A stretch of DNA of 17,933 bases from Candidatus Heimdallarchaeota archaeon (GTDB lineage: Archaea > Asgardarchaeota > Heimdallarchaeia > Heimdallarchaeales > Heimdallarchaeaceae), in assembly GCA_019057815.1 (NCBI GenBank), contig JAHLWR010000036.1:1-17933 (forward strand). The letters run 5' to 3'. The translations under genes and the position numbers were made by a program. The notes beneath the pieces were generated by a model that had not been told where the DNA came from, searched no databases, and saw nothing but the letters and a program-made list of their open reading frames with translations. Below, one piece after another: positions 1 to 17,933 of this stretch. Position 1 is the stretch's first letter; each line of letters starts with the position of its first letter.

Positions 1-1040
1 GTGTTGTTGGCAACAGTAGAACTATCAGAAGAGTAAAGATAGATGCCATAGTTGTTGTTGCTGCAAGTGTTGTTGGCAACAGTAGAACTATCAGAAGAGT
101 AAAGATAGATACCCCAGAAGTTATTACTGCAAGTGTTGTTAATAATAACTGAAGATGTACAGAATTTAAGAATTAGACCGGTTGTAGCGTTATTTAATAT
201 TTGGTCACGTACTGTAACATTAGTACAATTGACTAATATTAATTGACCATAGACTGGTTCATCAATTATCGTAGAGTCAAGATTAGTGTAAAAACCTAGT
301 TTTTTCCCATTCACCCAATTATTCTCGACAGTATAAGAGAGAGAAGCATCAATGGAATAAGAAGGAAAGAAGGAATCTTCTCTTATTAATAATCCACAAT
401 TAGTAAAAGTGTTGTTAATGACTGTAGAACTATCAGAAGAGTAAAGCCTGATGCCATAGTTATTGTTGCTGCAAGTGTTGTTGGCAACAGTTGAACCACC
501 AGAAAAGGAAAGCTCGATGCCATAGTTATTGTTGCTGCAAGTGTTGTTGGTAACAGTAGAACTAAGTGAAAACCACTTAAGATAGATACCGCTGTGGCCA
601 TTGTTGTTGCACGTGTTGTTGGCAACAGTCGAATTACCAGACTGCTCAAGATAGATACCATTATCTTCATTGTTGTTGCACGTGTTGTTGATGAAAGTTG
701 CTGTTCCATCAGCTACATCATAGATATGAATGCCATAAGTACCAGCATCTACATAACAGTTACGAACAATGAAATATTTCGTTGTGCTACTAATATAAAT
801 ACCATTGGCACCAGTTGTTGTAATATTATATCCCTCAATAAGATAAGGATCTTCAGCTGTTCCAGTTCCTGGAAAAACTTCGAAATCGCTATCAGAAGTA
901 ATAGAAATAGGACCATGCGGTGTCAACTCTAGTGAAGTAGGTTCATAATCATTCTCTTCTACAGCACTTTGTACATTGACATTCGATGCGTAGATTACCA
1001 ATGTCAGTATTAGTAGAATTATTATTATCTTCTTTCTCAT
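1..1040 (-). CDS. Secreted/surface right-handed parallel beta-helix (NosD/PbH1-repeat) protein, 3' end outside the window
   Basis: Missing from the ORF track because it runs off the edge. Manual translation from ATG 1040 gives MRKKIIIILLILTLVIYASNV (signal peptide-like), then HGPISITSDSDF..GTGTAEDPYLIEGYNI, then 22-23 aa repeats such as NNTCSNNNYGIYLYSSDSSTVA. GTGAT Shine-Dalgarno-like motif upstream. Confidence 0.9.
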   Translation of the reverse strand, partial: MRKKIIIILLILTLVIYASNVNVQSAVEENDYEPTSLELTPHGPISITSDSDFEVFPGTGTAEDPYLIEGYNITTTGANGIYISSTTKYFIVRNCYVDAGTYGIHIYDVADGTATFINNTCNNNEDNGIYLEQSGNSTVANNTCNNNGHSGIYLKWFSLSSTVTNNTCSNNNYGIELSFSGGSTVANNTCSNNNYGIRLYSSDSSTVINNTFTNCGLLIREDSFFPSYSIDASLSYTVENNWVNGKKLGFYTNLDSTIIDEPVYGQLILVNCTNVTVRDQILNNATTGLILKFCTSSVIINNTCSNNFWGIYLYSSDSSTVANNTCSNNNYGIYLYSSDSSTVANN

Positions 1041-1229
1041 TAAATCACACTTACTTAAACTCTTTATCGATTATATGTTTTGTGCAACCAATTCTTCTGT
1101 TAAGATTCCTAACTAGAATCTCTTTCGAGCTTATATACCAATTTGAGAATAATAGGTCAAACCCATCCGTTCTAATATCTTCCTATCTTCAATAAATCTA
1201 AAAAAGAATTACTCACGGGCTTCCCAATC

Positions 1230-1325
1230 CTTTTTCTTTCTTATTGAAAGATAGGTCTTCTCGGGGTTCCTGTATTCCTTAGGGGTTTTTTTATTTCACT
1301 CAATTTTTGAATCCTTTAGAAAAGG
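1230..1325. repeat. Dispersed intergenic repeat, copy A
   Basis: tcttctcggggttcctgtattccttagggg is identical to copy C. ctttttctttctt..gaaagatagg is shared with copy B. Confidence 0.8.
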
Positions 1326-1407
1326 AATTTAAAGAACGAATCTGGAAGTTTCTAAAAAGAAGTAATTATAATTAGATAAAATAATCGAAAAGCGTGAGGG
1401 AATAAAA

Positions 1408-2571
1408 ATGAATAAGAGTTCTATAACAGGAAAAACATTTGATGGGAAAAAATTCGAATTAATAATAGATGATTGGCTTAATTTAAAAGAAATTTCTCTT
1501 CAAGAACATAAACTATCTGAGATAGATTTAAGCAACTTGCCATTTGCTTTAAATTTAAAAATCATAAATTTTTCAGATAATCAAATATCCGAATTAGACA
1601 CAATTTCATTGCAATATTGTAGAAATCTTGTTTCATTAGATTTGTCAAATAATTGCCTTAGAAAGATAGATTTAAGTCCATCTGCAAATGATCAAGCTAC
1701 TCTAATTTTTCTGGAAAAAATAAACCTATCAAATAACATAATATCTGAAATAAATATGAATTTTCTGAAGAATTGTATATATTTAAAATCATTTAATCTT
1801 AAAAATAATAATTTAGAAGGTTTGGATATAAGTCTTCTAATGCATTGTAAGGGGTTAGAAGTATTTCAAATAGATAAAAAAACAAAAATTGAATGGAGAA
1901 ACACAAATTTAGATATTGCATCTCTTCCTAAAGGTTTGAAAAAATACACGAAAGATATTGAGGATGCCTGGCAGAAGTTTCAGAAGGAAGTTGATACATT
2001 TAGAAAAACAGAACCTAGAATTGAAGACAGATTAATTAGAACAAACTGGCTAGAACGAATTGCTAAAGAAAACGATTTTGAAATGAAAGAATTGAGATAT
2101 TTCTATAGAGTACTCTATAGAGAAGTAAAGAATTGTTATATATACTATTGTTTTAGAGGAGTAGTAAGTATTGTAGCTTCATTAATGGAATATTTCTTAA
2201 CAAATGAAATTCCTTTTGAATATATAAAAGAACACAATAGATTTTGGAGAAAAAAACATTTTGATTCAAAATTGATTAATCTCTCTGGTTTAATGAATAT
2301 TGCAGTGAAAAAGAAATTAATGTCACCACAATTAAGAGAAAAAATTATTGAATGGTCTGCTATTAGACATAGTGTTACACATTATCCTGATGCAACTTTT
2401 TCTGGTATGTTAGGTATGAAACGTAAAACAATAAGAGGAAGAGGAACCAAATCAAGGGGAGCAAGTTTTGAAAGTCCGGGAAGAAAACCAATGAGATCTA
2501 CAAATATTCAAGAAGGTGCAGAAAGAGGAATTATTTTGTTTATGAATTTAGTCCAAGAATTTAAGAAATAA
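1408..2571 (+). CDS. Leucine-rich repeat protein with C-terminal HEPN-like domain
   Basis: N-terminal LxxLxLxxNxLxxIDL repeats. C-terminal helical domain with ASLMEYFL and IRHSVTH (R-x4-H). GTGAGGG Shine-Dalgarno-like motif upstream. Confidence 0.75.
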   Translation: MNKSSITGKTFDGKKFELIIDDWLNLKEISLQEHKLSEIDLSNLPFALNLKIINFSDNQISELDTISLQYCRNLVSLDLSNNCLRKIDLSPSANDQATLIFLEKINLSNNIISEINMNFLKNCIYLKSFNLKNNNLEGLDISLLMHCKGLEVFQIDKKTKIEWRNTNLDIASLPKGLKKYTKDIEDAWQKFQKEVDTFRKTEPRIEDRLIRTNWLERIAKENDFEMKELRYFYRVLYREVKNCYIYYCFRGVVSIVASLMEYFLTNEIPFEYIKEHNRFWRKKHFDSKLINLSGLMNIAVKKKLMSPQLREKIIEWSAIRHSVTHYPDATFSGMLGMKRKTIRGRGTKSRGASFESPGRKPMRSTNIQEGAERGIILFMNLVQEFKK

Positions 2572-2637
2572 CAAAACTAGCAAATTCAAAGTTTCATGAA
2601 TCCCCCAAACCATCGCGGGGTCTGTAAAAGCCTTGTG

Positions 2638-2706
2638 CTTTTTCTTTCTTGCTGGAAGATAGGTTTTCTCGGGGCTCTTGTATTCTTCTGGAAGTGCTTT
2701 TTGTTT
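2638..2706. repeat. Dispersed intergenic repeat, copy B (diverged)
   Basis: ctttttctttcttgctggaagataggttttctcggggctcttgtattc aligns with 1230-1278. Confidence 0.7.
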
Positions 2707-2832
2707 ATCTTACATAGTTGATTCACAAACCTCTCCTTCTTCTGAGCAATTTGTTATGAGATATGAGAGAAAACTATTTTAAACCTCAATAACTACCTTA
2801 TCGAGTTACTAATATGTAACAAGTGATTATTT

Positions 2833-3303
2833 ATGTCATTCTATAGACTTAATGGTATAAAATTTGACGACTTAGGTAAAGAACTACAGAGATTTTTTGT
2901 TAGTAATAACATTAAAACACCTATAGTTAGCAAAGGTATGATTACCTTCGAAAAAGGCAGTCTTTGGGCTGTAACATCAAAAAACTTCCTTGTTAAAGGG
3001 AAACTTCGGATTCAGTATGATAATCAAGATATTTCATGTAATTTTATGCTAGACCGAACAAAGATCTGGTTAGTTAATGCTATTATAACATTGGTAAGCG
3101 CAGCGCTAATAATAGTTTTGAGTGTGGTATCATTTTACCAAGCATTAGATCTACGGATTTACGAATCATTTTGGATTTCTATGGTGGTTATTTTCGTGTT
3201 AGCAATTTCAATTCCACTAATTTTTACAGACCTCTACCTTGTAAACGCGGCAGAGAAGAAATTCATAGAAAGTTTCGAAATGTGGTTTGGAGATTACCTC
3301 TAG
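2833..3303 (+). CDS. Hypothetical membrane protein (two C-terminal TM helices)
   Basis: 156 aa ORF with hydrophobic segments IWLVNAIITLVSAALIIVLSVV and FWISMVVIFVLAISIPLIF. GTGAT motif before the ATG. Confidence 0.75.
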   Translation: MSFYRLNGIKFDDLGKELQRFFVSNNIKTPIVSKGMITFEKGSLWAVTSKNFLVKGKLRIQYDNQDISCNFMLDRTKIWLVNAIITLVSAALIIVLSVVSFYQALDLRIYESFWISMVVIFVLAISIPLIFTDLYLVNAAEKKFIESFEMWFGDYL

Positions 3304-3332
3304 AATTATTTTTCAAATCCGCAAAATTCTTG

Positions 3333-3440
3333 TCTTCTCGGGGTTCCTGTATTCCTTAGGGGGTTTTTTGTTTCACCCATTTTTTTAATACTTTAGAAAA
3401 AAGCAGTGTTTGATAGCTTCATGGTAAACCTTCCTATCAG
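3333..3440. repeat. Dispersed intergenic repeat, copy C
   Basis: Core identical to copy A. It continues with ctttagaaaaaagcagtgtttgatagct, which matches the spacers of the 210-bp array. Confidence 0.8.
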
Positions 3441-3884
3441 CATATTCTTCCCCAATATTATTCTCAGTTAAACCAACAAATTCCTTATCACGACTTTTAT
3501 CAATAAAAACTAATTCTTCTTGGAACAGATTGCTTTTGAAAAATAATTTCAATCAAGTAAATTTACTTTACAACTCTCAAGGATGAAGAATTTGACTTTT
3601 TTCTTGAACGCGCACAGAAGAAGCAAAATATCTTGCCACACCAACATATATTTACGTGGTAAGATTTTCCTTCACTTTTTTTGCGCTGTTCTTTAATCTT
3701 TAGCTATAATTAAAAACCAGTCTTGAGTTTAATTTCTTGCTCAACTTCCTCACTCATTAATTTCAATTGTTAAACGTTTGAAAGTTTACTAAGTTTTTTT
3801 TGTACTCTAAAACATGTTAAAAATGGGAACATCATGTTTATAAGCGTTTAAGGATGGAAAATCTACTGAAGTTGAATGTGACCT

Positions 3885-5348
3885 ATGCATGATTACAATT
3901 ATCCTATTCAGCGAGAGATTGTTTTTGTAATTCTTGGTTCAGCTTTAATCATTATAGCAGGATTCTTGAATGTTTATAATCAATTTTTTCAAAGTTGGTT
4001 TTTTTACTGGGAGTACACCGCATATATCTTATTCTTACTTGTTGCTATCGCTCTTATTTTCATTGCTATAGGAATTAGAAATATCACTGAAATCTATTTC
4101 ATCGATCATATTACAAAAACAGGTAAGCAAACAGCTATTTGGTTTTATATCTATTCAGGTTCAATATTGTTAAATATGGCTGTCTTTGGTTGGCCTGGTG
4201 TATCTGGTTTTGTAGGATTAACTATCGTTTTAGGTAGAATTATGGGCTTTTGGAAGATGAACAAAACACTTGAGAAAATTAAACGAATATTTGATCTAAG
4301 AGTTGGAAGTTCTTTCTATCCAATATTTGGTTTTTATTCGGTCATAATAGCCTTTCTGGGAGGAGTAGCTAGTTATGCTGATGATGAAGTTTTTCAGATT
4401 TTTCTTTTTACGTTTAATGGTACAATAGAATCATTGCTTCTGTTAATTGTGGGTTTAAAGCTTATCATCGATTTTAGAAGAATAAGTACTTTCATTCTAG
4501 AAAAAGATATCAAACCTTACACAAGAAAAAACCATCCGCAAAAAAAAGCTATGATTTCAAAATTACAGCAGAAAACGCAGTTAAAAGAAACAGTTACACG
4601 AATTTCAGAACTTCAAGATGATAAGAAGGAAAAAGTTTCAGTGGATACCCCTATAGAAGAAAAAATGGAGTATATTACGTGTCCTCTTTGTGGAGAACTA
4701 ACTTTAGCTCTACTTAATACTTGTATAAATTGCAGAGAAACTATTTCTAAAGAAAAAAGAAAGATCTTCAGAAGGGAGAAATTAATTCAACGATTAACAA
4801 TTGCAGGAACTTTTGTCTTTTTTATCATTTACGCTTTTATATATGGCAATTATTTAATCAAGATATTAGCTGGTATTTTAACGATCGTTCTCATTATTCT
4901 TGTATCCTTACGCTATTTTCTAAATTTTCTAGCTAATAAAGGATCTGAGTTTGCTTATGGTTTTAACGAGATTCTCTACCTCTTTGTAGGTGTTCCAGTT
5001 ATGTTTGTATCTGCTACTTATCTCCCAATTGCTTTTTTCTTCTCTTTTTTAAAACCTGATAAAGAATGGGTATTAATTGTCTTATACGTTATGCTAGCAA
5101 TATTTGAAATCTTGTCGATTTATTACTTATTGAGAAAATACTTACGTGATAAAAAGATGACCTTTTTCCAATATCTAAAGTACATGTTTGATTTTAAGAA
5201 ACGAGCGGAAGAAGCGCGACTATTTAGGGAAAAAGCTGAACAAATGAATACTTTCTATGACAATATCTATAAAGTTAAAGATAAAGCTGCAAAGCGTATG
5301 AAAGAACGTTCAAAGGGATTTAAAGAATTTGATTGGAAATCTAGATAA
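3885..5348 (+). CDS. Polytopic membrane protein with central zinc ribbon
   Basis: 487 aa. About 5-6 N-terminal TM segments, a charged linker, CPLCG-x9-CINC, about 4 further TM segments and a charged C-tail. Confidence 0.8.
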   Translation: MHDYNYPIQREIVFVILGSALIIIAGFLNVYNQFFQSWFFYWEYTAYILFLLVAIALIFIAIGIRNITEIYFIDHITKTGKQTAIWFYIYSGSILLNMAVFGWPGVSGFVGLTIVLGRIMGFWKMNKTLEKIKRIFDLRVGSSFYPIFGFYSVIIAFLGGVASYADDEVFQIFLFTFNGTIESLLLLIVGLKLIIDFRRISTFILEKDIKPYTRKNHPQKKAMISKLQQKTQLKETVTRISELQDDKKEKVSVDTPIEEKMEYITCPLCGELTLALLNTCINCRETISKEKRKIFRREKLIQRLTIAGTFVFFIIYAFIYGNYLIKILAGILTIVLIILVSLRYFLNFLANKGSEFAYGFNEILYLFVGVPVMFVSATYLPIAFFFSFLKPDKEWVLIVLYVMLAIFEILSIYYLLRKYLRDKKMTFFQYLKYMFDFKKRAEEARLFREKAEQMNTFYDNIYKVKDKAAKRMKERSKGFKEFDWKSR

Positions 5349-5553
5349 AAAATAATCAAATTAAATGAATAATTTTAATTTATCTTTGCAATAAGAGCAA
5401 AGTAAAGTAAGCTCAAATCTTTTAAGGAAAATCGAACGAATAATAATAGATAACCAAAAACTATTTCTTTTTCTTTATCATGTCAGTTGTTTTCTTGTGT
5501 ATTCTTTAACCTTTAGCTCATATTTAGAATAACAACCTCAAAAAGTGATTACA

Positions 5554-5610
5554 ATGTTTGACCCTGAAGATGGTGATGAAGATATCACACCTCCACTTTG
5601 GAGACCGTAA
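5554..5610 (+). CDS. Small acidic peptide 1 (MFDPEDGDEDITPPLWRP)
   Basis: ATG..TAA, 18 aa, AAGTGATT SD-like motif, paralogous to the two neighbouring ORFs. Confidence 0.75.
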   Translation: MFDPEDGDEDITPPLWRP

Positions 5611-5763
5611 GAAAGCAAGCTTTCTTCTCTTTTCTTTTCTTTTTTTGAATTCTTTAGAAAAAACATTGTTTGATAGCTAGATGACATCATTTGTCACTTA
5701 GTTTCTGTGCTGCTCTTTAATCTTCAGACCATATTTAGATTAACAAACTCAAAAGTGATTACA

Positions 5764-5820
5764 ATGTTTGACCCTGAAGATGGCGATGATGCGATTTTAC
5801 CTCCTGTTTGGCAACCTTAG
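5764..5820 (+). CDS. Small acidic peptide 2 (MFDPEDGDDAILPPVWQP)
   Basis: ATG..TAG, 18 aa, AAGTGATT SD-like motif, frame and stop position conserved with the other copies. Confidence 0.75.
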   Translation: MFDPEDGDDAILPPVWQP

Positions 5821-5961
5821 CCCTTGAGGAAGCGTTTTCTTTTTCTTTTTTATTTTTGAATTCTTTAGAATAAAACAGTGCTTAATAGCTTGATAACATT
5901 AACTGTCAGTTTTTTTCTTGTGTTCTTTAATATCTTCATTTCTATATAAAAGGTGATTATC

Positions 5962-6030
5962 ATGAGTAGAAAACTATTTGACCCTGAGGATGGAGACGAA
6001 GATATCACACCTCCGCTTTGGCAACCTTAG
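5962..6030 (+). CDS. Small acidic peptide 3 (MSRKLFDPEDGDEDITPPLWQP)
   Basis: ATG..TAG, 22 aa, strong AGGTGAT SD. Differs from copy 1 mostly at synonymous third positions. Confidence 0.8.
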   Translation: MSRKLFDPEDGDEDITPPLWQP

Positions 6031-6171
6031 CCTTTGAGGAAGCATTTTTCTTTTCTTTTTTTTGTAAAATCAATGTAAAATTAGATGTGTGCTAATATAA
6101 AAACTGCAATCTAACTGCAACGTGGTACGATAGCTATTTAAAAACAAAAACAATATTGTCAACTGAGTAAG

Positions 6172-7770
6172 GTGGTTTATTTGTCACTTGAAGACATGGA
6201 AAAACAGATAGAGGAGATAGAAAACAGTGAGGATCTTTGGTCAGCTGTTAAATTTTTACAATTATTTGCATCCAATGAAAGATCTCATGGTGTTGTAGAT
6301 CTAATTGATCAGACTACAGAGAAATGTAAACTTATAGATGACAAAAAAGCATTAGTAAACCTTTATGGGTTAAAAATACCTGTCATTTATAATTTCCAAG
6401 ATAAACTTCTAGTAGCTTCTCAACTAATCAATGAAATGCTAACTATTTCCGAAGAGATAAATTATCAAGAGGGTACAGCATGGGCTTATTCTTACATGTG
6501 GTATGTTGAAAAAATTAAAGGAAATAAAGAAGAAAGTGTTAAAGCTATGGATAAATCTCTTGAAATTTTGAACCAATTAACAGATTGTGATAAATATATC
6601 TATCATTTTGTGAAATATTCTTATGCTATAGAAAAATGGTTAGAAGAACATGATTCTAAAAGCATTCAAATATTTGAGGAGTGTTTAATTTATTTTTATC
6701 ACAACAAATTTCACAGAAGTTTAGCTCAAACACTTGGAATTTTAAGTGTCATTTATTTTAAAAAACTCGATAATAAAAAAGCTCTGGAAATTAGCATAAA
6801 AATACTCGCTAATAGATCTTTATTTGACAAAATGCCCTATGATGTCAAAGGAATCGTTTATTATTTCACTGGTTTAGCACATTTACTAAACTTAAACCTA
6901 TCTTTGGCTGAAACATCCTTTGCAGACTCATATGCCATTCTAAAAACAGTTAGCGAAAAAAACATTTATTTCAGCAATTTTATAATTTTACACTCCCATT
7001 CTTCTACTGTTAAAGCCTTGCAGGGTAAAATCGCCCAAGCCTTTGAAATGATTAATGAAGTAGATAAATTACTTAAAAAAGAATTTTATATTAAGAACCT
7101 TGATAAGAATACAAAAAGTCAGATTTTGCATACACTCAATTTAATCAAATTCTACGTATATTCACGCAAAATAGACTTTGACGTAGAGACATCCCAAGAT
7201 TTAATTGATGAAATAATCGAAGGTTGTAAGAACCATTATAGTAATTTCTTGTTGCTAACGGAATTCATCTTAAATGCTAATTTAGATGACCACACGTTGA
7301 AAGAACTATCGAATACAAATTATTTTAGTCTTAACAGAGTAAAGCACATAATCGAGTTCGTGATAGAAAAAACAACAACTGATGAAAATATCAGTGATGA
7401 ACAAAGACATCTGAATTGTATTGACATTTTAAATAATAGAATAAGAACTGACAAAACCACTTTTATTGAAGATACTTATGCAGATTTGCTTTTAGCTCAA
7501 GAATTACTTGATCTACAACTTTTTGACGAAATTTATCCCTTACTCAGAAAATATAAAGATCAACTTCACAAAATCGAAGTTTTGGAGATGAGAATCTTCA
7601 TGAAGGCCTTTATTCAAGTGGGAGAATTTAGAAATGGTGACACTCTTGCGCCAGCAGTTCAATACATGGCTATAAAGAAGTGTAGGAAGCATCGTTTCAC
7701 AAAATTGGAACAACTGCTTTTTCAGCATCAACAAACCATGAGAAATTGGGTTCTACCCTCTTATCTTTAA
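6172..7770 (+). CDS. Large all-helical TPR-like repeat protein
   Basis: 532 aa with TPR-like motifs GTAWAYSYMWYVEKIKGNKEESVKAMDKSLEI, LAQTLGILSVIYFKKLDNKKALEISIKIL and GIVYYFTGLAHLLNLNLSLAETSFADSYAI. Start could instead be TTG 6181, which follows AAGGTGG. Confidence 0.75.
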   Translation: MVYLSLEDMEKQIEEIENSEDLWSAVKFLQLFASNERSHGVVDLIDQTTEKCKLIDDKKALVNLYGLKIPVIYNFQDKLLVASQLINEMLTISEEINYQEGTAWAYSYMWYVEKIKGNKEESVKAMDKSLEILNQLTDCDKYIYHFVKYSYAIEKWLEEHDSKSIQIFEECLIYFYHNKFHRSLAQTLGILSVIYFKKLDNKKALEISIKILANRSLFDKMPYDVKGIVYYFTGLAHLLNLNLSLAETSFADSYAILKTVSEKNIYFSNFIILHSHSSTVKALQGKIAQAFEMINEVDKLLKKEFYIKNLDKNTKSQILHTLNLIKFYVYSRKIDFDVETSQDLIDEIIEGCKNHYSNFLLLTEFILNANLDDHTLKELSNTNYFSLNRVKHIIEFVIEKTTTDENISDEQRHLNCIDILNNRIRTDKTTFIEDTYADLLLAQELLDLQLFDEIYPLLRKYKDQLHKIEVLEMRIFMKAFIQVGEFRNGDTLAPAVQYMAIKKCRKHRFTKLEQLLFQHQQTMRNWVLPSYL

Positions 7771-7969
7771 TTTCCTTTATCGAATCTAACTATTAAAAGC
7801 AAAAACTTGTATGTTCAGTGTTTTGTTAAAGATCAAACTTTCTTGCTCTCATTTAAAGGTTTAATAAGCATTCTAGAACTTAAGATTATTTTGAATACTT
7901 CTTACTATACACTAGTATGTCTTATTTTTTCTGTTTACATTTAATATAGTTCTCTACAATTAATATTAG

Positions 7970-8281
7970 ATGTTCAACCAGAAATTAGACAAATATCTCG
8001 ATAAATGTATTGATGATTTAATAAGGTTAAAATTTATTTCCTATAACTGGAATGATTGTTACTGCTTAAAAGATCGTCTCCCTTATTCTATTTACACTAA
8101 ACTAAAAGCTTTCTTTGAATGGAATCAAGAGTTCCAAGATTATACAGTTTCACAACCAAAGGAATTGACCAAATCTTTGGTAGAGCTGGGTTTTTGGTCT
8201 TTAGATATGGAGCTTGAGAAGCGAAGAGAGTTATTTAAAATAGTGGATGAATGGAATAAAGAACTATTTAATGATAGTTAA
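7970..8281 (+). CDS. Hypothetical protein
   Basis: 103 aa ATG ORF filling the intergenic gap. No recognised motif. Confidence 0.6.
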   Translation: MFNQKLDKYLDKCIDDLIRLKFISYNWNDCYCLKDRLPYSIYTKLKAFFEWNQEFQDYTVSQPKELTKSLVELGFWSLDMELEKRRELFKIVDEWNKELFNDS

Positions 8282-8406
8282 TAAGTTCAATAAGCACCTA
8301 TTTTCACTGTATTTCTTCAGTTTCAACACTCAAATTAGTTTTTATAAAAAAATATAGTACATAGTTCATCCATAAACATAATAAATAACTATTTTTTATC
8401 TCTCTC

Positions 8407-10299
8407 ATGGGATTAGAAAAATGGCTTAATGACAGAGATGTCCAAAAAGTAGAAGTATTAAAGAACAAAAAAGTGATTGCAGTAATTGAAGAATTTCTTT
8501 CTCTTTGTAAACCAGATAAAGCTGTAGCTATTGATGATTCTCCAGAAGATATAGATTACGTTAGACAATTATCTATTGATCTAGGAGAGGAAATAAAATT
8601 AGAAAAAGAGGGTCACACAGTTCATTATGACTCTTATTTCGATCAAGCGAGAGATAAAGCAAATACGCGTTTACTTGTCCCTGCAGCTGAAAAAGAAAAG
8701 TTTGGTTCACATATTAACACAAAAGATCGCGATGAGGGGTTGGAAGAAGTGTTAAGGATTATGGACGGTGCCATGAGAGGGAAAATTGCTATCATTCGCT
8801 TTTTCTGCTTAGGTCCTACCAACTCCCGCTTTTCAATTTCAGCTTTACAGATAACGGATTCTGCTTATGTAGCCCATTCTGAAGACTTACTGTACCGTAA
8901 AGGATACGAGCAATTTAAGCGTCTTGAAGGTTCAGAGGATTTCTTCTACCTAATTCATTCAGCTGGTGAACTAACTGACAAGAACGTGACAAAAAATATT
9001 GATGATAGACGAATCTATATCGACCTAGAAGAAGACAGAGTATTAAGTGTGAATAACCAATATGCAGGTAATAGTCTAGGTCTAAAAAAACTTGCTTTGC
9101 GTTTAGCTATTAATAAGGCTGTAAACGAGGATTGGCTTACAGAACACATGTTTATTTCAGCTGTTCATGCATTAGGAAAAGAAAGAAAAACCTATTTCCT
9201 CGGTGCTTTTCCAAGCGCTTGTGGAAAAACTTCAACAGCAATGGTTCCTGGTAATTCAATCGTTGGTGACGATATAGCCTATCTTCGCATAAACGAAAAT
9301 GGAGAGATTAGGGCAGTAAATATCGAAAGTGGTATTTTTGGTATTATCAAGGATGTTAGTCCAGAGGACGATCCTGAAATATATAAATCACTAACTACTC
9401 CCAATGAGACCATTTTTTCAAACATTCAAATTACCGATGGAAGACCTTACTGGCTTGGTATGGGAGATCAAGCTAAAATTCCTGAAACAGGTATCAATTG
9501 GACTTCTTCTCTACTTGGTGAATGGGAAGCAGGAAAGAAGGACGATGATGGCAACGAATTGATGTTTGCTCACCCTAATTCTCGTTACACAATAAGAATC
9601 GAAGAGTTGGATAATTGTGATGAAAAACTTCACAACCCTGATGGTGTAAAAGTTTCAGGGATACTCTATGGTGGAAGAGATAGTGATATTTCCGTTCCCT
9701 TTTATGAAACTTTCAGTTGGAACCATGGTGTAGTACTTGGAGCTTCAGTTGAATCAGAAACGACATCCGCCACTCTAGGAAAGGCAGGAGTTCGAACACA
9801 TCAACCAATGGCTAATTTGGATTTCATTGTAGTCCCACTTGGAAAATACCTCGAAGCACATTTTGATTTTGGCAGAATGGTAAACAAAGAGCATCGTCCC
9901 CTGATTTTTTCAACTAATTACTTCCTCAAAGACGAAAACGGCAAATACTATGATGCTATTTTGGATAAAAAAATCTGGCTCCTTTGGGCTGAAGCAAGAG
10001 TCCATGGTGAATATGATGCAATTAAAACACCGATTGGGTATATACCTAAATACGAGGATTTAGTTAAGTTGTTTAAAGAAGCATTCAATAAAGACTATAA
10101 TAGGGAAAGATACGAAGCTGAATTCTCAATAAGAGTTCAAAAATTACTTGATAAAGTAGATCGAATTGAGACTATTTTCCGTAGTGAGCAAGATGTGCCT
10201 AATGAATTCTTCGAAGAACTCGAAAAACAAAGAAAAAGACTTGTTGAAGCAAAAGAAAAACATGGAACAGATATTATACCTCCATCACGAATGGAGTAA
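8407..10299 (+). CDS. pckG: Phosphoenolpyruvate carboxykinase (GTP)
   Basis: 630 aa with GAFPSACGKTS, VGDDIAY, YAGNSLGLKK, HPNSRY and ILYGGRD motifs. Confidence 0.96.
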   Translation: MGLEKWLNDRDVQKVEVLKNKKVIAVIEEFLSLCKPDKAVAIDDSPEDIDYVRQLSIDLGEEIKLEKEGHTVHYDSYFDQARDKANTRLLVPAAEKEKFGSHINTKDRDEGLEEVLRIMDGAMRGKIAIIRFFCLGPTNSRFSISALQITDSAYVAHSEDLLYRKGYEQFKRLEGSEDFFYLIHSAGELTDKNVTKNIDDRRIYIDLEEDRVLSVNNQYAGNSLGLKKLALRLAINKAVNEDWLTEHMFISAVHALGKERKTYFLGAFPSACGKTSTAMVPGNSIVGDDIAYLRINENGEIRAVNIESGIFGIIKDVSPEDDPEIYKSLTTPNETIFSNIQITDGRPYWLGMGDQAKIPETGINWTSSLLGEWEAGKKDDDGNELMFAHPNSRYTIRIEELDNCDEKLHNPDGVKVSGILYGGRDSDISVPFYETFSWNHGVVLGASVESETTSATLGKAGVRTHQPMANLDFIVVPLGKYLEAHFDFGRMVNKEHRPLIFSTNYFLKDENGKYYDAILDKKIWLLWAEARVHGEYDAIKTPIGYIPKYEDLVKLFKEAFNKDYNRERYEAEFSIRVQKLLDKVDRIETIFRSEQDVPNEFFEELEKQRKRLVEAKEKHGTDIIPPSRME

Positions 10300-10338
10300 A
10301 ATACTTTTTTTACAAGAAGGAAAGAATAGGCGATTTTC

Positions 10339-10485
10339 TTATTTAATGAGCTCATATAGCATACAAGAGCCACATAGCCAAAAGTCCTTCACTTCCTTTA
10401 AGTCAAAATCATCAGGCAGATAATCATGACGTTTTAGCATGGGGCTTCCACAATTGGAGCAGTTCTTGACTTCTTCTTCACTCAT
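10339..10485 (-). CDS. Small zinc-ribbon protein (48 aa)
   Basis: MSEEEVKNCSNCGSPM...WLCGSCMLYELIK has two CxxC pairs. ATG at 10485 is preceded by GGAAAGGA. Confidence 0.7.
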   Translation of the reverse strand: MSEEEVKNCSNCGSPMLKRHDYLPDDFDLKEVKDFWLCGSCMLYELIK

Positions 10486-10659
10486 ACTGAATCCTTTCCA
10501 AATATAAATTAACTTTAACAATTAAATAGTTACAAAAATACATTGAATAGATGACTTTAATATTTTTGCATGAGTTATTTTTCCCACTTCTCCCAAATTG
10601 AAGGAAAGTTGAAGACAATTTTGAGGACTCTTCCCAACCCAAGAACGTTTAAGATAGCA

Positions 10660-10830
10660 TCACATTAAGCGTAGCTAGGTAGTTTCAAGCTCTGGGATTA
10701 CACCTCCAACACACAGTGTTAACGGAGGTGAGGGGGTTCATCTCCTCACCGGGACTCATTACTGGAGACTATGTTATTGAGAACCTTAGGCACTCACTCC
10801 AGCTCCGGGGGTAAGCAGATGACTCTGCTT
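10660..10830 (-). ncRNA. Putative omegaRNA (scaffold plus guide) of TnpB
   Basis: GC-rich hairpins just 3' of tnpB (cacctcc/ggaggtg 10701-10730; ggtgagg/cctcacc 10727-10750). On the minus strand the structured part ends in ...GAGCTTGAAAC at 10682. Boundaries approximate. Confidence 0.6.
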
Positions 10831-12264
10831 CGTCTGTAGCCATTGGCTTAAGACAGGGAAGACACGAAAAGAACTGAGTGGAAAGAACTTTCCACTAACT
10901 TGATCTTTGATGGAGTTATACTTTGGTTGCAGAACGTATTTTATCAGTCTTTTAGCTATATTTTTCGCTCCATTCAAGTCTGCATTAAGGTTATATCCAC
11001 AGGTATGGCAGATGAATGTAGGTTGGTTAGGACGGATAGTGTGATAGGATTCACAACGCGAACAGCAAGAAGAGGTCCACGATTCACCGATTGCTAGTAT
11101 CTTGTGCTCCTCCCATCCTTGTAAAGAGAGCTTGAATTTGAGTAATTCTACCACCCTCCTGTAATTCCATTTTTGGACATTTTTACGGGAACGAGGGTGG
11201 AAATTGCCTCTAAAGTGGTTCTTACGGATATGAATGGGGAAGCCTACCACCACGTAGAGATCATATCTCTTGCCAACAGAGAGAATATACTTTACTAATC
11301 TGTTGACATAGGTGTGGTCAGTTAATTTATGCTCTGTTCTTTTTCTCTTTCTGAGCGATTTAAGTTGTTGTAGAAGACTGTTTTTCTTACTTACACTTAA
11401 GCTAGTTTTAGCAATAATTTTCTGCAGTTTAGCGATTTTTTGTTCTGTTTCCTTTAATAGTTTTTTTCGTGTCTTATCAGACCAGAATCTGATCTCATGA
11501 CGATTGATTGTTCCTTTCGGAGTTAAGAGTGCACTTACTGCACGTTTGTTGATTCCTAAGTCTATCCCCAGCACAGCTGGAGGACGAGAAGAAGAATATT
11601 TCTCTGGAACATTAAGCAAGATGAAATGTATCCACCATTCCTTCTTCTTGGGATAGTAGAGCACTTCAAGCGCCCGTAATTTTACCTGATTTAGTTTATA
11701 TTCATGATAGGGTGAACAAGCTAGAGGTAACCACAATTTCTCGTGTATGTGGGTTTTGTTCTTCGTTGTATCTAAGGAGTCTCTTATACCTACCCACCAT
11801 CGGGCAATGGAATTCGAAGGAGAACAAGTAAGAATAAACCTTTTGGCATGTGATAGCTGTATACGAGGGATTTTTTTTAGTTGAGGATCTTTAGCAGGTG
11901 CTGAATTCTTTGCTTGTTGACTATGATAGATAGCTACAGCGTTATCTCTACATTCTTGCAGTTCGTTCTGGGAGCAGCGTGGGAAGTTCTTTTTCAAATC
12001 ATGTCTAGCTGTATGACGATTGGGTAGTTTATTCTTCTTATATGTGGTAAGAGTAAGATGGTCTAGTTTCGCTTTATTAACCTTCTTTTTACCCTTCTTT
12101 GTTGTTGCTAGTTGCTCTTCATTGTGATATATTGCTTTGAGGTACTGTTTGATTATTCTCGAATCTCTCCCCGTAATCTGTTCCAGTCTCTTTCTTTTCC
12201 GTGTTGTGATTACGTCTGTTTTAACTCTCACTTTTACAGTCGTCCTCACTCCACTTCTCGTCAT
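10786..12264 (-). CDS. tnpB: TnpB family RNA-guided endonuclease with rearranged RuvC-II
   Basis: RuvC-I VLGIDLGIN, zinc finger CSRC..CHTC, RuvC-III NADLNGAKNI. The RuvC-II position reads VVVGFP, with an alternative Glu in IGESWTS. Confidence 0.92.
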   Translation of the reverse strand: MTRSGVRTTVKVRVKTDVITTRKRKRLEQITGRDSRIIKQYLKAIYHNEEQLATTKKGKKKVNKAKLDHLTLTTYKKNKLPNRHTARHDLKKNFPRCSQNELQECRDNAVAIYHSQQAKNSAPAKDPQLKKIPRIQLSHAKRFILTCSPSNSIARWWVGIRDSLDTTKNKTHIHEKLWLPLACSPYHEYKLNQVKLRALEVLYYPKKKEWWIHFILLNVPEKYSSSRPPAVLGIDLGINKRAVSALLTPKGTINRHEIRFWSDKTRKKLLKETEQKIAKLQKIIAKTSLSVSKKNSLLQQLKSLRKRKRTEHKLTDHTYVNRLVKYILSVGKRYDLYVVVGFPIHIRKNHFRGNFHPRSRKNVQKWNYRRVVELLKFKLSLQGWEEHKILAIGESWTSSCCSRCESYHTIRPNQPTFICHTCGYNLNADLNGAKNIAKRLIKYVLQPKYNSIKDQVSGKFFPLSSFRVFPVLSQWLQTKQSHLLTPGAGVSA

Positions 12265-12382
12265 TCTTGAATCATTTTTTCTATTAGATTTCGCTATAAA
12301 AAACTAACTTAAATGTGGGAAAAGTGGTTAAAAATAGCCATGCTCCTTTCAACAGACTTGCACAGTTTTCAGAGTATAAAAC

Positions 12383-12802
12383 CTATTTCTCAACAGGAAT
12401 GTTACCAGATGGAAGTAAATCACTCAATAGATGCTTCATTTTCTCGTCATTATTATTGACAGCAATAATTGTTATATCATGGTCATGAAGTTTGGAAAAC
12501 TCGAGAAGTTTTTGACGGCAAGACCCACAAGGTAAAACAGGAGGAGAACAAGAAGAATAAACAACTACTGTAATAATATCTGTTTCTCCACTATTTACAG
12601 CGGAACCAATGGCATTAAGTTCAGCGTGAAGAGCTAAATAATCCACAAATTCAACGTTGCAACCTGTGTAAATATTACCTTTTTTTGATAGAAGCGCTAC
12701 ACCTACACGGAAATTGCTATAGGGAGCATAAGCATGTTCGTAAGCTTTTTTGGCTGAAATAATTAACTTGGATACTGGAATTTTAAAACCCATTAAAATC
12801 AA
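12383..12802 (-). CDS. cdd: Cytidine deaminase
   Basis: AYAPYSNFRVGVAL, TGCNVE, HAE and PCGSCRQ motifs. The true start may be ATG 12793. Confidence 0.93.
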   Translation of the reverse strand: MILMGFKIPVSKLIISAKKAYEHAYAPYSNFRVGVALLSKKGNIYTGCNVEFVDYLALHAELNAIGSAVNSGETDIITVVVYSSCSPPVLPCGSCRQKLLEFSKLHDHDITIIAVNNNDEKMKHLLSDLLPSGNIPVEK

Positions 12803-13254
12803 ATCTATAATCTCTTTGTTCTGAAATCTAAAAATATTTCTCTTTATTTATGAGTTTTTCAAGAGATTGGTAAACGTTTTGCTCAACATAGTACATCTAA
12901 TTCTATTAAAAAATCACCGATTACTGTTATTGTAGCGATTAGGGGGAATGCATTTTTTATTTGTAAATTTATTGTCTGTAAATACAAAGAAGAAAATAGG
13001 TTTAATGCATTTTGCTGAGATACGAACTGGAGATTTTCTTTTGTATAACACAAACTTTTTGCTACATCAAAGAATGCTAAATTAACGATTTTACACGCTT
13101 AGAAGAACTTCTAGTTTCGTACACTTAATTTAAACACTTCTTTTCTATATTTGTACTATTATTTTAAGTAAACCTTTGCTTTTACACTTTTTCTCTTCTC
13201 TCTTTTCTAGTAATTTCTTTTCTCTTCTTTGATTTTAATCCTTTCTCGTCTTTA

Positions 13255-13268
13255 AAAAGGTTTAAAAG
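13255..13268 (+). promoter_or_regulatory. Putative BRE/TATA promoter of the rpl1 operon
   Basis: aaaagg-TTTAAAAG lies about 25 nt upstream of the leader hairpin. Confidence 0.5.
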
Positions 13269-13292
13269 TTTCCTTGTTTTGCTGACATTAAG

Positions 13293-13344
13293 TTCTGACT
13301 GCGTTGACCGTTGATCATTAAGTGATCTAACGGAAGCGGTAGAG
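13293..13344 (+). promoter_or_regulatory. Structured 5' leader hairpin upstream of rpl1
   Basis: Nested stems ttct/agag, actgc/gcggt, ccgtt/aacgg and gatca/tgatc. The 3' arm overlaps the AGAGGA SD. Confidence 0.65.
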
Positions 13345-13353
13345 GATGATATT

Positions 13354-13995
13354 ATGAACGAACAACAACTTGTTGAAGCTATTAAAAGGATGAAAAGTGA
13401 GTCTCCTTCTCGAAAATTCACTGAGTCTGTCGACTTAGCTATTAATCTTCGTGACGTCAACCTTCAAGACCCATCTAATCGTTTCCAGATTGAGGTTAAG
13501 TTACCTAGCCCTTTAACCAAGGAAATGAAGATTTGTGTTCTTGCAGAGGGTGCTCAGCTAGTTGAAGCACAATCATCTGGTGTATTCAGAGTAATTGATA
13601 AGGAAGAATTGGAAAATATTAGTCGTAACCCAAAGATTGCTAAAAAAATAGCCCAAGAACATGATTTCTTTATCGCCAGTGCCCCCCTGATGCCAACAAT
13701 TGGTAGAAACCTGGGAAAATACCTTGGACCTAGGGGAAAAATGCCTAAACCTGTTCCACCAACTGCATCTATAACTTCGATTATTGATAATGTTAAACAG
13801 ATTGTGCAAGTAAGACTCAGACAAGCTCCTGTTATTCACGTGAAGGTGGGAAACGCAGATATGGATCTTGAACATCTCAGTGAAAATGTTTTAGCGGTAG
13901 TTAGATCTATTGAAAATAAACTAGAGAAGGGCGAATTTAATATTCGTTCTCTGTTCATCAAAACAACGATGGGACCCGCAATTAAAATTAGGTGA
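13354..13995 (+). CDS. rpl1: 50S ribosomal protein L1 (uL1)
   Basis: RKFTESVDLAINL, LGPRGKMPKP and IKTTMGP motifs. Confidence 0.97.
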   Translation: MNEQQLVEAIKRMKSESPSRKFTESVDLAINLRDVNLQDPSNRFQIEVKLPSPLTKEMKICVLAEGAQLVEAQSSGVFRVIDKEELENISRNPKIAKKIAQEHDFFIASAPLMPTIGRNLGKYLGPRGKMPKPVPPTASITSIIDNVKQIVQVRLRQAPVIHVKVGNADMDLEHLSENVLAVVRSIENKLEKGEFNIRSLFIKTTMGPAIKIR

Positions 13996-15023
13996 GTGAC
14001 AATATGACAACAATAAAAGTAAAAATATCCGATAAGAAAAAAGCAATTGTCAACAACCTAACAAAAGAACTGTTGTCCTACCCTATAATTGGACTAGTGA
14101 AAATTGAAAACATAAATGCCAGCGTCGTACAATCCATGCGTTCCGATTTAAGGAAAGATGCGAAAATAATCATGGCTAAAAATAGTTTTATGCGAAAAGC
14201 TATTTCAGCTGTTCAAAAGAAGATTCCAGGAATTGAAAATCTTTTAGGACACATACAGGGCCCATGTGCATTCTTACTTACTAAGACAAACCCTTTCAAA
14301 CTCGCAACATTCATGGATAAGAACAAAATCCCTGCACCCGCGAAAGCAGGACAAGTAGCACCTAATGATGTAGTTATATTACCAATGAACACAGGAATAC
14401 CTCCAGGACCCATTATTTCAGAATTACAGGCGATGGGTTTGAAGACAAGGATTGAAGGTGGTCAAATTAGAATTTCTGAGGAATCAGTTGTAACTAAAGA
14501 AGGTGAACGTGTTAACACCAGTGTTGCTCTTCTCTTGCGACGGTTGAATATATATCCTTTTCAAGCTGGTTTAAAATTCTCCGTTGCTTTTGAAAACGGT
14601 GAAATTATTCTTGGAGATTCACTAGTATTAGATTATGAAGTCTATGAACAAAACCTTCAATGGGCATACAGTTCAGCTTTAAATCTTTCAGTTAATGCTG
14701 GAATTTTAACAAAAGCAAGTCTCCCGTTAATTCTCTCAGCTGTCTATCAGCAAGCTCTAAATCTTTCAGTTAATGCTGGAATACTTACAACTAAATCACT
14801 ACCCCTTATTTTAACGAAAGCTTTGCAAGGAGCACATTCAGTAGCTTCTCTAATCATAAGCAAAGATTCGAGTGCTTTATCGGACAAAGTGCATGAATCT
14901 CTAAAACAAACGCGACAAGTACAACAAAAAGTGGAAGTTAAAGAAAACAAAAAAGAACAACCTGAAGAAAAGAGCGAACCTGAAAAAGAAGAGGATTTGG
15001 GGTTAGGATCATTATTTGGATAG
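13992..15023 (+). CDS. rplP0: 50S ribosomal protein L10/P0 (uL10)
   Basis: MAKNSFM, PAPAKAGQVAPNDV, NTGIPPGPIISELQ and acidic C-tail GLGSLFG. GTG start overlaps the rpl1 stop; ATG 14004 is an alternative. Confidence 0.96.
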   Translation: MSDNMTTIKVKISDKKKAIVNNLTKELLSYPIIGLVKIENINASVVQSMRSDLRKDAKIIMAKNSFMRKAISAVQKKIPGIENLLGHIQGPCAFLLTKTNPFKLATFMDKNKIPAPAKAGQVAPNDVVILPMNTGIPPGPIISELQAMGLKTRIEGGQIRISEESVVTKEGERVNTSVALLLRRLNIYPFQAGLKFSVAFENGEIILGDSLVLDYEVYEQNLQWAYSSALNLSVNAGILTKASLPLILSAVYQQALNLSVNAGILTTKSLPLILTKALQGAHSVASLIISKDSSALSDKVHESLKQTRQVQQKVEVKENKKEQPEEKSEPEKEEDLGLGSLFG

Positions 15024-15032
15024 GTGAAAAAT

Positions 15033-15338
15033 ATGGAATATGTATACGCAGCTTTAGTTCTACACGAACTTGGAGTAAATATCACTGCAACAAAGGTCAA
15101 AGGTATCCTTGAAGCAGCTGGCGCAAAGATAGACGAATCACGCGTTAAAGCACTCGTAGCAGCTTTGAAAGAAGTTAATGTCGAGGAAGCTTTAAAAACA
15201 GCTGTTACTGCAGCTGCACCAGTAGCAGTCGCACCAGTAGCAGTCGCAAGTGAAAAATCTGCTCCAAAAGAAAAGAAAAAAGAAGAACCTGAAGAGGAAG
15301 AAAATACAGATCTTGGGCTTGGAGCTCTATTTGGATAA
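15033..15338 (+). CDS. rpl12: 50S ribosomal stalk protein P1/L12
   Basis: MEYVYAALVLH N-terminus, Ala/Pro hinge, EEEE..GLGALFG tail. AGGTGA SD supports ATG 15033. Confidence 0.96.
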   Translation: MEYVYAALVLHELGVNITATKVKGILEAAGAKIDESRVKALVAALKEVNVEEALKTAVTAAAPVAVAPVAVASEKSAPKEKKKEEPEEEENTDLGLGALFG

Positions 15339-15402
15339 TTCTTTTAATTCTTTTTCTTTTTCATTTTTATTTTTTTTATTTTTTATTTTTTGATTTTATT
15401 TT
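15339..15402 (+). terminator. Long oligo-T archaeal terminator region
   Basis: Multiple T4-T7 tracts after rpl12, between convergent operons. Confidence 0.6.
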
Positions 15403-15413
15403 AAAGAAAACGG

Positions 15414-16325
15414 TTATTTTTTAGATAAAATTTGATCGATTATTTTCTCTGGATAGAAAGGTTGAATGTCTTTATATTTTTGACCCGTTCCGATAAAAAG
15501 AATTGGTTTTTTTGTAATATTTGTAATCGAAACAGCAGCTCCTCCACTAACATCTGCGTCCATTTTATTCAGAACTGAAGCATCAATGCCAATCTTTTCA
15601 TGAAAAAGTGTTGCTTGTGAGACAAGCGAATTACCTGTTAAAGCGTCACCAACAAAAACGATTAAATCTGGCTCAGCAACTCGTTTTAGTTTTTCTAACT
15701 CCGCCATAAGATTAACATTTGTTTCAATTCTACCAGCTGTATCTATTAAGACAACATCAATTTTTTTTGATTCAGCGTGATTAATGGCATCAAAAGCAAC
15801 AGCTGCTGCATCAGCGCCATATTCTTGAGCTATAACACGGATACCCAATTTATCTCCATGTTCTTGAAGTTGTTGGATACTACCTGCACGAAAAGTGTCA
15901 CTAGCAGCAAAAACAGAAGAATAATTATGATCTTGTAAATACTTACCAATCTTCCCTATTGTTAAGGTCTTTCCCACACCATTTATACCAATAAACATTA
16001 TGACTAACGGTTTGTTTTGTGATTTTTTCTCTTTTACTAATCTTAAAATGTCAATATTCTCTGGAGGTGCCATTATTTCAAACAAAACGTCCCTGAGATT
16101 CGAAATGATTAGTGGTTTAGGGCTAGAAAATCTTGTGTGTTCTTTGTGTATAAGTTTATCTTCTAATTTCTTACATATAGCTTTAGCCGTCTTGACAGCT
16201 ACGTCATTTTGGATGAGTATGTCATTAAGTTCAATGGCTAGTTTTCGAAAAGACTTTGGTGATAATTCTTTGATTGTAATTTTCTTAAAGAAATTTGAAA
16301 GACCTTTATTAAGTTGGTTAAACAA
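15414..16325 (-). CDS. ftsY: Signal recognition particle receptor FtsY (NG domain only)
   Basis: GINGVGKT, DTFRAG, DTAGR, GGAAVS and FIGTGQ motifs. TTG start with GGAGAGGTG SD. Confidence 0.95.
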   Translation of the reverse strand: MFNQLNKGLSNFFKKITIKELSPKSFRKLAIELNDILIQNDVAVKTAKAICKKLEDKLIHKEHTRFSSPKPLIISNLRDVLFEIMAPPENIDILRLVKEKKSQNKPLVIMFIGINGVGKTLTIGKIGKYLQDHNYSSVFAASDTFRAGSIQQLQEHGDKLGIRVIAQEYGADAAAVAFDAINHAESKKIDVVLIDTAGRIETNVNLMAELEKLKRVAEPDLIVFVGDALTGNSLVSQATLFHEKIGIDASVLNKMDADVSGGAAVSITNITKKPILFIGTGQKYKDIQPFYPEKIIDQILSKK

Positions 16326-16351
16326 AAGAAAAACACCTCTCCTATGTTTTT

Positions 16352-16786
16352 TTAAACTGATTTGAGGAGCATATCTATCCCGCTCAAACGTTCTACAACT
16401 TCATTATAACTAGATTTTATCTGTGAAAGTTGATTGTCAATTTCTGATTTTTTCTTTTGAACTCCTTTAATAGCTTCAGGAAGATTTTTTTCTGTATGAA
16501 CACGAGCACCAATTGATACAATAACCTTTTCTGCTGCTTGAATTGAAGCATAGATAAAACAACCAGCACCAATGGGAACTAATAGGTTATGTTTATCTTT
16601 ACAGTCAGAAAGCTCGACTAGGGTTTGTTCTGCACTTTGTATTTCTGTATAATAGCTGTTAAGTATATCAATTTGCTTTTGATATTGTTGTGCTTGTTGT
16701 TCGAGTTGTTGAGCTGTATAGATAAGATTATTTATTTCTTCTTTAGAAATTTTTTGAGGTTGTGGTGTTTCGGCCAATTTACTCAC
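16352..16786 (-). CDS. pfdA: Prefoldin subunit alpha
   Basis: Coiled coils flanking LLVPIGAGCFI and VIVSIGA beta-hairpins. Conserved synteny with ftsY and L18a. Confidence 0.93.
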   Translation of the reverse strand: MSKLAETPQPQKISKEEINNLIYTAQQLEQQAQQYQKQIDILNSYYTEIQSAEQTLVELSDCKDKHNLLVPIGAGCFIYASIQAAEKVIVSIGARVHTEKNLPEAIKGVQKKKSEIDNQLSQIKSSYNEVVERLSGIDMLLKSV

Positions 16787-17052
16787 TTTTTGAAGGGAAT
16801 TTTCAAATCGTCTTCAGTCGTAAAAGTTTTTACAACAAAATCTTTTATCTCATCTGGATTGGTAATCACTTTAATATCCTTGGGTTTGATTTTGATAAGA
16901 TTTCTTTTCACGTGATGTTTACTCCCAAGAATTGAGTACAATTCTTCTAAAGCATCTTTTTTATTTAGGGCTCTAATTTCTTTTCCAAAAGTAATTTCGC
17001 GTTTTCCTGATTTGTATACGCCTTTGATTTTGAAAACCTTAACAGAGGTCAT
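16783..17052 (-). CDS. rpl18a: 50S ribosomal protein L18Ae/LX (eL20)
   Basis: KVFKIKG..FGKEIRAL..ALEELYSILGSKHHVKRNLIKI. Confidence 0.93.
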   Translation of the reverse strand: MTSVKVFKIKGVYKSGKREITFGKEIRALNKKDALEELYSILGSKHHVKRNLIKIKPKDIKVITNPDEIKDFVVKTFTTEDDLKIPFKK

Positions 17053-17159
17053 TTTTGTAACACCAATACTCCGATTAATAATGTCTTTTTCAAGTTTTTG
17101 AAACTAAAGTTTTAGTTTATTATGAAATAAACGCATTTTTGTGGCAATTGTCCACATGC

Positions 17160-17834
17160 TTAAGGAGATAATAATACTTCGAAAATACGCATAGATTCCG
17201 GCCCAGTTGTATCCGATCCAATAACTGCCCCCTTTGAATTTGCTATAATCCCAACTCGAGGGTAGGGTACACCTCTATTCACTGTGCATAAATCGGTTTT
17301 TACTCTTAGTATCGAAGATATAGCTCTAGATTCCTCTTCAGAAAGGAGCGGGTGCACAAGCGCACCTCTGTTTGTGGAGAAAGTAAGTGTTCCAACTAGG
17401 GGAGATTCCATCAAATTTCCAAAGACAACTTCAGTTCCTATTGTATCTTCAAATTTCTTTTGAACCTGTTTTTCAAATGTCTCACTTATTATTGCCCCTT
17501 TATCATTCATTACAATTAAATTTCCTAGGGCAGTTAATTTGCTCTCTATCTCTATTATTTCGACTTTTCCTTCTAGTGGACTTTTGATTAAATTCATCTC
17601 TTCAGGACTTATTGTGGAGGGAACAAAAAGAATGTTAGAATTTCCTGCAACCATAGCACCAACTAGCACCGTTCCTCCAACAGTTGTTTGTATTATAGGC
17701 ACTTCAAGTACTTTTTCTACTGTTTCTAGTATATTTTGCTTGATACTGTAAGGAAGTAAAATATATTTGTCGGTAGCTAATGCGAAAATACCTAAGCTAG
17801 AGTTTCCTAGAAAAGTTGCTTTTGCAATGTCCAA
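17160..17834 (-). CDS. eif6: Translation initiation factor 6 (aIF6)
   Basis: Pentein repeats LVGAMVAGNSN, ALGNLIVMNDKGA, TVNRG and IANSKGAVIGSDTTGPE. TTG start with GAGGGG SD. Confidence 0.96.
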   Translation of the reverse strand: MDIAKATFLGNSSLGIFALATDKYILLPYSIKQNILETVEKVLEVPIIQTTVGGTVLVGAMVAGNSNILFVPSTISPEEMNLIKSPLEGKVEIIEIESKLTALGNLIVMNDKGAIISETFEKQVQKKFEDTIGTEVVFGNLMESPLVGTLTFSTNRGALVHPLLSEEESRAISSILRVKTDLCTVNRGVPYPRVGIIANSKGAVIGSDTTGPESMRIFEVLLSP

Positions 17835-17869
17835 ATTGTTCCCCTCAGAATAAAAGAAAAATGAGAGGA

Positions 17870-17933
17870 TTATTTCTCTTCTTCAGCTTGTTCTTCAGCT
17901 TGTTCTTCAGCTTGTTCTTCAGCTTGTTCTTCA
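17870..17933 (-). CDS. 3' end of upstream gene with an acidic (EEQA)n tail; by synteny possibly ribosomal protein L31e
   Basis: Minus frame reads (EEQA)4-EEEK-stop, with a 12-bp tandem repeat running to the window edge. Identity is inferred only from the usual L39e-L31e-eIF6-L18a-pfdA-ftsY order. Confidence 0.5.
   Translation of the reverse strand, partial: EEQAEEQAEEQAEEQAEEEK

Follow-up and report, generated by a model that had tools for sequence, protein, structure and literature searches.

Three very short open reading frames lie in tandem upstream of a gene encoding a TPR-like protein in a Candidatus Heimdallarchaeota genome, and the question arises of whether they are genes at all and, if so, what links them to their neighbour. 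The window analysed, i.e., the whole stretch of DNA to which all positions refer, is 17,933 nucleotides long. The original prediction, made from the letters alone, regarded the locus as a candidate archaeal peptide-receptor system of an Asgard archaeon; the assignment of the organism to Asgard (Heimdall group) was upheld.

The features of the locus are reported in Table 1. All three micro-ORFs that had been proposed can be read in the sequence; their stop codons are spaced by exactly 210 nt, and repeat finders disclosed a tandem unit of the same length (210 nt). The array had been set to begin at position 5480, which holds for the first, promoter-like repeat unit but not for the first ORF, which begins only at 5554. 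The claim that each ORF has its own ribosome-binding site and terminator also stood, GTGAT or GGTGAT being found before each ATG (at a spacing of 4 nt from GTGAT in peptide genes 1 and 2) and a T-rich tract after each stop codon. The products are acidic peptides of 18-22 residues with proline and tryptophan, none of which is annotated; two sub-types can be distinguished, peptides 1 and 3 having a Thr before the Pro-Pro pair (PP) and peptide 2 a Leu. Three ORFs (two micro-ORFs and one extended ORF) were looked up in a collection of 15 billion proteins, and none of them (0/3) was found; since peptide 3 is absent from this collection, it has been called by no gene caller there. The scan of positions 5300-6300 against Rfam retrieved no family.

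Table 1. Features of the three-peptide array and of the downstream TPR gene
Feature	Position	Strand	Description
Upstream unit of peptide gene 1	5481..5553	+	T-rich element TGTCAG..TTTCTTG..TTCTTTAA, TATA-like; GTGAT ribosome-binding site 5545-5549
Peptide gene 1	5554..5610	+	ATG 5554; 18 codons + TAA (5608-5610); read from sequence
Short hairpin (5611-5624) and T-rich tract (~5621-5646) after peptide gene 1	5611..5646	+	Likely archaeal terminator; from sequence
Upstream unit of peptide gene 2	5692..5763	+	GTGAT 5755-5759
Peptide gene 2	5764..5820	+	ATG 5764; 18 codons + TAG (5818-5820); read from sequence
T-rich tract 3' of peptide gene 2	5835..5857	+	From sequence
Upstream unit of peptide gene 3	5904..5961	+	GGTGAT 5952-5957
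Peptide gene 3	5962..6030	+	ATG 5962; 22 codons + TAG (6028-6030); read from sequence
T-rich tract 3' of peptide gene 3	6045..6063	+	From sequence
Conserved intergenic element	6064..6120	+	Two direct-repeat pairs; candidate operator of the TPR gene
TATA-like box TATTTAAAAA	6135..6144	+	~30 nt 5' of the TPR ribosome-binding site; read from sequence
TPR-superhelix protein	6172..7770	+	532 aa from GTG 6172; alternative starts TTG 6181, ATG 6196

The element TGTCA[CG]TT..TTTCT occurs nine times in the genome, eight of them (8/9) in front of peptide genes, and the same upstream layout was found in 67 family members of other genomes, 42 of which have a T-tract (at least 10 T out of 12 nt) within 70 nt on the 3' side. 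It is proposed, from these sequence features, that each micro-gene may represent a small transcription unit of its own, with a TATA-like promoter, a short GTGAT leader, 18-25 codons and, often, a T-tract terminator. The peptides have neither a signal peptide nor a hydrophobic segment, in agreement with what had been noticed earlier. Since in-frame stop codons lie 4-7 codons ahead of the ATG in genes 1 and 3, these two genes have no hidden pre-region. One paralogue does show an in-frame ORF of 44 codons with a Phe/Leu-rich start; a hidden N-terminal hydrophobic pre-region was nevertheless rejected, because the frame relation varies among copies, most of which have a stop within a few codons ahead of the ATG, and the "hydrophobic" residues are the translation of the T-rich promoter.

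The comparison of copies 1 and 3 over their shared core gave, on recounting, the same five synonymous codon changes, TAA/TAG stop swap and single replacement (R/Q) on which the original prediction had relied. The core of the family, D-P-x(2-4)-G-D-x4-P-P-x-W-x-P, is about 17 residues long and nearly invariant, and it is embedded in products of 18-25 codons that are strongly acidic and free of hydrophobic stretches. Over 50 unique genes, all synonymous codons are used for the invariant D, P, G, D, P, P and P, GAC being about as frequent as GAT and all four Pro codons and all four Gly codons being used. Eight residues were counted as invariant and, since they appear in all synonymous codons, the peptide itself is under selection; this supports the idea that the micro-ORFs are genes under peptide-level selection. 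In the orthologues adjacent to Cdc6, the type-specific Ile-Leu..Ala positions differ mostly synonymously. Even orthologues differ in the residue between W and P, which is hypervariable, and 15 of the 50 members (~30%) carry one extra, variable residue past the last Pro. In two family members Tyr replaces Trp, giving PP-x-Y; prompted by this, a WW domain was sought in this genome and none was found, which is a weak test since the control genomes gave nothing either. The reading of D-P-E-D-G-D as an EF-hand-like or other calcium loop was discarded by eye on account of its spacing.

If the micro-ORFs are genes, their distribution should tell whether the TPR gene is a casual neighbour. In this genome, all the assessable peptide genes (8/8, at five loci) lie upstream of a TPR paralogue, the ninth being at a contig end. 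A 35-nt degenerate DNA pattern for the peptide core, with the reversed pattern as control, was then searched for in 41 related genomes; it gave 114 matches, in 19 of the 41 genomes, and the control gave 0. These matches are confined to the 19 genomes that also carry close TPR homologues; 95 of the 114 are co-oriented with a TPR match and lie no more than 900 nt upstream of it (median 146 nt), and 70 of the 76 close TPR matches are preceded by such a peptide gene. Adjacent peptide ORFs are thus found at the homologous TPR genes of relatives, as had been anticipated, and the copies elsewhere are intact, with synonymous variation. The pairing exceeds chance, since all nine matches of the motif PP-x-W-x-P-stop in the 3.7-Mb genome (9/9) belong to this peptide family and the pattern search gave 114 matches vs. 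0. It recurs in two genera of Heimdallarchaeaceae, with up to 10 copies per genome, tandem arrays holding two or three distinct peptides, and several pseudogenes.

About 10% of the peptide genes have no TPR gene nearby. One intact orphan pair is followed by no gene on that strand, and three other copies, also intact, face the 3' end of a TPR gene in convergent orientation. Apart from the TPR gene, no gene repeatedly accompanies the paralogous cassettes, either in this genome or among 68 loci, the neighbours being unrelated housekeeping genes. The cassettes are found, together with their peptide sets, at the same syntenic positions across species, e.g., next to Cdc6/Orc1, PEPCK and pyrophosphatase. 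The residues flanking PP follow the TPR clades, requiring 20 state changes vs. 33-37 in the five label shuffles listed, which indicates, at the sequence level, that the peptide sub-types co-diversify with the TPR clades. The functional link between the peptide genes and the downstream protein that had been postulated is, therefore, sustained by co-occurrence, adjacency and co-diversification. Peptides of more than one sub-type often precede the same TPR gene, so that peptides and receptors are not matched one to one. Identity among the TPR paralogues falls to ~22%, with a peptide core that hardly varies; this is unusual for specific ligand-receptor pairs and would also fit a constraint acting on all the peptides in common, be it from the ribosome, from an enzyme that they share or from a shared target.

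The next co-oriented gene encodes, as expected, an all-helical TPR-like protein. Its public gene call starts at ATG 6196, giving 524 aa. The AlphaFold2 model (pLDDT 90.7, 29 helices) is a confident TPR superhelix, and the protein encoded next to the peptide genes (520-560 aa) consists of a single, continuous superhelix of this kind; a 526-aa all-TPR model of the Atlas matched with a TM of 0.69. By its model, the protein is a member of the TPR-repeat superhelix fold class. The N-terminal two thirds are variable within the family and the C-terminal third is conserved, residues 441-520 being the most conserved stretch. Matches by sequence are few: Pfam gave TPR_12 only, weakly; the sole NCBIfam match was the cyclophane-RiPP TPR protein HaaT (E 0.002, 16 bits vs. 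a cut-off of 1125), a generic TPR match; and the sequence profile retrieved from the PDB only marginal, generic TPR proteins, e.g., IFIT1 (E 0.002). In the protein-language-model atlas, all the clusters retrieved were either unnamed or TPR ones. The profile search of 1.84 billion representatives retrieved 95 proteins, whose strong matches are of the same size or fragments; the few longer ones (630-1103 aa) have weak E-values only, and no informative distant relative emerged. Neither an enzymatic, DNA-binding, membrane or pore-forming domain nor any longer fused form was found for the TPR protein, and the absence of an HTH noticed earlier was borne out by the lack of any HTH family match in Pfam and NCBIfam. 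Some homologues are preceded by long open frames, but the peptide is not read in that frame, and a natural peptide-TPR fusion was therefore dismissed.

Comparison of folds retrieved separase (Z 19.9), the Rap of phage phi105 with its peptide (8rte; Z 17.9, 327 residues aligned), LGN with Frmpd4 (Z 17.2) and NprR with NprX (4gpk; Z 16.1), so that the best structural matches include TPR receptors solved with a groove-bound peptide (Rap, LGN, NprR). Rap and NprR are, however, on a par with separase, APC/C subunits and LGN, and OGT-TPR was matched as well. LGN and Pins are among the top matches in both structure searches, and neither Rap nor NprR is among the best 50 of Foldseek. No Pfam or NCBIfam family of RRNPP(A) receptors (Rap, Rgg, NprR, PlcR, PrgX, AimR) was matched. 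Since the fold match is with TPR superhelices in general, the receptor analogy rests on genomic context and not on specific homology.

Between the last peptide gene and the TPR gene, the conserved intergenic element contains two repeat pairs, GTAAAAT (6064, 6075) and AACTGCAA (6102, 6113), the members of each pair being 11 nt apart. The element is ~96% identical to that of a paralogous locus on contig 12, where the proteins are only 53% identical. A double AACTGCAA repeat beside a TATA box occurs only six times in the genome, three of them (3/6) at TPR genes, and in many other cassettes a TTTATAAAT box lies past the peptide stop and ahead of the TPR start. The TATA-like box downstream of the element suggests that the TPR gene has its own promoter, and it is proposed that the cassette might be a self-contained, lineage-specific two-component unit.

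Taken together, the micro-genes and the TPR gene make up, as far as genome sequences can tell, a strong candidate for a system of peptide and binding partner not described so far. The best reading, to which we assign a probability of about 0.5, is that a cytoplasmic peptide binds the neighbouring TPR protein, in analogy with Rap-Phr or LGN-Insc and outside the RRNPP family. Once translated, the peptide would lie, as a ligand in extended form, along the concave channel of the TPR protein; its invariant residues might dock on the strongly conserved C-terminal third, and the type-specific positions, i.e., the two residues flanking PP, might match the variable TPR turns, so that each paralogue would have its own peptide set. 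Binding could then switch the protein between states, for example free and partner-bound, as Phr peptides switch Rap. An action of the peptide in trans is suggested by the separate promoters, the two or three distinct peptides per array, and the intact orphan and convergent copies. The complex predicted for the TPR protein and peptide 3 scored 0.01 vs. a mark of 0.32, with a tool that is uncalibrated for partners shorter than 30 residues. The idea of a TPR protein clamping the free C-terminus of the peptide was weakened by the ~30% of members with an extra variable residue past the last Pro.

Other explanations share parts of this evidence. The peptide, or its C-terminal PP-x-W-x-P, might leave the cell without a leader, re-enter and be read by the cytoplasmic TPR protein, as a secreted signal of the RRNPP type. 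The layout and the expansion of paralogues recall Rap-Phr and the Paenibacillus systems, in which a genome holds many pairs of receptor and peptide; both Rap and NprR rank high in the comparison of folds, and a site of specificity or diversification would be expected to be as variable as the position between W and P. For some RRNPPA systems, moreover, communication peptides that lack a leader and are secreted by an uncharacterised process have been mentioned (PMC12700828). Nevertheless, the peptides are strongly acidic and devoid of any hydrophobic or signal segment, genes 1 and 3 have no hidden pre-region, the cassettes are accompanied by no protease or peptide transporter (the sole ABC/FtsX neighbour belongs to one syntenic locus), no HTH or other output domain was found in the TPR protein, and an invariant core is the opposite of fast-diverging pheromones. 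Signalling in the RRNPP sense is quite improbable, with no homology found other than that of the TPR fold in general, and cell-to-cell signalling is unsupported. We hold just as doubtful an Asgard peptide code, in which each TPR paralogue would read its own peptide set, sensed between cells, via the PP-flanking residues and the one between W and P. A conflict or addiction module, in which a short-lived acidic peptide would neutralise the TPR protein (as antidote to toxin, or in a guard system) and the variable N-terminal turns would sense targets, accounts for a small acidic gene preceding a larger one, for a family strongly expanded in this lineage, with tandem arrays, pseudogenes and as many as 10 copies per genome, and for a variable N-terminal part joined to a conserved C-terminal third. 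It is rendered unlikely by the position of the cassettes, which are kept across species amid housekeeping genes and not in variable islands, and by the lack of an enzymatic or pore-forming domain; PADLOC, whose library covers described systems only, matched neither the TPR protein nor a paralogue nor the neighbours, and the viral contigs of IMG/VR hold no true peptide copies, the two matches found being chance ones within long, non-acidic frames.

The invariance of the core across diverged paralogues would equally suit a single shared enzyme, and the original prediction had indeed admitted RiPP-like precursors modified by an enzyme encoded elsewhere. In such a reading, extended to peptide-derived cofactors, the modification might fall on Trp or Pro, e.g., with the TPR protein as recognition factor, scaffold or chaperone. 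RiPP loci typically hold their precursor genes in tandem, in several copies and with an invariant core, and TPR proteins occur in some RiPP clusters, the HaaT match being very weak and generic. However, no gene for a radical-SAM enzyme, YcaO, LanC, prenyltransferase, peptidase or transporter adjoins any cassette examined, and no modifying enzyme was found within several kb of the cassettes of this genome or among the recurring neighbours in the 68 loci; the TPR gene is the only one that recurs, 18 residues are too few for a leader plus a core, and the TPR protein has no enzyme-like fold. This alternative found no local support, and we consider it improbable. The ribosome itself might be the partner, if PP-x-W-x-P-stop stalled it and, as a cis-acting leader, controlled read-through into the TPR gene. 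Sequences known to stall the ribosome, such as TnaC, SecM and CMV uORF2, are similar in context to its Pro-Pro, Trp and Pro-stop, 18-25 residues are close to the capacity of the exit tunnel, the core is invariant while the downstream proteins diverge, and the 95 copies upstream of and co-oriented with a TPR gene often have a T-tract in between. Against this stand the TATA box of the TPR gene, which lies past the peptide stop, and the arrays of two or three genes, each with its own promoter and terminator; moreover, the orphan pair has no gene downstream on its strand, three copies are convergent with a TPR gene, 15/50 members have an extra residue past the last Pro, and the co-variation of type-specific residues with the TPR clade is unexplained by a ribosome-only constraint. 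We consider arrest very unlikely.

In the full-text literature, no paper on this peptide-TPR family was found and, to our knowledge, no pair of a gene-encoded peptide and its receptor has been described in archaea. The family adds more than 100 unannotated micro-genes to the archaeal group closest to eukaryotes, and it shows how much coding sequence below the cut-off of gene callers goes missed in Asgard genomes. Binding of the peptide to the TPR protein could be examined directly, since a single recombinant protein and synthetic peptides would suffice and the only Trp of the peptide is a built-in fluorescence probe. If binding were confirmed, the paralogue series would offer natural matched and mismatched pairs for the study of TPR-groove specificity, and the output of the TPR protein would represent a route of regulation new to Asgard cell biology; should release and sensing between cells prove true, this would be the first peptide-based cell-to-cell communication in archaea, in the lineage closest to eukaryotes.

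Among known systems, multi-copy RiPP precursors and PqqA share with the micro-genes a very short size, tandem repetition and an invariant core, but in the cassettes examined there is no modifying enzyme, the constant partner being the TPR protein only. TnaC, SecM and CMV uORF2 are likewise short conserved peptides, upstream and co-oriented, with Trp and Pro near a Pro-stop; they differ in that the micro-genes have separate promoters, tandem arrays, orphan and convergent copies, and co-variation with a partner protein. A resemblance in fold is shown by LGN/Pins with Inscuteable, NuMA or Frmpd4, which enclose extended acidic peptides of ~20-30 residues in their superhelix, and the TPR domain of kinesin light chain (KLC) reads acidic motifs around Trp or Tyr (PMC6214655). 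Unlike the present peptides, the ligands of LGN/Pins and KLC are segments of large proteins rather than stand-alone gene products, their motif is another one, and no homology was shown. A similar arrangement is that of Rap-Phr, NprR-NprX and the other RRNPP(A) systems of Bacillota, phages and plasmids, in which a cytoplasmic, all-TPR, receptor-sized protein also lies beside a tiny peptide gene and many diverged paralogous pairs coexist per genome. It is known that RRNPP(A) propeptides are exported by means of a Sec or PptAB signal, trimmed to a short mature form and re-imported by an oligopeptide permease, with a response that depends on cell density, and that Rap acts through a three-helix bundle binding a response regulator, the other receptors having an N-terminal HTH. 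The archaeal cassettes show no detectable sequence homology with them, their peptide gene is upstream and not downstream and has no secretion signal, and the whole product of 18-25 residues is conserved, with a core invariant across paralogues, instead of a short C-terminal piece. Like Rap, the TPR protein is without an HTH; it is, however, ~150 residues longer, with a conserved extra C-terminal part.

The 17.9 kb window, whose features are listed in the table below, is an entire contig of a genome of 3.74 Mb with a G+C content of 32.8%. The three micro-ORFs upstream of the TPR gene have the anatomy described in the original prediction: their stop codons lie exactly 210 nt apart within a 210-nt tandem unit, GTGAT or GGTGAT is found a few bases 5' of each ATG, and a T-rich tract follows each stop codon. 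The shared core of copies 1 and 3 likewise shows the reported five synonymous codon differences, a TAA/TAG swap, and one replacement. The peptide genes have in common a T-rich upstream element, which is conserved and includes a TATA-like box, and a short leader with a ribosome-binding site; a T-tract is present at 42 of the 67 peptide genes among the matches listed. No Rfam family matches the peptide-gene region, and a collection of 15 billion proteins contains none of the three ORFs queried against it (two micro-ORFs and one extended ORF), i.e., they are unannotated.

Features of the window, and double-repeat sites in the window and in its own genome (G000)
Feature	Position	Strand	Remarks
Leucine-rich-repeat protein	1408-2571	+	
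156-aa protein	2833-3303	+	Sub-threshold match to eukaryotic COPI-associated family (20 bits, cut-off 30)
Multi-pass membrane protein, 487 aa	3885-5348	+	Flanks cassette; central Cys-x2-Cys..Cys-x2-Cys ribbon
Peptide gene 1	5554-5610	+	Read from sequence
Peptide gene 2	5764-5820	+	Read from sequence
Peptide gene 3	5962-6030	+	Read from sequence
Double-repeat site	6064-6120		Candidate operator
TPR protein, 532 aa	6172-7770	+	Sub-threshold Pfam TPR_12 match only
103-aa protein	7970-8281	+	Flanks cassette
492-aa ORF	10786-12264	-	Cas12f1-like TNB domain (TnpB/IscB-type transposon-associated nuclease); ~3 kb downstream of cassette
Double-repeat site	G000 C12:112953	-	
Double-repeat site	G000 C23:39945	+	
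Double-repeat site	G000 C7:51849	-	
Double-repeat site	G000 C24:68727	-	
Double-repeat site	G000 C40:101307	-	

In the window's genome, all the frames matching PP-x-W-x-P-stop derive from this peptide family; nine are intact genes and one is decayed. Three close paralogues and a distant one of the TPR protein (53, 43, 41, and 22% identity) are each preceded by one or two of these peptide genes, and the ninth peptide gene is located at a contig end. Contigs C12 (end 194828) and C23 (end 47106) stop within a cassette or directly behind one; the cassette repeats are the probable cause of these breaks in the assembly, and the genome may therefore hold more copies than were counted.

Among 41 related genomes, TPR homologues were found in 20 of the 24 belonging to one family and in none of the 16 from three sister families, with up to ten copies per genome, often in tandem and some of them broken. 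With a 35-nt degenerate pattern of the peptide core, 114 matches were obtained in 19 of the 41 genomes (reversed control, 0), all of them in genomes harboring close TPR homologues; the pattern was absent from two genomes with only distant TPR homologues (≤28% identity) and from four without any. The matches are co-oriented with a TPR match and lie at most 900 nt upstream of it in 95 of the 114 cases (median gap 146 nt), and the scan for co-occurrence upstream of Asgard TPR homologues was positive, a peptide gene being present at 70 of the 76 close TPR matches. Locus L061 (1182-1542; genome G022, C12:68.6 kb) carries two intact peptide genes in tandem and no TPR gene in the 1.5 kb to the left or right of them; their adjacent genes are on the opposite strand. 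When one genome per prokaryotic species was scanned, at least 67 loci with a true micro-ORF context were retrieved, which, among the matches listed with titles, belong to Heimdall-group or, more generally, archaeal MAGs. Names in public records assign the organism of the window to Heimdallarchaeota/Heimdallarchaeaceae. Among the matches listed, 53 loci (51 prokaryotic and 2 viral) lack this context; 52 are embedded in long non-acidic frames and were discarded as chance matches, and the remaining one (L078) belongs to the family but starts with a codon other than ATG.

Eight residues (D, P, G, D, P, P, W, and P) are invariant in the alignment of 23 members. In 50 unique genes, gathered with a pattern fixing these residues and leaving third codon positions free, all their synonymous codons are present, with GAC about as frequent as GAT and each of the four codons occurring for both Pro and Gly; the same invariance had already been seen in a looser search. 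Selection therefore acts on the peptide, not on RNA or DNA, as the synonymous bias had been taken to indicate. In a few members (L071 11287-11706, in G003 C23, and L124), Tyr replaces the otherwise invariant Trp (PP-x-Y-F-P-N), and the partner TPR homologue is normal.

Sub-types are distinguished by the residues on either side of PP (Thr-PP-Leu, Leu-PP-Ala, Gly-PP-Leu, Leu-PP-Gly, and others) and track clades in the TPR tree (20 state changes versus 33-37 in the five label shuffles listed). Between Cdc6-adjacent orthologues, differences at the PP-flanking positions are mostly synonymous; at the position between W and P, all 21 pairs carry different residues. On the TPR tree, this position undergoes 27 changes, nearly as many as with shuffled labels (33-38), yet acidic residues, Lys, Asn, Gly, and Pro do not occur there in any of the 50 members. 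Where two or three differing sub-types stand in an array before one TPR gene, the array itself is conserved between species. The window has two genes of the Thr type (1 and 3) and one of the Leu type (2); in the nearest public orthologue (protein 86% identical), there are two copies rather than three, one per type. The sub-type/clade pattern is partly due to shared descent. Since type-specific residues are fixed while synonymous sites are near saturation, a type-specific constraint is needed, for which the TPR protein is the sole co-inherited candidate.

The downstream gene had been described as encoding a co-oriented TPR-like protein, and structural analyses agree with this. The AlphaFold2 model, built from a 35-sequence alignment, is confident (pLDDT 90.7, pTM 0.88) and contains 29 helices and no strands; Foldseek retrieved only generic TPR superhelices (e.g., LGN/Pins, TSK, APC/C, MalT domain III, and OGT). 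The VIA fold search, which is independent of Foldseek, returned the separase helical domain (Z 19.9) and phage phi105 Rap with its peptide (Z 17.9 over 327 residues), followed by an APC/C subunit (17.3), LGN with peptide (17.2), and NprR-NprX (16.1); a 526-aa all-TPR protein modeled in the Atlas aligned over 464 residues (TM 0.69). The model and these alignments indicate that the entire chain is a single predicted TPR solenoid, whose modeled likeness to peptide-binding receptors appears no greater than that to other TPR proteins. With 95 representatives in a set of 1.84 billion proteins, the family is narrow; no fused forms were found in the search, and conservation peaks at residues 441-520 (mean column identity 0.77-0.80, versus 0.4-0.6 in the first 320).

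Just 5' of the TATA box lies the double repeat AACTGCAAT-CT-AACTGCAA, which occurs six times in the whole genome. Three of the six sites are at TPR genes of this family; the others are at genes for a 150-aa and a 272-aa protein, both without a Pfam family, and in a short contig 7 region with an inverted repeat, possibly a small RNA. The presence of such a rare element before TATA boxes of TPR and other genes suggests a small regulon under a DNA-binding factor. In other genomes, 14 of 66 cassettes have the single motif ACTGCAA in the 200 nt following the peptide stop (2 in control windows). Positions 6015-6290 of the window show mosaic identity with the C12 paralogue (L001 7770-8040, - strand): the peptide-gene end with the next 95 nt, and the ribosome-binding site with the first 27 TPR codons, are ~96-100% identical, whereas the peptide cores, the TATA region, and the remaining protein (53% identity) are not so conserved. 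This points to patchy gene conversion or strongly constrained cis-elements.

The cassettes of this genome are surrounded by unrelated housekeeping genes (PEPCK, ribosomal proteins, Lsm, TGT, aEF-2, Cdc6/Orc1, and an ABC/FtsX pair). Across 68 loci, only the TPR gene recurs with paralogous cassettes, and the other recurrent neighbors (Cdc6/Orc1 at 15 loci, PEPCK at 11, pyrophosphatase at 9) reflect orthologous positions; therefore, the cassettes are old, vertically inherited, and self-contained. The flanking 487-aa and 103-aa proteins match no family, and both genes are syntenic in the nearest public relative. Copy expansion and pseudogenes would suit a conflict module, with peptide and TPR protein as an antidote-toxin or guard-like pair; however, the syntenic housekeeping context, the lack of a defense-system match (PADLOC) at the cassette, and the lack of family copies in viral contigs render it improbable. 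It is also unlikely that the micro-genes are RiPP precursors, given that a modifying enzyme was found in none of the cassettes examined.

Export of the peptide followed by sensing through a TPR receptor seems quite improbable, as no export signal was found, in agreement with the original prediction; a hidden N-terminal pre-region was considered and rejected, being excluded by in-frame stops. Ribosome stalling on a leader peptide, controlling the TPR gene, would fit the Pro-Pro..Trp..Pro-stop context and a core that is invariant although the TPR partners diverge to 22% identity. It is nonetheless very improbable: the TPR gene has a separate TATA box (6135-6144), as in many cassettes, and the arrays carry their own promoters and terminators; an intact orphan pair lacks a downstream gene on its strand, three copies are convergent, 15 of 50 members have an extra residue past the last Pro, and the peptides co-vary with TPR clades.

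Literature searches retrieved no description of this peptide-plus-TPR system. Of the peptide-TPR module originally proposed, the coupling between peptide and TPR genes stands. The system is not counted as a member of RRNPP: two features that define that class, an exported propeptide and an output domain, are absent, no specific homology is seen, and the host is archaeal. The cassette would thus be of the peptide-plus-TPR-receptor kind, its closest likenesses in working being Rap-Phr-type cassettes and the eukaryotic complexes of TPR superhelices with extended peptides.

Follow-up and report, generated by a model that had tools for sequence, protein, structure and literature searches.

TnpB nucleases with a rearranged RuvC-II site, in which an inert residue (Gly or Pro) takes the place of the canonical Glu, have been described under three names: the 'Ealt' D-Phi-G clade (Yoon et al. 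2023, PMC10711439), 'TnpB2', for example TvTnpB (Jiang et al. 2023, PMC10530073), and the 'RIIr' branches (Altae-Tran et al. 2023, PMC10691335). The Ealt class is defined by the regular expression D{P}G x(120-160) E x6 CxxC x(12-18) CxxC x(4-8) D, and Fanzors are placed apart from the D-Phi-G+Ealt clade, in a DPG+Ealt clade with cyanobacterial IS607 'pro-Fanzors' (PMC10711439). The archaeal Ealt enzyme TvTnpB from Thermoplasma volcanium cleaves with the TAM NTGAC (PMC10530073). The solved triad of the Fanzor2 protein ApmFz2 is D324/E467/D501 (PMC11832414), and the E467A mutant is dead (PMC10530073).

We analyzed a stretch of 17,933 nucleotides (the window) that carries a long-form tnpB gene of this kind. 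The contig is a piece of archaeal chromosome, with PEPCK, cdd, and the ribosomal proteins L1, P0, and P1, and it comes from a Heimdall-group Asgard archaeon; the original prediction had supposed a probable Asgard host. The open reading frame proposed there was recovered with its 492 codons, and its strand, which had not been given, is minus (Table 1). No CRISPR array was found at the locus. The Pfam TNB domain PF07282, which includes the zinc finger and separates RuvC-II from RuvC-III, was matched at residues 368-436 (E 2.7e-12; cut-off 26.3 bits). The NCBIfam model guided_TnpB (NF040570) gave 63.8 bits (E 1.7e-17), which is under its 100-bit cut-off; judged by this score, the protein is a divergent member of TnpB. 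Its AF2 model (pLDDT 83.6) has the WED-REC-RuvC fold according to Foldseek (E 4e-16) and VIA. The VIA Z scores were 20.5 for AsCas12f, 20.4 for OsCas12f, 17.4 for ISDra2 TnpB, and 16.9 for ApmFanzor2, and profile matches to Cas12f and TnpB chains reached E values down to 6.5e-22. The protein had been described as long with a C-terminal extension, and residues 446-480 are indeed confidently modelled past the RuvC-III helix. The DNA of codons 470-492 is shared with the 5' part of the omegaRNA discussed below.

Table 1. Coordinates of the features in the window. Slashes in the boundary model mark the ends of the element.
Feature	Positions	Strand	Basis and remarks
Mobile element, 1770 bp, boundary model CAT/G...CTCAT/	10570..12339 (10569-12342 counting both CATG)	-	Five full-length copies; empty site in G001
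Left-end terminal inverted repeat, including junction CATG	12309..12342	-	Comparison of ends
TATA-like box (T-rich, then TATAG)	12294..12303	-	Read from the sequence; about 30 nt upstream of the start codon; kept in mini-elements upstream of the omegaRNA
tnpB coding sequence (P0001), 492 aa	10786..12264	-	Open frame, no internal stops
RuvC-I Asp235 codon, motif G-I-D-L-G (D-Phi-G type, not D-P-G)	11560..11562	-	Invariant in 32/32 clade members; ends strand 229-236 (model)
Gly341 codon at the canonical RuvC-II Glu position	11242..11244	-	Invariant Gly; aligns with E of ...ENLKG in Ecan relatives; ends strand 335-342 (model)
Alternative RuvC-II Glu394 codon, six residues ahead of the first CxxC	11083..11085	-	Invariant; directly after strand 389-393 (model); fits the Ealt regular expression of PMC10711439
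Zinc finger C401, C404, C419, C422 (TNB domain)	10999..11064	-	Four Cys invariant in the clade; PF07282
RuvC-III Asp429 codon, N-A-D-L-N-G	10978..10980	-	Invariant; starts helix 428-445 (model)
omegaRNA scaffold, about 287 nt	10570..10856	-	Region kept in six mini-elements; consensus fold; shares its first ~70 nt with codons 470-492; 3' limit is the right end
Right-end terminal inverted repeat, also 3' end of the omegaRNA scaffold	10569..10602	+	Comparison of ends; consensus fold
Predicted guide: flanking DNA transcribed past the right end, length assumed about 16-20 nt	10550..10569	-	Copy similarity stops directly after ...AACTCAT

All of the motifs on which the original prediction was built are present, namely GIDLG (D235), YVVVGFP (G341), IGESWTS (E394), and NADLNGA (D429), and the spacing from G341 to E394 is exactly 53 residues, as had been counted. 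Alignment with 93 further relatives identified position 341 as the canonical Glu site and position 394 as the Pro of the usual DPxxTS; the replacement of the canonical RuvC-II Glu by Gly is therefore real, and the Asp residues of RuvC-I (D235) and RuvC-III (D429) are intact. Neither these four positions nor the four zinc-finger Cys vary among 32 Asgard clade members, and because the members share only 34-86% identity, the G341/E394 arrangement is not due to chance. Among the 93 longer relatives, G341 pairs with E394 and E341 (e.g., in ...IENLKG) pairs with Pro or Ala at 394; both Glu residues together occur in none, and the G341-E394 coupling was observed in about 80. The sequence satisfies the published Ealt regular expression (PMC10711439), with Gly at the canonical position and six residues between E394 and C401. 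The distance from E394 to D429 is 35 residues, compared with 34 from E467 to D501 in ApmFanzor2 (PMC11832414). The D-E-D triad of a split RuvC is thus present, with its Glu at the alternative position. We predict that D235, E394, and D429 form the catalytic triad and that the RuvC-II Glu has moved from the end of beta-4 (Gly341) to just past beta-5 (Glu394), a placement that draws on model topology, covariation, and analogy.

Among named records, the clade was seen only in Asgard archaea (Heimdall, Thor, Loki, and Odin), with dozens of copies per genome, and the best 80 genome loci are all Asgard. Its proteins are 480-650 aa long, versus about 350-470 aa in the nearest outgroups. The latter are short prokaryotic-type Ealt TnpBs, and the only one of the ten with a taxon is from Odinarchaeia. 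In the phylogenetic tree, the Ealt sequences form essentially one group (2 changes versus 10.7 expected). The Asgard clade belongs to the large prokaryotic TnpB group with a moved RuvC-II Glu. Since the relocation is common to the clade and its nearest non-clade relatives, it came by inheritance from a large prokaryotic clade that had been described before and is not a lineage-specific link to eukaryotes. Distant clade members in Thor and Loki genomes adjoin a conserved giant gene, whose product had no Pfam, NCBIfam, or PDB match; Atlas gave weak STAND/AAA-like leads at 0.80. A link to the Asgard Cas1-TnpB groups of Altae-Tran et al. (PMC10691335) was rejected, as blastp and phmmer searches of limited sensitivity with two resident Cas1 queries detected no Cas1 within 6 kb of the 80 loci.

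The arrangement had also been thought relevant to Fanzor origins; a special relevance of this kind was not supported. The protein could be imagined as a close archaeal relative or ancestor of Fanzors, whose relocated Glu passed into eukaryotes by vertical descent, given the shared Ealt position six residues ahead of the zinc finger with nearly equal E-to-D spacing (PMC10711439), the restriction of the clade to Asgard archaea among named records and the best 80 loci, and a significant match to ApmFanzor2 (profile E 2.7e-10; 362 residues aligned by VIA). We regard such descent as very unlikely. RuvC-I reads D-L-G, and the D-P-G of the Fanzor fingerprint occurs in 0 of the 93 relatives; Fanzors belong to the separate DPG+Ealt clade (PMC10711439). 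The element contains no recombinase and no serine recombinase adjoins it, and its context is not that of a eukaryote, a giant virus, or a cyanobacterial IS607 element with a serine-recombinase TnpA. Cas12f and bacterial TnpB structures are closer than Fanzor2, and Fanzor1 (8GKH) was absent among the matches listed by the profile, Foldseek, and VIA searches. The short prokaryotic-type outgroups also argue against it. Large prokaryotic TnpB clades with the relocated Glu had been described before, and no feature of this protein connects it to Fanzor origins in particular. We give hardly any credence to the proposal that, among archaea, the Asgard long-form D-Phi-G/Ealt clade is the nearest sister group of the Fanzor/pro-Fanzor lineage. 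Were this true, an Ealt-type RNA-guided nuclease would already have been present in the archaeal ancestor of eukaryotes, carried by a transposon with inverted ends and a non-IS605/IS607 transposase, as in Fanzor1 elements. The current picture of Fanzor origins is unchanged by our finding.

The 1.77-kb mobile element is a non-autonomous insertion sequence that carries tnpB alone, with no transposase gene aboard. Eleven copies were found: five of full length, which share 88-90% nucleotide identity and include two pseudogenes, and six mini-elements. The inverted-repeat arms are 30-34 nt long and 79-87% complementary in the paralogous copies; in the window copy the repeat, estimated by eye at about 74%, has degenerated further and was missed by a repeat search on this copy alone. 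The same-genus genome Heimdallarchaeota 8H_bin2 (G001) contains the empty site, which is colinear at 95% identity without gaps; this site has a single CATG, and the window copy is bordered by CATG on either side. The source genome and G001 share one orthologous insertion, and no conserved host neighbor of the window copy was found. The left junction reads CAT/G, with CAT closing the flank and G opening the element, in 16 of 17 copies and CAAG in the remaining one. The base at -4 of the left flank is G, A, or C and in 0 of the 17 copies T, at a genomic T frequency of 0.336. Directly past the right end, 13 of 21 copies have G as the first base, and the bases around it are nearly invariant.

The 95%-complete genome, the 80 related loci, and a metagenome pattern scan yielded no transposase whose ends match. 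Motif scans of the genome for the element ends returned this family and apparent chance matches only, and the metagenome scan returned three family members and six apparent chance matches. Two candidate partners were rejected: the resident Y1 IS copies, with two Y1 TnpA genes, have unrelated ends and hairpins, and a locus encoding a 652-aa TnpB-like protein and a serine recombinase has nothing in common with the element. Two routes of movement were weighed. Cut-and-paste by a DDE-type transposase acting in trans, which would recognize the ~30-nt inverted ends and duplicate the 4-bp CATG target, is possible, and we propose it only tentatively. The length and complementarity of the inverted repeats and the occurrence of CATG once in the empty site and twice around the window copy are consistent with it, as are published observations that all DDE-associated TnpBs have inverted ends and that solo TnpBs carry the ends of transposase-bearing elements (PMC10691335). 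However, 8 of 21 copies lack G as the fourth CATG base at the right end, which is better explained by insertion 3' of ...CAT without duplication, as in IS200/IS605; flank conservation is asymmetric, with constraint at -4 on the left side only; and neither the genome motif scans nor the metagenome pattern scan revealed a DDE element with these ends.

The other route is equally possible and is likewise proposed only tentatively: a Y1 TnpA supplied from elsewhere would move an IS200/IS605-like (IS1341-type) element in single-stranded form, with cleavage after ...CAT on the left and ...CTCAT on the right and no target duplication. It agrees with the left-flank CAT (16/17), the right-end CTCAT followed by a variable base, a subterminal hairpin about 14 nt inside the right end, and the presence of two Y1 TnpA genes in the genome, and the TAM-equals-target logic of IS200/IS605 fits. 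To our knowledge, true inverted ends are not a feature of IS200/IS605 elements and would be atypical there. The unrelated ends and hairpins of the two resident Y1 elements, the lack of an obvious hairpin at the left end, and the asymmetric ends of Y1-associated TnpBs (PMC10691335) also argue against it.

The 3' region of the element encodes a predicted omegaRNA, since a conserved structured RNA overlaps the 3' end of tnpB and ends at the right end of the transposon. Its consensus fold has 69 pairs in 13 helices, with 97.8% of cells paired, and 12 pairs show compensatory changes, compared with 2.5 +/- 1.1 in shuffles. The minimum free energy is -87.2 kcal/mol (z -2.24), and an AUGAGU some 190 nt upstream is the pairing partner of the terminal ACUCAU. 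No Rfam family was matched in this region. The six mini-elements (~355 bp; three of them 97-99% identical) consist of promoter and omegaRNA only. The TATA-like box kept in them would, from its sequence, serve as an archaeal promoter. By analogy with characterized TnpB omegaRNAs, and because the scaffold ends at the right end, we infer that the adjoining host DNA supplies the guide. A guide inside the element was rejected: non-orthologous copies have homologous sequence in the variable loop (alignment A2, columns ~186-232), and their DNA past the right end is unrelated.

The protein is probably an active RNA-guided nuclease. That it would be active rather than dead had been predicted from the sequence, and the invariant triad, a dN/dS of 0.11-0.21 between eight copies, which indicates that function has been kept under selection, the mobile multicopy element, and the omegaRNA all point in this direction. 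With the canonical Glu replaced by Gly and an NCBIfam score under the TnpB cut-off, it might instead be a catalytically dead, domesticated TldR-like RNA-guided DNA binder or regulator, and the giant gene beside the distant Thor and Loki members could mean exaptation there. This is improbable for the window copy. The compensating Glu never varies and strictly accompanies the Gly, both Asp are invariant, and the gene lies in an element that is mobile and multicopy, has ends of its own, and lacks a conserved host neighbor. Published Ealt enzymes cleave DNA (PMC10530073), and published dead TnpBs lose their catalytic residues and become immobile (PMC10691335); this family retains its triad and shows mobility in its eleven copies, the empty site, and the near-identical mini-elements.

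We propose the following mechanism for an active nuclease. Transcription would start from the TATA-type promoter in the left end, and the 3' ~290 nt would yield the structured omegaRNA, whose scaffold stops at the right end. The element would be transposed by a transposase acting in trans. Excision would restore the donor site, in which the left flank, with V-C-A-T at its end and never T at -4, directly meets the right flank that matches the guide. TnpB would recognize and cut this site, leading to recombinational re-copying of the element. The occupied site may escape cutting because the right end reads C-T-C-A-T. The candidate TAM, derived from 16-17 insertion sites only, is V-CAT-G, and the mini-elements would use TnpB in trans. 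Taken jointly with the Ealt triad, the element, the omegaRNA, and this proposed mechanism, we consider it likely that the protein is an intact TnpB that works as an OMEGA-type RNA-guided DNA endonuclease and belongs to a long-form clade restricted to Asgard archaea.

Our analysis adds a well-delimited Asgard-wide clade to the known relocated-Glu TnpBs and provides a complete unit consisting of the nuclease, an omegaRNA of ~290 nt, a candidate TAM, an empty site, and omegaRNA-only mini-elements. We know of no collateral cleavage by the published Ealt enzymes, which makes them attractive for genome editing. The inverted ends and CATG target without an identifiable transposase pose a small question on how TnpB elements move in Asgard archaea. 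In its symmetrical ends and a solo tnpB probably mobilized in trans, the element resembles the DDE-associated inverted-repeat TnpB transposons (PMC10691335); it differs in its CATG target and in that the searches revealed no transposase, DDE or other, with such ends. With the Ealt/TnpB2/RIIr TnpBs, it shares the Glu-to-Gly change, the alternative Glu six residues ahead of the zinc finger, the D-Phi-G motif, a prokaryotic host, and transposon-borne genes with the omegaRNA at the right end; it is distinguished by its length (492 aa), an Asgard-only clade, inverted ends, and CATG junctions. Fanzor2 (ApmFz2, PDB 9B0L) and Fanzor1 have the Ealt position, a similar E-to-D spacing, and a TnpB-like fold in common with the protein, which is archaeal, has D-L-G, and lacks an NLS-type N-terminus and an IS607 recombinase; their sequence and fold match is weaker than that of Cas12f and TnpB. 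Cas12f (AsCas12f 8DZJ/7WJU and OsCas12f 9NZS) is the best match among solved structures (residues ~5-449, Z 19-20.5), followed by ISDra2 and ISFba1 TnpB over the same residues (Z 16.6-17.4), and all share the WED-REC-RuvC-TNB architecture; unlike the present protein, they use the canonical RuvC-II Glu, and Cas12f is CRISPR-associated. IS200/IS605 elements give rise to omegaRNA-only miniature derivatives (PATE/MITE-like), which are short and retain the ends and the RNA gene, and the mini-elements of this family likewise keep both.

P0001, the 492-aa TnpB encoded on the minus strand of the window, contains a TNB domain (Cas12f1-like; Pfam E 2.7e-12), and its residues 40-439 score 63.8 bits against the NCBIfam model guided_TnpB, whose cut-off is 100 bits. 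In the PDB, searches by sequence and by profile matched Cas12f and TnpB chains (OsCas12f at 6.5e-22). An AlphaFold2 model built from an input alignment of 32 sequences (mean pLDDT 83.6, pTM 0.70), in which the final 12 residues are disordered, gave AsCas12f, OsCas12f, and CnCas12f as the top Foldseek matches, followed by ISFba1 and ISDra2 TnpB. The VIA-align Z scores of the model were 20.5 for AsCas12f, 20.4 for OsCas12f, 17.4 for ISDra2 TnpB, 16.9 for mimivirus Fanzor2, and 16.6 for ISFba1 TnpB. Based on these domain, profile, PDB, and fold matches, P0001 is a divergent TnpB with a complete WED-REC-RuvC-TNB architecture. The protein is under purifying selection, with dN/dS of 0.11-0.21 in all 28 pairs among eight intact tnpB copies.

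The motifs quoted in the original prediction were all present, namely GIDLG (D235), YVVVGFP (G341), IGESWTS (E394), and NADLNGA (D429), and the gap between G341 and E394 is indeed 53 residues. A search of the databases yielded 154 relatives; those carrying a name all come from Asgard archaea (Heimdall, Thor, or Loki/Promethearchaeia). When 32 of the relatives were aligned (34-86% identity), no variation occurred at D235, G341, E394, T397, S398, C401, C404, C419, C422, or D429. A profile search against 1.84 billion representatives gave 12,804 matches, and 93 sequences of at least 330 aa from the best-scoring 150 were added to the alignment. About 80 of these 93 have Gly at 341 and Glu at 394, 11 or 12 have Glu at 341 (usual ...ENLKG) with Pro or Ala at 394 (usual DPxxTS), and none has Glu at both. 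This pattern identifies 341 as the canonical Glu position and the two states as alternatives to each other.

In the AlphaFold2 model, D235 and G341 lie at the ends of strands 229-236 and 335-342, respectively, E394 immediately follows strand 389-393, and D429 starts helix 428-445. The predicted topology corresponds to the beta-4 to beta-5 shift of the RuvC-II Glu described by Altae-Tran et al. (PMC10691335). The sequence also fits the regular expression by which Yoon et al. defined "Ealt" TnpBs, with Glu six residues before CxxC (PMC10711439). The solved Fanzor2 triad is D324/E467/D501 (PMC11832414); its Glu is shifted by 50 residues, compared with 53 in P0001, and the E-to-D spacing is 34 there and 35 here. 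The activity of ApmFz2 is abolished by E467A, and TvTnpB, an archaeal Ealt enzyme, cleaves with the TAM NTGAC and without collateral activity (PMC10530073). P0001 is an intact TnpB with a predicted Ealt triad, and the inference of an active nuclease is reasonable.

In a FastTree phylogeny of 117 sequences, P0001 is placed in a Heimdall subclade within a 63-member long-form clade (support 100), which is nested among shorter Ealt TnpBs. The Ealt state requires two changes on this tree versus 10.7 expected, and the sequences with the canonical Glu fall outside. This nesting and the two changes indicate that the relocation was inherited from a larger clade and is not an innovation of the P0001 lineage. 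P0255 (415 aa) has the canonical Glu and is nested inside an Ealt subclade (support 99); either its site has reverted to the canonical form or its long branch is misplaced.

The genome of the window has 39 TNB-domain loci. A second Ealt-type family of 413-417 aa, approximately 30% identical to P0001, has D-E-A-Y-T-S-Q-T-C and D-L-G, and the remaining resident TnpB families have Pro at the alternative-Glu position. A 652-aa protein that partially matches the TNB domain is encoded by a 2.2-kb repeat, whose copy on contig C27 adjoins a degraded serine-recombinase gene; the 652-aa proteins make up a long TnpB-like family of their own. Of the 80 related loci, 18, all from Thor/Loki-type members of the P0001 clade with TnpBs of 560-610 aa (35-40% identical), have a giant ORF of 1,400-1,760 aa on the strand opposite tnpB and about 200-250 bp from it. 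Pfam, NCBIfam, and the PDB gave no sequence match for this ORF, and the Atlas gave only weak STAND/AAA-NTPase-like leads at 0.80; together with tnpB, the ORF could represent an exapted TnpB system. In a Heimdall subgroup of the P0001 clade, a HerA/DUF87-type ATPase of about 900 aa (CedD-like, E 1.3e-10) is encoded immediately upstream of tnpB in the same orientation.

Locations of the features (window positions unless a contig of the same genome or a related locus is named)
Feature	Location	Strand	Also in
tnpB (P0001)	10786-12264	-	
Mobile element carrying tnpB	10570-12339		
Region fused to the left end in short copies	10856-10570		
First omegaRNA hairpin	within 10830-10856		
W475 codon	10840-10842		
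17-nt inverted repeat	10859-10875 and 11459-11475		
Second Ealt-type TnpB family	C1:96519-97760	-	
Second Ealt-type TnpB family	C12:126860-128113	+	
Repeat encoding 652-aa protein	C27:146393-148591		
Repeat encoding 652-aa protein	C12:123977-126169		
Repeat encoding 652-aa protein	C21:21461-23619		
Giant ORF near tnpB	L073:480-5771	-	L063, L071, L072, L082, L095 and others
HerA/DUF87-type ATPase beside tnpB	L026:2857-5589	+	L036, L042, L044

The window is the entire 17,933-bp contig C10 of a 3.74-Mb genome (48 contigs, 32.8% G+C). G001, a genome of the same genus, is identical over 4.8 kb to the GenBank MAG Heimdallarchaeota archaeon 8H_bin2. The host family includes two genomes that each consist of one contig (3.1 and 3.3 Mb), and many members of the P0001 clade are located on two Ca. 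Heimdallarchaeum chromosomes. The genes flanking the element (PEPCK, cytidine deaminase, and ribosomal proteins L1, P0, and P1) and the Heimdallarchaeota genus mate bear out the earlier view of a probable Asgard host.

The element is mobile and multicopy. Blastn against its genome found five full-length copies (88-90% nucleotide identity), two of which are broken, and six short copies without the ORF (minis). Inverted repeats bound all copies, and their arms in paralogous copies are 30-34 nt long and 79-87% complementary. In G001, the site between the genes for PEPCK and cytidine deaminase is empty, and the window without the element aligns to it at 95% identity with no gaps. An insertion on contig C30 is common to both genomes with identical flanks; therefore, insertions are both older and younger than the split of the two genomes. 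The left flank is ...CAT across copies with one exception (CAAG), G is the first base of the element, and the right end reads ...AACTCAT; in 13 of 21 copies the next base is G. From this conservation pattern, the boundary was placed between CAT and G on the left and after CTCAT on the right. A 4-bp target duplication is a possible alternative, with CATG occurring once at the G001 empty site and at both junctions of the window copy. With the boundary placed as described, the target is ...V-CAT followed by G; base -4 of the left flank is G, A, or C, and T in 0 of 17 copies (genome T 0.336). The element contains no transposase gene, and no partner with the same ends was found in genome scans, the 80 related loci, or a metagenome pattern scan.

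In the minis (354-357 bp), the left end with a TATA-like box is fused directly to the right-end region, and the 97-99% identity of three of them to one another indicates recent movement. Right-end regions of this genome and its relatives, 21 in all, were aligned (75-94% identity) and gave a consensus fold for the predicted omegaRNA of 13 helices and 69 pairs, in which 97.8% of cells are paired, versus 34-44% with partners slid. Compensatory changes occur in 12 pairs, versus 2.5 +/- 1.1 in shuffles (0 of 500), and the window RNA has an MFE of -87.2 kcal/mol (z -2.24). A conserved structured RNA ends at the right end of the element, and its 3'-terminal ACUCAU forms pairs with AUGAGU, which lies about 190 nt upstream. 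The copies cease to resemble one another immediately after ACUCAU, suggesting that the guide is derived from the flank; a guide located inside the element was rejected, since the variable internal loop is homologous among independent copies. The first ~70 nt of the omegaRNA encode residues 470-492 of P0001, including the invariant W475. The W475 codon is part of the first omegaRNA hairpin (GCC-AAU-GGC), and minis, which lack the ORF, retain this hairpin too; these bases are thus constrained at both the protein and the RNA level. Within tnpB, a 17-nt inverted repeat (94% complementary, arms 583 nt apart) has one arm shortly before the start of the omegaRNA and is also found in the C30 copy (89%); it may be due to chance or reflect a long-range pairing of the mRNA that bears on omegaRNA processing.

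We propose that TnpB-omegaRNA would cut the excised donor site, in which a candidate TAM, V-C-A-T(-G), precedes the guide match, and that this cut would favour re-copying of the element. The right end, which has T at -4, would shield the occupied site. The minis would use TnpB in trans, and transposition would require an enzyme acting in trans.

Ealt plus D-P-G in RuvC-I are two fingerprints of Fanzors and their cyanobacterial IS607 "pro-Fanzor" relatives, and Ealt TnpBs carrying D-Phi-G make up a clade of their own (Yoon et al., PMC10711439). P0001 and all 93 added relatives have D-[LVFMI]-G, with D-P-G in none; no serine recombinase was found within or beside the element; and Fanzor2 matches P0001 more weakly by sequence than Cas12f or TnpB (2.7e-10 vs 6.5e-22). 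The special relevance to Fanzor origins suggested in the original prediction is therefore not upheld. By fold, Fanzor2 is behind Cas12f and level with the TnpB structures (VIA-align), and Fanzor1 is absent from the profile, Foldseek, and VIA-align match lists. The P0001 clade is at most a cousin of Fanzors that shares the Ealt state. Large TnpB clades, some of them archaeal, are already known to have the relocated-Glu arrangement, which has been validated experimentally, and P0001 adds a well-characterised example of it.
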